Virus record (IMG/VR): IMGVR_UViG_3300017766_005733
Span: 32,001 to 96,000 of that record
Reading direction: 5' to 3' (one strand)
DNA from: a virus
Length of the DNA: 64,000 nt
Shown here in pieces: positions 1 to 64,000 of this stretch (the stretch's first letter is position 1; each line of letters begins with the position of its first letter). The notes under the pieces were generated by a model, which searched no databases, was not told where the DNA came from, and was given only the letters and a program-made list of their open reading frames with translations. The position numbers and the translations under genes were made by a program.

Positions 1-569
1 TTGGAGCGATCGAGCGCCTGCGAGCGCGCCGCCTCGCCTTCGCTGTGCTCGCTGGCTTCTTGAGCCGGTGACGCGGGAGCGGCGGCCGGCGGGGAGCGAG
101 AGAAACCGCCGAAACCGGCATGGGTGCCGGGGTTCTCTGCGATCGCCTTCTTCAGGCCCTTGTCTTCGTTCTCGATCTGGGCGAGACCGGCGTCGATCTC
201 TTGGCTCCAGAGCACCGGCGCGTCGCGACCCCGCTTCGCCGCATACTCACGAGCCCGCAGCGCTTTCTCGATGCTGGAGCCGATGCCGACGGCCACGGCG
301 CTTTCCCCCAGCGTCTCCTTGAAGCGCTGGCGCTGGCGCACGACCTGAGGCAGGCCCCGCGGGGGAACGGAGACGACGCCTTCGGTGCCAGAAAGCACAA
401 CGACGGCGCCGCCAAGGCCCTGAGCCCAGAGCAGCCACGAGTCCTGAGTCGCCTTCTGCACCTGCTGATGCAGACGCTGCAGGCCCTCAGAATGCGAGGC
501 CGCCACCATCGGCGCCATGCGATGGCCCATGTGGCACTGCCAAGCAACGTACAGCTTCTGCTGGTTCAT
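1..569 (-). CDS. Putative head-associated protein with degenerate mCpol/GGDEF-like N-terminal domain (partial, runs off the left edge)
   Basis: Not in the ORF track. ATG at 569 with GAGG RBS and AATCTT 20 nt upstream. Translation MNQQKLYVAWQCHMGHRM...LGGAVVVLSGTEG...VAVGIG...ALRAREYAAKRG...GLKKA is open to the edge. Confidence 0.7.
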   Translation of the reverse strand, partial: MNQQKLYVAWQCHMGHRMAPMVAASHSEGLQRLHQQVQKATQDSWLLWAQGLGGAVVVLSGTEGVVSVPPRGLPQVVRQRQRFKETLGESAVAVGIGSSIEKALRAREYAAKRGRDAPVLWSQEIDAGLAQIENEDKGLKKAIAENPGTHAGFGGFSRSPPAAAPASPAQEASEHSEGEAARSQALDRS

Positions 570-588
570 GAAGACCTCTTAGACAACG

Positions 589-594
589 AAGATT
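589..594 (-). promoter_or_regulatory. Putative late promoter AATCTT
   Basis: 20 nt upstream of ATG 569; motif recurs before structural operons. Confidence 0.6.
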
Positions 595-603
595 GCGGCG
601 AGA

Positions 604-1839
604 TCAGCGCTTCAGCACCTGATCGGGATGCGTCAAGCCCATCTTCGCGCCAGCCTGATCGACGAGCCCCAAGGCGGTCTCAAGTGGCACCTTCTGGGCC
701 GAGGGCACGAAGCCTTCGTCAGAGGGCTCAGTGAACTTACCCGTCACCGCGCGATGAACGGCATCGTGCATCACCGTGTTCAGTTCCTTGTGGAAGACTT
801 CATCGGGGACGTGCAGCCCGATCTGCTCCGACAACTCGCGCTGCTTGTGTGCCGCCAGCCACTCCCAATGCACCGCCCGCTTGGCCTCGCGCATGCTGCG
901 CTGAACCCCCAGCTTGCCAATGCGTCGGCCCTCGCCGTAGATTTTGTTGAGTTCCGGATACACCAAGGCGTGGGAAAGTTCATGGATCTGACGCCACGCA
1001 TCCGTGTAGTCACGATCACCAAAATCACCACCCGACGACGGCGTGGGGTCGTACACCATCAGGTGCTTCGTGTTGTAGTTGCGGTTGGCGAGGTCGGGTT
1101 TGCCGTACTGGCCACCGGCGTAGTAGGTCTGAAAGCCGTGCTGAGCCACAAGATCACGAACCGCCGGCAGCTTGCCGCGGTAGTCGTAGTGAAACAGGTC
1201 GCTCTTGGTCCCCGGATGAATGTCGCCGTAGGGCTTGGCGTAGTGGGCGTACGTCGAAACGCCGACACCCGCCGCCTGCTCGTTGGCTGGCTTCGGGGGT
1301 GCGTCCATGTGCGGGTGCGCGCCCGGCTTCGGCGGCGCCGGGGGATTGTCGGCCTTCGCCAGCCCCGCCATGTGCATGCGCGTGTGGCCGTCATGCCACT
1401 CGTAGGCGTGGGGGTGCGGGTAGCGTCCCCGCGGGGCCTCTGACTTCGTCAGGGCCTGCTCCTGCGGCAGATGGCCGTCAGCGCCATGGCCACGGAAGCG
1501 ATAGACGCCCTTCTGGGCCTGCAGGCGCTGGGTGACTTCCGGCGGCACGGGGCCAATGGGCTCGATACCCAGAGCCTTGAGGTGCTGCGAGTACAGAGCG
1601 CCGTGGCGCTGGGCCTCTTCGATGGCGCCCGCGGCCTTGGCGGTCTTGGCGCCCATCAGGTGATGGGCGGCGGCGTTCAGGTGCTGGTCACGGACGTACT
1701 CGCCATGGGCCTGCTCTTCGGCGGCCTCGCGCGTCAGGCCGCGGCCGAACTCCAAAACCGCCGCCCGATGATCGAGTTCAGCGGCGTGACCGCCGTCCAT
1801 GATACGACGCCCCTGCCACATCCCATCATTCTTTGCCAT
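604..1839 (-). CDS. Putative head cargo protein with HExxH zincin metallopeptidase domain
   Basis: IHELSHAL motif; LTKSE and LAKAD linker motifs; start MAKNDG overlaps the upstream gene stop. Confidence 0.65.
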   Translation of the reverse strand: MAKNDGMWQGRRIMDGGHAAELDHRAAVLEFGRGLTREAAEEQAHGEYVRDQHLNAAAHHLMGAKTAKAAGAIEEAQRHGALYSQHLKALGIEPIGPVPPEVTQRLQAQKGVYRFRGHGADGHLPQEQALTKSEAPRGRYPHPHAYEWHDGHTRMHMAGLAKADNPPAPPKPGAHPHMDAPPKPANEQAAGVGVSTYAHYAKPYGDIHPGTKSDLFHYDYRGKLPAVRDLVAQHGFQTYYAGGQYGKPDLANRNYNTKHLMVYDPTPSSGGDFGDRDYTDAWRQIHELSHALVYPELNKIYGEGRRIGKLGVQRSMREAKRAVHWEWLAAHKQRELSEQIGLHVPDEVFHKELNTVMHDAVHRAVTGKFTEPSDEGFVPSAQKVPLETALGLVDQAGAKMGLTHPDQVLKR

Positions 1840-3283
1840 GATTTTGTCCCCGATAGACGGTGTCCAAGAAAGCGAAGATGGCGTCTTCCTTCCACTTGCC
1901 GCCAAAGGACAGCAGGTAGCTGGACTCCTTCTTCTCCAACTTCACGTCATTCGCCAGATCCCGGAAGCAGTAGCAGGCCTGAAACAGACCACCAGCCGAC
2001 AGCTGATGACCGTCACAGACGCCGCAGGCCGCCGTCAGCTGCTTCTCAGAGAGACGCAGCGACGGCAGCTTCATGGTAGCCTTGGGGGGCGGCGGCGGCT
2101 TGCGACCGCGCAGCTTCGGCGGCTGCACCTGCTGTCGACTCGGGGCATCGGGCTGAAGGGGGCCGGCCTGCTGCGTGGGTTTGTGCGCGGGCCCCGGCAT
2201 CTCAGCCGAGCCCTTTCCCGCCTTCTCCAGATCCGAGTGCAGCTGGTTGAAGTCGAAGTCGTGGGTGAAGATGCGGCCGTCGGGCAGGATCGTGTAGTAG
2301 TCCTCGGGCTTCTCGGCGTGCCACTTCGTGCCCTGACCCGGATGATGCTTACCGGTGTTCTCGCCGTTGACCATCAGCATCTTGTGATGCAGGCCATCGG
2401 AGTGAATCACGGATTCCTGCCCCAGATCACGAGCCAGCCCCTCGATCATCTTCGGGTTCTTGGGGTTGTAGACGATCAGGGAGTTCTCGGGGCGACCGTA
2501 GCTACCGATGGTGGGGTGAGCGTCTTCGCCGGCGTCGCGCAGGTACTGGACCGCCTGCTGGTTGCTGAGGTCCTTCGTCTTCGGGAAGAGGGGATTCTCG
2601 GCCGACATCAGGGTGTGGGGTGGCAGGGACTGCTCAGCCTTCTGCAGATCGAAGCCGACAAGTGACCGAACGGCATCCACCATCTTCTTTTCAAGAGTGG
2701 GGTAGCGGCGATCGGTCTCCATCGCCTGCAGCGTCAGCGACTTGTGGCCACCGGAAAGCGTCGCCTTGCCAACCTGCTGCCCCAAGCTGTTGACGGCATA
2801 CAGCAGCGTGAGTGGCGCCGGGCCGCTGACGTCGTATTCGTGCTCAAACGTGAACTCAGAGCGCTCAGACGCCATCTTGCGCAACGCCGCATGGGCGACG
2901 CGGGCGCCGACGAGGGCGTCAACGCTCTTTCCAAGGCGATACAGGTCGGCGTCCGACACGACCTCGGGCACGCGGCTGCGATCAAGGCCCATGACGACGC
3001 CAAGGGCCGCGGCGACGTGGAGCAGGGAGGCAGTGTCAAAGGAGTAGTCGACGTCGCCCAGCGTCATCGCGCCATGAAAGCCGGTGTCAGACTTCTGCAG
3101 CACCAGACGTCCGCCGACCCCCGGAATCTCGCCATCGTAGCCATGGCCGGCGAGGGCCAGCCAAGAATATAGGGCTCGTGGCACCATGGCGTTGTCAAGA
3201 TGCGGAAGGCGCTCCGCGGCCTTGCGAAGCGCCTTGGCGCCTTCAGGGCCGACGAGGGCCGTCAGGATCTGGTGTCGATTCAT
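1826..3283 (-). CDS. Multidomain putative head cargo protein with T3-type SAM lyase-like domain and C-terminal Cys cluster
   Basis: LMSAEN...YLRDAG...GSYGRPENSLIV...LARDLGQESVI...YYTILPDGRIF; six LxK[SAM] motifs; CGVC/CYC near the C-terminus. Confidence 0.65.
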   Translation of the reverse strand: MNRHQILTALVGPEGAKALRKAAERLPHLDNAMVPRALYSWLALAGHGYDGEIPGVGGRLVLQKSDTGFHGAMTLGDVDYSFDTASLLHVAAALGVVMGLDRSRVPEVVSDADLYRLGKSVDALVGARVAHAALRKMASERSEFTFEHEYDVSGPAPLTLLYAVNSLGQQVGKATLSGGHKSLTLQAMETDRRYPTLEKKMVDAVRSLVGFDLQKAEQSLPPHTLMSAENPLFPKTKDLSNQQAVQYLRDAGEDAHPTIGSYGRPENSLIVYNPKNPKMIEGLARDLGQESVIHSDGLHHKMLMVNGENTGKHHPGQGTKWHAEKPEDYYTILPDGRIFTHDFDFNQLHSDLEKAGKGSAEMPGPAHKPTQQAGPLQPDAPSRQQVQPPKLRGRKPPPPPKATMKLPSLRLSEKQLTAACGVCDGHQLSAGGLFQACYCFRDLANDVKLEKKESSYLLSFGGKWKEDAIFAFLDTVYRGQNHGKE

Positions 3284-3289
3284 GCCACA

Positions 3290-4180
3290 CTACCTCGGGC
3301 TGAAGGTCCCCTGCCGAGGGGCAGGAGCCTGTCGGGGATTGGGGGGCGGAGACAGGGCCTCGCCCTGCACCGGAGCCGCCTCCGACTCAAACAGATATTC
3401 CCGTTGAATAGCCAGACTCATAGGCATCCGCTGGACGGCGCTGCTGCCATCCACCATCTCGCCACGCGCCACGCGCACCTCGTGAATGAGATGCGTGACG
3501 TACCAGTAGGGGCGATAGAGGTAGCGAACGGCGCAGACCTGCCCCTTTTCGCCACTGATGGGCGCAAGCGGACGACGACCGCTGCCCCAGACGATGGCAC
3601 CACGATCAATAGCGAAGTCTACGCCAAGGTGGTAGCGGTTGCCGTCGCTGTCCACGAGATCGATGACGAACTCGATGGGGAAGCTGACGCGATCTCGTCC
3701 CGACACCGAGCACTCAAAGAGTTCCCAGTTGGTGACGAAGATGCCGGGCTCCATCAGGTACAGGCGATCGTACTTCGTGGCGTAGAACGGCGTCTGGGTT
3801 TCGTTGTAGAACCGCGGCGTCGTCAGCTGAGCCGAGCCCTCATTGACGAAGCCCGGCGCCACCTGACGATCCGACGACTGGTTGCCAGTGAAGACGGCAG
3901 TGATCTGGCCGCCCAGCGTGTAGATGAAGCCATGGCTGCAGCCAGCGTGATTGTCGTGCGACTTCCGGATGTCGGTGGTCGACGTCATGCCGATGGGGCA
4001 GCGCATAGCGCGATAGTGCAGGAAATGGATGCCATGACCGGAAATCGCGACGTCGAAGGCATCGGTATCGAAAGAAACGAGATCGCGTGGAAAATCCGAT
4101 ACCAGAGCCACCGCCGGAGGCGGCTCAGACAGTACCTGCCCCCCGATCACGGGGTAGATGCTGGGCGTTTCAGCGGCCAT
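3290..4180 (-). CDS. Head completion/neck-type virion protein
   Basis: Lies in the structural operon; beta-rich, with RAMRCP...C..G and YLYRPYWYV patterns like myovirus head-closure proteins. Confidence 0.55.
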   Translation of the reverse strand: MAAETPSIYPVIGGQVLSEPPPAVALVSDFPRDLVSFDTDAFDVAISGHGIHFLHYRAMRCPIGMTSTTDIRKSHDNHAGCSHGFIYTLGGQITAVFTGNQSSDRQVAPGFVNEGSAQLTTPRFYNETQTPFYATKYDRLYLMEPGIFVTNWELFECSVSGRDRVSFPIEFVIDLVDSDGNRYHLGVDFAIDRGAIVWGSGRRPLAPISGEKGQVCAVRYLYRPYWYVTHLIHEVRVARGEMVDGSSAVQRMPMSLAIQREYLFESEAAPVQGEALSPPPNPRQAPAPRQGTFSPR

Positions 4181-4183
4181 GGA

Positions 4184-4495
4184 TCAGTGCCCCTGACGCC
4201 GGCGCACGCTGTCGGTGATCGCCTCCCACTTCGGCAGCAGATGGCGGATGCAGTCCTCTTCCACGAACTCCGACTTGCTGAGTTCCGTCAGCTGGAGCCC
4301 CTTGGCCTTCTTCGTCGCCAGCCAGCGGGCGACGGCCTTGTGGCTGCCGACGCCAAGGGTCTCGGGGCCCTTGGTGCGCGCGGCGAGAACCATGTAGAGG
4401 CCGCCGACGGTCGAAACCTCATAGACGGCGTCGCTGCCGTCCGTGCCGATCTTCTTCTTCGACCGGATCTCGGATGCCGGGATAGTCGCTGTCAT
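4184..4495 (-). CDS. Small hypothetical virion protein
   Basis: GGAGG RBS, AATCTT upstream, LSKSE motif. Confidence 0.7.
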   Translation of the reverse strand: MTATIPASEIRSKKKIGTDGSDAVYEVSTVGGLYMVLAARTKGPETLGVGSHKAVARWLATKKAKGLQLTELSKSEFVEEDCIRHLLPKWEAITDSVRRRQGH

Positions 4496-4519
4496 GTGAT
4501 CCTCCGGATCGTCGCCCCA

Positions 4520-4525
4520 AAGATT
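4520..4525 (-). promoter_or_regulatory. Putative late promoter AATCTT
   Basis: 25 nt upstream of ATG 4495. Confidence 0.6.
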
Positions 4526-4528
4526 GCC

Positions 4529-6580
4529 TCAGACGCCGGCCCAGAGGCCATTGACGAAGCCACCGAGGTCGCCGCCGGCTTCTTTGATCTGGCGCAGACG
4601 CATGATTTCAGGTCGAGGATCGATGTCAAAGGTCCTCAGAGCCTCGGCCATCTTCTCTTCCGAGAGAGACGCCAGCCAAGACTTCATGCGAATGGCAACG
4701 GACGCCGGCAAATCCGGCATCAGCGCCAGCTTCTGCTTCGGCGCAAGGGTGTTGAAGGTCTCACCCTGCGGCGTCATGAAGCGAAGGTAGAAGGGCGTGA
4801 AAGATTCCTGATCGTGGGCGGGATCGAAGTGGATGCCGGCGAAGGCCGATCCATGATCAATCAAATGGATCTCGCCCTGCGGATTCATGAGCATGTTGTG
4901 GCCATGCCGATCGCCGTTTCCCGCCACCCAGTCAAGGACCGACCACTGCCAAAGGCGGCCGCGGAGGCGGTAGGACTCCATGGCCGACAGCACCCGCCCC
5001 GGATCCTGTTCTCGGATGTCGATCAGAGGCTTGAACTCTTCTGGCAGGAAGCTGATGGCGGCGTAGAGTTTGTCGTCGACCTTGACCCACTCAGTGCGCG
5101 CGAGGTCGCCCGCAAGCCCCCAAGAGCGCGCAAGCTGCCAGAAGGCGCCTTCACGGGCACTCGGCGGCGCCGGATCGTCTTGGATGCCCTTGATGGGGCC
5201 GGCGCGGCCACTGCCCGGCTTCATGTACCAAGTACCGGCGGGGGTGTCGATGAAGAAGGAGCCAGCGCTGTGGCGACCATCGAGATGCGCTGGACGCGCA
5301 GAGAAGACATTGTCAGTCAGCAGCTTGGCGACGTCTTCGCCGCTGGCGTGCATGGCCTCGATCTTCGACCTCGGCGTCACAGGCAGACTGCTCTTGGCCT
5401 CCGCCTTCGTCAAAGACTCCGACTTCACCAGCGGCATCATCTCAACCGCCGCCTTCAGGATGCCTCGGTTCTCTGCGGTGTCGGGCCAGTTGATGGCAGC
5501 CAAGGCCGTGGCCACGGGATCGGCGTCGTTGAGCCACGCCAGATGCCGCAGGCTCAACAGTGCCTCTTCGTCGTCACGGGCCTTCTCGCCCGTCAGCGAC
5601 AGCGCCGCGCGCCAATGTGCATAGACGCCGGGAGGCAACGGCAACAGGAAGTCGCGGGCAACCTCCGACTTGTCAAGGCGAGCCGTCAACAGGCGGTCGC
5701 GCAGTTCCTCGGAGATGCGAGGCGGCAGGCTACGCATCATCGCCAGATGCCGCAGCCCCTCGCCGTCATGGAACGCGGCGTCCATCCACTGCTCAGCGTC
5801 TTCCTCCGTCAACGGCGCCGACAGCGGCACGCGCTCCCACGCCCCCTGCGGCAGCACCAGTTGCTCCCAGAACTGACGCCAGACGTCTTCGGGCATCAGC
5901 GCCTGCGCATCAGGGGAAGCAGAGGCGATGAACAGCAACAGCGGATTGTCCTGCGCCGGCAAGTCCGCCGGCGAGCGCTGCGCCAGCTGACGGTAGATCG
6001 TGGGGATGAAGTCAAGGGGCACAGCGGGCATCAAGGCATCGAGCAGATGCTGGCCGGCTTCAGGTGACTCAATGGCGAGTCGCTTCAAAAGCGCATCGCG
6101 GCCCTCTTTCGTGCGCAGCTGCTGGGCATTGTGCTCCGTAGCCGCGGGGTGGCCGACGATGTCGAGAAGGCGCTCCATCTTGACGTGACGCACTACGTCA
6201 CACCACGCCTTGCCGTCGTACAGCTGGTGAACGATATGGGGCGCCGGCAGATCATCGATGACGCGATCGGCGATGGCCTGCGAGACGTGGCGGGGGCCAA
6301 ACCCCGGCATCGTGGTAGCCAGTGCCCGCTCTCTTGCGTCATCGGCGGCCAGAGCCCGGTAGGCGTCGCGCTCTTCTTCGGGCGCTGGCTGGGAGGGAAC
6401 CTCGGCCGATGCCTTGTGGTTGAGGAAGAACTCGTGTGCCGTGGCGCGGATGGCGTTAGACGCCGCGGCGTTGCCGAGGGCATCGACATTGGCGATGGCG
6501 GCGGCGATCTGGTCGCGGGTGGCGCTGGGGCTCAGGATCAGCCTCTCAGCGGCCTTCAGTGTTGCGATGACGTTGCTCAT
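4529..6580 (-). CDS. Putative head cargo protein with C-terminal PI3/PI4-kinase/HipA-like kinase domain
   Basis: WYMKPG...REGAFW...LDWVAGNGDRHGHNMLM...LIDHG; preceded by LDKSE/LVKSE/LTKAE. Confidence 0.75.
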   Translation of the reverse strand: MSNVIATLKAAERLILSPSATRDQIAAAIANVDALGNAAASNAIRATAHEFFLNHKASAEVPSQPAPEEERDAYRALAADDARERALATTMPGFGPRHVSQAIADRVIDDLPAPHIVHQLYDGKAWCDVVRHVKMERLLDIVGHPAATEHNAQQLRTKEGRDALLKRLAIESPEAGQHLLDALMPAVPLDFIPTIYRQLAQRSPADLPAQDNPLLLFIASASPDAQALMPEDVWRQFWEQLVLPQGAWERVPLSAPLTEEDAEQWMDAAFHDGEGLRHLAMMRSLPPRISEELRDRLLTARLDKSEVARDFLLPLPPGVYAHWRAALSLTGEKARDDEEALLSLRHLAWLNDADPVATALAAINWPDTAENRGILKAAVEMMPLVKSESLTKAEAKSSLPVTPRSKIEAMHASGEDVAKLLTDNVFSARPAHLDGRHSAGSFFIDTPAGTWYMKPGSGRAGPIKGIQDDPAPPSAREGAFWQLARSWGLAGDLARTEWVKVDDKLYAAISFLPEEFKPLIDIREQDPGRVLSAMESYRLRGRLWQWSVLDWVAGNGDRHGHNMLMNPQGEIHLIDHGSAFAGIHFDPAHDQESFTPFYLRFMTPQGETFNTLAPKQKLALMPDLPASVAIRMKSWLASLSEEKMAEALRTFDIDPRPEIMRLRQIKEAGGDLGGFVNGLWAGV

Positions 6581-9500
6581 GGTTCACCGTAGGACGCCGC
6601 GATGGCTTTGCCCTTCTGATACTCTTTCTGCGCCGTCTTCAGGTATTCGTCAAGATGTTTCGACGTGCCGTCGGAGATCAGCCAGTCTTTGAGGTTGTCG
6701 TGCAGCGACTCATAGCCCTTGTTCCAGCCCATGGCCGACTTGGGCTCCATGCCGTTGTTGATCATGATCAACGAGATCAGGTTGCCGAGACGCGCGTCTT
6801 CGACGCCGCCGCCGTGCGAAGGACTGCGCTTGGCCAACAGGGCGTGGTTGACCACGGCGTTGTTGAGGCGTTCGTTGTCGCCGGCGATCTCGCGACGATG
6901 AGCGAACCCCACAAGGCGAGCGAACTGCGCGCAGTTGTGGGTGTAGGCCATAGGCGTCTTGGCGTCCACCTCGCCGTCGTTCGTGAAGTGGAAGAACTGC
7001 TTGTCTTCTCGACGCTTCTGATGTTCTTCGGGCGTCGAGGCCGCCGGCATAAGATGATCGAAGGCGATGTCGTGGGAGTAGTGACGGGCGGGGATCTCCG
7101 TGGAGGCCTCTTCCATTGCCGCCTGTGGCCCGAGCCCCTTGCCGCGCCCCTCGTAGTCGTGGTCGCGATGCGAGACGCTGTGAAACAGTTCGTGCATCAC
7201 CACCGCCCATGAATCATGATGGGCCTCAGGGTTGAAGGCCGCGGTTCCGCCAAGGGATTCCATGAACTGGCCGGCGTGAGTCTCATGTACCCGGACGCCA
7301 CCACCATTTTTGGTCCCGTAATCGCCGAGGACGCCGGGGGGCAGCTGCTGGCTGGTGGCCCTGACAACCGACGTCAGGGGCAGCGAGTTGCCGCCTTCGT
7401 TGATGCCAGTGACGTGAGCCAGACCCCGACGCAGGCGCTGCAGATGAGGTGCGTTCTGGCCGTCATCAAAGGCCGCCCCCCACTTGTTCAGCGTCTCGCC
7501 TCGCACCTGCCCAAGAGCCTTGCTACGCAAGTCCCCCGGCGCCGCGGCCGCAGCCCGCATGGCCTTGTTGTGGGCCGCGTAGATGTCACTTGGCTGATGC
7601 GGGAACGAGAAGTGCTCGTGCTTGGGCACGAACGACGGGTCGATCTTCGGCGGCGGCCGATTCACGAAGTCCATCTTCTTCAGGCGCTCAGCTGCGGCGC
7701 CAGCGTGCGCGGACTCCTGCCAGAACTTGTCCTGACCGTAGGCGCGCACCACACTCACCGGCTGCTTCGCGAGATGCGTCGGGTCTTTGCTCTTCAGCGG
7801 CTTCCAGAACTCGTGGTTGCCCGTGGGCTCGCCGACGGCCTTCTCGGCCTTCAGCAGATACGAGTACGGGCCGGCGCGTTCGTCGTAGTCCTGTCCCGTG
7901 GTCACATGTGACTTGTACTCGGGCTCGTAGCCGAGGCCGTGCTTTGCCGCCAACTGCATGTGGGTACGAGAAGCGGCCGTGGAATGCTCTTCGCCGGCGA
8001 CGCTGCGCAGCCGCAAGTGATTCTTTGCGTGCGACAGCAGGGCCTCATACATCGCCACGCCCAGCCGCTGCTTCCTCAGACCTCGGTGCAGGAAGGTGTT
8101 GGTGACGTTGAGCGTCTTCTTGTCGACGCGACCAGTGACTGTACCCACCTGCTTGCCCTCGACGTTGTAGAGTCGGGCCGTGGGCATAGGGTCGCCGGTT
8201 TCATCCGGAACATCGCTGACGCGCAGCGACAGCCCCTGACTTCGATGCTCAGGCGTCAAGACGTGGTTGTAGTCGAAGCTGTTGGCACCGACCTTCTGCC
8301 CCACGGGAATGTCCTTGAGCGCCATCTTGCGCAGGAACGATTCGCGGTATGGGCCGTAGCTATCAAGGGCCTCTTTGGCGCTGGGCTCGTGATCGATGTC
8401 GCCGGCGACAGAGTAGAGTCTCGTCATCGGGCGACCGCTGAAGTCCTTCTCCTCGATGAAGCGCTTGTTGGGACTGTCTAGTGCCTCGTCGAGGCTTGCG
8501 ATTGGAAAGCCATTCAGCTTCGCCGATGCCACGGGGTTTTCGTTCCACGGCTCTGATGTCTGCGCGTGGTGCTGCTCTGGCGTCTCGGGGGCACCCTTGG
8601 CGCCAACGACGCCGGGCATCGCAAGGATCTTGTCCCAGACCTTGTTGGCCGTCGGCGAAACCGACTTGTCGCTTCGCATCTTTCCGTGATACCGCAGCAT
8701 GCGCTGATACAGCAGGGTGCCGTATCCGGAGCCTTGAGCGCTGCCATGGGTTGCTGTTTCGCCGTGCTCGACGACGCCATTGCTGTCGACGCTGGCCGCC
8801 GAGGAGGAAACAGGGAACCCAAAAGGCTCCTTGTCGTAAGACAGCATGTGCATCACGCTGTATCCGCCGTGGTCGTATGGTGTGTCCTTGACGACATGGT
8901 GGTACAGGGGCTTCTCGCGGCTGCCGTGGTCTTCCCCAGCCGGGCGCTGGCTGTGAGGCACCCGATACGTCTCGATGCTCTGCAGGCCACCCTCGTACTG
9001 GCTGGTGCGATGAGGCCTCATGCCATGCTGCACGGCCTCGTAGGCCATCTTGTGCAGGTAGTCAGACTTCTTGAGGGTGCCGGGCTTGATCTTGACCTTC
9101 GCCGGCGCCTTCATGCCCTGCATCGTCTTCATGTACTCTTTGACGTAACCCGACTTGGCGATCTGCTGAGGCGTGGCGTTGATGGCCGCACCGCGACCCC
9201 AGCGCCAGCCGTAGGCCGTGCGCTCAGGCGTCTTCAGCTTGTCCTGCAGCCACTTCCAGTGATCGGAGGCGACCTCGTTGTAGAACTTGTGGTCGCTCTG
9301 GAACTTGGCGGTGAAAGAGTCCTGATCCAATCCCGGATACTTCGCCTGCAGGCCTTTGCTGTTCTGGTACTGGTCGTAGCCCGACACGGGCTTGAAGCCA
9401 ACGGCGCCGAAGGCCGTGTGGAAGGGCCCCTTGGAATGCGCGGCGTGCTTGATGTTCTTGCCAAACGACGACTCCAGCTGCGCCACCGGATGCAGACCCG

Positions 9501-11052
9501 GATGCAGGCCCTCGGGCGTCCATTGACTCGACTCTGCAGCGGGAGCGGGAGCAGAAATGGGAGCAGCGACAGCCGGCGCAACGACAGGCGCCAGCTTGGC
9601 CTCAGGCGCACGGCCATGGAGCCCCAAGCCCAGCCCACCGAGGCCGATGGCGGCCGCCAGCGCCTTCTCTTTCAGGCCCTTTTCAAGGTGCTGGTGGGTG
9701 TCACCGAGACGCAGCGTCGGCATGGCATCCGCCACACGCTGCACGTCCTCTTCCGTGGCCGGGCTTTCGTAGTCGGGCAGGCGATGATGATGGATGTCAA
9801 CAACGGCAGTCGGCTGATGGGTGTGGATCTGCTCGTGATTGAGCCAGCTACCCAGCCAGTCGCCGGCTGCGTGGTCGCCATAGGCGTCGTGGATCGTGTC
9901 GCCAATGCGGGCGCCGACGTGATGGATGTCGTCACCCATCTGGATCCCCACCAGCCTCGCCTCAGGGTGCTTCTTCTGGATGGCCCTTGCCAGAAGGCTG
10001 CAGCCGCCGGCGTGCCACGTCGATCCCGCGGCGGCCGTCTGGTCAAGGACGCCAAAACTCTCGTCGGAGCCACACCACTCGGCGATTCCAGAGCCCTTTG
10101 CGAGGGCCTCAGACTTCATGATGTTAGAGTGAAGCGACGGATTGGCGTTGAAAACACTCTTGATCTGATGGGGGTAGAAAGCAACCCAAGTCCCATCGCC
10201 GAAGTCGACTCCGTCGTGGCCCTTGTTCCTCAGCCCATCGAAGAAGGCGGCCTGCCACTTGGCATAGTTGGGGGCCATCCGGTGACTTTCAACGTCTTGC
10301 GGCTGAAAGACATAGGGGTTCTTGATCGACAAATGGACGGGCATGACGCGAGGGGCGTTGTTGCGATCAACGATCTGACCGCCGGAGAACACTGGTCCGC
10401 GGCTGTCGTTGTCGACGGCATACATCGACGCTTCTTTCGGATCATTCGTAAACCAAGCGCCCCGCTTGCCGATCTTGAAAGAAGAAAAGTCGACGTCTTT
10501 TGACGTCCCATGGTAGAGTTTCAGGGGCTTGCCTTGCGGATCCTTGACGTGCGACCCCGAAAACCACTCTTGGAACTCGGGGGTGTCGTGCTTCGCCAGT
10601 CCGTCGGCTTGCGATTCCCCATCCTGCATCCCCAGCAGCTGCAGCGTCACGTTGCGCGGCGAATGCAGATTGTCGGCGATCTCCTTCGGCAGCCCCTCAC
10701 TGACATCGACCCAGCGCCACTCACTGCACTCGTTGTCGGGGTCTTCTTCCGTCGTGACGCGCGGCTTTTCTTCGTCGTGGAACGTCACCTGATAGGCATG
10801 GACAAGGATCTTGCGGCCACGGCTTTCGACGACGTCAGAGCCGAGGGATTCCAGCACCTCGTTCCCCGTCTTCAGGCCCGTCTCTTCCCGGAGTTCACGG
10901 ACGGCGCCTTCGTAGGCCTCTTCGCCGTCCTCCAAATGGCCGCCGGGCAGCGTCCAACGACCGTTGTCGCGCCGCCGCCCCCAAAGCATGTCACCGGCGC
11001 CATCAAAGACGGCAATAGAAGCAACCTCGACGGCATCCTTGGTATCAGCCAT
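6577..11052 (-). CDS. Polyvalent protein, 1491 aa: Nudix, ADP-ribosyltransferase, Cys-His-Asp domain, lysozyme/SLT-like, 2x GNAT, zincin
   Basis: Nudix box GGHLEDGEEAYEGAVRELREETG; ART-like YHGT...WFT...VMPVHLSIKNP...GHDGV...QIKS; GGC...HH...HD; QLESS; QGSGYGTLLY and RKQRLGVAMY; HELFH...EE. Confidence 0.85.
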   Translation of the reverse strand: MADTKDAVEVASIAVFDGAGDMLWGRRRDNGRWTLPGGHLEDGEEAYEGAVRELREETGLKTGNEVLESLGSDVVESRGRKILVHAYQVTFHDEEKPRVTTEEDPDNECSEWRWVDVSEGLPKEIADNLHSPRNVTLQLLGMQDGESQADGLAKHDTPEFQEWFSGSHVKDPQGKPLKLYHGTSKDVDFSSFKIGKRGAWFTNDPKEASMYAVDNDSRGPVFSGGQIVDRNNAPRVMPVHLSIKNPYVFQPQDVESHRMAPNYAKWQAAFFDGLRNKGHDGVDFGDGTWVAFYPHQIKSVFNANPSLHSNIMKSEALAKGSGIAEWCGSDESFGVLDQTAAAGSTWHAGGCSLLARAIQKKHPEARLVGIQMGDDIHHVGARIGDTIHDAYGDHAAGDWLGSWLNHEQIHTHQPTAVVDIHHHRLPDYESPATEEDVQRVADAMPTLRLGDTHQHLEKGLKEKALAAAIGLGGLGLGLHGRAPEAKLAPVVAPAVAAPISAPAPAAESSQWTPEGLHPGLHPVAQLESSFGKNIKHAAHSKGPFHTAFGAVGFKPVSGYDQYQNSKGLQAKYPGLDQDSFTAKFQSDHKFYNEVASDHWKWLQDKLKTPERTAYGWRWGRGAAINATPQQIAKSGYVKEYMKTMQGMKAPAKVKIKPGTLKKSDYLHKMAYEAVQHGMRPHRTSQYEGGLQSIETYRVPHSQRPAGEDHGSREKPLYHHVVKDTPYDHGGYSVMHMLSYDKEPFGFPVSSSAASVDSNGVVEHGETATHGSAQGSGYGTLLYQRMLRYHGKMRSDKSVSPTANKVWDKILAMPGVVGAKGAPETPEQHHAQTSEPWNENPVASAKLNGFPIASLDEALDSPNKRFIEEKDFSGRPMTRLYSVAGDIDHEPSAKEALDSYGPYRESFLRKMALKDIPVGQKVGANSFDYNHVLTPEHRSQGLSLRVSDVPDETGDPMPTARLYNVEGKQVGTVTGRVDKKTLNVTNTFLHRGLRKQRLGVAMYEALLSHAKNHLRLRSVAGEEHSTAASRTHMQLAAKHGLGYEPEYKSHVTTGQDYDERAGPYSYLLKAEKAVGEPTGNHEFWKPLKSKDPTHLAKQPVSVVRAYGQDKFWQESAHAGAAAERLKKMDFVNRPPPKIDPSFVPKHEHFSFPHQPSDIYAAHNKAMRAAAAAPGDLRSKALGQVRGETLNKWGAAFDDGQNAPHLQRLRRGLAHVTGINEGGNSLPLTSVVRATSQQLPPGVLGDYGTKNGGGVRVHETHAGQFMESLGGTAAFNPEAHHDSWAVVMHELFHSVSHRDHDYEGRGKGLGPQAAMEEASTEIPARHYSHDIAFDHLMPAASTPEEHQKRREDKQFFHFTNDGEVDAKTPMAYTHNCAQFARLVGFAHRREIAGDNERLNNAVVNHALLAKRSPSHGGGVEDARLGNLISLIMINNGMEPKSAMGWNKGYESLHDNLKDWLISDGTSKHLDEYLKTAQKEYQKGKAIAASYGEP

Positions 11053-11063
11053 GTCCTACCCCT

Positions 11064-11915
11064 TCACAGTGCGCCGACGACGATCTTCTTGCCGAAGAGG
11101 TTGCGCAGCTGACCCATCAACGTCTTCTTCTGCTCAGCCAGTTCCTGCATGCGCTGCTGGAAGAGGCTGGCGCCGGCAACTGACACCGACTGCGACAGAC
11201 CGTCAATACCAAGGCTGTGGCTGCCGACGAGCGCAAATGTGGGCGCGAGAAGGCTCAGGGTCTCGATGGCCGCGATGACGGCCACGAGTTCATTGACGAG
11301 CGTCGGCAGCTGACCATCGGGGAAGCCGGCCGTGTACTCGATCGTCCAGTAGGCCGGGATGCGACCCGTCATCGTCATGTGGTGCATCATCGCCAAGCCA
11401 TACGGCGAACCCGTGCCGAGGGCGGCGAAGGTGGCGCCGGTGTTGGCGGGCGACAGAGGCAGGATGTAGACCTGACCACGGGCAAGGTAGCCGGGCTCGA
11501 TCCACTGCGGCGGCACCGTCCAGACGTCAACGCCGTTGCTGTCCTGAATCGACAGCTTGTCGACGCTCGACGCCGGGCGATTCTCCAGACGGAAGAAGCC
11601 GTAGCTATCGAACTCCTGACGATCGAAGGCCTTGCGCTCGCGGAACTTCGTCGGCATCAGCGTCAGCCGCGTTTCGGTCTCCAGCACCATCACGGCGCGG
11701 CGGATGATGTCCTTCAGCTGCTCGTCGGTGATGCGCGGCGCCGGATCGTTCGATCGCGCCTGACGCCATGCGCTGTACAGCGGAATGCCCCAGAGTTTGC
11801 GCATGCGCAGCTGCTCAGGGGTCACCAACGGCTCAAGACGCTGCCACGCCGTCTCGATGGCGTTGGGCAGGTAAAGGTCTTTACCGATGGACTTGGAGTT
11901 GCCGTAGTCGGCCAT
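11064..11915 (-). CDS. Head-tail adaptor/neck protein
   Basis: IEYTAGF...SHSLGIDGLSQSVS pattern typical of head-tail connector proteins; structural context. Confidence 0.6.
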   Translation of the reverse strand: MADYGNSKSIGKDLYLPNAIETAWQRLEPLVTPEQLRMRKLWGIPLYSAWRQARSNDPAPRITDEQLKDIIRRAVMVLETETRLTLMPTKFRERKAFDRQEFDSYGFFRLENRPASSVDKLSIQDSNGVDVWTVPPQWIEPGYLARGQVYILPLSPANTGATFAALGTGSPYGLAMMHHMTMTGRIPAYWTIEYTAGFPDGQLPTLVNELVAVIAAIETLSLLAPTFALVGSHSLGIDGLSQSVSVAGASLFQQRMQELAEQKKTLMGQLRNLFGKKIVVGAL

Positions 11916-11923
11916 GAATCACC

Positions 11924-12322
11924 TCAGGGCATGACGAGGATGGCGGCGAGAAGACGTCCCGAAACGACACGGGTGCCTTCTGTCAAAGTATATCCCAAGC
12001 TGATAGTTCCGCGGAGTTTTGCCGTATCCTGCGACATCAACTCGACACGCCAGATCGATCCATCTTGAGCAAACGGCTGACTGGCGACCTTGGTCATGCG
12101 CTTGCTGCTATCGATGTTTTCAAAGGTGATGCTGAGAGTCGCACCGGCAGCCGGCATGTAGCGCACGACGGGGCTGTTGAGGTCCCACGACAGACGCATG
12201 GTGTTGACCAGCTGCAGGTTGATGGTCAGAGGGTCGCCGGAGGCAACCGAAACCTCGGTGGCCAGTTCCAGAGAGTTGACGCTCTGAACGTCGTCAAGCA
12301 GACGGATCGCAATCTGAGGCAT
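11924..12322 (-). CDS. Hypothetical virion protein
   Basis: Beta-rich 132-aa ORF, first gene after an AATCTT motif. Confidence 0.6.
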   Translation of the reverse strand: MPQIAIRLLDDVQSVNSLELATEVSVASGDPLTINLQLVNTMRLSWDLNSPVVRYMPAAGATLSITFENIDSSKRMTKVASQPFAQDGSIWRVELMSQDTAKLRGTISLGYTLTEGTRVVSGRLLAAILVMP

Positions 12323-12349
12323 GTTGGGCTCCGGGGGAGTACGTCCGCC

Positions 12350-13321
12350 TCAAGATTGAGCCTCGGCCGGCGGCCAGACAATAGCTATACCATTTGCCGT
12401 CAACTCAGCCGAAAGCCGCCCCTGCCCTGTCTCCAGCAGCAGCCGCTCCGGGGTCTCGTAGTCGATCGAGCCATCAAAAACGAGGCCGTTGACCACCGGG
12501 CGCACGCTGGCGTAGCCAACGACAGCGCCCTCGATGCCGCGAATGGGCACCAGCTTGCCGTTGTCGCGCGTCTCTCCGTTCACAACACCGCGGACGGCAA
12601 AGGTGCGGGCTTGATCGATGTCGATGACCTTGACGTTGGCCGGCAAGGCACCCGGAATCTGGGCAGGCAAGGGGTCCGGCGGCTCTTCGTCGACGCCAAC
12701 GAAGGCCTCTGGCGAGCACTTCGGCGCCTCTGAGGCCGCGTGCAGCTTCGCCACGCACTCAGGTAGTGTGCGGCCCATCCACGGCAAGCCACTCCCGAGG
12801 GTTCGGGAGGCAAGGAAGAAGAGATCCCGAGCGACTTCGCTGTCAGGCAGCCAGTGCTCTTGGGCCTTGCGCATGACGTTGACGACGGCGCCGTCCTCGG
12901 AGGCCCGCAGGAGCCCCCAAGCCAACGGCAGGCCCTTGATGTCTTCGTCGCGGACGTCGTGGGAGACCAGCAGCCAACCCGTCAGGCGCCTGCCCTGCGG
13001 CAGCAGTTCCCACTTGCCGGCGCTCATGTCCTCTCGCCGCGCATCGGCGCGGCTGCCCTTCACTTCGATGATGTCGATGCGATACTGGTTGCCCTTCTTG
13101 GTGCAGCCAACGGCGTCGGCGCGGAAGATACAGTCCAAGGGCGCACAGAGGCGGCTGCAGAGGCTGGTGACGCCGACCTCCTCTGCCATGACGCGGCACT
13201 CACGCTTGACCCAGAGCCAAGAAAAAGCCAGAGCCGTGAGGGCTCTGGTCGATTCTGCGCGAGACATCTTGGTCATGGCATCAGTCTCCGGAGGCGTCAT
13301 CCCTCCTGCTGGCCATAGCAC
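12350..13321 (-). CDS. PD-(D/E)XK nuclease-like (MmcB-like) protein
   Basis: RADAVG...IIEVKGSRAD...GKW...WGLL; start uncertain. Confidence 0.55.
   Translation of the reverse strand: MLWPAGGMTPPETDAMTKMSRAESTRALTALAFSWLWVKRECRVMAEEVGVTSLCSRLCAPLDCIFRADAVGCTKKGNQYRIDIIEVKGSRADARREDMSAGKWELLPQGRRLTGWLLVSHDVRDEDIKGLPLAWGLLRASEDGAVVNVMRKAQEHWLPDSEVARDLFFLASRTLGSGLPWMGRTLPECVAKLHAASEAPKCSPEAFVGVDEEPPDPLPAQIPGALPANVKVIDIDQARTFAVRGVVNGETRDNGKLVPIRGIEGAVVGYASVRPVVNGLVFDGSIDYETPERLLLETGQGRLSAELTANGIAIVWPPAEAQS
12352..12357 (-). promoter_or_regulatory. Putative late promoter AATCTT
   Basis: 30 nt upstream of ATG 12322. Confidence 0.6.
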
Positions 13322-13505
13322 TGAACGCAGCCTCCTCCTTGTCGCGATCGACTTCTTCCTCGACGTCAGTGCCCAGCAGTCGATCGATGACTTGGCTCAG
13401 GTGACGGCTCATCGGGCGTCCACTGCCCACCATCATCTTGGAGCCAATGACCTGAAGCGCTTGCTTGGGTCGAAGGCCCTCGATCTGATGGCAGATTTCA
13501 CACAT
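13281..13505 (-). CDS. Small hypothetical protein (MCEICH...)
   Basis: Coupled overlap with neighbours; CxxC at the N-terminus. Confidence 0.5.
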   Translation of the reverse strand: MCEICHQIEGLRPKQALQVIGSKMMVGSGRPMSRHLSQVIDRLLGTDVEEEVDRDKEEAAFSAMASRRDDASGD

Positions 13506-13809
13506 GGCTGAAGCCGTTTCGTCGGTCGAAGTCCTCGGACTCTTGGTAGAACTGATTGGGGGTGATGACCTCCCATTCCTCGCACAACTCCGTGAGCGTC
13601 GGCAGGTATGCAGACCGACCACCGCGGTGATCGGGCACCATCTTGAAGCGAATGGGGGCGTCGGTGTCGGGCACCAGCGCCTGCAGCCCCTTCCACGACT
13701 TTGGCCGCACCCAGATGCCGCAGTCGCTGTAAACGGCGTCGGGGATCATGCCGTCGCGCATGACAAGAAACGCCTGATACGCCTTCTTCATCGCTGTAAG
13801 GCAGTCCAT
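13498..13809 (-). CDS. Hypothetical protein
   Basis: Abuts the thyX stop; GGAGG RBS. Confidence 0.6.
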   Translation of the reverse strand: MDCLTAMKKAYQAFLVMRDGMIPDAVYSDCGIWVRPKSWKGLQALVPDTDAPIRFKMVPDHRGGRSAYLPTLTELCEEWEVITPNQFYQESEDFDRRNGFSHV

Positions 13810-14538
13810 TCAATCCTCCGTGAGCGCCATAACCAGCGACGGCGACCAGTGACTAAAGTAACGCGGCATCTCGGGCTTGATGACCTGCCACATCTTGGTG
13901 ACGAGGATGCGGAACTCCTTGTCAGCGACTTCGGCGTCACGACGCGGGAACATCTGAAGGAACGCCGCGGCGTTGCCACTCCACGTCAGCCGGGTTTCGA
14001 TGCCGTTCGGCAGGATGCGAGCCGCAGCGCCCTGAGCCGTCTTCCGATCATGCCCCTTCGCCACCATGTGCTCGACGACGCCCTTGTAGGCATCGCGCCA
14101 AGCCATATCAAACTTGGTCAGCTTCTCGTGCAACTCCGGTGATAGGTCGGAGAGATCCGGGTGCATCATCACCCGCGACTCGGCCTCCGAAACGTAGCGG
14201 GTGCTGCGCTGGCTTGGGCTGAAGCCGACGTGGTGGCGGACCAACTCGTGGCTCAGGTTGCGGGTGACGCCCGTGATCCAGAGAACGAAGTGGCTGTGGT
14301 AGAGCACGTTGGGATGGTAGTGCTCAAGGATGTTGGCGTGAAAGTCGTCGCTGTTACGGCCGCGACCGAACGAGTCGTAGCAGCCGCGGCCGGCGAACTC
14401 AGCGATCTTCTCGCCCTCGGTCCCCTGCATCTGATCGCTGCGGCATCGACGGAACTCCTCGATGTCATCACCGACGAAAGATGGGCGCGCGACAAGTCGC
14501 ACGGAGATGCCGGAAGACTCAACCTGTTGAAGACTCAT
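13810..14538 (-). CDS. thyX: FAD-dependent thymidylate synthase
   Basis: SHELVRHHVGFSPSQRSTRYV ThyX signature; AARILPN; AGGAG RBS before ATG 14538. Confidence 0.92.
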   Translation of the reverse strand: MSLQQVESSGISVRLVARPSFVGDDIEEFRRCRSDQMQGTEGEKIAEFAGRGCYDSFGRGRNSDDFHANILEHYHPNVLYHSHFVLWITGVTRNLSHELVRHHVGFSPSQRSTRYVSEAESRVMMHPDLSDLSPELHEKLTKFDMAWRDAYKGVVEHMVAKGHDRKTAQGAAARILPNGIETRLTWSGNAAAFLQMFPRRDAEVADKEFRILVTKMWQVIKPEMPRYFSHWSPSLVMALTED

Positions 14539-14558
14539 GTGCTGGCTCCTTCCCTTCC

Positions 14559-15044
14559 TCAATACACGATTGCGGGGTTGGCGGCAAGCCATTTCTTGGC
14601 AGCCGCCAGCACAGGCAGCCCAAAGCCACAGGCGTTGGCGGCGGCGATGTAGCCGGGACGCTCTAGCACTCCCCAGCCGCGAGGGTTACGGCACCCGATC
14701 TCAAAGAACGGCGGATCGGCGTAGATGCGTTGGCCCAGATCGTCATCGGGGTACGAGATCCAGCATCGAGCCGGGGCGATCTCGGGCGTCGCGAAGCGGT
14801 TGTCGAAGCTGATCTCTACGTCGAGATCGGTGCGAGCGTTGATGGACATGCTGCAGAAGTACAGGCGCGTGCCTTCCTCGTAGACGCGAATGTTCTTGTA
14901 GGCCTTCAGCGCCTGCCGCAGGCAGGCAAAAGACTCAAACTTGCCGTCATTCCACAGCCACTTCATGGCCTCTGGACCCGGATACGACGACAGGTTGCAG
15001 CAATGGTCGACTTCAGCGCTCAGGTACGGGTCCTTCACTCTCAT
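14559..15044 (-). CDS. Hypothetical protein
   Basis: ATG overlapping the upstream stop, with GGAGG RBS. Confidence 0.6.
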   Translation of the reverse strand: MRVKDPYLSAEVDHCCNLSSYPGPEAMKWLWNDGKFESFACLRQALKAYKNIRVYEEGTRLYFCSMSINARTDLDVEISFDNRFATPEIAPARCWISYPDDDLGQRIYADPPFFEIGCRNPRGWGVLERPGYIAAANACGFGLPVLAAAKKWLAANPAIVY

Positions 15045-15637
15045 CCTCCTGATGCAATGCCGTTGACGGCCTCTACGATACCGACCCATGACTCGTAGGG
15101 TCTTCGCCAGTCCCCTATCAGGGACGTGAAGTCTTGGGACTGGCGGTTGTAGGGCCAGATCATAGAGACCGCCGCCGCCCGCGGGTTGGATTGACGAAAG
15201 GCGCGGGCGTTGTGGGGGCCGTCGTCGATGATGACATCGCCATGCAGCTGCGACTTGTGATGAATCAAGCAGATGTGCGACAACGGAATGAAGGGAAGAT
15301 GCTCGTGGCACCACTCGACCTTCTCGGTGAAGGAGTGAGGGGTGCAGCCGCTGGTGGCGACGAAGATTTTATGACCGTTGTGCATCAGCCTCTTCAGGGC
15401 ATAGGAGCAGCCCTCAATGGGCGCCAGACGCCTGAAGAAGCCGGGGTTGTGAAAGATGTAGGTCAAGAGTTCTGGGTTCTTGACCGCGTCTTTCATGTCC
15501 CAGCTGCGGAAGTCTTCGATGGCTACAGTCTCGCCCGAGAGGCGATTGTAGGTGGGCACCAGCCCCTGCTGGCTGTAGGCGCCGATGAAGTCTGCGCAGA
15601 CGCCATCAAGGTCAACGACGATCTCCAAAGACCTCAC
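15041..15637 (-). CDS. 5'(3')-deoxyribonucleotidase (HAD, NT5C family)
   Basis: DLDGVCADF motif I, EKVEW, DVIIDDGPHN. Confidence 0.88.
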   Translation of the reverse strand: MRSLEIVVDLDGVCADFIGAYSQQGLVPTYNRLSGETVAIEDFRSWDMKDAVKNPELLTYIFHNPGFFRRLAPIEGCSYALKRLMHNGHKIFVATSGCTPHSFTEKVEWCHEHLPFIPLSHICLIHHKSQLHGDVIIDDGPHNARAFRQSNPRAAAVSMIWPYNRQSQDFTSLIGDWRRPYESWVGIVEAVNGIASGG

Positions 15638-15897
15638 GAAACCACCTCAATGCCCCAGCTGCGACACACGAAATCGACGTAGGTGTGATAGCAGACGCGG
15701 TCGCCCACGCGCGGCTTCTGAGAGAAGTCGGCGGGCTTGAACTCGTCAGGCGCCACATGCCCCACCAACTTCACCCAAACCGCATCTCCGTCGATGGCCA
15801 CAACGTGACCGGGCTTGAACTCAGACGAAGAATCGTTGCGGTTCTGCATGCGAAAGGCGGCAACGACGTGGCGGCGGTGTTGGGGACGCATATTCAC
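15634..15897 (-). CDS. Hypothetical protein
   Basis: 4-nt overlaps with both neighbours. Confidence 0.55.
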   Translation of the reverse strand: MNMRPQHRRHVVAAFRMQNRNDSSSEFKPGHVVAIDGDAVWVKLVGHVAPDEFKPADFSQKPRVGDRVCYHTYVDFVCRSWGIEVVS

Positions 15898-16199
15898 TCC
15901 TCAGTGGTGTTGAAGGCCCAGACATGGTTGGTGGCGTACTCGACGATGAACGAAGGCGCTGGCCCGTACCAAGTCTGGCTGTGCTTGACGGCCAGAATCG
16001 CGGCCTCAAAGTCGGAGAACCCCATGCCCTCGGGCAGCGTCGGGGCATAGACAAAGAAGCGCGGAACGGTGCGAGCGAAGCGATCCATGCCAAAGGCGAC
16101 AACGGGCAGGGTCGGCCGGTCTGACTTTGGCAGAAGGACTTCTGCGTGAGTAATAGGAGCCATGCCCATTGGCGGAACCATCCAGTTCATGAACGTCAT
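15894..16199 (-). CDS. Hypothetical protein
   Basis: ATG 16199 overlaps the upstream stop. Confidence 0.5.
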   Translation of the reverse strand: MTFMNWMVPPMGMAPITHAEVLLPKSDRPTLPVVAFGMDRFARTVPRFFVYAPTLPEGMGFSDFEAAILAVKHSQTWYGPAPSFIVEYATNHVWAFNTTEE

Positions 16200-17605
16200 G
16201 AAGCGACGATAGCCGATGACGATGAAGGTGTCAAGTCCATCTCCCAGCGAACAAGACCGCAGTCCCAGATACGCGCATAGCCGCGAGCCGCCATCTCCTC
16301 GTGCTCCGTTACCTCGTCGCCCACCCCCAAGGCCGCCTTGCGAAACTTCGATCGATGCCAACGATGGCGATCTGATCCCTTTTTGATGTACCAGTATCCC
16401 GGTGGAAGAACCTCAGCCGCGATAAACCCTGAGCGCTCGTAAATGCCGCCACTAGACCAACGACGATCAGAGAAGGTGACGATGCGCGTGGGGCGCAGGA
16501 CGGCGATGGCGCCACTCAACAGCCGCTGAAGGCCACCGGCGACATGAAGTCGTTCCGTCAAAGCGTAGCGAGAGAGTTCCCAGACGCCATCGCCGCGATG
16601 ACGAAAACCAGCGACAGCCACCAGTTCGCCGCTATGCCTCAGCCCCCAACAACGAGTCTCGGCTCCCGCGGCCTGCAGGTGATGAGCGTCGAAGAACTCA
16701 GCCGCTGTCTTGATGTCGACCTCGGCCACCTCGCACTTCCGCGCTCCAACTCGCTGACCCGGCAAACCAGAAAGCGCCTGAAGGTAGGCGCAGCAAATGG
16801 CACGACGCTGAATCCACTCGTCGGAAAACACCGTCACCAGCCTTATGCCGAGGCGCTCACAGGCCTGCAGCTTCTCCAGATGCCGCCTACGAGCCTTCTC
16901 TGGCGTATGGATCTCGCTGTGATAATGAAGACCGCAGTATTCTATGGCCAAAGACAGGGACGGCACCCATATGTCAATCTCAAGCGGAGAAATGACGTGG
17001 CGCACGTTCTCAAAGACCTCCAACCCTGCTTGGCGAAGGAGATCGGCGATCTCCCCCTGAGCGTGGCTCTTCACACACCCACAAGAACGCACCTTCATGT
17101 ACAAGAAATCAAAAGAACGGACATGGAACAGTCTGCCGCAGTGACAGTGCAACTGCAGGCCATCACGTCCCAGCGGGATAGGGGCGTCTGCGTCTAGGTC
17201 ACACCGCATCCCCAGTCGCTGCGCCACGACATGGACGTCACGCCCCCGGTACTTGGTCCGGTCTTCTTCAGGAATGTCCCTCCAACGCCTTTTTGAAGCC
17301 TTGGATACTTCCGCTCGCAGCGTCTCGTCTCGCCATGCCGTTCGGACGGAGGCAGCACGGCGCTCTAAGACCTCTGGGGTAAGAGACTTTCGCATCGTCT
17401 CCCAAGCATCGGGATCCTTTGCGAGGCGGCCGGCTCGTGCATTTTCTTGCCTCTTGTCTGGGGGCAAGGAAAACCGGGCGCGAGTCTGGATGTTCTTGAT
17501 CTGTGAAACCGTGAGCCCAAGGCGTTGGGCGACGGCCTCGCGCGTCATGCCCTCGGCCCGCAACCTCACGACTTCGTCGACCAGATCCTGAGAGAAAGCC
17601 TTCAT
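16196..17605 (-). CDS. Free-standing putative homing endonuclease (HTH, Zn ribbon, Vsr/Hef-like nuclease, GNAT-like C-terminus)
   Basis: CHCG...SCGC; LEIDIWVP...AIEYCGLHYHS...VFSDEW; FFDAHHLQ...WELSRY...FSDRRWSSG...RIWDCG; codon usage differs from neighbours. Confidence 0.75.
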   Translation of the reverse strand: MKAFSQDLVDEVVRLRAEGMTREAVAQRLGLTVSQIKNIQTRARFSLPPDKRQENARAGRLAKDPDAWETMRKSLTPEVLERRAASVRTAWRDETLRAEVSKASKRRWRDIPEEDRTKYRGRDVHVVAQRLGMRCDLDADAPIPLGRDGLQLHCHCGRLFHVRSFDFLYMKVRSCGCVKSHAQGEIADLLRQAGLEVFENVRHVISPLEIDIWVPSLSLAIEYCGLHYHSEIHTPEKARRRHLEKLQACERLGIRLVTVFSDEWIQRRAICCAYLQALSGLPGQRVGARKCEVAEVDIKTAAEFFDAHHLQAAGAETRCWGLRHSGELVAVAGFRHRGDGVWELSRYALTERLHVAGGLQRLLSGAIAVLRPTRIVTFSDRRWSSGGIYERSGFIAAEVLPPGYWYIKKGSDRHRWHRSKFRKAALGVGDEVTEHEEMAARGYARIWDCGLVRWEMDLTPSSSSAIVAS

Positions 17606-17650
17606 GCCACACCCCATTACCCCAGAGGCATAGCATAGATTCAACCGCGT

Positions 17651-17692
17651 AAAAAAAGCAAGATGGAGGCCGTTACCAGCCTCCATCTTGCT
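17651..17692 (-). terminator. Rho-independent terminator after the major capsid gene
   Basis: GCAAGATGGAGGC / GCCTCCATCTTGC stem followed by T7 on the minus strand. Confidence 0.85.
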
Positions 17693-17716
17693 AAGCGCTT
17701 GATTTAGCGCTTATTT

Positions 17717-19126
17717 TCAGCGCAGGTTGTCGATCAGCGCGTTCTTGCGGGGCTGCATGACCGCCAGCGTCGCGAAGCGGAAGTGCGCCTCGGGGATGCT
17801 GAGGTCGGCAACCGCCAGCTTCAGGCGGCTGTACGGCGCCAGTTCCTTGATCTCCATCGTATCGCCCTGAAGCAGGAAGCCGGTGACGAAGCCGGGCTGC
17901 TTGTTGCCGATGTCGATGAAGCTGGTGGTGCCGGTGGCCGCGGCCACGACGCGACCGATGAACTTCGCCGACGCCGCCGTGCCGCCAGCGGCGGAACGGT
18001 AGACGTTGAGGAAGCGGGTCGTGCCCGAGCCCGAGGGCGTGATCACCAGCGTGACGCCGTGACCGGCGGTCGCGATGGTGGCCGACGACGACAGCGAGGC
18101 CGCCGACTCACCGACTTCGTTACCAGCGGTAACGTAGTAGGTGTAGACCTCACCAGCGAGGAACGGCGTCGTGGCGCCCGAGATGGCACCCGGCGTCGCC
18201 GACGTGAGGGTCGGAGCCGACGGGCCGTCGGGACGCGACGGAGACGGACGGGTCTTGCCGCTGAGGAAGCGCGAGGCCTCCACGGCGACCGTCGCGTTCG
18301 ACGTCCACTGCTTGCGGAGGTCCGCGCCCGTCGCGCCCTGCGGCGAGCCGGCGAGGATGATGCGCTCCTTGCCGAAGACGATGCGGTTGTAGACGCTGAG
18401 GACGCGCGGGTCGACGACCAGCTTGTCCGCATTGCCCATGTGCATCGCCGAACGAACCGACGCTTCCTCGATCAGGTCCTGCGAGAGCGCGCCGCCACCG
18501 GGGACAACGCACGACTCATCGGCACCGAACTCGGCGAAGTAGCGGTCCTGCGCCGTCGCCTGATTGTCCGACTGACGGATCTGCACGTCCACGCCGATCA
18601 TGTTCGCCATGACGCCGGGGATCGCGAGCGGGTTGCCGTCGAAGACACCAGCGTTGCTGAAGTCGGCGCGACCACGGAAGAGGTCGAACTCGACGTCGGC
18701 AGCGATGATCTTCGCAGCGTCGGCAGCCGCACGGTCATCCGCAGCCACACCGTCGACCGTCGACACGAGCGTCGAGGCGATGGTCACGCGGCGGTGGTGG
18801 CTGTAGTAGCACATCGGCACGACCACACGCACGAAGTCGCTGGTCTTCTCGGCGCCGAGGTTGCCTTCCAGCTGCGCCGAACCACCGAAGTGGCCGTACG
18901 ACAGCTGACGGTCGAACTGAGCGAGGGTCGACTTGACGGCCTTCGACTTCAGCATCGACTGCAGCTTGATGTGGCTGTCGTCGAAGGTGACGTTCTCAAG
19001 GACCGGCGACAGGTCTTCGACCTGAAGCGCGGCGCCCTGAACGAGGGACGAGGGGGCAGCGTTGTAGGAGCCGGCTTCAAGGGCCTTGACCAGCTTCTCC
19101 AGCTGCTCGATGGAACTCGGGTTCAT
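17717..19126 (-). CDS. Major capsid protein (SPO1/Twort-like type)
   Basis: N-terminal LVKALEAG...GAALQVEDL, typical size, downstream of the scaffold, GGAGG RBS, strong terminator, highly biased codons. Confidence 0.85.
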   Translation of the reverse strand: MNPSSIEQLEKLVKALEAGSYNAAPSSLVQGAALQVEDLSPVLENVTFDDSHIKLQSMLKSKAVKSTLAQFDRQLSYGHFGGSAQLEGNLGAEKTSDFVRVVVPMCYYSHHRRVTIASTLVSTVDGVAADDRAAADAAKIIAADVEFDLFRGRADFSNAGVFDGNPLAIPGVMANMIGVDVQIRQSDNQATAQDRYFAEFGADESCVVPGGGALSQDLIEEASVRSAMHMGNADKLVVDPRVLSVYNRIVFGKERIILAGSPQGATGADLRKQWTSNATVAVEASRFLSGKTRPSPSRPDGPSAPTLTSATPGAISGATTPFLAGEVYTYYVTAGNEVGESAASLSSSATIATAGHGVTLVITPSGSGTTRFLNVYRSAAGGTAASAKFIGRVVAAATGTTSFIDIGNKQPGFVTGFLLQGDTMEIKELAPYSRLKLAVADLSIPEAHFRFATLAVMQPRKNALIDNLR

Positions 19127-19182
19127 TGTATCCTCCAGTACGGTTTCCCGTCAGCGACGGGGAAATGGGTTGAGACTTCGAT

Positions 19183-20028
19183 TCACTTCAGCAGATGGGA
19201 CAACTTGCTCGCATCGACGTTGCCGCCGAGGAAGAAGTCGTTGATGAGTTCGCGATCGCTCTTGGTCAGCGACGCATCGCGGACCTTGGAGCGCAGCTTC
19301 GCGGCCATCTCCGACTTCGACAGCTTCGGCGCCACGGCGGCAGCCGCGGGCGTCAGCATGGTTTCGGCCTTGCGCATGGGCTTGGAGACGACGGCCTCAA
19401 AGGCGCCGATCACTCGCTCCAACATCTTGCCCTGCTCCTCAAGGCTCTTCTTCAGGGCGGCGACCTCGGTGGTCTCCGACTTCGCGATGGGCTTCATCTG
19501 CCCACCGTTGCCGTCGGCCTTCATCTCGCCCTTCATCGCCGGCGGCGGAGCCGCGGGAGCCGATGCCTCAGGGGCGCCGGCACCAGCAGCAGGACCACCA
19601 GCGCCCATGCCGCCACCCATCGCCGCAGCGAGGGCAGCCTGAGCCGCTTCCGCGTGCATCTTCAGTTCGTCAAGCGGCAGCTTGGCGTACTCAGACTGCA
19701 GCGCAGCCGGGTCCATGGCGCCACCAGCGTCGGGACCCTCGCCACCCTCGTCACCGGGGGCAGCCGGGTCGTCGGCCGGCGACGCGGAGGCCTCAGCGCC
19801 ATTGGCGCTTTCCTCCGACGGACCACCGTCGTCGTCTTCCGCGGCGGGGGCCGGGGCCGAAGCCTCGCCCGCGTCGTCGGCATCCATCTTCGACTTCTCG
19901 TCATCACCCGCGGCCTTGGCCAGCTTCTCAGCCCGGTCCTTCTCCGACTTCGCGATGTTGACGAGGACATTCTGGACATCGGCCAGAATGGCATCGATGT
20001 CGACGTTCGTGAGATCAGGGGTAGACAT
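19183..20028 (-). CDS. Capsid scaffolding protein
   Basis: Acidic Ala/Pro-rich coiled coil directly upstream of MCP; seven [LIM]xK[SA] motifs; AAGGAGG RBS. Confidence 0.7.
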   Translation of the reverse strand: MSTPDLTNVDIDAILADVQNVLVNIAKSEKDRAEKLAKAAGDDEKSKMDADDAGEASAPAPAAEDDDGGPSEESANGAEASASPADDPAAPGDEGGEGPDAGGAMDPAALQSEYAKLPLDELKMHAEAAQAALAAAMGGGMGAGGPAAGAGAPEASAPAAPPPAMKGEMKADGNGGQMKPIAKSETTEVAALKKSLEEQGKMLERVIGAFEAVVSKPMRKAETMLTPAAAAVAPKLSKSEMAAKLRSKVRDASLTKSDRELINDFFLGGNVDASKLSHLLK

Positions 20029-20067
20029 GGTGTAGTCCTCCTTGTTGAGTTTTGAGGAATACAACCA

Positions 20068-20526
20068 TCACTGGTTGCCGATCATCCCAAAGTCAAGGCT
20101 CGCGTCGAGGCGCACCTTCAGCTTGGACGAAACGCAGTCGGCCTCGCCCGGAGCCGCGCCGTTGGGCTCCTCAAAGACTTCCAGAGCCGCGCCCTTACGC
20201 GCGCAAACGGCGATGATCGTCGAGAGCGTGGCGAGGGTGTTGACGTCAGCACCGGCGCCAGCCGCGTTGTTCGCCTCAAAGACGACCTGAATGACGTGGG
20301 GCGAGAAGACCTGCGAGGCAACGCCAAGGACGTTGTTCGCCGTCCACGGCTGCGGGATCACGCGCAGGTAGCAACCCGCGGCACCGGCCGTGCCCGCGCC
20401 GACAACCAGCTGCGGATTGAGCAGCGAGTCCTGACCCTTGGTCTGGGGCGTGATGGACGAAAGGCGCTTGGAGAGTTCTTCGGCGATGGCGTCGAGGAGA
20501 GCGACGGCCTTCTGAGTAGCAGCCAT
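20068..20526 (-). CDS. Virion protein (possible head decoration)
   Basis: First gene of the scaffold-MCP operon; AGGAG RBS. Confidence 0.55.
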   Translation of the reverse strand: MAATQKAVALLDAIAEELSKRLSSITPQTKGQDSLLNPQLVVGAGTAGAAGCYLRVIPQPWTANNVLGVASQVFSPHVIQVVFEANNAAGAGADVNTLATLSTIIAVCARKGAALEVFEEPNGAAPGEADCVSSKLKVRLDASLDFGMIGNQ

Positions 20527-20623
20527 GTTAGACTCCTGTGAAGTTGGCTTCCGTCAAGATAACGGAAGCGAAGCATCAGATTGCGAGTTTCTCTGTGACC
20601 CATCAAAATGCTACATACAGGGT

Positions 20624-20980
20624 ATGCTTGAGTGCCGTCGCTGCCGCCAATACCTACCCGAAGACTGCTTCCACAACGACTCGTCACGGCCTACAGGAAA
20701 GGCTATGGTATGTCGCACATGTCGCAGCACTAGAGATCGCAGCGCCGAAATACGGCGTCAGGCAGCCAAAAGGCACCCGGTAGCCTGTCGAGTCTGCAGC
20801 CAACATCGCCAGCTGGTTGACGATGGCGTGTGTCGAAAATGCCTCCGGCACCAAGGGCTTCAATGGTGCCCAAGGTGCCGGGAGGTGAAGACTCTGTTTC
20901 TTGACTTCTATGGCGACGCATCGATCTGCGTCGCCTGTCGGCTATCGCGTAAGGTCGCGAACGGCGAAGCCCGTGAGTAG
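20624..20980 (+). CDS. Cys-rich Zn-finger protein on the opposite strand
   Basis: Six CxxC pairs (CRRC, CRTC, CRVC, CRKC, CPRC, CVAC). Confidence 0.55.
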   Translation: MLECRRCRQYLPEDCFHNDSSRPTGKAMVCRTCRSTRDRSAEIRRQAAKRHPVACRVCSQHRQLVDDGVCRKCLRHQGLQWCPRCREVKTLFLDFYGDASICVACRLSRKVANGEARE

Positions 20981-21175
20981 ATCGGATTTGGGCAGGTGTG
21001 GCGCCAGCCGCCGCTTGGCTTCGGCCACGAGTTCAAACAGGGGGCGATTGGCGTCCATGATGACCTCATGGTAGGGTGTGCCGATCAGTCGCACGCGCAC
21101 GCCCACCGTGCGATGACCGATGGCGATCTTGCCGTCTTCAGCCAGTGGCACCACGATATATTTGCCGTCAACCAT
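20942..21175 (-). CDS. Small hypothetical protein
   Basis: Overlaps the GGDEF gene stop; AAGGA RBS. Confidence 0.5.
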   Translation of the reverse strand: MVDGKYIVVPLAEDGKIAIGHRTVGVRVRLIGTPYHEVIMDANRPLFELVAEAKRRLAPHLPKSDLLTGFAVRDLTR

Positions 21176-22415
21176 TTTCCTTACCTCCCGGCGCCACGGT
21201 AGCGGGCTGCGGCGCGGGAGTCAAGGAGGAAGACATGGCTGGCTGCTTGAGCAGGGAGTGGAAGCGCAGGGGCTTGGTGGGCTGCACCATGCGCGCATCC
21301 ATGCCCGGATTCTGGGCAAGAGCCTCGGCGATTTCTGCCCTCTTGCCATCCTTCGCCATCAGCAGTGCATCGTCGGCGACCTTGGGGTTTTCGCCAAGGC
21401 CAACGCTGAAGCCCACCTTGTGGGTGCCGCCGACGTCTGGCAGCTTCGACAGGTTGTCGTGCAGCTGGCGCAAGACCATGTGCGCCTGCTCCGGCGTCTT
21501 CGTCCAGAAGTGGAACTCGTCGCCGCCAAACCGATGCGCCTTGGCGTTGTCGTGCCCCACCGTCTGATCGATGGCCGAACGCAGGGACTGCCCCAGAGAC
21601 TGGATGGCCTTGTCGCCTTCAGGGTGGCCATGGGCGTCGTTGATAGCCTTCATGCCGTCGCCGTCCAGCATCGCGTGGACGCCGGTCTGGGCTTCGGGGC
21701 TGGCCATGAAGTCGCGGTACGCTCGCTTGTTACCCAGCGACGGAATCATCTCGTCGTGGTAGAGTTCCTTGCGCAGGGCCTCGTAGTGGTCTTTGTGCAG
21801 GTGCCCGGCGTCAACCAGCGCCCTCAACTGCGAGAAGGTATCGTTCAGCGACGACTTCCGGAGAGGCGCAAAGGCTTCAAAAGCCTTCATCGCCGACTTC
21901 TTGAAGTCACCCAGATCCGGGGGCGTGACATAAGTGATCTTGGCTACGCCCTTCTTGGCGTTGTCCAGCATCACCTGCACATCGTCGCGCGAGACCTCTT
22001 TGCCGTCGAGAGTCAACCGGCCACTCTTCGCCTCCAGCACCCGCGGGACGCTGTAGCCCTCACGATGATAATGGAAGACGCCGTCGCGGGTCGGGGCTTG
22101 CGTGACTTCGCCGCCATCAGCGGCGTCTGAGTCACCGAAGACCTCGTTCTCCCAATCGTCGACCTGTGCCTGCTCGTTGGCCGGCTTCTTCTTGTCGACG
22201 AGGTAGTAGTGGCTGTTCATCAGCGACTCAATGCGGCTCTGGTGTCGCGCCAGAGGCTGCTCATCGAGGCCGTCAAGGATGCCTTCGTGGTCTTCCACGA
22301 CGTGGATAACGCCGTCGTGAAGGATGTACTTGCCGACAAGGCGCGGATGCACGCTCATCCGCTTGAAATCGGGATGAAGAGCGTAGACGAGATAGGTATC
22401 AAAAGTCGGCATCAT
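21168..22415 (-). CDS. GGDEF-domain diguanylate cyclase in the head operon
   Basis: LGNKRAY...MLDGDGMKAINDAHGHPEGDKAI...HRFGGDEF...FSVG...ADDALLMAK; catalytic motif intact. Confidence 0.88.
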   Translation of the reverse strand: MMPTFDTYLVYALHPDFKRMSVHPRLVGKYILHDGVIHVVEDHEGILDGLDEQPLARHQSRIESLMNSHYYLVDKKKPANEQAQVDDWENEVFGDSDAADGGEVTQAPTRDGVFHYHREGYSVPRVLEAKSGRLTLDGKEVSRDDVQVMLDNAKKGVAKITYVTPPDLGDFKKSAMKAFEAFAPLRKSSLNDTFSQLRALVDAGHLHKDHYEALRKELYHDEMIPSLGNKRAYRDFMASPEAQTGVHAMLDGDGMKAINDAHGHPEGDKAIQSLGQSLRSAIDQTVGHDNAKAHRFGGDEFHFWTKTPEQAHMVLRQLHDNLSKLPDVGGTHKVGFSVGLGENPKVADDALLMAKDGKRAEIAEALAQNPGMDARMVQPTKPLRFHSLLKQPAMSSSLTPAPQPATVAPGGKENG

Positions 22416-22418
22416 GGC

Positions 22419-25400
22419 TCAGACCTTATCCTTCGGACGCAAGATGTCAAGAGAGGTCTGGGGCGCAACACCGAGCGACTGCAAAGCACGCAGAAGTTCG
22501 GCCTTGGAAAGAGTCGCCAGCCCCTCGCCGGCAGACTTCTCAAGGGTGCTCTTGCTGCACTTCCAGCGCTTGAGGGCCGCCCCCTTCGGAGTCAGCTTGC
22601 CGTCCTTCGATGTGGGTCCCTTGACACCGCTCATCCGCGCACAAAAACTCTTGCGCCTCTTGGCGGCTTTGGAGCCGGGCTCGACCTTGCCCGTCACAGG
22701 CCTCTTGAGGTTGCTGCCCTCTTCGCGATTGACCTTCTCGCGGTAGGAATCGCTCAGACCCCCGCTGCGACTGTGACGATTCTTGTTGTAGCCGTGGAAA
22801 GGCTTGTCTGCCTTGTCGAGGGCGTCGTCGAGATCCTTGGAGACTTCAGTCTCAGCGATCTTTTCTCCAGTCTTTTCGTCGTAGATGCACAGGTGGCTGC
22901 CTTCTTCGTGATGGCAGTGCTCGACGATGTAGGCCCCAATGTGGACATGATCTGTTCCACACTCAGAGCACTCCTCATCGTCGTGCGCGTCTTCGTTGTC
23001 AGTCTTCTTCATCTTCCGAGTGGGGCCTGAGGTGGAAGCCGACTTCATCCCCGACCAATCGCTTCGCTGCCAGTCCTCGGGTTCATCCGAGTGCAGTTCC
23101 TGTCCCGCGGGCGCAAAGTCCTTGCCTTCAAACAGTCCGCGATCAGACCACGGCGCCGGCGTATCCGTCGTTGCGCCGGGTTTCGTCCAAGCGTCGCGCA
23201 GCGCATAGAAGTCACGCATGACGCCATCGACGGCTCGATCGCCCAGCCCCATCCCCTCCATCTCCGCTCGCAGTTTTGGGCCATTCAGATTCCGAAGCCA
23301 TTCGACGGCATCGGGATGGACCGGGGATGACTTCGGGTCCATCATCGCGCGGCCGGCAACCCTGCCCTTGCTTTGAGCCGCGGGACGCGCCTTTTCAAAC
23401 TCGTACACCTTCAGGTAATGGGGCTTGCGGAGTTCCCGCGGCTGCAGCCCCGACCCCGGCTCTTGATGAAGCTGAGCCTCCAGCGACTGCGTTCCTTCTT
23501 GCGCTGTGTTGCGGAAGGTGTGGCCGTGGTCGATCAGCTTGAGGCTCAGCTTACCGTCGTCGGCGCGCGAGAACAGGTAGTTGTTGCCGTGGCGATCGTC
23601 GTTGCCAAGGATGTAGTTCATGGCCGCCAACTTGTGCAGTTCGCCGGCATCGCCGAGGTGCATCAGCGTCTTCAGGTGTGCTGCACTGCCGGAGTTGTGA
23701 TGCTCCGGGTTCTTGACCATCTCCTGCATGCTCATTTCCCAGCCGCCGGGATGGTTGGCCATCGCCGTCAGCGGGACGTACTCGCCGAGACCAAAGACGT
23801 CGCGCGCCAGATTGTGGTACGCAGTTTCGCGAGCCCCCATGTGCGGATACGACCACTCGTGGCCATGCTTCACGAGCACCAACCGCTTGCCGTCGGGATG
23901 CGGAATCCACATCTGCGTTGGCGACGTCAGCGATTCTGTGGCGTGAACAGGCTTGGCCTTCAGGTTCCGGCTCAGATCCACGCCGTCAATCAGCGCCTTC
24001 TGCTCTGGCGTGTTGTTGATGCGATCGCTGCCATCGGCAGCCGTGATCTTGACGGCGGCGATGCGCTTTGGGTTTTTCTCGACCAGATCCGCTTCCTGAG
24101 CCAATCCCAGCGAATGCCGCGACGAGTCAGCGGGGCCTTCACCCCTCGTCGGCGCGGCTTCAGTAGGGTTTCCGTTGGCCTTCTTCAGCTGAGCCGCGGC
24201 GTTGCGAACCTCGACCGACAGCTTCTCGGCCTTGAGGATCGGGTCCTCGTTCTCTGAGCCGTGCATGAGCAGCGGCAGCAGCTGCGAGTAGTAGCGGAAC
24301 GAGGCCTCTTCTTCGCCGTGGTGATTGATCCAGTGACGAACAAGGGCGGCGGCAAGACGCGGATCGATGAGCGGACCCGACCTTTCGGACTTCTTGAAGC
24401 CAAAGCGCAGATTGGCCTGCGGCGCCGGCGATTCGGGCAGCGGCGTCGAGCGGGCTGGAACCGTCTGTTGCGATTCCTTGGGGTCCTGCAGGAGGCGCTG
24501 AACTTCGTCAAACAGAGGACGGTGGCTGGCCGCCTGATTGTGAGCGACGTTCGCTCGCTTGTGCTCCATCAAGCGCTCGTGCGGAGCGATCGAAAGCCAG
24601 TGCCCCCAGAAAGCCGGGAAAACCGCCTGTTCCGGGTTGTCCTTGAAGTAGGATCCAAACTCCGGATGCTGAAGCATCAGCTTTACCGACGGATGATTGC
24701 GGTAATACCAGCGATCCATCGCCGACAGAAGTTCGCTATTCTTCGGGTTCCAAAGAATGTCATCGCGAACGTGGTGGATCGAGTTCTTGTCTTTGTCCTT
24801 GTCAAGACCAAAGAGATGGCGGCTGAAGTGAGTGTCGGGGACGAAGGAGTTGCCGGCCCCCAGCATCGCGTAGGCGAAGCGCGCGGTCTTGGGCGCCAGC
24901 CCCGGAATGTGCAGACCCTGAAAAGCACCCGGATCGGGCTTGCCCTTATCGAGCGCTCGCTTGCGGGAAGCCTCCCACAACTCCGCCTTGCCCTTGTTGC
25001 CCATCAACTCAGCCACCGCCGAACGACCGTCAACGCCGTGGCGAGCCACGAGATCCTTCATGTGCTGGTGAGCATCTGCGTAGCGCGCCATGTTGGCGAA
25101 CTTGTTGTGCGGCAGCATGAAGGAAGTGCGCTCGCCGGCGAGGCGTCCCGTCTGCGTGGAATCTCGCTGATTCGTCACGAGGTTGCCGATGTGCTGCGTG
25201 AAGTAGTCGCGCGACGACTGCGGCCAAGCCTGCGGCTGGTCGCGCGACATCCAGTCCTGCTTGACCTCCGGAGACCCGAAGCGTGGATCGCGGATGTCCA
25301 TGCCCTTGTCCTTGAAGGTGTCCAGCAGGTAGCTGTACATCATTTCATGAACGGGCACGGGTGTGTTGGGGCTCAACTGCGAGAAGGCCACCGACGTCGC

Positions 25401-27128
25401 CAGCACCGCCTCTGGCAGCCGCCCCTGCTTCAGGGCCTGATTCAGCTTGATCCAGTTGCCAACAGCGTAGTCGTGCTGGCGGCGAACCTCAGGTGAGTTC
25501 CAAACCTGACGGAACTTCTCGCCTGAATCACTATCGGCATCCGGGTTGTAGAGGCTGAAGTGGCCGTTCTTGGTCTTCAACTGGCCTGTGTGCTCGTTGA
25601 ACGTCATCTCCGGACCCGAAAGGCCCGTGGGCTTGACGCCTTCGCCGCGGATCGTAAACGCAGGAGCCTCAGGAGCCTTGGGCGCTTTAGCGGCGGGGGC
25701 CTTCGGGGCGGGCGCGGCCTTCTCTGGAGCAGAAGCCTTCTCTGGAGCAGCAGCCTTCGGCTCCGCGGCCTTGCGGGCCTTTGCCAGCGGCTCAGCCTTC
25801 CGCAGCTTCGCGCGGATGTCGGTGGCGAGGTCGGTGAAGTGATCGAGGTAGTTGTCGCTGACCTCCGGAAGCTGAGACTTCAGAAAGTCGCGCATGCTGC
25901 CCTTTGACTCATGGTATTCCTGAGCCAACTTCACCAGCTTCTTCGCCAGTTCCTCGCGCTGCAGAGCCGCGCCGCCCATGAGGCTAGAGGGCGAGCCGGT
26001 GGCCATGCCCGCGTCCATTGCCTTCTTCATGCCCGTCTCCTGTTCACTCTTGCGCGCCTTCGACTCAGTGATGTCGATGGCGTCCATGGTCTTGAGTCCG
26101 ACCTTCTTGGCCGCAAAATGACGGTGATTGCCGTCGACGATGTCCCAGCCCCCGGCTCCGGAGCGGCGAACGACGGCCGGCGGCAGCTTGTCGTGCTGCG
26201 CCATCTGAACGTACATCGCATAGCGATCGTAGTTCTTGATGGGGTTGAGGTTCTGGGCGCTGTCGACGTCGATCGTGATCTTCTTGCCGCCGCCAAAGTG
26301 CTGCTTCAGGGCCTTCTCGTACGCGCCATCCCAGCGCTTGCGATCGGGAGTGCCGGCACGGGGGATAACGACGCCGTCCTCGGACTCCCACTGCTTTGGG
26401 GGCTTGGGGGGCTTCGGCAACACCGGCTTCTTGGCAGCCGGCTTCGGCTCCTTGGAGGCCTTCAGTGCCTTCCAGAGGGTCTGCTGCTCAGCCGCATCCT
26501 GCTCGATCTCGCCCGAAGAGCCGAGGCGGCCGTAGAGCGGGTGCTCTTTCTTCACCAACTCGGCGATCGGCTTCTTGGGCTTCTTCTCGTAGCCCTCGGG
26601 GGCGTTGGGGTCGACCACGAGGTCGCTGTCGCAGGTCTTGTTGCAGGGCTTGATGGTCAGCGCCACGCGACGCGCGATCGTGCGCTTGAGTTTGTTGCCA
26701 TCGCGCTCCAGCGTGGAGCCGTCGATCGAGAACCGGACAAGGATCTGTTCCTTGTTCTTCACCGCGTCACGGACCTGAGCAGCCAGCCCCTGAGCCGAGA
26801 GGTGACCGGCGCCGTCATAGAGCCGCACCATGCCGTAGATGAAGGGCACCTTGACCTTTTTCCAGAACATCTTCTGGCGGTCGTCGTCGGCGTCCGACTC
26901 CTGCATGATCTTCTTGGCGAAAACGATCTTGCCGACGATGTCCTGCGACGTAGCGCCGGTGGACTCGTCGTTGCGGTGCTCGTAGTTGGCGAGCCCACGC
27001 CCCTCGATCATCTCACTGATGTCACAGCCCTCGATGTCGAGGACTTCACCACTGGAATCCCATACCTGACTGGCAAAAATGCCATCAAGAATCATTCCAT
27101 TGGAACCATCAATGATGTCGTTGTTCAT
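22419..27128 (-). CDS. Prohead protease fused to ParB-like, HhH-glycosylase-like, kinase-like and DUF6321-like domains (1569 aa)
   Basis: N-terminus GIFASQVWDSSGE...NYEH...FSIDG (phage maturation protease); IVDGNHR; IPGLAPKTARF...PDTHFSR; GNDDRHGNNYL...IDHG; RRKSFCARM...ALKRWKC. Sits between portal/MuF and scaffold. Confidence 0.8.
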   Translation of the reverse strand: MNNDIIDGSNGMILDGIFASQVWDSSGEVLDIEGCDISEMIEGRGLANYEHRNDESTGATSQDIVGKIVFAKKIMQESDADDDRQKMFWKKVKVPFIYGMVRLYDGAGHLSAQGLAAQVRDAVKNKEQILVRFSIDGSTLERDGNKLKRTIARRVALTIKPCNKTCDSDLVVDPNAPEGYEKKPKKPIAELVKKEHPLYGRLGSSGEIEQDAAEQQTLWKALKASKEPKPAAKKPVLPKPPKPPKQWESEDGVVIPRAGTPDRKRWDGAYEKALKQHFGGGKKITIDVDSAQNLNPIKNYDRYAMYVQMAQHDKLPPAVVRRSGAGGWDIVDGNHRHFAAKKVGLKTMDAIDITESKARKSEQETGMKKAMDAGMATGSPSSLMGGAALQREELAKKLVKLAQEYHESKGSMRDFLKSQLPEVSDNYLDHFTDLATDIRAKLRKAEPLAKARKAAEPKAAAPEKASAPEKAAPAPKAPAAKAPKAPEAPAFTIRGEGVKPTGLSGPEMTFNEHTGQLKTKNGHFSLYNPDADSDSGEKFRQVWNSPEVRRQHDYAVGNWIKLNQALKQGRLPEAVLATSVAFSQLSPNTPVPVHEMMYSYLLDTFKDKGMDIRDPRFGSPEVKQDWMSRDQPQAWPQSSRDYFTQHIGNLVTNQRDSTQTGRLAGERTSFMLPHNKFANMARYADAHQHMKDLVARHGVDGRSAVAELMGNKGKAELWEASRKRALDKGKPDPGAFQGLHIPGLAPKTARFAYAMLGAGNSFVPDTHFSRHLFGLDKDKDKNSIHHVRDDILWNPKNSELLSAMDRWYYRNHPSVKLMLQHPEFGSYFKDNPEQAVFPAFWGHWLSIAPHERLMEHKRANVAHNQAASHRPLFDEVQRLLQDPKESQQTVPARSTPLPESPAPQANLRFGFKKSERSGPLIDPRLAAALVRHWINHHGEEEASFRYYSQLLPLLMHGSENEDPILKAEKLSVEVRNAAAQLKKANGNPTEAAPTRGEGPADSSRHSLGLAQEADLVEKNPKRIAAVKITAADGSDRINNTPEQKALIDGVDLSRNLKAKPVHATESLTSPTQMWIPHPDGKRLVLVKHGHEWSYPHMGARETAYHNLARDVFGLGEYVPLTAMANHPGGWEMSMQEMVKNPEHHNSGSAAHLKTLMHLGDAGELHKLAAMNYILGNDDRHGNNYLFSRADDGKLSLKLIDHGHTFRNTAQEGTQSLEAQLHQEPGSGLQPRELRKPHYLKVYEFEKARPAAQSKGRVAGRAMMDPKSSPVHPDAVEWLRNLNGPKLRAEMEGMGLGDRAVDGVMRDFYALRDAWTKPGATTDTPAPWSDRGLFEGKDFAPAGQELHSDEPEDWQRSDWSGMKSASTSGPTRKMKKTDNEDAHDDEECSECGTDHVHIGAYIVEHCHHEEGSHLCIYDEKTGEKIAETEVSKDLDDALDKADKPFHGYNKNRHSRSGGLSDSYREKVNREEGSNLKRPVTGKVEPGSKAAKRRKSFCARMSGVKGPTSKDGKLTPKGAALKRWKCSKSTLEKSAGEGLATLSKAELLRALQSLGVAPQTSLDILRPKDKV

Positions 27129-27161
27129 GGACTACGTCCTCGGAAAGCAGTTGACGGGCGA

Positions 27162-27167
27162 AAGATT
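27162..27167 (-). promoter_or_regulatory. Putative late promoter AATCTT
   Basis: 34 nt upstream of the protease ATG 27128. Confidence 0.6.
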
Positions 27168-27209
27168 CCTCTTGACGCCCCCCTTGCGATGGCTGTAGCA
27201 TGCGAGGTC

Positions 27210-27425
27210 ATGGCAACCCAACTCACAAAACCCGTCGTCCGCGAAACCAACGTCATCATCAACGGGCGACCGCTGGTGGTGACCATCAGCCCCAACGGTA
27301 CCATCTCGTTCCGAGAAAAGGGTAGCCGAGGCCCGGTCTCGGAGTTCTCAACGACCTTGGCGGCCTGCTACCACATGGCCGTCAAGCAGGAGGTCTTGGC
27401 GACTAAGCGCGCCAAGGCCAGCTAA
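27210..27425 (+). CDS. Small hypothetical protein (71 aa) on the opposite strand
   Basis: GAGG RBS; TTGACG-N18-TAGCAT upstream; fills the gap between two minus-strand genes. Confidence 0.6.
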   Translation: MATQLTKPVVRETNVIINGRPLVVTISPNGTISFREKGSRGPVSEFSTTLAACYHMAVKQEVLATKRAKAS

Positions 27426-28163
27426 TCAGCCGCGACCTCGCTGGGTTGCGTATTCGTTGTGACCCCGGCCAACGAAGCGAACCATCCCAGCGGCGTCAAA
27501 GCCATAGCCGGGCATCAGTGTGGCGAGACTGCAGCGGCAATGGGGATGTAGCCCGTTGACCTTGGGATTGTTCTCGCCTCGCTTGTGGTAGCCGGTCCCG
27601 ACCTCGGACATCTTCCAGACACGCGGCGTGACGCCATCAGGCATCAGGTGCAGTCGCGTGCATTCCTTGCACCGAAGTCCATCGCGGACCACGACGAAGA
27701 AGACCATCGCGTCATCGATGCCCGCCTGCAGGTTCAGCATCGTGATGCCCTCCAGAGTGCCCGTGGCGCGGCTGCGCTGGGTCTCCGTGTCGGCAATACG
27801 CATCACGTCGTTCGTGACCTTGGACCAGACGTCCACCAGCTTGCCGGCAAGGGCACCGGAACTCGGCTGCCCCTCCTGCTCCGCCGACAAAACATGGTGA
27901 AGGACTTCGGCCTTTGCGCGCTCCCTCGCTGAATCGAGGTAGGAGCCGGCGATGTTGACGACACCCAAGAGCGTCTTGGGGCTCATCTTGGCGCCGTCAT
28001 CTGCGGCCGCGGCGGTAGCAATGCCCGCCAGCGTCAAGTCCGGGCGATCGGACGTGACCGTCAGCGTCTTGTCGACCAGCCGCACCCCCAGAAACCGCGC
28101 CTTGATGCGTTCAAAAAGGCTGTCGATGGCTGCGTGGATGCGGCTGATGGTCTGCTTCTTCAC
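27426..28163 (-). CDS. MuF-like head morphogenesis protein
   Basis: RIADTE...CKEC...LHPHCRC; immediately after the portal. Confidence 0.8.
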   Translation of the reverse strand: MKKQTISRIHAAIDSLFERIKARFLGVRLVDKTLTVTSDRPDLTLAGIATAAAADDGAKMSPKTLLGVVNIAGSYLDSARERAKAEVLHHVLSAEQEGQPSSGALAGKLVDVWSKVTNDVMRIADTETQRSRATGTLEGITMLNLQAGIDDAMVFFVVVRDGLRCKECTRLHLMPDGVTPRVWKMSEVGTGYHKRGENNPKVNGLHPHCRCSLATLMPGYGFDAAGMVRFVGRGHNEYATQRGRG

Positions 28164-28165
28164 GG

Positions 28166-30367
28166 CTACTCCCCGATGTCTTCATCGGCTGATAGCGCGC
28201 GGCCGATCTCGGCCAGAGCGGCGCGAGAGTCATCCTCCCACGTCTTCTGGAAGCGATCGACGATGGCTCGATGCTTGGCCAGCAGCTTGCGCTTGGACGG
28301 CGACAGCGTGGCTTCCGACTTTAGCATCTCCGAAGCCTGATCGAGGCCGCGCGTCAGGTCACCGCCAGCCTGCTCAGCCGCCTGCTGAGACTGCTGCTGC
28401 GAGGACTCGGCGGTCGCCGCCTGCTGGGAGGCCTCTGCCTGCTGAGCCTCACCCTTGCCCGGCTGCGGACCCCCACCGCCGCCACCACCTCCACCGCCAC
28501 CTCCGCCATCCTGCGGCGGCTGCCCACCCTGCTGCTGGGCCGCCTGCTCCTGCATCTGCTGCTGTTGCTGCATCTGCTGAACCTGCATCTGCAGCTGCTG
28601 CCACTGGAACCAGAAGGGGTCGCGAACGTAAGCCAGCTTGGGGTCCTTGGCCGCACCCTTTTGACCGAAGAAGTGCTCCTTGATCTGGCCCACCGTCAGG
28701 TACTTGTCGACGACCGCCTGCCACTGGGCGTTGAAGGGGAAGTCGCCGCCAAGTTCCTCGGGGATCTCTTCCTTCTCGACCTTGTTCAGGACCTCGTTGT
28801 AGGTCATGTGCAGCGGCGCGTCCTGCTGCAGTCGGATCGATTCCTTCTCGGCCGTCTCAGCATCCAAGCCCATCAACTGGATTTCGCACTTGCCAACGAG
28901 GTTGGGCGCGATCAGGGGCAGAAGCTGGGCGTTGATGAAGTCCTGCCACGCCAAGAGCAGTGGGCGCAAGCCGACGTCGCGGTGAGCAATCATCAGGTAC
29001 TCCTGATTGCTCTCCGACAGCGCCTGATTGTTGGTACCGCGGCTGAGGTGGGCGTAGCCGGGTAGTTCTTCCGGCGACATCTGGAAGGCCGACAAGATGA
29101 TGCGGGCCGTCATGTCGCTCAGGTACTGGAACTCCATGTCGCGCTGACTGGCATCCGTCGAAACCCACTCAATGTTTTCCTCGACGCCAACGCCCAGCAC
29201 CGGCACGCGCCAGCTGTTCTGCACGCTGTTGATGGCGGCGTTGAACTGCTGGCGGATGTCGTTGATCATCGAGTCATCGACGTCATCGGACTTGATGATG
29301 AGGATGCCGCGGCTGGCGCGGCCGCTCTGGAAGTACAGCTTGTTGTGGGTCGTGATGTTGATATGCGTCGTGACAGCGGCAATGACCGTGTCGAGGGGCG
29401 ACAACGGATAGCCGCGGAACTCAACGTCGGCGACGGGGTAGAAGTTGTAGACGAGGCATTCCTCGGCAGTGAACGACTGTCGCGGCTGCCCTTCCAGAAC
29501 CTGAATCCAAGCGATGTCTTCCGGCGTCACCGTGTTGTTGGGTTCGTGCTCCAGCTTCTTGCGCTTGATGCGCTCAAGCAGCCTCGCCGCCGTCTCACGC
29601 AACTCCACCGCCATCTGGTTCATTGGCACGGAACGGTAGATGGTGCCGGCGTCGATGGGACGGAAGGAGTGGAACTCGCGACGTCCCGTGTGGACGTTGT
29701 AGACCCAAATGATTTCGGTGGCCACGCGCCCCAGCACCACCGCATTCTTCGTCGAGACCGTCAGGTACTGGCTGAAGGTCATCTGCTCTTGATCCGACCA
29801 GCCCTTCGTCTGACCGCAAGATCGCAGCAGTTCGGACGCTCGCTTGATCTCTTCGTCAAGAGCCCTCTGCTCTTCGGGCTCCAGTGACTCCTCGACTCCC
29901 GGAATCGGGACAATCCCAAAGCCCACGCCGTGGCGATCACGACGAGGACGACCAAAGGAGCCGATGTGGTTGCCGCGGGTGTTGACGATCGAGGCAACGA
30001 GGCTGTCCTGAATGGCAATCCGCTTCAGGATGCTGTCGGGGATGCCACGCAGCTTCTGCTGCCACAGCCCCTGATTGCTGCCGACCTGACTCGGGTCCAC
30101 CTCAAAGGCCAGACGCTCGATGGACGTCTCGCCGCCGTTGAGGAGGTTCATCAGGCTCTTGGCAAGACGCTGATGGCCAACGACGGGCCCGGCGTCGGGG
30201 ACCGTCGGGAGAGAGTCCAACTTCTCGACCGTCAGCACAGGCTGCGGCATCGATGGGTCGGTGAAACGCACCTGCCGCCGACTCTTGCTGAGCCCCTCGG
30301 TCTTTGGCGTCGCGGACTTGATGAGGGCCTGAAAGTACGCGGAAGTGGGATTACTGGGAGTTGTCAC
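28166..30367 (-). CDS. Portal protein
   Basis: FRPIDAGTI...GYPLSPLD...YFQSG...RDMEFQ...FQMSPEELPG...GLRPLL; downstream of terminase. Confidence 0.88.
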   Translation of the reverse strand: MTTPSNPTSAYFQALIKSATPKTEGLSKSRRQVRFTDPSMPQPVLTVEKLDSLPTVPDAGPVVGHQRLAKSLMNLLNGGETSIERLAFEVDPSQVGSNQGLWQQKLRGIPDSILKRIAIQDSLVASIVNTRGNHIGSFGRPRRDRHGVGFGIVPIPGVEESLEPEEQRALDEEIKRASELLRSCGQTKGWSDQEQMTFSQYLTVSTKNAVVLGRVATEIIWVYNVHTGRREFHSFRPIDAGTIYRSVPMNQMAVELRETAARLLERIKRKKLEHEPNNTVTPEDIAWIQVLEGQPRQSFTAEECLVYNFYPVADVEFRGYPLSPLDTVIAAVTTHINITTHNKLYFQSGRASRGILIIKSDDVDDSMINDIRQQFNAAINSVQNSWRVPVLGVGVEENIEWVSTDASQRDMEFQYLSDMTARIILSAFQMSPEELPGYAHLSRGTNNQALSESNQEYLMIAHRDVGLRPLLLAWQDFINAQLLPLIAPNLVGKCEIQLMGLDAETAEKESIRLQQDAPLHMTYNEVLNKVEKEEIPEELGGDFPFNAQWQAVVDKYLTVGQIKEHFFGQKGAAKDPKLAYVRDPFWFQWQQLQMQVQQMQQQQQMQEQAAQQQGGQPPQDGGGGGGGGGGGGGPQPGKGEAQQAEASQQAATAESSQQQSQQAAEQAGGDLTRGLDQASEMLKSEATLSPSKRKLLAKHRAIVDRFQKTWEDDSRAALAEIGRALSADEDIGE

Positions 30368-30370
30368 CGA

Positions 30371-31342
30371 TCACTCCACGGAAATGACGCTGATGTTGGC
30401 CATCTGCTGGCCCGCATTCACGACAGTAAGGGCCCAGACGGCGCCCGTCATCAGGAACTGGCCGGGATCTTCGCCGGCCACCCAAGGACCGACCTTGTAG
30501 AGGTTGCCGGCATCGCCGTTGATGCGCAGGATGACCTCCTGATCGGACTCGACGTAGAGCATGCGCTTGCCGGAACTGTACACTGTCTGACCGAGCGCCG
30601 TCGGCGTGACCGTGTTCTCAAACGCCAAGGGCTTGGCCGTCGACTGAATGTCGATGTAGCTGCTGGTGACACCAACGATGACGTAGGTGCCGAGGTTCGC
30701 GGTCGCCCAGCCCGAAAGCAGTTCGATCTTGTCGCCTTCCTGAACGCCGGCGGCGCTGAAGGCCTTCATCTGGTCATTGCCGTTGATCACGAGTCCAGAC
30801 TGCGTGATGCCGTTGAAGTCGCCGGTGCGACGCACAACCATCGTCAAGGCCGAAACCGTCATCACCAGCCAGAAGCCTTGGTTGGCCAGCTGGAAGGGGG
30901 TCGTCACGGACTCTTCGGCGCCCGGCAACCACAGCGTGTCACCGGCCTGAATGCCCGTGAAGCTACCGGAGGTGATGGAGATCGTCGCCGTTTGGTCGGC
31001 GTTCACCGTCAACGAAACAGTGCCGCCGACGTCGTTGAAGGTTCGCTCCGTACGGAAGCCGGGGGCTGTTCCGGAGGTGTGCCGGAGGCGATAGTTGACG
31101 GTCTCGCCGGGCACCAAGGAAAGCGAAAACACGGTGTTGCCATTCACCGTCAGCGTCCGGGTGCCATCGAAGATGACCCGCGTCTCCGCCGGCGCCAGCC
31201 CGTAGCTGTCCGACCGCGGGTTGCCGGCGTCCTGAATGCTGAAGGACCGCATCCAGTCGACGTGCCGCAGGCGCGGGTTGGCGGTCTCCGGAATCGGGTC
31301 GCGGAAGGCGACGATCGAGGTCAGCATCTTGAGGTTAGACAT
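30371..31342 (-). CDS. Virion structural protein
   Basis: Thr/Gly/beta-rich ORF preceded by AATCTT. Confidence 0.6.
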   Translation of the reverse strand: MSNLKMLTSIVAFRDPIPETANPRLRHVDWMRSFSIQDAGNPRSDSYGLAPAETRVIFDGTRTLTVNGNTVFSLSLVPGETVNYRLRHTSGTAPGFRTERTFNDVGGTVSLTVNADQTATISITSGSFTGIQAGDTLWLPGAEESVTTPFQLANQGFWLVMTVSALTMVVRRTGDFNGITQSGLVINGNDQMKAFSAAGVQEGDKIELLSGWATANLGTYVIVGVTSSYIDIQSTAKPLAFENTVTPTALGQTVYSSGKRMLYVESDQEVILRINGDAGNLYKVGPWVAGEDPGQFLMTGAVWALTVVNAGQQMANISVISVE

Positions 31343-31370
31343 GCAACACCCTTGGGACGAAGGCGGATGG

Positions 31371-31376
31371 AAGATT
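31371..31376 (-). promoter_or_regulatory. Putative late promoter AATCTT
   Basis: 29 nt upstream of ATG 31342. Confidence 0.6.
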
Positions 31377-31388
31377 CAGTCGATGACG

Positions 31389-33305
31389 TCAGCCCAATGA
31401 CATGAAAAAGCGGCCTTTTCTCACGGGCTTAGTGGGATCAAGACTCAGGCTGACGCCAACGTGATCTGCAATCTGCTGGCGATGCACATCGGTGACGACC
31501 GGCGATCGGCCTCCCGGAGTCTTGTTGGCCTCTGGCGCCAGAACGGTGGTCTTTCCCTTCCGGAAACGGTTCATCAGACCATAGCGTAGGGCATCGCATG
31601 CGTCGTCGTCGGCCTCGTCGGGGACGTTCGTCGGATTGCCGGCGGCGTCAACGGTCCAGTGATACTTGGAGAGGCAGCCGAACACCCAGTCGACCATCGA
31701 GTCTTCTGACAAAAAGTACAACAATGGGTCGCCGATAAGGGGTCGGATCATCCAACGAATGATTTCGATGCCCATGAGCACCGAGCCCGGCCCCTTGCTC
31801 CACTTCCTCATGTTCCAGCCGGCGTCCTTGAACTCCTTGACGCCCTGCGGGTTCTCGGGGTCGGCGTAGACCTCGGAGTTGTAGCGCCCCAACTTGGCGT
31901 TACAGAGAGCGATCTGCTGGTTGGTCAGGATCTCGGACTGCGCCACGGCGTCGATAACGAAAGCGCGACGACCGTCGACGGCGACAGTGATGGCGACGAA
32001 GTTGTGGGTATAGCCGAAGTCCATGCCCGTGACAAACTGAGCGTCACGGGACTTGAAGAAGGCGACGAGTTCTTCTTTGGTGAACGTCTCGGGGTGAATG
32101 TCTTCGCCCACCACCATGTCCGCGATCTGCTTGGGGCTCTTCATGTGGACTTCGCGGTCCAAGAAGGGGTAGATGAGGCCGCTCATCGAAGGCTTGCGAC
32201 ACAGCAGCTGCGCCTTGGCGACCTCCGCGTCGACGTTGCGGAACTGCGAGATCAGGTGCTCGATGGGCTTGTGGATCGAGGACGCCTGAGGGTACTTGGG
32301 GTTCTGCTGAACGGTCGCAAGGCGACCACGGCAGACGGCATACAGGGAGCAGTTCTTCAGGCAGCCGGAGAAAGCCTGCTCGTCAGCACACTCCGCCTTC
32401 TGGTCCTCCGTCAGCCTCTCGATCTCGGGACCAGAGTAGACGCGGATGTTTTCGTGGTCGACGAGAACGCGGACCTTCTCCTCGTCCGGCAAATGTCTCT
32501 CGGGCGGACAGCGACGTGCGATGTCGAGGATGTTCCAGTGCAGGATCCGCAGCCCCGTCTTCTGGCTGTCGTCGATCTCTTTCTGCACGAGACCGAAGGC
32601 GTACTTGCGCGTCGACGTCAAGACCGTCAACGCCGCATGACCCTTGGCGTCGGCGGTCGGAATCATCTTGGCCTCTTCGTAGGCCTGAGGATTGGCGAGG
32701 TCGACCTCGTCCGTCGTGAAGTACGGGACGTGCAGGGAGTTTGCGCCCTTTGGCGTGCAGACGACGATTTCCAGCTTGCTGCGATGCTCTTCGTATCGCA
32801 CCTGCTGGATCGGCGGCAGCACCGCCCACTGCTTTTCAGTGATGTTCTCTGCCGTCTCACGGTGCTCGTAGCGGACGAACTCCTTGATCTTCTTGTTGTC
32901 GCCAACGACGAAGCGGCTGAAATAGGGACGGCTGAAGAACTTGCCGACGTACGCCGTGGCCTTGGCCGACTGATCAAGGGTCGCGGCCATGTGGCCGGCG
33001 TTGCGATCGAAGTGGACGATCATCAGGAACTCCAGCACCGCCGCCGCCAGAGTCTTCCCACTGTCACGAGACGCATAGGCAAGGATCCGGTTCACCTCGG
33101 GGTCCCGGTTGTCCATCACCTTGCTGTAGACCTCCCATATGAAGCCCATGGGGCTGACTTTCGACTCGGGGTCGACGACGATGTCGGGGAACTCCAAGCC
33201 AATGTACTCGGCGATCCACAGCGCCAAGTCCTCCTTCGTCGTGCGACGCACGAAGGCCGTCCGATGCTTGATGATTTCCCGATCCTCGGCGCTCAGAGAC
33301 ACCAC
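31389..33305 (-). CDS. terL: Terminase large subunit
   Basis: Walker A ASRDSGKT, Walker B FTTDEVD, nuclease GMDFG...ADPE...DDACDALRY. Confidence 0.9.
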   Translation of the reverse strand: MVSLSAEDREIIKHRTAFVRRTTKEDLALWIAEYIGLEFPDIVVDPESKVSPMGFIWEVYSKVMDNRDPEVNRILAYASRDSGKTLAAAVLEFLMIVHFDRNAGHMAATLDQSAKATAYVGKFFSRPYFSRFVVGDNKKIKEFVRYEHRETAENITEKQWAVLPPIQQVRYEEHRSKLEIVVCTPKGANSLHVPYFTTDEVDLANPQAYEEAKMIPTADAKGHAALTVLTSTRKYAFGLVQKEIDDSQKTGLRILHWNILDIARRCPPERHLPDEEKVRVLVDHENIRVYSGPEIERLTEDQKAECADEQAFSGCLKNCSLYAVCRGRLATVQQNPKYPQASSIHKPIEHLISQFRNVDAEVAKAQLLCRKPSMSGLIYPFLDREVHMKSPKQIADMVVGEDIHPETFTKEELVAFFKSRDAQFVTGMDFGYTHNFVAITVAVDGRRAFVIDAVAQSEILTNQQIALCNAKLGRYNSEVYADPENPQGVKEFKDAGWNMRKWSKGPGSVLMGIEIIRWMIRPLIGDPLLYFLSEDSMVDWVFGCLSKYHWTVDAAGNPTNVPDEADDDACDALRYGLMNRFRKGKTTVLAPEANKTPGGRSPVVTDVHRQQIADHVGVSLSLDPTKPVRKGRFFMSLG

Positions 33306-33307
33306 GG

Positions 33308-34042
33308 CTACCTCCGCACGACGACGCTCGTCACCGTTTCGTGTCGTTCCTCTTGCTTCTCTTCCTGCGGCGGCGGAGCAGCGGCCAAGGACAGCAACGC
33401 CGCGGCCAGTTCAGGCCGCAACTTCGCCGAGGACGCCACAGACACCCAGTCGAGGCCGCTGGCGCCAACACTGCCGGCCGTCATCATCTCCGCGCCGCCA
33501 TCCGGCGCCTTCTTCATGAAAACCTCGGAGGGGTCGTGGCCCGTCAACTCCAAGAACGTCTGGACGACCTTGCGGTATTGATCGATTGATCGGATCTCAA
33601 AACCATCGAGTTCCGACTCATCGCCGGTCGCAAGGTATCGACGCAGCCGCTGACCCCAACGCTTGTGGGCAACGGCCAAGAGGTCGGCGGTGAAGCCAAC
33701 GGACTCCGCCACCGCCTGCCGGCCACGCTCGACTGCGTCGCGGTGCAGGTGCTCAAGGTATTCCTGTCGCTTGTCATGCCACTGATATTCGATGGCGGCT
33801 TTTACGATGGCCCCCAGCTTGTACTTGCGCCACTGCTTCTCGATCTGGCTGCAGGAAGCGCCATGCAGGTAGACCTCAAACATCTGCGCGGCATCGACCG
33901 TCGACACCTGATTCTCAATCTGCCCCGGACGCGGATTGGCGAGGCCGTGCTTGTGGGTCTCGTAGGCCCGCCATTCGCGTTTGCTGAAGCGCTTGCCCTC
34001 GGGGATAACGTCTTGGTCGTCAGTCGGATACGAGTTCGCCAT
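33308..34042 (-). CDS. Hypothetical protein, candidate terminase small subunit
   Basis: Helical protein directly upstream of terL; positional inference. Confidence 0.45.
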   Translation of the reverse strand: MANSYPTDDQDVIPEGKRFSKREWRAYETHKHGLANPRPGQIENQVSTVDAAQMFEVYLHGASCSQIEKQWRKYKLGAIVKAAIEYQWHDKRQEYLEHLHRDAVERGRQAVAESVGFTADLLAVAHKRWGQRLRRYLATGDESELDGFEIRSIDQYRKVVQTFLELTGHDPSEVFMKKAPDGGAEMMTAGSVGASGLDWVSVASSAKLRPELAAALLSLAAAPPPQEEKQEERHETVTSVVVRR

Positions 34043-34376
34043 ACAGCACCTCCGCTGCGTCAGGGGTCATGGTGCCATAGCGACGCAGCCGCACCTTGGC
34101 ATCCCACCCACGCATGATGGCGGCGGCGGCGTGCTTCAAAAAGGTCACTCGCTTCTGGAAGTCGGGCTCCAGCTGATCCTGATCGACGTCGAGATAGTAG
34201 AGAATCTCGCGCTTCTCCGGATCCCAACCGACTTCGCAGACGCGAACGGCGCTAGAGCAGGCGAGGCCGTAAAGCCGCAGCTGCCCCAGCTGCGCCTCAT
34301 GGAGGCCGCCGGTGAAGTTGCTGATGGCCGCCAGAGCCTGAAGCTGCTCAGTGACCGTGGGCTTGCCGTCGCTCAT
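34020..34376 (-). CDS. Hypothetical protein
   Basis: AGGAG RBS, operon context. Confidence 0.6.
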   Translation of the reverse strand: MSDGKPTVTEQLQALAAISNFTGGLHEAQLGQLRLYGLACSSAVRVCEVGWDPEKREILYYLDVDQDQLEPDFQKRVTFLKHAAAAIMRGWDAKVRLRRYGTMTPDAAEVLYGELVSD

Positions 34377-34385
34377 CGCCTGCTC

Positions 34386-35357
34386 CTACCAGCTGATCCT
34401 CGTAGCAACCAACTTCTTCAGCGCATCCTTGGGCGTCCCGTTTGGCGCCTGAAAGCTGTCGATGTAGTGGCCAAAGGCGATGGCGACGCCCTCGGACTCA
34501 CGAACCGCGGAAACGGCGCCACCCACGACCTGAGACCGGAAGCGCACGCCCTTTTCCTTCAGCGCCTTCTCCGCGGCCTTGACGAAGGCCTCTGCGCCCT
34601 GCACCTGAATCCGCAGCCCCGGAGCCGGCGTCACTGCCTCCAGTTCCTCGGCCGTAGCCACCGTCTTGATGCGAATGGGCGTGCAGCCCGCGGACTCCGT
34701 CGGCCACTGCTCGACGACCTTGGCGGGGGTACTTGATGTTACATCAAGTCGCACAAGGTAGATGAAGCGGTCGACATTGGCGTCAGCCACCGAGCGCCAA
34801 CGCGGCGCCCCCGGATACCACACCCGCCCGATCTGCTGCGGACTGTGAATGTGACCAGAGATGACGTGCAGGTCGGCCGGCAACGACTCGGTCGCCACGC
34901 CATCGGGGGCGTAGAAGCCGGCTTCGTAGCGAGCGCCCTGAAACGTCTGGTGGCAGAACAGGTGCCGGACATCAAGGCCCTTCAGCGCCTCGACGAAGGC
35001 CTCGGGTGTCTCCATGTAGGGCATGAAGCCAACCCCGTCGATGACAGTCGGCTGATCGACGACGGCGGCGTTGGTATGCGCCATCAGCGCGTGCTCGCCC
35101 TCGCCGCCCTTGTGGGGGCGGTCATGGTTGCCGACGATGGCGATCGTGTTCTTGGCCTCGGAGAAGAACTGCTCCCAGAACGCCAGAACCTCGACGCGGA
35201 TGTTGGAGTGGTTGTTGTAGAGGTCGCCGAGAAGCACCGTCGTAGCCTCGGGGTGCTGGCGCTGCTTCTCCAAGATGAAAGCCGCCAGACGGCGGCATTC
35301 GTCTAACTCCTCAACGACGACGTGTGGGTCGCCAACAACAATGAAGTCCTTGAGCAT
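34386..35357 (-). CDS. Metallophosphoesterase, SbcD/Mre11 (gp47)-like nuclease
   Basis: GDPH, LGDL, GNHD, CHQ, SGHIH motifs. Confidence 0.82.
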   Translation of the reverse strand: MLKDFIVVGDPHVVVEELDECRRLAAFILEKQRQHPEATTVLLGDLYNNHSNIRVEVLAFWEQFFSEAKNTIAIVGNHDRPHKGGEGEHALMAHTNAAVVDQPTVIDGVGFMPYMETPEAFVEALKGLDVRHLFCHQTFQGARYEAGFYAPDGVATESLPADLHVISGHIHSPQQIGRVWYPGAPRWRSVADANVDRFIYLVRLDVTSSTPAKVVEQWPTESAGCTPIRIKTVATAEELEAVTPAPGLRIQVQGAEAFVKAAEKALKEKGVRFRSQVVGGAVSAVRESEGVAIAFGHYIDSFQAPNGTPKDALKKLVATRISW

Positions 35358-35360
35358 CGT

Positions 35361-35747
35361 TTACCCCGCCACATAAACGACGTTGGAGGCGGGATCAGCC
35401 GCGATGCCCACACTGGGCGACGCCACAATCGACACAACTGCGGGAGCCTTCTCCACGACCGATACGATGGACTCGGGAATGAAGATGAATGACTCATTGA
35501 TGCCCTCAAACTCAAAGACTTCCTTCGCCCAAGGCGAAGAAGCGTGGTTTGCGCGCACCAAGACCGTGGATCCGGTGGGGAAGCGCTCGTTGCCAAGGAT
35601 TACACGCAGACGCACCAGCGTCATATGGCCGCCGACGGCCAGCGCCGGGCCAATGCGCTTGATGGCCTTCTGCTCAGGGAAAGGCGAGACGCCGATACTT
35701 CCGTTGACTGCTTCCACAGCTGCCTCCAATGTACGATAGATAGCCAA
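35361..35747 (-). CDS. Possible divergent GroES-like co-chaperonin
   Basis: Beta-barrel-like pattern ending ESFIFIPESIVSVV (cf. GroES EEVLIMSESDILAIV). Confidence 0.4.
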   Translation of the reverse strand: MAIYRTLEAAVEAVNGSIGVSPFPEQKAIKRIGPALAVGGHMTLVRLRVILGNERFPTGSTVLVRANHASSPWAKEVFEFEGINESFIFIPESIVSVVEKAPAVVSIVASPSVGIAADPASNVVYVAG

Positions 35748-35751
35748 AACC

Positions 35752-36828
35752 TCAGAGGTCGAGGCTCATCGCCATTCTTACCACCTTCGACTCGATGGCG
35801 TCAAGTGCCTCTAGCGCCCCATGCAGGCGCATCGCTCGCTCCTTGGCCTCCAGTTCCGAGTCCGGCCGGTGCTCTTCAGGCGCCGCAAGGCCATCCCCGA
35901 AGGTGCGACCCTCGTCGCCCTCCGACATCGTGTCCTGCCAATCGACCGACAGCATGGAAACGGCCGACATCAGGCACGCCAAGTCCTCGGGAGAGGTCTG
36001 ATAGCGCTTCTCCAAGCCGTTATTGACCGACTCGGCAAGCGTTGTGTAGTCGACCTGATCCGGCGGCGTTCGCCGCAGGGCCTTGTTCGCGCGATAGATG
36101 CGCCGGCGATCAAGGGGATAGAAGCGAAGGGTCGTTTCGCTGTAGCGCTCGATGAAGAGCGCCGTCATGCGGCCGATGGCGACGCTGCGAAACACGGGAC
36201 GGAAGGGGAGGCGGAACTTGTCGATGGCCGCCAACAACCCCTCGACCGCCAGTTGGACGAAGTCGAGGTAGTCCATGTGGCTTTTGGGCGTCTTGCCATA
36301 GAACATGCGCGCGCGGCTGATGGCCAGTGGCAGGTTGGTCTCAACCAACTCCTGCCGCGCCGCAATCAGCTGCTGGCTGAGTTCCCAAAAGGGGCTAGAG
36401 GTGCCGTTTTCCCATCCCTTCTCGATGATGCGACGAGCGAAGGCGACGAAGGGGAAGTTGAAGTGGTACCTGAACAGGCTACGGACAGAGTTCGTACGGA
36501 TGGCGGGGGAAATCTCATCGATGAAGATGCCCTCAGGCTCTCGAAAGTAGGGCTGGGCGGCAAGGGCGTTTCTCCGCTCGTCGCGGATAAAGGTCACGAA
36601 GCGATCGTAGACGTCGAGACCCCGCGGGTCCTGAATCAGCGCCTTGCGGCAACGATCCTCAAGGTCCACCAGCAAGTTCATCTGCCGGCTTTGACGATCC
36701 AAAAGCGCGTCGGGGTCGCGCACCGGCATCTTCTCGTACTTGGCGAGCGCCCCAGCGACGTTGGCGGCAAAGACCTGCACGAAGCCATCGTCGTCGATCT
36801 TGGGTTTGCCTTTTGTTTTCTTAGCCAT
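35752..36828 (-). CDS. Phage sigma-70-family RNA polymerase sigma factor
   Basis: Region 2 ARQELVETNLPLAISRARMF...DFVQLAVEGLLAAIDKF; region 3 present; region 4 appears truncated. Confidence 0.8.
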   Translation of the reverse strand: MAKKTKGKPKIDDDGFVQVFAANVAGALAKYEKMPVRDPDALLDRQSRQMNLLVDLEDRCRKALIQDPRGLDVYDRFVTFIRDERRNALAAQPYFREPEGIFIDEISPAIRTNSVRSLFRYHFNFPFVAFARRIIEKGWENGTSSPFWELSQQLIAARQELVETNLPLAISRARMFYGKTPKSHMDYLDFVQLAVEGLLAAIDKFRLPFRPVFRSVAIGRMTALFIERYSETTLRFYPLDRRRIYRANKALRRTPPDQVDYTTLAESVNNGLEKRYQTSPEDLACLMSAVSMLSVDWQDTMSEGDEGRTFGDGLAAPEEHRPDSELEAKERAMRLHGALEALDAIESKVVRMAMSLDL

Positions 36829-38320
36829 TGATTTTGACCTCGGTTGCCGGCTCCCAGATGTCGGAATAGACGGCGCGACGTGATTCGGCTTGACGATGAA
36901 GTTCTGGGACATCGACGACATCGAAGTCAGTGAAGATGAAAGACGACTTGCCTTCGGGTTTGCGTGTTCCTCGACCAATAGCCTGCCGCAAGGCAATCTC
37001 GGAGGCGCCACCTACCATGTAGATGACATGGCCGACTTTGGTGAAGTCGGTGCCTGTGGAGACACACGAGGTGCCGACGAGGATCGGCAGGTTGCCGGCG
37101 TTGAAGTCCTTGACGAGAGCATCGACGTCGGATGACTGGTAGCCGGCGGGGATGTCTTCCTTTGCCTTCTTGCCGTCGGCGGCATGTGCCAGAGCCACTT
37201 TGTGACGCAGGTGAGGAAGCAGGTGCGTGAACTGCGGCAGTTCGTCGATGAGGATGAGGCAAGGCGTCTTCAGGCGATCGACGGTCATGTTCGCGAGAGC
37301 CGCCGCGGCCTTCGCCAGCCGCCGATTGTTGACGACGTGGTGTCGGTGAAGGCGCATGATGTCTTGAGACCGGTAGTCGTCCTCGCTTTCAACCGGCACG
37401 ACACGGAAGTGGGGCTTGGCGAGAAAGCCGCCGTCGATACCCTCTCTCGTCGACATCCGCATTGTCACGGGTCCCGTGATGCCCTCTAGCACCACGTCGA
37501 GTCCGTCGTTGCGCATCTGAGTCGCTGAGAAGAACATGCGATAGGGGGCGTTGGCCAGCAGCCCAAAGCAGACCTGCTGCAGAGTGGCTGCCGGCGTCAG
37601 GTGGCTTTCATCGGCGATGAAGACCTGCTTCTTCTGAAAGGTCTCCCAGTGCTGGCTGTCGGGGTCAACACGCACGAGACTAGCGGCGATGGCGATCGTC
37701 ACCAGCTTGCTGCAGTCTTTCTTGCCGTCTCCGAAGAATCCAACCCTTTTGGCACCGAGGGCGTACTTGAAGTCAGCGTACAGCTGATTGGCGATGGATC
37801 TCGATGGCGCCATGACGACTGTTGGCAGCCCCAGAGCCTTGACAAGGTACAGAATGATGGTGGATTTGCCGAGGCCCGTGGCCAACTCAACGGCGCCATG
37901 GCGAGCAGCCAGCAACTTCTCGACTGCCTCACGCTGGTAGCCACGGAGGCTGTTCTTGGGCTGGTTGTCCCAAGGCACCAGTTCCCTGTCCGGGTATTCA
38001 ACTTCGTTGATCAGCTGGCAGCCAAGGATCGACTGCAGCCGCGGCCCAAGGCCACTGTAGGTCTCGTCCTCCGGCAACAGGCAGGTCCCGTTCTGCTGCT
38101 CCTTCAACTTCCGCAGTTCCTCCAAGTAGGCTTCCTCGCCTCTGGATTCAATGATGCTTTGCCGCAGCCAAGCGCTGTTCTTCAGACGCTTGAGGGCGTA
38201 GACCGCCTTCTTGTCACGGTACGACAAGGCGGATTCCACCTGCAGTCGCTCTCGGCTACCTTGCGGCGGCAGGCCTTCGATGCGAGTGCGGCAAGGCGAG
38301 TAGGTTCTGAGGACGGTCAT
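36821..38320 (-). CDS. Superfamily 2 DNA helicase (UvsW-like)
   Basis: LRGYQ, ATGLGKS, DESH, SAT, QAIGRGTR. Confidence 0.88.
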   Translation of the reverse strand: MTVLRTYSPCRTRIEGLPPQGSRERLQVESALSYRDKKAVYALKRLKNSAWLRQSIIESRGEEAYLEELRKLKEQQNGTCLLPEDETYSGLGPRLQSILGCQLINEVEYPDRELVPWDNQPKNSLRGYQREAVEKLLAARHGAVELATGLGKSTIILYLVKALGLPTVVMAPSRSIANQLYADFKYALGAKRVGFFGDGKKDCSKLVTIAIAASLVRVDPDSQHWETFQKKQVFIADESHLTPAATLQQVCFGLLANAPYRMFFSATQMRNDGLDVVLEGITGPVTMRMSTREGIDGGFLAKPHFRVVPVESEDDYRSQDIMRLHRHHVVNNRRLAKAAAALANMTVDRLKTPCLILIDELPQFTHLLPHLRHKVALAHAADGKKAKEDIPAGYQSSDVDALVKDFNAGNLPILVGTSCVSTGTDFTKVGHVIYMVGGASEIALRQAIGRGTRKPEGKSSFIFTDFDVVDVPELHRQAESRRAVYSDIWEPATEVKING

Positions 38321-38895
38321 TGGGCCTTTGCGGCGTAGAAGGTGTCCACGGCCTTGAAGGCGATGATGCTGGACAAATCCTCGTGGAACTGGCGTTCGAT
38401 CAGTGGGAGTTCTGATGCGTTCTCGCGGATGAAGGCCAAGATCCTTTGCAGCCGCGCCGCCAAGGCGCGGCGGCTTTCTTCCCCATGAAGGCGATTGAGG
38501 TCCTTGGCGATGGGGGCATCTGATTCATGGCAGACAACGAGCATGTCGTAGTCGCGAATGAGATCCACGACGCCTTCCTTGTCTGCCATCAGCTTCTCAA
38601 AGGGGTCGTCGGTGAGGTACAGCAGCGAGTTCAGAGGCGAGGAGTCGCTGATGACGATGACCTGCTTGTCATTCATCAGGTCCTCGGCCTCTGCCTGCTG
38701 CCCAAGGATCTCCGACTGGTCGCGATCGGTGAGGACAACGGCCTGACCAGTCTGTCGCCGCTTCTTGGCGATGTAGCCGCGGGCGATCTCGACCACGAAC
38801 TCAGCGCAAACGCCCATGCGCTTGAGTTCCACGAAGGTCATGGCCGCCAACGTCGTTTTCCCAGACGAGGGGATGCCGAGAAAACCGATCAACAT
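38317..38895 (-). CDS. P-loop NTPase / nucleotide-kinase-like (NadR/AAA_28-like)
   Basis: GIPSSGKTT, ISDSSPL; AGGAG RBS. Confidence 0.7.
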   Translation of the reverse strand: MLIGFLGIPSSGKTTLAAMTFVELKRMGVCAEFVVEIARGYIAKKRRQTGQAVVLTDRDQSEILGQQAEAEDLMNDKQVIVISDSSPLNSLLYLTDDPFEKLMADKEGVVDLIRDYDMLVVCHESDAPIAKDLNRLHGEESRRALAARLQRILAFIRENASELPLIERQFHEDLSSIIAFKAVDTFYAAKAQ

Positions 38896-38976
38896 GCCAG
38901 TCTCCTGAGATGAGGTCAACAATCCATAGCACAAAACTGCCTGATCCGGGGGTCATCGGCCACCCGCCGAAGTCTT

Positions 38977-39178
38977 GTGCTATCGCGCGCGGCCGCGCGA
39001 TGAGTCCATGCGCGGACTCTTTCTTTAGTTACAATAAATAGGGAAGTTTCACTGCATACAGCTTCCATGAATCATTCTCTATTATTGGATACTTAGTGCA
39101 GCCGACGCCTGACCGGCGTCAGCTGACTTTAGTTGCGGCCTTCAGCTGAAGGCGTCAGTAACGCGCGCGCGATAGCAC
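38977..39178. repeat. 15-bp perfect inverted repeat flanking an AT-rich core (candidate origin or divergent control region)
   Basis: GTGCTATCGCGCGCG (38977-38991) and CGCGCGCGATAGCAC (39164-39178); internal palindrome GCCTTCAGCTGAAGGC (39138-39153). Confidence 0.75.
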
Positions 39179-39259
39179 TCGATTTTCTTTGCTGGCGCCT
39201 GCAAAAAAGACTTGACAGGTGTCTCGCCTCGACCACAGACTCGGCGGCTGGAGGTAGAC

Positions 39260-39556
39260 ATGGCTCAGAAGCGCCTGTATGTGGTGAGGTTTGAGATGGA
39301 GTACCCGGTTCTGGCGGAGGACGCCGACGAGGCGACGTCTTACATCGACGACGCAATCGATGATTTGTCTTACACGCAAGACAACGCCGAGGCGCGGCTG
39401 ATGGCCTTCTCCGCCTCTGGCGCCCCGGTCCTGCCCAAGCGCTACATGCTCAGTTCCTTGGTGTACGGCGCCGATGAAGACACAACGCTCGCGGGTGCCA
39501 TCGCCAAGGAGAAGGCGATCAGGGAGTTTGAGAGCAAGCAGATGAAGCTGTTCTGA
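39260..39556 (+). CDS. Hypothetical protein
   Basis: GGAGG RBS; TTGACA at 39212. Confidence 0.7.
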   Translation: MAQKRLYVVRFEMEYPVLAEDADEATSYIDDAIDDLSYTQDNAEARLMAFSASGAPVLPKRYMLSSLVYGADEDTTLAGAIAKEKAIREFESKQMKLF

Positions 39557-39613
39557 GGCGCTGGAAAACGGGCTGTGCTATGAGTCGCGAGAAGTCGCAG
39601 GAGAACCCAGCCC

Positions 39614-41473
39614 ATGACCAGCTACCAGAAAGTCAAGTCCGTCGCCAAGAACGTCACGCCCAAGGGCAAGCGACTGGAGTCGACGATCCTTGAGACCATG
39701 TCTCGGGTCTCAGAGATCGTCGGCGCCACCCTCGGCCCCGGCGGCCAGCAGGTCTTGATTGAGCGACAGGAAGACCTGCCGCCGTTCGTCACCAAGGACG
39801 GCGTCACGGTCTACCGCAGCCTCGGCTTTGCCGATCCCGTGGCGCACGCCATCATGGAGACGGCGCGTGATGCCAGCATCCGCACGGCCTCGGAGGCCGG
39901 CGACGGCACCACGACGGCGACCGTGCTGTCGGAGGCCATCGTCCGCCACACCCTGAACTTCACGCGCAACAACCCCAAGGTCTCTCCTCAGCGCGTTGTT
40001 CGCAGCCTCCAGCGAGTCTTCAATGACTCCTTGGAGCCGATGATCCGAGACCTCGCCATCCCCGTTGATTCCTCGTCGGAGCAGGGGCAGAAGCTGCTGA
40101 AGCAGATCGCTTCGACTTCGGCCAACGGCGACGGCGAACTCGCCGATGCCGTTTCGCAGGCCTTCGACATCACGGGCGACGACGGCAATGTGACGATCGT
40201 TGAGTCTTCGGGCCCCAGCGGTTACGACGTTGAGAAGATCAGCGGCTACCCGATCCAGATGGGTTACGAGGATTCGATGGCGCGGTTCTACTCGCGCTTC
40301 CTCAACGACGTCGCCAATCAGCGCGTGCTCCTCGATGATCCTGTGTTTGTGCTCTTTGACGGCCGCGTCACGGAGTTCCAGACCCTGTTCCCGGCCCTGC
40401 AGATGATCAGCGAAAAGTACGTTTCGCTGGGCTACAACCACAACGTCGTGGTGGTGGCCGCTGGCTTCAGCGAGAGCGTCCTTGGTCACCTCGCCATCAA
40501 CTTCAACGAGCCCAACACCATCAAGATCGTGCCGATGATGGTGCCGATGTCGCCGCAGCTGAATGCGCAGCGCGCCTTCCTTGAGGACGTGGCGGCTGTC
40601 ACCGGCGCCCGCATCTTCGACCCCCTCAACAGCCCCATGGACAAGTGTCAGCTGGAGGACTTCGGTGCGCCGATGGTCGACGAAAGCGACGAGCGTGGCA
40701 CGCGCATCCGCTGCCGCGGCATTCGCCACCTTGAGATGTACCGCTTCCGGTCGACGCTGATTGGCGTCCCCGAGGAAGAGGGCACCGAGGCGCGTCTCGT
40801 CGAGCGCATGGAGGCCCTGCGTCAACAGGCGGCACAGAGCGGCTCCAGCGAACTCGATCGCATGCTCATTCAGGAGCGCATCGCGCGTCTGACGGGTGGC
40901 ATCGCCCGGCTTCGTTGCCTTGGCGCCAGCAACGGCGAACTCAAGGAGAAGCGTGACCGCGCCGAGGACGCCGTCTGCGCCGTCCGCGGTGCCCTGAAGA
41001 CCGGCGCTCTGCCGGGTGGCGGCTGGACCTTCCTCTACCTCTGCGCGGCGCTGCGGGCGGCCGAGGACCCCATGGGCATCCTTGAGCAGATCCTGATTCC
41101 TTCGCTGGAGGAGCCGCTGCGTCGTCTGCTGACGAACGCCGGCTACAACGCCAGTGAATGCGAAGAGGCGCTGAAGGCTGTGAGCGCCAACGCCAAGGCG
41201 CTCTACGAGGACCCGGAAGAGAGCCTTGAGTCGGCGACGATCGTTGACGTGTCGAGCGGCAAGACAGTGCTGGCGCTGCAGGAGGGGGTTGTCGACGCTC
41301 TGCCCGCGGTCTTGGAGGCGCTGCGCAACAGCCTTTCGATCGCCAGCCTCCTCGGTACCCTTGGCGGCACCGTCGTCTTCCACCGCGACACGGATCTGGA
41401 GCGTACCGAGGCCCGCGCCGCCGCGGCCTTTGAGCGCAACGCGAATGTGAATCCAGCCGACGAGAAGCCCTGA
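39614..41473 (+). CDS. groEL: Phage chaperonin GroEL-like
   Basis: TLGPGG, TKDGVTV, AGDGTTTATVL, ERIARLTGG, LPGGG. Confidence 0.93.
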   Translation: MTSYQKVKSVAKNVTPKGKRLESTILETMSRVSEIVGATLGPGGQQVLIERQEDLPPFVTKDGVTVYRSLGFADPVAHAIMETARDASIRTASEAGDGTTTATVLSEAIVRHTLNFTRNNPKVSPQRVVRSLQRVFNDSLEPMIRDLAIPVDSSSEQGQKLLKQIASTSANGDGELADAVSQAFDITGDDGNVTIVESSGPSGYDVEKISGYPIQMGYEDSMARFYSRFLNDVANQRVLLDDPVFVLFDGRVTEFQTLFPALQMISEKYVSLGYNHNVVVVAAGFSESVLGHLAINFNEPNTIKIVPMMVPMSPQLNAQRAFLEDVAAVTGARIFDPLNSPMDKCQLEDFGAPMVDESDERGTRIRCRGIRHLEMYRFRSTLIGVPEEEGTEARLVERMEALRQQAAQSGSSELDRMLIQERIARLTGGIARLRCLGASNGELKEKRDRAEDAVCAVRGALKTGALPGGGWTFLYLCAALRAAEDPMGILEQILIPSLEEPLRRLLTNAGYNASECEEALKAVSANAKALYEDPEESLESATIVDVSSGKTVLALQEGVVDALPAVLEALRNSLSIASLLGTLGGTVVFHRDTDLERTEARAAAAFERNANVNPADEKP

Positions 41474-41754
41474 TGCCAGTCTACCGTTATCGCTGCCCGG
41501 AATGCGGAGCCGACCACGAGCGGATTCGCAGCAAGCCCCCGGAGTCTCAGCCCTGCCCCAAATGCGGGGCTGAGATGGCACGGGCCCCCAAGGGGCCGGG
41601 CGTGGCGGTAATGGAGACGCTCGACAATGGCGTCATGACGCGACCCGTGGAGCGGGTCGTGGACCAGCCACGCCTGCATCGAGAGAAGATCAACCACGTC
41701 GAAACCGACGCCAACATCGAAACGTGGTCGGGGCGGCGAGTCGGAGAGGGTTGA
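41473..41754 (+). CDS. FmdB-family zinc-ribbon protein
   Basis: MPVYRYRCPECG...CPKCG. Confidence 0.75.
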   Translation: MPVYRYRCPECGADHERIRSKPPESQPCPKCGAEMARAPKGPGVAVMETLDNGVMTRPVERVVDQPRLHREKINHVETDANIETWSGRRVGEG

Positions 41755-41785
41755 CAGGCTTCGTCGTGTCTGATAATCGACGAGA

Positions 41786-43780
41786 ATGCGCCTCAACATC
41801 AAAAGCCTTGAACTCAGCCGTTTCCGCAGCTATGTGGAGCCGGCTGGGGTTCTTTTTCCAGAAACGGGACTTGTACTGGTGCGCGGCAACGGATCCGGCG
41901 CCGGCAAGTCCAGCCTCTTCATGGCCATCTACGATGCCATCGGCATCTGCCCCGTCCCCGCGACGCAGCTGAAGTCGTGGCACGGAGATGGTTGCCGCAG
42001 AGTGTCGCTCCAGCTTGAGGCGGATGGAAAGGACATTTCCATTCGCCGCGGCGAAGCGCAGTCACTGACGATCGATGGCGCTGAAAAGGCCATGGAGTCG
42101 CTGCCGTCGGCACTCGGCGTCAAGGACCTTGAATGGCTGTTGCCGTTGACTTATCGGCCACAGAATGGCGGCTCCTTCTTTCTCTCCCTCGGCGACGCCG
42201 AGAAGAAGAGTTTCCTCTCCAGTGTCCTTGGCCTTGATGCCTTGGAGAAGGCGTTTGAAGAAAGCCAAGAGAAAATGCCGAGGCTGCAGGCGGCCAAGGA
42301 GGCGGCAGCGGCCCGACTTGCTTCCATCGCCGGCGGCCTGCAGGCCAACAAGGAGGCGCTGAAGGGGGCTGGCGGCGTTGCTCTTGACGACCTGACGGCG
42401 GCACAGGATGCCGTTCGGATTGCGGTGGAAGAAGCGAAGGACGCCGTGCAGGCGGCACGGGCCGACGTCACCGCTCGCACGGCGGAAATCTCCCAGCTGC
42501 AAAAGCAGTCGCCGCAGCTGACGCCGGAAGCTGAAGAGCAGGTTGCGGCGTTGCGAGCGCCGCCGCCAGCCGATCCGATGCTTGCTCAGTTTGAGTCACG
42601 CCTCAAGGCCGTGGATCAACAGGAGGCGGCGGCGAAGAAAGAGTGGTCGGAGGCCAACGCCGCGTACCTGAAGGCCACGCAGGCGTGGTCTCTGGCGTCT
42701 ACGAAGCTGGCGAAGGCAGAGGCCGACCTCGCTGCCCTGCGGCGGCAGGAGCAGACGAAGGCGGCCGAGTTGGAGTCCCTGACTTCAGGCGTCTGCCCCA
42801 CCTGCCATCAGCCTTGGCACGATCACGAAGAGCAGTCCGACCGTTCGATGTCTCTTGCGGAACTGCGCAAGCGCATCACCTCGCAGGAGACTGTCGTTGC
42901 CGAGATGGCGGTGACGCAAGAAAAACCGCAGCCGCCTCCCCAGCCCGATCTGTCCCAGCAGCAGAAGATGCGCGTGGCCCTGAGGCAGCGCTACGACCAG
43001 CTGCAGCTGGCTCATCGCCAGAAGGCACTGGAGAACTCGGCGGCCGCAGATGCATTGATTGCCGCCGCCCGCGTCGACCTCGATCGTCGCCTGAGCGCCC
43101 TGACGACTGAACGCGCTGAGGCGTCACAGAAGCTGACGGAAGCCACCAATCGCTTGCAGGCCGCCGAGCACCACAAGGCGCTCGTGGGTCTCATCGTCCG
43201 CGCGCAGCTGGATCTGACTCAGGCGCAAGAAGTCCTTGACCAAGCCCTCGCCGAGATGAAGGCCGAGGATGACTTCAGGGCCCTCGTCGGCCCCAAGGGC
43301 TTCCTCGGCGCCATCTTCGATGAGGTGCTGGAGGAGATCAGCACCGAGACCAATCGCCTGCTGGCACTCATGCCAAACGTCACACATGTCAGCCTGCAGC
43401 TTTCGTCGACGAAGACCTCGGCGACATCCAAGAAGCAGCAGAAGGTCATCACTCCCGTCTTCCGCAGCCATGGCCATGAGATCGCCGGCGCTTGGATGCG
43501 GGTCTTCAGTGGCGGTCAGGTGACGGCCATTCAGCTGGCGCTGGATCTGGCTGTGGCTCAGGTGCTGGGGCGCCGTACGGGCCTTGAGGCTGGCTGGCTG
43601 ATCCTTGACGAGCCCTTCGTGGGGCTTCCGGCTGCGGAGACGGAGCAGGTCATGGAGGTTCTGCGGCTGCTCGCAGAAAAGCGCTTGCTTCTTGTCGTGG
43701 ACCATGGTACTGAAGCGCAGCAGATGTTTTCGCGGACGATCGAAGTCGTAAACGAAAACGGTCGTAGCAGACTACAATAG
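41786..43780 (+). CDS. SbcC/Rad50 (gp46)-like ATPase
   Basis: GSGAGKSS, coiled coil with CPTC hook, FSGGQ, ILDEPF, VDH. Confidence 0.88.
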   Translation: MRLNIKSLELSRFRSYVEPAGVLFPETGLVLVRGNGSGAGKSSLFMAIYDAIGICPVPATQLKSWHGDGCRRVSLQLEADGKDISIRRGEAQSLTIDGAEKAMESLPSALGVKDLEWLLPLTYRPQNGGSFFLSLGDAEKKSFLSSVLGLDALEKAFEESQEKMPRLQAAKEAAAARLASIAGGLQANKEALKGAGGVALDDLTAAQDAVRIAVEEAKDAVQAARADVTARTAEISQLQKQSPQLTPEAEEQVAALRAPPPADPMLAQFESRLKAVDQQEAAAKKEWSEANAAYLKATQAWSLASTKLAKAEADLAALRRQEQTKAAELESLTSGVCPTCHQPWHDHEEQSDRSMSLAELRKRITSQETVVAEMAVTQEKPQPPPQPDLSQQQKMRVALRQRYDQLQLAHRQKALENSAAADALIAAARVDLDRRLSALTTERAEASQKLTEATNRLQAAEHHKALVGLIVRAQLDLTQAQEVLDQALAEMKAEDDFRALVGPKGFLGAIFDEVLEEISTETNRLLALMPNVTHVSLQLSSTKTSATSKKQQKVITPVFRSHGHEIAGAWMRVFSGGQVTAIQLALDLAVAQVLGRRTGLEAGWLILDEPFVGLPAAETEQVMEVLRLLAEKRLLLVVDHGTEAQQMFSRTIEVVNENGRSRLQ

Positions 43781-43790
43781 GAGCACACAA

Positions 43791-44072
43791 ATGCCGAAGA
43801 AGATGAAGGCCGAAAAAGACCCCTTTGCCAACCTTGACAGCGACTTCAAGGACGCAATCCTGCAGGGCGAAGAGACGGCGGTGCGCGCCGCGGCCTCCAA
43901 GGTCGCCCTCGATCAGGAAGAACTCATGTCGGCCAAGGAAGGCGACGAGGACCTGAAGCAGGCGATGGCGGCGGCGTCGGTGGCCAGCGCCGTCTACCGC
44001 GAGGGCACGAAGATGAACAAGCTGCGCATCAAGTTCATCCGCAGCGTCCTCAAGAGCCGCGGTCTGGAGTGA
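43791..44072 (+). CDS. Hypothetical helical protein
   Basis: AGGAG RBS, biased codons. Confidence 0.7.
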   Translation: MPKKMKAEKDPFANLDSDFKDAILQGEETAVRAAASKVALDQEELMSAKEGDEDLKQAMAAASVASAVYREGTKMNKLRIKFIRSVLKSRGLE

Positions 44073-44241
44073 ATGCATGTTTCATGCCGTGCGTTTTTAG
44101 GATTTGAAAAACGCATGGAATGTTTCTTGCGACGCAAGATGAGTTGATCCAACCCCGGTCGAAAGGCCGGGGTTGTGCTTTATGCGACGTGAATCTTGGT
44201 TTTCCACTTCCGTTGACGCATAGCGGGGTGGCGGAGCGAGT

Positions 44242-44838
44242 ATGCGCGTCCTCGGCCTCGACTTGTCCAGCAATCCCGGTTTCGCGGTTGTCGAGGCTGA
44301 GCCCGAGGGGCAGCTGAGGTTGATTGCCTACAAGGGCTATCACGTCGAGGCTAAGTCGTCGTTCCCATTTGCTCATGTTGACATCGCTGAATCCGTAACC
44401 AAAATCGTTGTGGATTGGGTGGAGAATCATTCTCCAGACCGAATCGTCATTGAGCAAACGAATCTGGGCAAGGCAAGGTACTCCCAGAAGCAGCTTGAGT
44501 TCATTCATTTTGCTGTGATCAAAGAACTGCGATCACGCCACCTTGATTTCGTCTATGTTGACTCCTCTGAATGGCGCCGCGCCCTTGCGCAGCGGCTGTC
44601 GAAAGAGGATCGAAAGAACAACGCCAAGGTGGCGAAGGCAAAGAAGACCGAGGACCCCTTGGCGACCAAGAAGGCGCTTGGGGTATCGGGCAAAATCACA
44701 CACAAGCATCTCTCTGTGGCTTGGGTGAACGCCAACTTTCAGCTGCAGCTGAAGTTGAAGGACAACGACGTCGCTGACGCCGTGTGTCTTTGCGCCGCGG
44801 CGATGCAGCCCGGCATCCGATTCTGCGACGGAACCTGA
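44242..44838 (+). CDS. RuvC-like Holliday junction resolvase
   Basis: VLGLDLS, IVIEQ, SSEWR, DVADAV. Confidence 0.8.
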   Translation: MRVLGLDLSSNPGFAVVEAEPEGQLRLIAYKGYHVEAKSSFPFAHVDIAESVTKIVVDWVENHSPDRIVIEQTNLGKARYSQKQLEFIHFAVIKELRSRHLDFVYVDSSEWRRALAQRLSKEDRKNNAKVAKAKKTEDPLATKKALGVSGKITHKHLSVAWVNANFQLQLKLKDNDVADAVCLCAAAMQPGIRFCDGT

Positions 44839-44923
44839 GGAAAACTCTGGCCAAAGACGAAGTGGGATGTTAGAGTCCCGCTTCGTTGTCGGCATATTTT
44901 GGCGATGACACAAGGAGGACAGA

Positions 44924-47224
44924 ATGCTGGTGAGACCACTTGATAAGGGCATGGGCGAGGCTGTGGCGCGGCGTACCGTTTATCGGCCGTCCGATGAGGG
45001 TTCGTGGGCCAACGTGGCGAAGCGCGTGGCGCTGGGGAACACTCTGCTGGGTCATCCGACGACCATGCAGGTTGAATGCGAGGCGATGACCGAGGCCATT
45101 GCCTCCGCGTCGTTGCTGATGTCGGGTCGCCACCTGCAGCATGGTGACGATCAGCAGCCGCGTCGCTCGATCGAGGTCTTCACCAACTGCTCGTCGGCGG
45201 CGGCTTCGTTCGCCAAGTTCTACCTGCTGCTGAATGGCAGCGGCGTCGGTCGCGGCTACGACGACCACATGATGGTTGTGGACTGGCAGAAGGGACCGAA
45301 CATTCGCCTCGGCCTCTCCGCCGAACACACCGATCACCCGCACTCTCCCGAAGCCATCCGCGAGTTCGCCCGCAGCTGGGGAATGTCAGTCGACGACGTT
45401 CCGGCTCTCCTCGATTCCTTCACCCTCAATCACCACGCTGTTGCGGCGGCGATCGCCGAAGGCAAGTTTGAGGACGACAATCACGTCTACATGCAGGTCG
45501 ACGACAGCCGAGAGGGCTGGGCCCATGCCTTGGAGCGCTGGGAGACGATGGCATTCCTGCAGGATCGCCGGACGCTGGTGATTGACTGGTCGCTGGTGCG
45601 CGCCAAGGGCACACCGATTGGCGGCATGCAGGATCGTCCGGCCTCGGGGCCGCTGTCGCCGATGCGCGCTTTCTGGCGCGTGACGTGGAACGTCGTCATG
45701 GCCTCGGAGATGCCGCTGTGGCGTCAGGCCATGGTCGTCGACCACTACATGAGCGAAGAGGTGCAGGTTGGCGGTGCCCGTCGTGCCGCGCGCATGTCGA
45801 CCAAGGACTGGCGCGATCCCGGCATCATCGACTTCATCGAGATCAAGTCGAAGGGCGGACTGTGGACGAGCAACAACTCGATCACCGTCGACGCCGAGTT
45901 CTGGCGCCTTGTGGCTGAAGGCGATGTGCGGGCCAAGGAAATCTTTGACGCCGCCACCGCCTGCTCCTTCATCAACGGCGAGCCGGGCTTCATCAACGGC
46001 GACCTGCTGGAGAAGCATGGCCAGCGTCAGGTCTACGACGATGGCAGCGACTTCCGCAGCGACCGCTTTCAGGCGCGGTGCGCTCAGCCGCTGCTGAAGG
46101 CACTGGGGGAGCGTGCGACGACCTGCAGGTTTGAGTACATCACCAACCCCTGCGGTGAAATCGTCCTCCACACCCTCGGCGCCTACTGTGTCATCGCCGA
46201 CGTCGTCCCGCTCTTTGCCTTCCCCGGCACCCTTGACGAGGCGATTGCCATCCGTCAGGCCCTCGTCTGGGGTACGGCCAACGAGGAGATGCACGCGAAG
46301 GTGCGGCAGTGGGACGACAACTTCCACAAGGCCGCCAAGATCGCGACTCGTGCCCTGATGCGCGTCAACAAGATGCCGGCCCTCTACCAGAAGGAAGTCG
46401 AGCGTACCCAGCGCATTGGCGTTGGTCTCACCGGCATCCACGAGTATGCGTGGCTGCGGTTCGGCCTGACCTTCGACGACATGCTGTCTGGCAGCCCCGA
46501 AGCCAACCAGTTCTGGGCCATGCTTCACCATGTCTCGGAGGCCATCAAGCAGGAGTCGATCGACTACGCGCAGGAACTCGGGGTCTCGCCGCCGCACACG
46601 GTGACGACCGTCAAGCCCGCGGGGACGACCAGCAAGCTGTTTGGTCTCACTGAAGGCGCTCACCTGCCTTCGATGGCCAGCTACCTGCGTTGGGTCCAGT
46701 TCCAAGGTCGCAAGACGGAGGCTGGTGAGTGGGCGAAGGCCAGCGATCCGCAGCTGCCGGTCTTTGAGTCCAAGGGCTACCCGATGCGTCAGCTGACGCA
46801 GTACGCTGGTACCACGATCGTCGGCTTCCCGACGGTGCCGCTCGTCAGCCGCCTCGGCATGCCGAAGGTGACGACGGCTCCTGAGGCCACGCCCGACCAG
46901 CAGTACCAGTACCTGCGTCTGCTGGAGGAGAACTGGATTGGCAAGCACCGCGGCAATCAGGTGTCCTACACCCTGAAAATCTTCACCGACCGAGTGTCGT
47001 TGGACGAGTACCGCGGCATTGTCTTGCGCAACCAGTCGACCATCCGCTGCTGCAGCGTCATGCCGACGCTTCCCGAGTCGCAGATGGGCTACGAGTACCT
47101 GCCCGAGCAGGCCGTGACCCTCGACGAGTTGGCGGAGATCATGGGCAAGATCAAGGACGACGACCTGAAGCAAGAGATCGACATCAACACCCTTCTCTGC
47201 TCAACCGGCGCCTGCCCCATGTGA
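44924..47224 (+). CDS. nrdJ: Class II (B12-dependent) ribonucleotide reductase
   Basis: TNPCGEI, RIGVGLTG, TTVKPAGTTSKLFG, C-terminal CSTGACPM; no small subunit nearby. Confidence 0.85.
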   Translation: MLVRPLDKGMGEAVARRTVYRPSDEGSWANVAKRVALGNTLLGHPTTMQVECEAMTEAIASASLLMSGRHLQHGDDQQPRRSIEVFTNCSSAAASFAKFYLLLNGSGVGRGYDDHMMVVDWQKGPNIRLGLSAEHTDHPHSPEAIREFARSWGMSVDDVPALLDSFTLNHHAVAAAIAEGKFEDDNHVYMQVDDSREGWAHALERWETMAFLQDRRTLVIDWSLVRAKGTPIGGMQDRPASGPLSPMRAFWRVTWNVVMASEMPLWRQAMVVDHYMSEEVQVGGARRAARMSTKDWRDPGIIDFIEIKSKGGLWTSNNSITVDAEFWRLVAEGDVRAKEIFDAATACSFINGEPGFINGDLLEKHGQRQVYDDGSDFRSDRFQARCAQPLLKALGERATTCRFEYITNPCGEIVLHTLGAYCVIADVVPLFAFPGTLDEAIAIRQALVWGTANEEMHAKVRQWDDNFHKAAKIATRALMRVNKMPALYQKEVERTQRIGVGLTGIHEYAWLRFGLTFDDMLSGSPEANQFWAMLHHVSEAIKQESIDYAQELGVSPPHTVTTVKPAGTTSKLFGLTEGAHLPSMASYLRWVQFQGRKTEAGEWAKASDPQLPVFESKGYPMRQLTQYAGTTIVGFPTVPLVSRLGMPKVTTAPEATPDQQYQYLRLLEENWIGKHRGNQVSYTLKIFTDRVSLDEYRGIVLRNQSTIRCCSVMPTLPESQMGYEYLPEQAVTLDELAEIMGKIKDDDLKQEIDINTLLCSTGACPM

Positions 47225-47242
47225 CCTCAGCGATCCCGTAGT

Positions 47243-47273
47243 GAAGCGGCCCCGCAAGGGGCCGTTTCTTTTT
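47243..47273 (+). terminator. Rho-independent terminator
   Basis: GCGGCCCC-GCAA-GGGGCCGT then TTCTTTTT. Confidence 0.85.
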
Positions 47274-47287
47274 GCTATACGACGAAC

Positions 47288-48220
47288 ATGCCCGTCTTTC
47301 CTTCTTCCAATCCCCCGCGCCGCCGCCCGCCCGTCGCCCCCATCTACGATGAGGACGATTACGAGGAAGAGGATCAGTGGGACGCGGAAGAAGAGGAAGA
47401 AGAGATCGAGGCGCCCGAAGCCGCGTCGGAAGACGAGGAAGAAGACATCGCCATGCTGGCGGTGGAGGAGCGCATCGAGGCCGCCAACTACCTGCGGGCT
47501 CTGCTGACCGCCGATCTCTTTGGTGGCGACCTCTCTGTGGCCGCCGGCCGCGTCCAGCGCATGGTGCGTTCGATCCTGCGCCGTGAACTTGAGGTGCTGC
47601 TGGGTCTCAAGCAGCGAGAGACTGCGGCGCCCGTGGTCGCAGAGAGCCCCTTCTCGCCTGAAGAGGTGGGGGTACTGAAGCTGCTGGCTGCCCGCGCTCG
47701 CGAACCGCGGACTCAGGCACCTCAGGTGTCTGTACAGCAGGTTGCCGTACAGCCGCCGTCGCCCGTCGTTGTCGCGGCACCGCCCAAGGCACCTCAAGTG
47801 ACGCCCGTGAAGGCTGCGCCTGCGACCAAGCCAAAGCAGGCTCCGCAGAAGGACAGGATTCAGCCAAAGCAGGCTCCGCAGAAGGACAGGGTCGTGAAGC
47901 AGGCGCGGCCGAAGCCCGCCGAGAAACCGACGCCCGTGGTTCCTGATGGCGAAACGCCGCCCGTCGACCCGGTCTCGGGCATGCACGTCGAGATGAAGGG
48001 TGACGTGCGCCGCACCAAGAACGGCCGCATCAAGCGGACGCTGATGGTCGGCGATCAGAAGATCACCAATGACCTGACGCCTCAGGTCGTCAACCCCAAC
48101 CGTCTGCCGATGCCGCAGGGCGCCCAGTTTACTGCTATTACGCAGATGCAGGCCGCCGAGACCGTCGCCGCTCAGGGCGGCAAGGCTTCGCAGATTGCCG
48201 CCGTCGCTCTTCAGTCGTGA
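47288..48220 (+). CDS. Hypothetical acidic/Pro-rich protein
   Basis: Biased codons; contains an 11-aa tandem duplication. Confidence 0.7.
   Translation: MPVFPSSNPPRRRPPVAPIYDEDDYEEEDQWDAEEEEEEIEAPEAASEDEEEDIAMLAVEERIEAANYLRALLTADLFGGDLSVAAGRVQRMVRSILRRELEVLLGLKQRETAAPVVAESPFSPEEVGVLKLLAARAREPRTQAPQVSVQQVAVQPPSPVVVAAPPKAPQVTPVKAAPATKPKQAPQKDRIQPKQAPQKDRVVKQARPKPAEKPTPVVPDGETPPVDPVSGMHVEMKGDVRRTKNGRIKRTLMVGDQKITNDLTPQVVNPNRLPMPQGAQFTAITQMQAAETVAAQGGKASQIAAVALQS
47829..47890 (+). repeat. In-frame tandem repeat (29 nt x2, period 33)
   Basis: AGCCAAAGCAGGCTCCGCAGAAGGACAGG at 47829 and 47862. Confidence 0.9.
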
Positions 48221-48234
48221 GAAAGGACCAGAAC

Positions 48235-48864
48235 ATGAACGCCGCCAATGGTTTCCGTGAATCGTCCACCCCCAACACCGCGCAGCGCGTGAAGGCAATG
48301 GAGAAGCAGCTGACTGATGTCCGCAAGATGGGCCCGGCCATCCTCCAGAAGCTGTCCGGAGACCTCAACCAGCTGGCGCAGGCCGTCAGCCAGCGCCTCA
48401 GTTCAATCGACGAGGTTCTGGCGGTTCTCGTCGAGGAGATCGGCGCCGAAGAGGTTGAGTCGCGCATTCAGGCTCGCCGGCTCAAGGCCCGCGTGGCTGA
48501 TGTCGAGCGCAGCAAGCAGGCCATCGCCAATGGTCTGGAGAAGGGGCTGCTGACGGAGGCGCCGGCCGTGGCCGAGGACAGCCTCATCGTCGGCTTTGAG
48601 ACCGACTCCGCCGGCGCCCAGCAGAACCCGCCGTTCTCGTCGCTGCCCTTCGCTCAGCTTCAGCCGAGCCTGAAGGAAAAGTTCCTCAACGCCAAGGCCG
48701 GCGATCGCCTTGAGATCGACGACGGTGGCACCTTCACGATCGAGGCCGTCTACAAGATCGAGAAGGACAAGATCGAGGCGGCTGCGGCGGCCGAGCGCGA
48801 CGAGGCGCTCAAGGCGGCAGCAGAGATGCCTCCCGAGGTCGCCGCTGAGGCAGCTGCGGGCTGA
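48235..48864 (+). CDS. Hypothetical protein
   Basis: AAAGGA RBS; followed by a terminator. Confidence 0.7.
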   Translation: MNAANGFRESSTPNTAQRVKAMEKQLTDVRKMGPAILQKLSGDLNQLAQAVSQRLSSIDEVLAVLVEEIGAEEVESRIQARRLKARVADVERSKQAIANGLEKGLLTEAPAVAEDSLIVGFETDSAGAQQNPPFSSLPFAQLQPSLKEKFLNAKAGDRLEIDDGGTFTIEAVYKIEKDKIEAAAAAERDEALKAAAEMPPEVAAEAAAG

Positions 48865-48888
48865 ACAGGGGATTGCCCTAAAAGAACG

Positions 48889-48916
48889 CGCCCGGCTCAG
48901 CCGGGCGTTTCTTTTT
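48889..48916 (+). terminator. Rho-independent terminator
   Basis: CGCCCGGC-TCA-GCCGGGCG then TTTCTTTTT. Confidence 0.8.
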
Positions 48917-48976
48917 GTTGACTGAATGCTATCTGCCAACATACTGGCGGCGGTTTACGCGCCAAGGAGTTTCCAC

Positions 48977-50164
48977 ATGGCTTCAAAGACGCCGCGGTCT
49001 GATTCCAAGACCAGCCCCCTTCTTCAGCAGGTTCTCGACAAGGCAAAGCCCAAGGAGAACAAGACGACGAGAAGGAGGATGCGCGAAGAGGTCGTGGCCG
49101 ACGCCCTCTTGGAAGAAGTCGGCGAACTCTATGAGCGGCATCGGCTGTCACGCAACCGAACCATCACCACCGTCGCTGCCCGCGACAGCCTCTTCCGCGA
49201 AGACCTTCAGGCCTCTCTCTCGGCCATCTTCCGTCACAAGATCGTCGCCAAGCCCTACACGCCCAAGAAGAAGAAGGTGACCGAGCGCGCGCTCAACCTC
49301 CTTCTCTCTGACCTCCACTTTGGAGCCAACCTCGATCCCCGCGAGGTGCCACTGCGATTTGGCCCCCACGAAGAGGCGCGGCGCATGGCGGCGGTAGTGG
49401 CGCAGACCGCTGAATACAAGCTGCAGTATCGCGATGAGACGATGCTCAACATTCATCTTGCCGGCGACATCATTGAAGGTGAACTGCACGATCCGCGGAA
49501 TGTCAAGCCGTTGGCCGAGCAGGCCGCAGCCGCCATTCACTACCTGACGCAGTCGATCGCCCACCTCGCCACGCGCTTCAAGGCCGTGAATGTCTACTCG
49601 ACGCCGGGCAATCACGATCGCAACATCTCTCGCCACCGAGAGCGCGCCATCTCCCAGAAATGGGACAGCATCGGCAACATCATCTACTTCGCCATCAAGA
49701 CGGCTCTGGCGTCGATCCCCAACATCTCTTTCGAGATCCAGCACGCCCCCTACTACCTCTATGACTCCTTCGGTCGCAAGGGCATGGTCACCCACGGCGA
49801 CACGGTTGCCAACGTCGGCTACCCCGGCAAGACGATCTCGATTGACACCGTCACAAAGGTCGTCAATGCCCACAACGGCCCCGTGAGTGAGCACGAGCGT
49901 ATCGGATTGCTGGCGATCGGCCACGTCCACATCGGATCCTGTGTGCGACTGCCCAATCGCGCCGTATTCATCAGCAATGGCGCCCTTGTTCCTCCGGGAC
50001 CTCATGCGCTCTCACTGAACTCTTTCGATGCGGCCTGTGGACAGATGCTGTGGGAGAGTGTGCCGGGGCACATGGTAGGCGACCACCGCTTTCTCGTCGT
50101 CGACGAGTACACCGACCGTGAAGCGGATCTGGAAAAGATCGTTTCGCCGTTCAAGGGGTTCTAG
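48977..50164 (+). CDS. Metallophosphoesterase
   Basis: SDLHFG, AGDIIEG, PGNHDR, THGD, GHVH; AAGGAG RBS. Confidence 0.85.
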   Translation: MASKTPRSDSKTSPLLQQVLDKAKPKENKTTRRRMREEVVADALLEEVGELYERHRLSRNRTITTVAARDSLFREDLQASLSAIFRHKIVAKPYTPKKKKVTERALNLLLSDLHFGANLDPREVPLRFGPHEEARRMAAVVAQTAEYKLQYRDETMLNIHLAGDIIEGELHDPRNVKPLAEQAAAAIHYLTQSIAHLATRFKAVNVYSTPGNHDRNISRHRERAISQKWDSIGNIIYFAIKTALASIPNISFEIQHAPYYLYDSFGRKGMVTHGDTVANVGYPGKTISIDTVTKVVNAHNGPVSEHERIGLLAIGHVHIGSCVRLPNRAVFISNGALVPPGPHALSLNSFDAACGQMLWESVPGHMVGDHRFLVVDEYTDREADLEKIVSPFKGF

Positions 50165-50183
50165 TAGGTGTGGGGAAACGGGG

Positions 50184-50651
50184 ATGGTGCATGGCAAAGA
50201 TCCTTCGCCGAAGCCGCGGCTTCACAAAGGCATGTTCCGTGGTTTGACGGCCTCGGAAATCGAGGGTCTGGTGCGGGTACTGGCTCAGGAATCGAGGGAT
50301 CTGGCGTCCGCGGAATCAATCAATCGCGTGATGCTGGCTGACATCGAATCGCACCTACGGACCACTCGACTGCACCTCGCGAAGAACGAAGAGAACATTG
50401 AGGCGATCAAAAAGGCGCTGATTGTTATACTGGAAGAGTATCGGCATACCATCAAGCGCATCGCCGAGGGCACCAGCAGGATCGCGGAACTACAGAAAAG
50501 CCAACGGAGACTGAGTAATGAGAGGACGCAAATCAACGACAGGACCGCCGCCGTCTCCGAAGCCCTCCGCCTCGGCAACGAAGCTGCAGCCAGAGCCTCG
50601 CCGGTCATCGCCGGTCGTTTCGGCGGAAGATCAGAAACGCCTTCGGAATGA
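50184..50651 (+). CDS. Coiled-coil hypothetical protein
   Basis: Heptad-rich ORF; start uncertain. Confidence 0.5.
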   Translation: MVHGKDPSPKPRLHKGMFRGLTASEIEGLVRVLAQESRDLASAESINRVMLADIESHLRTTRLHLAKNEENIEAIKKALIVILEEYRHTIKRIAEGTSRIAELQKSQRRLSNERTQINDRTAAVSEALRLGNEAAARASPVIAGRFGGRSETPSE

Positions 50652-50823
50652 GCCCGACTTCGTCCTCATGCGACACTGCGACAACAGCCTCGCAAGGGTC
50701 GTTGCGCGTCACCCAGAGGGGGTGCCGCACAAGGTCATCGCCCGAGCACTGGGGTTGACGGAGGAAGAAGTCGCTCAGATCCTGCAGAAGGCGCTTGGAA
50801 AGATGAAGGAGCACATGACATGA
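50518..50823 (+). CDS. Small HTH (sigma region-4-like) protein
   Basis: HKVIARALGLTEEEVAQILQKALGKMK; start uncertain. Confidence 0.55.
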   Translation: MRGRKSTTGPPPSPKPSASATKLQPEPRRSSPVVSAEDQKRLRNEPDFVLMRHCDNSLARVVARHPEGVPHKVIARALGLTEEEVAQILQKALGKMKEHMT

Positions 50824-51068
50824 TGGAAGACGTCGTTGAGGATTTCTTCAATCCCCAGACCCTTGAGTGGGACACCAAGACCAACTGGCCCTACACCCAG
50901 AACTGTGTGGTCAGACGAGGAGGCACGGTGTTCGTGGCACGTCGCGCGGAATGGCTTGAGGTAGCCCCAGAGCACGCAGATGGCGTGCTGTGGGGGCTGA
51001 TCCCCATCAAGAGCCTTCCGGCTGAGGACTTCTCTGCGCTCTGTCGCTGGCTCGCTGAAGCCGGTTGA
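50820..51068 (+). CDS. Hypothetical protein
   Basis: AAGGAG RBS, overlapping the upstream stop. Confidence 0.55.
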   Translation: MMEDVVEDFFNPQTLEWDTKTNWPYTQNCVVRRGGTVFVARRAEWLEVAPEHADGVLWGLIPIKSLPAEDFSALCRWLAEAG

Positions 51069-51099
51069 CTTCAGGCGCCAGTGTGGGTAAGAGGGAGGG

Positions 51100-52770
51100 A
51101 TGCTACAGCGCAACCCTCCCTCTTTTCATTGCCATCCCCAGAGCCTTGACTCGGGTTCAACCCCCGAGGCCATCATCAAGCGAGAGATGGAGTTGGGCAC
51201 GGGGACCATTACCGTCACCGACCACGGCTCCCTGTCCTGCTGCCGCAAGGTCTATGACCTCGCTCGCGGCAAGGGGCTGACGCCGATCCTCGGCATCGAG
51301 GGTTACTTCCGCGACGACAACTGCCCGATTCTGCGCGCCAAGGGCGTCGACCCCGCGAAGCACCTCAAATACTACCACATCACCATACACGCCCTCGACC
51401 AAGAGGCTTACCACAAGATCGTTTCCAAGACGTCGTTGGCTCGCACTGAGCGCCATGGCAGCGAGGTCAAGCCGCTGTTCACTTGGGCGGACTTGGAGGA
51501 GATCGGTGCCTGCAACGTCACCGTCGGCAGCGGCTGCCTCGTGGGTATGGTGCAGCGCCACCTGTTGGCGCATGGCGACTTGGCTACCGCCGAGGCCTAC
51601 TATGCGCGCCTGCGATCGATCGTGCGCCCCGGCAACTTCTACGCCGAAGTCTTCCCGCACTCCTGTACCCACAACTGGGTGCAGGGCGTCTTCGTGACCT
51701 TTGCCGACGGCACCGAGGTCCGTTACTACGACGAGAAGAACCTGCGCCTTGGCAGTGGCCTGCAGGTGAAGGCGGCGGAACTCGCCAAGGCCTTTGCCCA
51801 CAAGGGCTGGAAGGGCGACACGCTGGTGGCGGTCATGGATCGCCGGGTGTGGCGCGACCTTGAGCCCAAGGCCATCGTCAAGGTGAAGCGCGTCGAGGCC
51901 TTCATCGAGAACGAGTGCCTGCCATGGACGACCAACCCCAACGTCCAGCAGGCGTGCAACGAGATCATCCTTGGCTTCGCCGACAAGTACGGTGACCCCG
52001 TGGTCATCAGCGACGACAGCCACTACGCGACGGCCGACGACAAGATCGTGCAGGACATCCGCCTGCAGCAGCAGGGCAACTGGCGCTTCTACGGCACCTA
52101 CGCCCGCCAGTCGGCGGCCGATTCATGGGCCTACTTCAAGGCCAACAACACCACGGAGGCTCAGTTTGAGGGCTGGGTGGAGAACAACGTCGCGTGGGGT
52201 CAGCGCTTCAAGGACTTCAAGCTGGTGGAGCCGCCGTCGCTGCCCACGAAGTTCTACCCCTCCGACACCCTCAACCACACCATCGACCTCGTTCGGCAGC
52301 AGGGGCGGATGCAGTGGAAGGACCAGAAGTACGTTGATCGGCTGCGGGCGGAGATCAACCTGCTGCACTACAACAAGACCATCGATCTGCTGCCCTACTT
52401 CTTTGTGGGGGCCGACGTTTGCAACGCCTACTCGCAACAAGGATTTCTGACTGGGCCGGGCCGCGGATCGGCCGCCGGTCTCCTGTTGACGTACCTGCTG
52501 GGCATCACCCACGTCGACCCGCTGAAGTATGACCTGTCGATGGATCGCTTCCTGACCGTCGATCGCATCAAGTCGGGAAAGTTGCCTGACATTGACTTTG
52601 ATTTTCCGTCTCGGGATATTCTCGTAGAAGAGCACGACGTGGATATGATAGAAATCGTCATGGAAGACGGATCCAAGAAGATCATCTCGCCCTCTCAGAA
52701 GATCAAAACCAGTCAAGGAATGATGACAGCACAGGAAGCCTTCGATCGACAGGCTGAGGTGATCGAATGA
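51100..52770 (+). CDS. dnaE: DNA polymerase III alpha, N-terminal fragment (PHP and start of palm)
   Basis: HCH, TDHG, GIEGY, DDSHY, GPGRGSAAG, LGITHVDPLKYDL, PDIDFDF; ends in an intein-like tail. Confidence 0.92.
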   Translation: MLQRNPPSFHCHPQSLDSGSTPEAIIKREMELGTGTITVTDHGSLSCCRKVYDLARGKGLTPILGIEGYFRDDNCPILRAKGVDPAKHLKYYHITIHALDQEAYHKIVSKTSLARTERHGSEVKPLFTWADLEEIGACNVTVGSGCLVGMVQRHLLAHGDLATAEAYYARLRSIVRPGNFYAEVFPHSCTHNWVQGVFVTFADGTEVRYYDEKNLRLGSGLQVKAAELAKAFAHKGWKGDTLVAVMDRRVWRDLEPKAIVKVKRVEAFIENECLPWTTNPNVQQACNEIILGFADKYGDPVVISDDSHYATADDKIVQDIRLQQQGNWRFYGTYARQSAADSWAYFKANNTTEAQFEGWVENNVAWGQRFKDFKLVEPPSLPTKFYPSDTLNHTIDLVRQQGRMQWKDQKYVDRLRAEINLLHYNKTIDLLPYFFVGADVCNAYSQQGFLTGPGRGSAAGLLLTYLLGITHVDPLKYDLSMDRFLTVDRIKSGKLPDIDFDFPSRDILVEEHDVDMIEIVMEDGSKKIISPSQKIKTSQGMMTAQEAFDRQAEVIE

Positions 52771-53192
52771 TTTGTCAAAGATGCAACAAGGACGAGCGAT
52801 ACAAAGATGGCAAATGCAAGCCATGTGCTCGCGCAAGAGCCAGAGAAGACTACCATCAAAATGCCGAAAAACGGAAAAGACAGGCACAGGAATGGAAAGA
52901 GAATAACCGAGAAAGAGCCAGAGCCTCGGGTCGCAGGGGAGGACGAACTGATTGGCAGCCGGGTGAGCACGAAAGAGCAGAGGCCGCCCTAAAGACGGCA
53001 AACCGGTGCGAGGTCTGTGATAGCGTCGACCCTCGCCATAAACGTGGATGGAACGCCGACCACGATCACGCCACCGGGCTTTTCCGTGGCATCGTCTGCC
53101 ATCCATGCAACATTGCCATCTCTCATGTAGAGAAGTTTGACCTAGACCGCGGGCAGCAGGTCTGGTACTACCTTGCAAGGAAGAAACGATGA
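52767..53192 (+). CDS. Free-standing Endonuclease VII-type HNH homing endonuclease splitting dnaE
   Basis: CEVC...DHDHATGLFRGIVCHPCN; ATGA overlaps with both dnaE fragments; lower GC than flanks. Confidence 0.88.
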   Translation: MICQRCNKDERYKDGKCKPCARARAREDYHQNAEKRKRQAQEWKENNRERARASGRRGGRTDWQPGEHERAEAALKTANRCEVCDSVDPRHKRGWNADHDHATGLFRGIVCHPCNIAISHVEKFDLDRGQQVWYYLARKKR

Positions 53193-56100
53193 AAATCACC
53201 TCAATCAACGCCGTCACGGTGAGAGCGGAACCTTGGCTCAAGCAGCGCTTCGGCGCCGACCACTACGCGCAGATCAGCGCCGACACGACCCTGAAGCTGC
53301 GGTCGTCGGTGAAGGACGTTGCGCGCGCCACCCACGGCTCAGTGCCGCCTGACGTCGAGGAACTGACCAAGCAGTTCCAGAATCCTCCTCAGGGCATCAG
53401 CGACAGCGACTTCGTCTTTGGCTACACGGCCAACGACGAACACGTCCCCGGCAGCATCGAGACCGACGCCGCCCTCAAGACCTACATCTCCCGATACCCC
53501 AAGGAATGGGAGACGGTGCAGCGGCTGCTGGGTATCGCGCGGTCCAAGACCCGTCACGCCTGCGGCTTCATCATCGCCAATCGCCCTGTCCATGAGTTCA
53601 TCCCGTTGATGGACATCGGCGGCGTCACGGCCACGCAGTACACCTCTTCTGCCGTCGAGGCCGCCGGCGGGCTGAAGATGGACTTCCTTGTCGTCAACAG
53701 CCTTGGCGACATCAAGGATGCCCTGAACCTGATTCAGGAGGGGACGTTGCCCGGAGGCCGGGCCAGTGGCGACGAGGGTCTGCGGTATCCGGCGACGCTG
53801 GTGATCAACGGCCGCCTTGTGCCGCGCCATCGTCTTGTGCCCGACGGCAACGGCGGCTTCTACGACATTTGGGATCTGCCCGAGGATCAGGCGGTGTTTC
53901 GCGAGATCAGCGAGGGCAAGACCGAGACCGTCTTCCAGTTCAACACCCCCGGCGCCATCCAGTGGCTGCGGCACTTCAACCACTGGAAGGACGAGATGGC
54001 TGGACACAAGGCCATTGACTCCATTGAAGCCATGTCGGCCTTCACGGCCCTTGACCGCCCCGGACCCTTGGATGCCTACGTTGAGGGGCCCGATGGCCGC
54101 CAGCACAACATGCTCGTGGAGTACGCCCGCCGTGCCCGCGGCGAAGAAGCCTGTGGCAGCATCAATGCCCTGTCAGTCCTCTTTCCCGAGACCTATGGCG
54201 TCCTGACCTACCAAGAGCAGCTGCAGCGCGCGTATCGCGAGTTGACGGGCTGCAGCGGCTCAGAGGCCGAGGAGTTCCGCACCAACGTCGCGAAGAAGAA
54301 GATGGACAAGGTCCTGAAGGCCTACCCGGCGTTCATTGAGCGTGCTTCCGCCAAGGTTGGCGGCGAGCAAGTCGCCAAGACCATCTGGGAAACCTTCGTT
54401 ACATGGGGACAATACGGCTTCAACAAAACTATGGACCAAAGCACAATCTTGTCTACGGTTGACGGTGACCAGAAGCGCATCGTCGATTTCAAGGGCGGAG
54501 AGCATGTTTGGTGTGTTGATGATCATGGGCAAAAAACCGCGACCGAAGTCGTGGCGTTGCATGATCATGGCGAACTGATGGGTTGGGAACTTGAGTTTGA
54601 CGATGGCTACAAGGTAGTTGCGTCATCTCATCATAAGTTCTTGACAGAACTTGGCCAGACACCCCTTCATGAAATCATTGATCGGGATTTGGAGGTGCTT
54701 GGTGGCGTATCAATGGAAGAATCGAGTGGTGGGCATTCCAATGGCGTGCGGCCAGAGGGTGCCGAAACGCCAGAGGGCGATGCACAAAAGGGACTGCGCG
54801 ACTTGCGCGGCCGTGAAAGCGGAAAACATTCGGCAGAGGATGATTGCGCACAACACTCGGCCGGAACAGAAGGCAGCGGCCTCGGAGGCCGCTCAGAGAA
54901 CTTCGTCTCGGCGAGACATCCAGCTGCAGCGAGTGGCGCGAATGCATGCTTGGCAGCGAGAGCATCCAGAACAGATCGAGGCGATCTGGGAATCCGCCAG
55001 AAGAGCAGGCAAGAAATCGAAGGCGGAGGCATGGCTTCGATCAGAGGCGATCTTGAGTTGGCCGGATGCACAGATCCGCTGCGGGCTCAAGAAGAAGCAG
55101 GTGGACTTCGTGTCCCCAGACCACAAAATCTGGGTGGAAGTGGACGGATTCTTCCACTTTCACGAGGCATCGAAAACTCGGAAACAGTTGACGAAGATTC
55201 AGGAGAGGTACGCGATGCTGCGCGACGAAGCGCTTCGTCGCGGCGATGTGACATTGATCCGGCTTTCCGGGCAATGCTTCCGTTCTTCCGACGGGAGGAT
55301 GCATCGCGAATGGCTAGAGTGGCTTACAGCGACGCTCCGCTCTCCTGTTCCCGGAGTCTGGTGCGCCGGCGCATTGTACGAGTCCGTGCAGTGGGCATCC
55401 GCCGGATGTACGATCTTGAAGTCGCCCACCCGAAACACAACTTTATGCTGTCCAACGGAGTCGTAACCAGCAATAGTCACTCGGTTTGCTACAGCCACAT
55501 CGCCTACGCCTGCGCCTACCTCAAGCACCACTTCCCGCTGGAGTGGTGGTGCGCCGTCCTTGGCAATGCGTCAAAGAACGAGGTCGTCGACGACTTCTGG
55601 CGCCACTGCGGTCATCTCGTCAAGCTGCCGGACATCAACCGGTCGTCGCGCAAGTTCCGGATTGAAGGCGACCACATCCGCGCGCCCGTGGGCCTGATCG
55701 TGGGTGTTGGCGAGACGGCACAGCAGCAGCTACTGGCCCTCGCCCCCTTCGTTGACGTCCGCGACTTCTGCCAGAAGATCGAGGTCGATTGCGTTGCCCG
55801 CAAGACGCCGCTGATCGACAAGGCAACGGGGAAACAAAAGACGACAAAGGACGGCCAGCTGCGATGGACGAAGGGCCGCAGCGCGCTGACGCGAGGCGTT
55901 GTGCATCTCCTCATTGCCGCCGGCGTCATGGACAGCCTCTTCCCCGCCGACTCCACGCTGTCGGAGAAGATCGCGGCCTACGAGCAGGCGTCGGCTGAGG
56001 CCAAGGGCGAAAAGAAGATCCAGCCGGTGCCGCCCAAGTACCTCGTCAACAGCCGCGTCCTCAACTTCCAGCTGCGCAAGAAGGTGCTGCCCATCTACAG

Positions 56101-56605
56101 CGAGGCCCTGTATCCGCTGCTGCTGGAGGCCGACGAAGAACAATGGCCGCGGAAGGCGCTGACTCATGCCCGTCAGCCCATCTTCCGCCACATGGCCGAC
56201 GACATCCCCGTCGTCAGCCATCGCCGTCTGCAGGCGCTGGAAACCATCACGCCGTGGCCCGCGGACATGAAGATCAAGGTGGCGGTGCCGTGTGTCGTCA
56301 AAGGCCGCCGCGTCTTCTCTTACGCCAAGGGCGAGAAGGAGGCCTGCGAGTTGGACCTTGACTGCGAGGGCGGTGGCGCGGTAAACGTCGTGAAGTGGCC
56401 CGACCGGAAGACGGGTAAGATTCCGGCGTGGTACAGGAGCGACATCGCTGGTGCTATTGGCCTTGCTATCTTTGAAAAATACACCGAGCGCCGGCCCTTT
56501 GGCCTCGTCGACCTGATTGTCTTCCACCAACCAGCAACAACGGAAACCGAGAATGAGCAAGAAGCCCAACAAGATGCCGCAGAACGAACCCCAGACGCCG
56601 CCTGA
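53189..56605 (+). CDS. dnaE: DNA polymerase III alpha, C-terminal fragment, containing an intein
   Basis: KDVAR, RHACG, LKMDFL, VFQF, ETYGVLTYQEQ, YGFNK|intein|SHSVCY...AYLKHHFPLEW, PDINRS. Confidence 0.92.
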   Translation: MKITSINAVTVRAEPWLKQRFGADHYAQISADTTLKLRSSVKDVARATHGSVPPDVEELTKQFQNPPQGISDSDFVFGYTANDEHVPGSIETDAALKTYISRYPKEWETVQRLLGIARSKTRHACGFIIANRPVHEFIPLMDIGGVTATQYTSSAVEAAGGLKMDFLVVNSLGDIKDALNLIQEGTLPGGRASGDEGLRYPATLVINGRLVPRHRLVPDGNGGFYDIWDLPEDQAVFREISEGKTETVFQFNTPGAIQWLRHFNHWKDEMAGHKAIDSIEAMSAFTALDRPGPLDAYVEGPDGRQHNMLVEYARRARGEEACGSINALSVLFPETYGVLTYQEQLQRAYRELTGCSGSEAEEFRTNVAKKKMDKVLKAYPAFIERASAKVGGEQVAKTIWETFVTWGQYGFNKTMDQSTILSTVDGDQKRIVDFKGGEHVWCVDDHGQKTATEVVALHDHGELMGWELEFDDGYKVVASSHHKFLTELGQTPLHEIIDRDLEVLGGVSMEESSGGHSNGVRPEGAETPEGDAQKGLRDLRGRESGKHSAEDDCAQHSAGTEGSGLGGRSENFVSARHPAAASGANACLAARASRTDRGDLGIRQKSRQEIEGGGMASIRGDLELAGCTDPLRAQEEAGGLRVPRPQNLGGSGRILPLSRGIENSETVDEDSGEVRDAARRSASSRRCDIDPAFRAMLPFFRREDASRMARVAYSDAPLSCSRSLVRRRIVRVRAVGIRRMYDLEVAHPKHNFMLSNGVVTSNSHSVCYSHIAYACAYLKHHFPLEWWCAVLGNASKNEVVDDFWRHCGHLVKLPDINRSSRKFRIEGDHIRAPVGLIVGVGETAQQQLLALAPFVDVRDFCQKIEVDCVARKTPLIDKATGKQKTTKDGQLRWTKGRSALTRGVVHLLIAAGVMDSLFPADSTLSEKIAAYEQASAEAKGEKKIQPVPPKYLVNSRVLNFQLRKKVLPIYSEALYPLLLEADEEQWPRKALTHARQPIFRHMADDIPVVSHRRLQALETITPWPADMKIKVAVPCVVKGRRVFSYAKGEKEACELDLDCEGGGAVNVVKWPDRKTGKIPAWYRSDIAGAIGLAIFEKYTERRPFGLVDLIVFHQPATTETENEQEAQQDAAERTPDAA
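54428..55474 (+). mobile_element. Intein (349 aa) in DnaE at FNK|SHS, starting with Thr
   Basis: Removing it restores YGFNKSHS. Block B LEFDDGYKVVASSHHKFLT; blocks F/G MYDLEVAHPKHNFMLSNGVVTSN|S. Confidence 0.92.
54702..55466 (+). CDS. Vsr/DUF559-like endonuclease nested in the +1 frame inside the intein
   Basis: GGAGG at 54691-54695 then GTG at 54702; SKAE...VDFVSPDHKIWVEVDGFFHF...ERYAMLRDEALRRGDVTLIRL. Confidence 0.8.
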   Translation: MAYQWKNRVVGIPMACGQRVPKRQRAMHKRDCATCAAVKAENIRQRMIAHNTRPEQKAAASEAAQRTSSRRDIQLQRVARMHAWQREHPEQIEAIWESARRAGKKSKAEAWLRSEAILSWPDAQIRCGLKKKQVDFVSPDHKIWVEVDGFFHFHEASKTRKQLTKIQERYAMLRDEALRRGDVTLIRLSGQCFRSSDGRMHREWLEWLTATLRSPVPGVWCAGALYESVQWASAGCTILKSPTRNTTLCCPTES

Positions 56606-57356
56606 GACCACCAAGAAGCCGCTTGAGGTCATGCTTTTGGAGCAGATGCGGGCGCTGCGTGAGCGCGCCAACATCAACCTCGACGAGGTTCCCGCCAACG
56701 TCCGCGCTGCCTTTGGTGCCTCGCGTGCCGAGGCTCGTGAGAAGTTGGAGGTGCTGAAGCGCGAGTACGGCAAGTTCATTGACGACAACACCGTCGTCAT
56801 GTTCCTGCACGGCAATCGTCGTCACTGCGGCGCATTCGCTGAGATGGCGCGTGAACTCGGGCCCGTCATTGTCGTCGACACCGAGAACGTCTACCGGCAG
56901 CTTGCCGAACTCATTCTGCCCAAGATGCGAGGGCGCACGGGGTCAATGAACTTCGACACCGCGGAGTACGTCACGCTCCTCGACGGTTTCGCTGCTCTCG
57001 CCAAGGAATACGGCATTGCCGATATGCCGCGGCCCAAGTTCCGTTCCGCGTCCTTCACCAGCGACGCGCAGGTCGTCGACTTCGTCCGCGGCCTCGTCCG
57101 CGAGGTCGTTGGTGCCGACTTCACAAATCTCTTGACACGCCACGAAGTTCTGGTACAAGCACTGGAAGTCGGCTTCCACACCAGCGTCCCCTGTGTTGTC
57201 TACAACGCCGGGGAAGAGGAAGAGGCCGTGGGCAAGAATCTTGTGAGGGACCGGAAGCGTATGATGGTCAAGACTATCATGAAGGGCGAGGATGTCACTG
57301 AGGACGCCGTTGTGGCGGCTCTCGGCGAACTCGCAGCCCTCGCCTCCGGCACCTGA
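56553..57356 (+). CDS. Hypothetical protein
   Basis: Biased codons; overlaps the dnaE end. Confidence 0.65.
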   Translation: MSKKPNKMPQNEPQTPPETTKKPLEVMLLEQMRALRERANINLDEVPANVRAAFGASRAEAREKLEVLKREYGKFIDDNTVVMFLHGNRRHCGAFAEMARELGPVIVVDTENVYRQLAELILPKMRGRTGSMNFDTAEYVTLLDGFAALAKEYGIADMPRPKFRSASFTSDAQVVDFVRGLVREVVGADFTNLLTRHEVLVQALEVGFHTSVPCVVYNAGEEEEAVGKNLVRDRKRMMVKTIMKGEDVTEDAVVAALGELAALASGT

Positions 57357-57397
57357 ACAAGCGACTGAAACAACAACTGCAACAGGAGAAAACAACC

Positions 57398-58576
57398 ATG
57401 ACCACCGCCGGATTCAACAAGCCCAAGTACGGTAACTCCGAGGCCTCGTGGGGGCGTCTGAAGATCCCGATGCCCAAGGGCCCCGATGACATCGCGCGCC
57501 TTGTCGTCCGCCTTCTGCCGCCCTTCGGCAACCTCGCGGCTCAGCGCAAGTGGAGCATCTACCACAGCGTTCACTACGGCTTTGAGGGCCGTGATGGCCG
57601 CGACCCCACCAAGACCCGCCACAAGCCCTTCGCCTGCGTCGAAGAGAAGCGCCGCGGCATGGTCGTCAGCGACTGCCCGATGTGCAACCTCATGCAGTCG
57701 CGCAAGAAGTCGCTGGAGGCCAAGCTGGCGAAGCTGAAGGCCGATGGCAAGACCGACGATGAGGCCAAGGCTCTGACCAAGGACCTCAGCGATTGGCTGC
57801 GCAAGTACAACGTCGACCGCAAGCACTACATGGCGGCGATGGACGAGTCGGGCCGCTTCCACGTCTTCATGCTCAGCCACGAGACGAAGAAGCGCCTTGA
57901 GGGTGTCATCGCCAAGATGCTTGAGCAGGACATCGATCCGCTGGACCTCGACAGCGGCGTCTGGTTTGAGTTCCGCCGCAGCGGCAACCCCAAGGTCGTC
58001 TCGTCGCTCGTCGACGAGGTGGACGTGGTCATGGAGAAGACGGTCGTCAATGGCCGTAGCTACATGGCCCCCAAGCCCGCGCCGCTCTCCGAGGACCAGA
58101 CCAACGAGGCCCTGCGCATCCTGCCGAGCCTCGACACGGTGGTGACGGTCATCAGCCGCGAGCAGATCCAGCAGCTGGTCAACTGCAGCGGTGACCCGGA
58201 AGAGGTCGACGCCATCTTCAACAGCGGTCGTCCCGACTCCTACGAGTCGCGGCCGATGACGCCCAAGGCGGCGCCGACGCCGGCCCCAGCGCCCAAGCCC
58301 GCCCCGCAGGCGCCTGCCCCGGCGCCCGTGGAAGAGGAAGCGCCGGCGGCCGCGGCTGCCGATGACGACGATGAGATCGCGCGCATGGAGGCAATGCTGG
58401 CGGCCAAGAAGGCTGCGAAGGCAGCTGCCGCCAAGCCCGCGGTGGCCATCTCGGCTCCCCCAAAGCCCGCCCCGGCCCCCAAGCCGGCGCCAGCGGCGGT
58501 GGCTGAAGACGCGGACCTCGATGCCATGAGCAACGAAGACTTCCTGCGTCAGTTCCCCGACCCGTCGATGGGCTGA
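57398..58576 (+). CDS. Single-stranded DNA-binding protein (gp32-like)
   Basis: VRLLPP...HYG...C...CPMC, DPLDLDSG, Pro/Ala linker and acidic tail; replication context. Confidence 0.7.
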   Translation: MTTAGFNKPKYGNSEASWGRLKIPMPKGPDDIARLVVRLLPPFGNLAAQRKWSIYHSVHYGFEGRDGRDPTKTRHKPFACVEEKRRGMVVSDCPMCNLMQSRKKSLEAKLAKLKADGKTDDEAKALTKDLSDWLRKYNVDRKHYMAAMDESGRFHVFMLSHETKKRLEGVIAKMLEQDIDPLDLDSGVWFEFRRSGNPKVVSSLVDEVDVVMEKTVVNGRSYMAPKPAPLSEDQTNEALRILPSLDTVVTVISREQIQQLVNCSGDPEEVDAIFNSGRPDSYESRPMTPKAAPTPAPAPKPAPQAPAPAPVEEEAPAAAAADDDDEIARMEAMLAAKKAAKAAAAKPAVAISAPPKPAPAPKPAPAAVAEDADLDAMSNEDFLRQFPDPSMG

Positions 58577-58594
58577 GCCCCTCTCGGTTCTCGC

Positions 58595-58628
58595 AGCAAC
58601 CCGGTGAAAGCCGGGTTGCTTTCTTTTT
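58595..58628 (+). terminator. Rho-independent terminator
   Basis: AGCAACCCGGT-GAAA-GCCGGGTTGCT then TTCTTTTT. Confidence 0.85.
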
Positions 58629-58687
58629 ACACCTGCGCTAGGGTATGGGTGGGGTACGTCCCCATCGAGACAAGGAGTTGCAACATC

Positions 58688-59272
58688 ATGTCTGAAATCG
58701 ATCTGCTGGAAGGAATCGACCTTTCGGTCTTGGAGGAGGCGGAGCGACGCATGCACGAAGTGGCGTCGGTCACCAAGTTCAGGGCTCAGGAACTGCTCGA
58801 TCTCTTCAATCACGCCCATCTTGCGGCGTCGAGGGCTCGCGCAGTGTTCCTGCGCGCCAGCCAACGCGCCGAGTCGTCTCTGGAGGCCTTGGCGGCCGAC
58901 ATTTCCCTCAACCGTGCTCCCGCGATCCTCAAGGAGAAGGGGCTTGTGTCTCCGCGCAGCCCCGGCGGCAGCGAAGACCTGCGTCAGTCCGTTGTTCAAG
59001 CCGATCCCGAGTACCGGGAGATGCGCGAGCAGCTGATTGACCTGAAGGCCGGCGTCGAGACCTTCAGTGTCCGCGCGCGGGCCATGGAGAAGGCCTTCTC
59101 GGCGGTCAAGGCCGTGTTCCTCGACAAGGAACTCCCCAACCCCGGCGTCAGTCATCGCATGACGCCTATTGACGACAACGAACAGACTGCTATCACTCAA
59201 CGGCAGCAACCAGCGCCCTCCGCCCCGACGTCCAACCGTCGTGGCTTCGCGCAAGCTGCCTACGTCCGCTGA
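58688..59272 (+). CDS. Helical protein, possibly UvsY-like recombination mediator
   Basis: AAGGAG RBS; lies between SSB and RecA; function inferred from position. Confidence 0.45.
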   Translation: MSEIDLLEGIDLSVLEEAERRMHEVASVTKFRAQELLDLFNHAHLAASRARAVFLRASQRAESSLEALAADISLNRAPAILKEKGLVSPRSPGGSEDLRQSVVQADPEYREMREQLIDLKAGVETFSVRARAMEKAFSAVKAVFLDKELPNPGVSHRMTPIDDNEQTAITQRQQPAPSAPTSNRRGFAQAAYVR

Positions 59273-59297
59273 AACTGCAACTAACAAGGAGACGACA

Positions 59298-60368
59298 ATG
59301 GCCAGCAAGTGGAAGAAAGAACTGTCGAAACTGTCCGGCTACATCCCCAACGAAGACCGCGAGTCGATTCATCGGCAGGTGCTGCGCACCGGTTCGCCGG
59401 GCGTTGACTTCACGTTTGGCAACGGCTGGGGCCTGCCCCTCGGCTACACCCAGTGCATCTTCGGCCCGCCCAAGGGCGGCAAGTCGCTGTACTCCTACGC
59501 CATGATCTCGCAGATGCACCGCGACTACGAGGACGCGGAGGCCATCAAGTTCGACACCGAGTATCGCGACGAGGGTCAGCTGACGCAGAAGCAGGCGGCG
59601 GCCTACGGCATCGACTGGGACCGTTACACGGCCATCCAGACGAACACCGCTGAGGGCGTCTTCGACCAGATCGAGACGAAGATCGCGGCGATGTGCGACG
59701 ACGGCTTCCCGCTGAAGTTGGTCATCATCGACTCCATCAACGGCATCATGGGCCGGCGCATGTCGAATGCCGACAGCGTGGGGCAGCAGCTGATCGGTGA
59801 CGTCGCTCAGACCCTGCAGGATGGCTTCAAGCGCATTCTGCGTGTGCAGCGCAAGTACCGCTTTGGCGTCCTGCTGACGGCGCAGGTGCGAGCGGAGATG
59901 GACATGGCCGAGCAGCAGCGCGGCAACAAGGTGAAGATGGCGGCGGCCTTCGGTGTCCAGCACTACGCCGAATACTTCACCTTCGTCGAGCGCATGAAGG
60001 CGAAGGCGGCGCAGAAGGATCTTCTGGGGCGCGAGTTCATCGATGAGTCGGTCACCGACTTCATGGACAATGGCGAGCGCACGGGCCACAAGATCCGGGT
60101 GGTGATGAAGGACAGCAGCCTCGGGCCGGCGGGTCGCGCAGGCGAGATGACCTTCAACTACAATCAGGGACTGGTGAACCGTCAGGATGAAATCTTCATC
60201 CTCGGCACGGGCCACAACGTCATAGAGAGCAGCGGAACGTGGTACAGCTTCGGTGACCGCAAGCTGCAGAAGGCTGCCTTCCTTGAGGCGCTGCAGACGG
60301 ACCCTGACTTCGCCAACGCCATCCTCAAGAAGCTGCGTGAGCGCGATCTGTCGTTGACCAACGGCTGA
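59298..60368 (+). CDS. RecA/UvsX-like recombinase
   Basis: GPPKGGKS, FDTE, VIIDSI, QVR, GTWYSFGD. Confidence 0.88.
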   Translation: MASKWKKELSKLSGYIPNEDRESIHRQVLRTGSPGVDFTFGNGWGLPLGYTQCIFGPPKGGKSLYSYAMISQMHRDYEDAEAIKFDTEYRDEGQLTQKQAAAYGIDWDRYTAIQTNTAEGVFDQIETKIAAMCDDGFPLKLVIIDSINGIMGRRMSNADSVGQQLIGDVAQTLQDGFKRILRVQRKYRFGVLLTAQVRAEMDMAEQQRGNKVKMAAAFGVQHYAEYFTFVERMKAKAAQKDLLGREFIDESVTDFMDNGERTGHKIRVVMKDSSLGPAGRAGEMTFNYNQGLVNRQDEIFILGTGHNVIESSGTWYSFGDRKLQKAAFLEALQTDPDFANAILKKLRERDLSLTNG

Positions 60369-60436
60369 TTATCAGCTACCGTTGCCGTCAACCCGCGGCC
60401 ACGCCCCACGGCGTGGCCGTTGGCTTTGGAGAAGAC

Positions 60437-60745
60437 ATGAACCGAAAATACCTCACGTTCGTTATGCGCGACGGCTCTACTTGGGGCGTTCCTGTGTCGC
60501 GCATCGCCAACAACCGAGCCCGCCACTACGCCTTTGAGTTCGGCGGTGACGTCGAGCGCAGCCTGAAGGAAGACACCCTGCCGCTGTTTGAAGCCAACCC
60601 CAGCGCCATTGAGGATTGGGCGACAGGCGACATGGACTGGGCGGACGTCGTTGACGTTGCCGTCAAGCTGTCGCTGCCGCCCGAGTTGAAGCGCAAGGAC
60701 TTCGTTGAGGCGTGGCTGGGCCCCAAGAGGCTGGAGGAACGATGA
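60437..60745 (+). CDS. Hypothetical protein
   Basis: GGAG RBS; IEDWATGDMDWADV. Confidence 0.65.
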   Translation: MNRKYLTFVMRDGSTWGVPVSRIANNRARHYAFEFGGDVERSLKEDTLPLFEANPSAIEDWATGDMDWADVVDVAVKLSLPPELKRKDFVEAWLGPKRLEER

Positions 60746-61758
60746 GCGACTTTGAGCCCGAGCGCCTTGACAAACTGATGCGTGACTCCGGAGTCTCTTT
60801 CCGCGAGTCCGGCCAGTCCTACATCCTAGACTGCCCTCGTTGCGGCAAGAAGGACAAGCTGTACATCCGTCGCCGCGACGGCCGCTTCGTCTGCTGGCAT
60901 TGCGCTGGCGAAGGCTTTCAGGGGCGTCCAGAGTACGCGCTGACGGAGATCCTTGGCCAGCCGCTGGCGGACATCCGCCGGCAGCTGTATCGCTGGACGC
61001 CCGACCGCGCCACCGTCGGTCGCCTTGACCTTGCGGCCTTGGGCTTCAAGCCAGAGGACGACGAGGGCGAGGAGATCCTGACCGAGCCGCCGCTGCCTGA
61101 AGCCGACCTGCCGCCAGAGACATGGGCGCTTGACGATGACTTCTACGCCAAGAAGGGGCGAGCCTACGTCGAGGGCCGCGGCGTGCCCTTGGACGTGGCC
61201 ATGCACTACGGCATCCGCTACTGGACGTCGAAGCGCTGCATCGTCTTCCCCATCGTCATGAACGGCCGCTGTGTCGGCTATCAGACGCGCACGACGCAAT
61301 CCACCGAGCCCTACGTCGTGACGCTCGATGACGGGCGACAGAAGGTCATCAAGCCTCTGAAGGCCATGACCAGCGACAAGCTGGCGCGCGACCGCATCCT
61401 CATGTTCCACGATCGGCTACAGGGCAGCGACCACGCCGTGCTCTGCGAGGGGCCCTTTGACGCCATCAAGGCCCACCTCTGTGGAGGCAACGTGGCGACC
61501 CTCGGCAAGTGGGTGAGCGATCGCCAGCTGGACCTCATCGTCGACAGGGGCATTCGCCGCATCTACCTCGGCCTCGACCCCGACGCCATCGATGACGTTG
61601 CGCGCCTGATCAGACAAAGAGGGCTTGAGGAAACCTACCTGATTGAGGTCCCCAAGCCCTACAAGGATCTCGGTGAGATGCCCATGGAAGCAGTGCTTGA
61701 CTGCTTCCATGACGCCCGCCGCGTTTACTCGACGATGGTGTTCGTCAACTTCCGCTGA
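60742..61758 (+). CDS. DNA primase (Zn finger and TOPRIM)
   Basis: CPRC...CWHC, IVFPI, CEGPFDA, LDPDA, KDLGE. Confidence 0.88.
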   Translation: MSDFEPERLDKLMRDSGVSFRESGQSYILDCPRCGKKDKLYIRRRDGRFVCWHCAGEGFQGRPEYALTEILGQPLADIRRQLYRWTPDRATVGRLDLAALGFKPEDDEGEEILTEPPLPEADLPPETWALDDDFYAKKGRAYVEGRGVPLDVAMHYGIRYWTSKRCIVFPIVMNGRCVGYQTRTTQSTEPYVVTLDDGRQKVIKPLKAMTSDKLARDRILMFHDRLQGSDHAVLCEGPFDAIKAHLCGGNVATLGKWVSDRQLDLIVDRGIRRIYLGLDPDAIDDVARLIRQRGLEETYLIEVPKPYKDLGEMPMEAVLDCFHDARRVYSTMVFVNFR

Positions 61759-62612
61759 AGCGACTTGCTGTAGCGAGTCGCCAACCACCCGAGGTCCGGA
61801 TTCTTCTCCACTGCCCGCTGGAGACGGATCTGGAACTCGGGTGCCGGCATGTACGAAAGCCGCTCCTTGAGCGTTTCCGCGTGTTCAAAGCGGTCGTCGG
61901 GGGTGTTGTGGTCGATCAACGCCTCCAGAGCATCATGATCGAGGGCCTCCGTGGCCTTGCTGTCAAGGGCAACGAAGGCGCTGACATGCTTGGTCTTGGC
62001 CGCCTGCAGGCTCAGCAGATGGACGAGCCGCTGCTGAACGTAGTGGCGCAGCAGGCGACGGGTGCCGTCGGCGTCATTGGGGCGACGGTAGCGGTGATGG
62101 AAGTTGGTGGCCCAGATGACGCCGGCGTTGACGAGGTCGCCGTGGCTGAGGCAGGCACGACGCAGGCCCAAGGAGTTGGCCCAGCTGGCGCAGAAGCCAT
62201 TCACCGTCGCCGTGATCGTCGGCATGTAGGTAGCCAAGGCCTCCGGCGAGAGATCGGGGGCCTGAGCGTACTCGGCAAGACGCAGGGCGCTGAGGCCCGC
62301 CTGCTGCTGGCGCCGGGCACGAGTGCGGCTGCGCATAGGGTTGGGCTTGCCGAAGCCGGCGGCGGAGGTCATGGACCAGAAGGCGGCCAGCGACGTATCG
62401 GGGTTGGATGAGGCCAGCGCCCGCACGTCAATCGCGTGGTTGGACCACATGGGCGCCGAAGACTTGCGGGAGTCGAAGAGGCGGAAGGCAAGCTCGCCGA
62501 TGACGATGGTGCTATCCGAAGTCAGACGATGCGGGATCTTCAGATGACCGAGCCACGACGTCAGGACGTTGGTGGCGACGAGAAACGGGGTCTGGCTACG
62601 GGACAGCGACAT
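61725..62612 (-). CDS. Hypothetical protein on the opposite strand
   Basis: AAGGAG RBS before ATG 62612; fills the primase-helicase gap. Confidence 0.6.
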   Translation of the reverse strand: MSLSRSQTPFLVATNVLTSWLGHLKIPHRLTSDSTIVIGELAFRLFDSRKSSAPMWSNHAIDVRALASSNPDTSLAAFWSMTSAAGFGKPNPMRSRTRARRQQQAGLSALRLAEYAQAPDLSPEALATYMPTITATVNGFCASWANSLGLRRACLSHGDLVNAGVIWATNFHHRYRRPNDADGTRRLLRHYVQQRLVHLLSLQAAKTKHVSAFVALDSKATEALDHDALEALIDHNTPDDRFEHAETLKERLSYMPAPEFQIRLQRAVEKNPDLGWLATRYSKSLQRKLTNTIVE

Positions 62613-62687
62613 GGGGCTTGACTCCTTACGGTTTCGCCGTATGCTATGCGCCAAAGGCTTTTCGTCAAGAAAAAATAAGGGACTTCA

Positions 62688-64000
62688 ATGAGCGATTCGC
62701 AGGACCTGCAGGCCCCACCTCTCCCCTTCTCAATCGCTAAGCAGGACGCCCTGCTTGGCCACTTGCTTTTCGACGAGAAGTTCTTCCTGCAGGGGCGCGA
62801 ACTCATCACCCCCGACCTGCTGGTTGACCCTTGGGCCTCCAAGACGTGGGAGCATGCCCTTGGCTTCAATCGCCGCTGGAGCCGCCCGCCGTCTGAGGCC
62901 GAACTCCGGGAGTCCTCGGAGGTCATGGCCGAGGAACAGGGGGCGCGAAACAAGGTCTACGCCAAGATCGCCCAAGCCAAAGACGCGATGCGTCGCTATG
63001 GCCTCGATGTTCTGCGAGAAGAACTCGACTCGTGGATTCACGGCGCCATCTACCGCCGCGGCGTCGAGGAAAGCGCCAAACTCTTCCACAAGGGCAAGTT
63101 CAAAGAGGCCTTTGAGACGATGCGCGGGGCCAGCCGCAGCATCGACAACATCTCCTTCACCGAGACCGCGGAAGTCGACTTCAGCAGCGGCCTCGCCTTC
63201 CTTGAGCATCAACGTACGGAGTCGGCAAAGGCTCTGACGTTTGGCGTCACGGCCATGGATCGCCTGCTGTTGCCGGCCAACAAGACCGGGAGCCTGCTGC
63301 CGGGTGACCAGACGATCCTGCTGGCGCCGACGAACATCGGCAAGTCGACGGCCATGATCACCGTCGCCCGCCACAACATCCTTCGCGGCAAGTCGGTGCT
63401 CTACTTCACCCACGAGGGCCGCGCCAGCGACCTGCAGGAGAAGCTGTGGAAGAGCATCCTCAACGTCAACACCCAGCAGCTGTATGAACTGCAGACGACC
63501 GAAGAGGGCCGCCGGCGCCTCGCCAACGCGCAGGCCTACCTGAGCCGGTTCCTGACCTACATCCCCATTCACCGCCCGTCGCTGACCGTCGAAGAACTCG
63601 ACGGCATCATTCGTCGCTGCTTCGACAAGCGCATGGCCAAGTATGGCACGGGCTACGACATGGTCGTCGACGATTACCCAGCAAAGTTGACGACGCAGCA
63701 GGCCGCCAAAGGCAATATGCAGCGGCGTCAGAAGGACGAGTACGTCTACGATTACATGAATCGTCAGGCCTCGGAGATGGGCTACCACAACCTCGTGGCG
63801 ATTCAGGGCAACCGCGAAGCCAGCCGCATCAACCGGCGGGAAAAGGGCTGCGAGGAGCGACTGCTGACGCCCGAGGACGTCGCGGAGTCCTTTGGCGCCA
63901 TGATGGTGGCCACCAACGTCATCTCCATCAACCGCGACCCTTCGGCCATCGCCAACAACCGCGTGACCTACTACGTCGGCAAGAGCCGGTCATCAGAAAC
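62688..64000 (+). CDS. Replicative DnaB/gp41-like helicase (partial, runs off the right edge)
   Basis: Not in the ORF track. ATG 62688; LLAPTNIGKST, VLYFTHEG, VVDDY, AIQGNR, DVAESF. Confidence 0.88.
   Translation, partial: MSDSQDLQAPPLPFSIAKQDALLGHLLFDEKFFLQGRELITPDLLVDPWASKTWEHALGFNRRWSRPPSEAELRESSEVMAEEQGARNKVYAKIAQAKDAMRRYGLDVLREELDSWIHGAIYRRGVEESAKLFHKGKFKEAFETMRGASRSIDNISFTETAEVDFSSGLAFLEHQRTESAKALTFGVTAMDRLLLPANKTGSLLPGDQTILLAPTNIGKSTAMITVARHNILRGKSVLYFTHEGRASDLQEKLWKSILNVNTQQLYELQTTEEGRRRLANAQAYLSRFLTYIPIHRPSLTVEELDGIIRRCFDKRMAKYGTGYDMVVDDYPAKLTTQQAAKGNMQRRQKDEYVYDYMNRQASEMGYHNLVAIQGNREASRINRREKGCEERLLTPEDVAESFGAMMVATNVISINRDPSAIANNRVTYYVGKSRSSE

Follow-up and report, generated by a model that had tools for sequence, protein, structure and literature searches.

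INTRODUCTION

Homing endonucleases (HENs) encoded separately from their inteins have been described in several arrangements. In the fractured genes of Dassa et al. 2009 (PMC2677866) the intein is split and a free-standing Vsr-like homing endonuclease lies between the halves: the N-terminal half (IntN) ends in a stop codon, a spacer of 27-51 nt follows, and the overlap with the C-terminal half (IntC) is 6-69 bp. An RNA hairpin was described at the nuclease start of these genes. The model in the text of that article has the steps 'fracture' and 'in-frame insertion' only, and a state in which the host frame stays open is not among them. Gosselin, Arsenault and Gogarten reported actinobacteriophage inteins whose HEN lies in a separate frame or on the other strand (bioRxiv 10.1101/2025.01.02.630785). 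As the preprint describes them, these are antisense LAGLIDADG, antisense VSR-like and sense-strand 'frame 3' endonuclease VII-like HENs found in 63 of 784 inteins, all from actinophages, and the authors propose an origin through invasion by a free-standing HEN. So far, the acquisition of endonucleases by inteins and the splitting of inteins have been argued mainly from end states.

Here we describe the DnaE gene of an environmental phage. It lies in what we call the window, the whole stretch of 64,000 nucleotides that was analysed, which is part of a virus record of 131,625 bases. Very probably this gene carries a mobile contiguous intein with an overprinted Vsr-like/EDxHD homing endonuclease. 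With the fractured genes the locus shares one feature, a separately started Vsr-like nuclease between the N- and C-lobes whose 3′ end lies over IntC; phage origin and DnaE, which is among the hosts described (PMC2677866), are further likenesses. The window does not contain a fractured gene. Unlike in the genes of Dassa et al., the host frame has no stop codon: the intein is contiguous, and a stretch of about 760 nt serves two reading frames.

The initial annotation had cautioned that similar architectures might already be on record, and rightly so. The inteins of the 2025 preprint (10.1101/2025.01.02.630785) likewise consist of a contiguous ORF in which the HEN region is unstructured in frame and a recognisable HEN is encoded by the same DNA when it is read otherwise. 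Our locus differs from them in having a sense-strand, +1 frame, VSR-like HEN that runs through blocks F and G, and in residing in the DnaE of environmental phages. This combination is absent from the four combinations of HEN type and frame that the preprint describes; what we add to that work is the evidence for stop avoidance and the fractured sister loci. Contiguous inteins with a separate-frame HEN are already known; the pairing of HEN type with strand and frame differs here, has unusually strong comparative support and is linked directly to fractured genes. No earlier case of a contiguous intein with an out-of-frame, Vsr-like HEN on the sense strand was found in the literature searched; the supplementary tables of PMC2677866 and of the preprint could list such loci.

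RESULTS

A contiguous intein in the DnaE frame

The features of the locus are collected in Table 1. The DnaE reading frame is without a stop codon from 53141 to 56602, in agreement with the initial annotation, which had it open through a 349-aa intein. The listed ORF on the + strand (53189-56605, 1138 aa) matches the Pfam families DNA_pol3_alpha (E 9.4e-17) and DNA_pol3_finger (E 5.8e-16). The insert interrupts the gene between GFNK and SHS, and G+C drops from about 0.64 to 0.50-0.56 across 54300-54900.

Table 1. Positions of the features of the DnaE locus in the window
Feature	Positions	Strand	Remarks
DnaE (Pol III alpha) N-extein	53189-54427	+	ends GFNK; Pfam matches on ORF 53189-56605
Contiguous intein, 349 aa, host frame	54428-55474	+	Thr1, TSN end, +1 Ser
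N-terminal HINT lobe (aa 1-98; blocks A, B)	54428-54721	+	pLDDT 92-97; conserved in alignment A2
Shine-Dalgarno GGAGG	54691-54695	+	within intein L-E-V codons, 6 nt before GTG 54702
Nuclease gene, +1 frame	54702-55466	+	GTG start, 254 codons, TAA 55464-55466
Frame-0 linker (aa 99-270)	54722-55237	+	predicted unstructured, unconserved, merely kept stop-free
C-x11-H-x3-C-x2-C module, nuclease N-terminus	54747-54806	+	alignment A1; putative zinc/DNA-binding
Vsr-like/EDxHD catalytic domain (residues 106-260 of the 271-aa ORF)	54966-55430	+	VIA-align, A1 columns
Conserved C-terminal part of the intein (aa 299-349; blocks F, G, terminal Asn)	55322-55474	+	
Doubly conserved, confidently folded stretch (nuclease C-terminus and intein C-lobe)	55322-55430	+	pLDDT in both frames; Vsr alignment
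DnaE C-extein	55475-56605	+	opens with SHS; Pfam HHH_6

The Pfam profile Intein_splicing matched the window intein with an E-value of 1.1e-5 and 25.7 bits, below the cut-off of 35.8, which is passed by two relatives (L004, 40.4; L015, 36.9) and missed by three others (L010, L008, L012). A profile of the intein family, compared with the PDB, found the DnaE inteins Npu (2keq, 1e-18) and Ssp (1zd7, 2.3e-14) as well as gp41-1 (4.5e-7). In the AF2 model both lobes of the HINT fold have pLDDT values above 90 and the centre has values below 50. All 38 Foldseek matches of this model at E≤0.001 were inteins, BIL or Hedgehog autoprocessing domains.

Alignment A2 of 17 intein sequences separates two conserved lobes from the centre. 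Invariant in the N-lobe are H45, H47, G48, H69, K70, F71 and L72; block B has the S-x-x-H form preceding KFLT, with its histidine conserved. The invariants of the C-terminal segment are R314, G323, D329, L330, E331, V332, H337, N338, F339, T347, S348 and N349, and pLDDT is 92-97 over aa 311-349. The linker, by contrast, has pLDDT below 50 at aa 99-234, 236-238 and 240-270, not a single conserved column in A2 and no Pfam domain, in keeping with the earlier view of the intein centre as disordered filler.

In every locus with a readable end, TSN followed by Ser closes the intein, the penultimate His being replaced by Ser. Residue 1 is mostly Ser among the relatives, with Thr in eight (L013, L016, L038, L043, L044, L047, L049, L051) and Cys in two (L010, L015). 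The intein would have to splice with two unusual residues, Thr1 and a Ser where a penultimate His is expected, which counts against our reading. Protein splicing is suggested by the position of the insert, inside the conserved GFNKSH motif of an essential polymerase, and by close alleles that lack it.

Among inteins of solved structure, those closest by profile are the split DnaE inteins of cyanobacteria (Npu, Ssp), which interrupt the same DnaE motif. They sit at AEY|CFNK, four residues upstream of GFNK|SH (PMC3759424), and have Cys1 and Cys+1, whereas the window intein has Thr1 and Ser+1. The halves of the cyanobacterial inteins are encoded at separate loci, without a nuclease, according to PMC2677866.

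A Vsr-like nuclease gene in the +1 frame

Between 54645 and 55463 the +1 frame contains no stop codon. This includes 19 codons upstream of the GTG, where TTG 54699 is an alternative start. From the GTG to the end of the gene 765 nt are free of stop codons in both frames, and the third frame has eight stops over the same stretch. The nuclease ORF ends 8 nt short of the intein end.

The search for relatives yielded 22 nuclease homologues at 42-99% identity. Their alignment (A1, 22 sequences) shows no variation at D152, E163, D165 and H169 and at least 90% conservation of D187; the motifs VDF, WVEVDGFFH and LIRL fall on invariant family columns (D152, E163, D165, H169, R204). By the description in PMC2677866, the E/D/H/D set would correspond to Asp51, His69 and Asp97 of Vsr plus an extra Glu. 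The AF2 model of the nuclease has a mean pLDDT of 88.1, with values of 87-97 up to about residue 258. Ranked by VIA-align among 48,161 chains, Vsr (1cw0_A) came first, with Z 10.0 and an rmsd of 3.8 over 133 aligned residues (model residues 106-260), and I-Bth0305I (3r3p_B) second, with Z 8.1 and an rmsd of 3.0 over 94 residues (model residues 121-233). I-Bth0305I is an EDxHD enzyme whose gene lies in a group I intron within recA (PMC3239194, Taylor et al. 2011; 3R3P). The likeness consists in the fold (94 of 98 residues aligned) and the conserved E, D, H, D set, whereas the structural alignment shows 8% sequence identity and there is no profile match.

Other searches gave weaker matches. Foldseek found no match to the nuclease model at E≤0.001, its best being Vsr (1vsr, E 0.038), and Pfam DUF559 scored 14.3 bits (E 0.039), below its threshold of 20.6. 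One JGI homologue bears the name 'very-short-patch-repair endonuclease'. The A1 profile matched no nuclease among the PDB sequences, including Vsr and I-Bth0305I; a P5C dehydrogenase, its sole match (E 0.04), was dismissed as spurious. A tblastn search of 50,697 phage records with the nuclease found no match. A weak match to phrog_559 of PHROGs, 'HNH endonuclease' (E 1.4e-5), was set aside.

Taken together, the homologues, the catalytic columns and the predicted fold support the +1 ORF as a real Vsr-like nuclease gene. The initial annotation, which had read such a nuclease in this frame, overlapping the C-terminal splicing blocks of the intein, with some 760 nt stop-free in two frames, therefore holds in all three respects: A1 and the models bear on the first, and the coordinates and both alignments on the overlap.

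The start signal of the nuclease gene

The gene had also been credited with its own ribosome binding site and GTG start. Both are present in the window, and SD-preceded starts recur among the relatives. By eye, a GGAG-type SD stands 5-9 nt ahead of an ATG or GTG in 14 of 15 loci. A strict scan found an SD-preceded start in 39 of 49 scorable loci, compared with 11.9% of random 12-nt windows, a baseline not strictly comparable because the scan tried several candidate starts per locus; the strict SD 4-mer is missing in the remaining 10. The start hairpin described for the fractured genes in PMC2677866 has no counterpart in the window: at 54640-54740 the z-score was +1.35, and 187 of 200 shuffled sequences folded equally well or better. 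Translation of frame 0 over the internal start site should hinder initiation there. The recurrent, though not universal, start signal suggests independent translation of the +1 nuclease.

Conservation of the open second frame

The 72 related loci were grouped into 53 clusters at 95% nucleotide identity. Over the nuclease match (387-966 nt) the intein frame is stop-free in 50 of the 53 clusters, and the third frame has 6-25 stops. The intein frame stays open also in loci with a G+C content of 0.37-0.42.

In 14 loci we shuffled synonymous codons 5000 times per locus, keeping the nuclease protein and its codon usage fixed. None of the 5000 shuffles was stop-free in any locus, the expected mean number of stops being 8.1-17.9; the window copy, with a mean of 8.1 expected, has none in the intein frame. 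The reason is visible in the codons themselves. A T in the third position of a nuclease codon never occurs before AA, AG or GA (0 of 4831), whereas before other codons it occurs in 3046 of 11,096 cases (27.5%). In three fractured loci, by comparison, T was found before AA, AG or GA in 67 of 288 cases, and the fractured L009 has 30 stops where shuffling predicts 28.3.

Variation points in the same direction. In the core the third position of the nuclease codons has the highest entropy; the third position of the intein codons is the most variable only in the last block. Logan contigs of three other runs, from other studies, list substitutions only and no indels; run X1 may have supplied the DNA of the window itself. 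All three substitutions in the core overlap leave the nuclease protein unchanged and alter the linker, and the single one in blocks F/G is the reverse, non-synonymous for the nuclease and synonymous for the intein. Selection on synonymous nuclease sites holds the second frame open, and the family is a very clean natural case of this.

Alleles, copies and host genes

Among 14 viral loci with a related DnaE N-extein eight have an uninterrupted GFN(K/F)SH and two carry this intein. The exteins of L079, an intein-less DnaE allele from the same sample series, and of the intein-bearing L086 are 87% and 80% identical, with a clean break at the 1293-nt insert. The element was found in at least three host genes besides DnaE. 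One viral contig bears it twice (L001 and L008); in the genome of the window a second copy was not found. Mini-inteins with only a 3′ remnant of the nuclease also exist (L018, L019/L020, L021).

Fractured relatives at the same site

Three relatives (L009, L025, L063) are true fractured DnaE genes: at the same site they have a split intein plus a nuclease gene standing free, arranged exactly as the fractured genes described in PMC2677866. In an unrooted tree they fall at two separate places among the contiguous relatives, which lends substance to the link to fractured genes drawn in the initial annotation; the group for the AU test was chosen after the tree was seen. By this topology fracture probably arose at least twice within the contiguous clade. 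The tree being unrooted, the direction from contiguous to fractured rests on parsimony, and we infer it as such.

Over an invariant Trp of the nuclease, frame 0 reads ATG, GTG or TTG in 36 of 37 contiguous loci; the three fractured loci all have ATG there. In the window this candidate start of the C-lobe, an ATG at about 55311, has a purine-rich, SD-like stretch ahead of it.

Alternative explanations

The open intein frame is neither a product of chance nor an assembly artefact. An artefact would consist of an in-frame endonuclease displaced by two compensating indel errors, a caveat already raised in the initial annotation with respect to the reads, and our check used contigs rather than raw reads. 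Yet the same layout recurs in 50 of 53 independently assembled clusters, the contigs of the other runs are free of indels, and active avoidance of stops is something that an artefact cannot yield; the lack of in-frame fused nuclease forms among proteins of 446-2000 aa is weak evidence to the same effect. This explanation, whose probability is negligible, was rejected. Chance has somewhat more to recommend it at first sight, as G+C is about 59% here and long spurious ORFs are common nearby: the second frame would be open merely because the DNA is GC-rich, with no selection behind it, and the locus would amount to a fractured gene or to an intein carrying a relic ORF. However, no shuffle was stop-free in any of the 14 loci, the low-G+C loci are open as well, and it is the truly fractured relatives that match the null expectation, both in the stops of L009 and in their third-position T. 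We rejected chance as extremely unlikely.

Two further explanations accept the open frames but differ about the nuclease. Ribosomes translating DnaE-IntN could shift to the +1 frame near the GGAGG, so that the nuclease would be produced as the C-terminal part of a fusion protein. As in prfB, +1 shifting can be stimulated by an SD-like element within a translated frame, and the nuclease frame is open for 19 codons ahead of the GTG. Against this, an ATG or GTG follows the SD at 5-9 nt in most loci, the nuclease ORF of the fractured L009 and L025 starts at or past the IntN stop, no conserved slippery or hungry-codon motif was seen, and the start region showed no RNA structure; a frameshift fusion is very unlikely and was rejected. 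Alternatively, the nuclease ORF could be a nonfunctional relic in a vertically inherited intein, open through its overlap with a constrained intein frame. Homing endonucleases are expected to decay once they are fixed, according to the established homing-cycle model, and the mini-inteins with a 3′ remnant show that decayed forms exist. But the catalytic columns are invariant over 22 proteins, the third positions of the nuclease codons are the most variable ones, all three core substitutions are synonymous for the nuclease, and close intein-less alleles coexist with the element. Moreover, the linker frame is unconstrained except for stops and so is unable to keep the nuclease ORF open. The relic, which we rejected too, is quite improbable.

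DISCUSSION

Our preferred reading, a mobile contiguous intein overprinted with a homing endonuclease gene, suggests the following course of events. In frame 0 ribosomes would pass through DnaE, the N-lobe, an unstructured linker of about 170-200 residues, the C-lobe and the rest of DnaE; the HINT lobes would then associate and splice the polymerase in cis, using Thr1, the terminal Asn and the +1 Ser. In frame +1 the DNA of the linker and of most of the C-lobe doubles as a separate gene for a Vsr-like/EDxHD nuclease, whose translation would initiate at its own GGAGG-GTG inside the L-E-V codons of the intein. The putative nuclease would cut intein-less DnaE alleles, probably near GFNK|SH, and repair would copy the element in. 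The frame is kept open by excluding any T-ending nuclease codon before a codon that starts with AA, AG or GA. Selection acts only on synonymous choices of the nuclease, and therefore at no cost to it. For fracture one nonsense change in frame 0 would suffice, giving a split intein and a free-standing nuclease.

The collection presents one element at one DnaE site in four states: intein-less, mini-intein with a nuclease remnant, contiguous and overprinted (50 clusters), and fractured (3 clusters). The C-lobe carries a potential start codon, and therefore a single nonsense change, silent in the nuclease, would turn cis- into trans-splicing; contiguous loci may already produce both precursors. 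We tentatively suggest, as one possible joint reading, that selection maintains the overprinted contiguous form as a stable state, not a passing intermediate, and that this form is at the same time the direct source of naturally split inteins. The split DnaE inteins of cyanobacteria, the nearest relatives of solved structure, lie in the same motif at a distance of four residues, and the family may thus preserve the path by which that split intein arose.

An element described in 2025 (PMC11855218) resembles ours in that the host frame is stop-free across an insertion encoding a GTG-started endonuclease in another frame, with a stop codon at the very end of the insertion. It differs, as presented in that article, in having an HNH nuclease and no detected RBS; as it is without an intein splicing domain, the host protein retains the insertion.

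Because gene callers report just one of two overlapping genes, elements of this kind enter annotations as decaying inteins or mini-inteins. For practical purposes the family offers relatives of the fast Npu DnaE intein that are free of Cys (Ser or Thr as residue 1, Ser +1), and modular Vsr-like nucleases with one to four putative zinc modules. The pattern of the C-x11-H-x3-C-x2-C module suggests zinc binding; it is present in 1-4 copies in the relatives and repeated in six of them (L001, L002, L003, L005, L007 and L013).

Organization of the locus

The phage DnaE gene is part of a source virus record of 131,625 bases. Its host frame (frame 0) contains no stop codon between positions 53141 and 56602 and thus stays open through the intein. 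Since the +1 frame is open as well, 765 nt are stop-free in two frames; the third frame has eight stops over the same 765 nt. The initial annotation, which had described an unbroken DnaE frame, about 760 nt open in both frames and a +1 gene with its own GGAGG ribosome binding site and GTG start, was right in every particular that could be checked. In the 5′ part of the element the G+C content is 0.50-0.56, down from ~0.64.

Features of the DnaE locus (window coordinates) and mini-inteins of related loci (coordinates of each locus)
Feature	Position	Strand	Remarks
Phage DnaE (Pol III alpha) gene	51100-56605	+	ORFs and Pfam domains
ORF, PHP and first part of NTPase domain	51100-52770	+	Pfam profile positions 19-111
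Endonuclease VII/HNH gene between DnaE ORFs	52767-53192		Pfam E 1.6e-11; phrog_2633 E 9e-14
ORF of 1138 aa, DnaE	53189-56605	+	Pfam DNA_pol3_alpha, finger, HHH_6 domains
Intein insert, 349 aa	54428-55474	+	between GFNK and SHS; first residue Thr, end TSN, then Ser
GGAGG Shine-Dalgarno (SD)	54691-54695	+	6 nt upstream of GTG 54702
Nuclease gene, +1 frame	GTG 54702, stop TAA 55464-55466	+	frame open 54645 to 55463
Mini-intein, L018	3700-4269		same DnaE site; keeps 3′ nuclease remnant only
Mini-intein, L019/L020	3652-4215		same DnaE site; keeps 3′ nuclease remnant only
Mini-intein, L021	3565-4167		same DnaE site; keeps 3′ nuclease remnant only

The same DnaE has a second break upstream of the intein (51100-53192). 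ATGA overlaps form both junctions of the endonuclease VII/HNH gene, and the following ORF resumes the NTPase domain at Pfam profile position 119. No intein blocks are evident around 52767-53192, and for this reason the upstream break looks like an intein-less fractured gene.

Products of the two frames

An alignment of the intein with 16 relatives showed two conserved parts, residues 1-98 and 299-349, and no conservation in the centre. The AlphaFold2 (AF2) model had pLDDT values of 92-97 in both lobes and below 50 over residues 99-270, in agreement with the earlier impression of a disordered filler. At E≤0.001 the model had 38 matches among solved structures, all of them inteins or HINT domains. 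By sequence profile the closest solved structures were the cyanobacterial split DnaE inteins of Npu (2keq, 1e-18) and Ssp (1zd7, 2.3e-14), with gp41-1 (4.5e-7) far behind. The intein begins with Thr instead of Cys or Ser, and Ser takes the place of the penultimate His (TSN). At least eight other clusters (L013, L016, L038, L043, L044, L047, L049, L051) share Thr1, which is therefore not a lesion of the window's copy alone.

The +1 product has 22 homologues (42-99% identity), one of which is named very-short-patch-repair endonuclease by its source. In their alignment D152, E163, D165, H169 and R204 are invariant and D187 is conserved to at least 90%. The Pfam match to DUF559 was sub-threshold (E 0.039), and a sequence profile search of the PDB found no nuclease. 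The AF2 model, built with the homologue alignment, had a mean pLDDT of 88.1. Foldseek matches of this model were weak, the best being Vsr (1vsr, E 0.038), and an exhaustive VIA-align comparison with 48,161 chains ranked Vsr first (1cw0_A, Z 10.0, rmsd 3.8, 133 aligned over model residues 106-260), followed by the catalytic domain of I-Bth0305I (3r3p_B, Z 8.1, rmsd 3.0, 94 aligned). Judged by alignment and model, the +1 ORF encodes a genuine nuclease with a predicted Vsr-like fold, as had been proposed. Its N-terminus carries a C-x11-H-x3-C-x2-C module, present in one to four copies in relatives. The copy number varies among L001, L002, L003, L005, L007 and L013, and this variation may tune target recognition.

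Selection for double reading

DNA related to the nuclease was found at 21 loci of viral contigs, 52 of metagenome contigs and two of species genomes. After omission of four loci matching only the tail, 72 loci including the window formed 53 clusters at 95% nucleotide identity. In 50 of these the match, 387-966 nt long, was free of stops in the intein frame and held 6-25 in the third frame; this was so at G+C contents down to 0.37.

An open frame could be due to chance or, as the initial annotation had cautioned, to a compensating pair of assembly frameshifts. Both are excluded by the conservation of the stop-free frame together with the following results. Over the same stretch, contigs from three other runs belonging to other studies differed by substitutions only, without indels. 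Three substitutions in the core of the overlap were synonymous for the nuclease and non-synonymous for the linker; one in the block F/G region was non-synonymous for the nuclease and synonymous for the intein frame. Synonymous codons of 15 loci (14 contiguous and the fractured L009) were shuffled 5000 times per locus, with protein and codon usage held. For the contiguous loci 8.1-17.9 intein-frame stops were expected and none of the 5000 shuffles was stop-free at any locus, whereas in L009 28.3 stops were expected and 30 were present. To create an intein-frame stop, a nuclease codon must have T in its third position and be followed by a codon starting with AA, AG or GA. This combination was absent from the 50 contiguous loci (0/4831); before other codons third-position T occurred in 3046 of 11096 cases (27.5%). 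The three exceptional loci had 67 stop-creating T in 288. The dual-frame feature is thus real and strongly conserved. Codon-position entropy in 14 loci was highest at nuclease position 3 throughout the core, and intein position 3 became the most variable solely in the last block, which covers intein blocks F and G.

Start of the nuclease gene

By eye, 14 of 15 loci had a GGAG-type SD 5-9 nt before ATG or GTG, mostly overlying the conserved G-L-E-V codons of the intein. In a strict scan, which skipped four loci whose ORF ran off the locus, 39 of 49 loci had a start with an SD before it, ahead of the first copy of the putative zinc module; such a 4-mer occurs in 11.9% of random 12-nt windows, a loose comparison because each locus was tried with several candidate starts. 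No RNA hairpin was predicted at the window's nuclease start.

Fractured relatives

The link to fractured genes proposed in the initial annotation is supported by three loci (L009, L025, L063) in which DnaE is broken at the same GFNK|SH site. The N-part terminates shortly past the intein N-lobe. Next comes the nuclease ORF, which in L009 starts at an ATG overlapping the stop of the N-part, and then a third ORF, encoding the C-lobe (IntC) and the rest of DnaE, whose ATG lies within the 3′ part of the nuclease gene. This is the arrangement given in the accessible text of Dassa et al. 2009 (PMC2677866), who report a 27-51 nt spacer after the N-part and a 6-69 bp overlap with IntC.

In a maximum-likelihood tree of 50 nucleases (truncated rows L048, L056 and L073 dropped) the deepest starred split separated L063, the sister of the contiguous L068 (100/98), from L009 and L025, which grouped together (98/96). 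The tree requires two state changes. An AU test rejected L009, L025 and L063 as one clade (p 7.4e-7; the group was named after the tree had been seen).

The frame 0 codon over an invariant Trp of the nuclease (~55290-55313 in the window) was compared in 40 related loci, 13 others having no motif match. All three fractured loci have ATG there, which is the actual IntC start. Among the 37 contiguous loci the codon is ATG in 13, TTG in 12, GTG in 11 and CTG in one, a potential start in 36. For the same Leu, TTG outnumbers CTG 12 to 1 in raw counts, which hints at selection for an internal start.

Mobility and distribution

We surveyed 14 viral loci whose DnaE N-extein was 44-92% identical to that of the window. 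Eight had an uninterrupted GFN(K/F)SH, two the window's intein, and four (two near-duplicate pairs) carried different inserts with Cys1, placed upstream by one or two residues. The intein-less L079 and the intein-bearing L086, from the same sample series, have exteins 87% and 80% identical and align with a clean break at a 1293-nt insert.

The element was also found in at least three other host genes, unnamed by Pfam, and the nucleases from these genes cluster as a single clade whose sister is the DnaE group of the window. The element occurs twice (L001 and L008) on a viral contig of 39,854 bases, in DnaE and in a large protein without a Pfam name. The mini-inteins (188-201 aa, same family) are probably deletion derivatives. 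A close contiguous relative (L075, 59% nuclease identity) is on a contig of 163,558 bases binned in a Myxococcales MAG; the contig could be from a phage or contain a prophage.

Discussion

Frame 0 would yield a cis-splicing precursor with the lobes tethered by a disordered linker, and frame +1 a separately initiated Vsr-like homing endonuclease (HEN) directed against intein-less alleles. Synonymous choices in the nuclease gene would be under selection to keep the host frame open, and a single nonsense change could then create a fractured gene. Anatomy, conservation, folds and polymorphism are established here, and translation, splicing, cleavage and the direction of change are inferred. The interpretation of the initial annotation is supported.

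The general idea of a HEN outside the frame of the intein is already in print. A 2026 preprint on the cyanobacterial dnaX intein names an out-of-frame HEN in its title. As the initial annotation had suspected, similar architectures are described: the accessible text of Gosselin, Arsenault and Gogarten (10.1101/2025.01.02.630785) reports 63 actinophage inteins with non-canonical HENs, including antisense LAGLIDADG, antisense VSR-like and sense 'frame 3' endonuclease VII-like enzymes, and proposes an origin by invasion of free-standing HENs. Arsenault et al. 2025 (PMC11855218) describe an in-frame insertion that lacks an intein and carries an out-of-frame HNH. Our search of accessible article texts found no description of a sense-strand +1 VSR-like/EDxHD HEN in a contiguous intein, of such a HEN gene continuing across blocks F and G, where both frames encode protein that is predicted to fold (55322-55430), of its spread over 50 clusters and at least four host genes, of codon-level stop avoidance or of fractured sister loci at the same site. 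The dual-coded intein is a recently described sort of arrangement, and what it adds here is that it connects contiguous with split inteins.

The Npu DnaE split intein has the native exteins AEY|CFNK (PMC3759424, accessible text), and its Y|C site therefore lies in the same motif as the GFNK|SH site of the present family, which is four residues downstream. The other Cys1 inteins in this motif (L084/L085, L087/L088) are inserted after GF and after GFN. Together with the Y|C and the present site these bring the number of insertion points in a span of five residues of DnaE to at least four. In L084/L085 the frame stops 109 codons on, which may represent another fractured gene.
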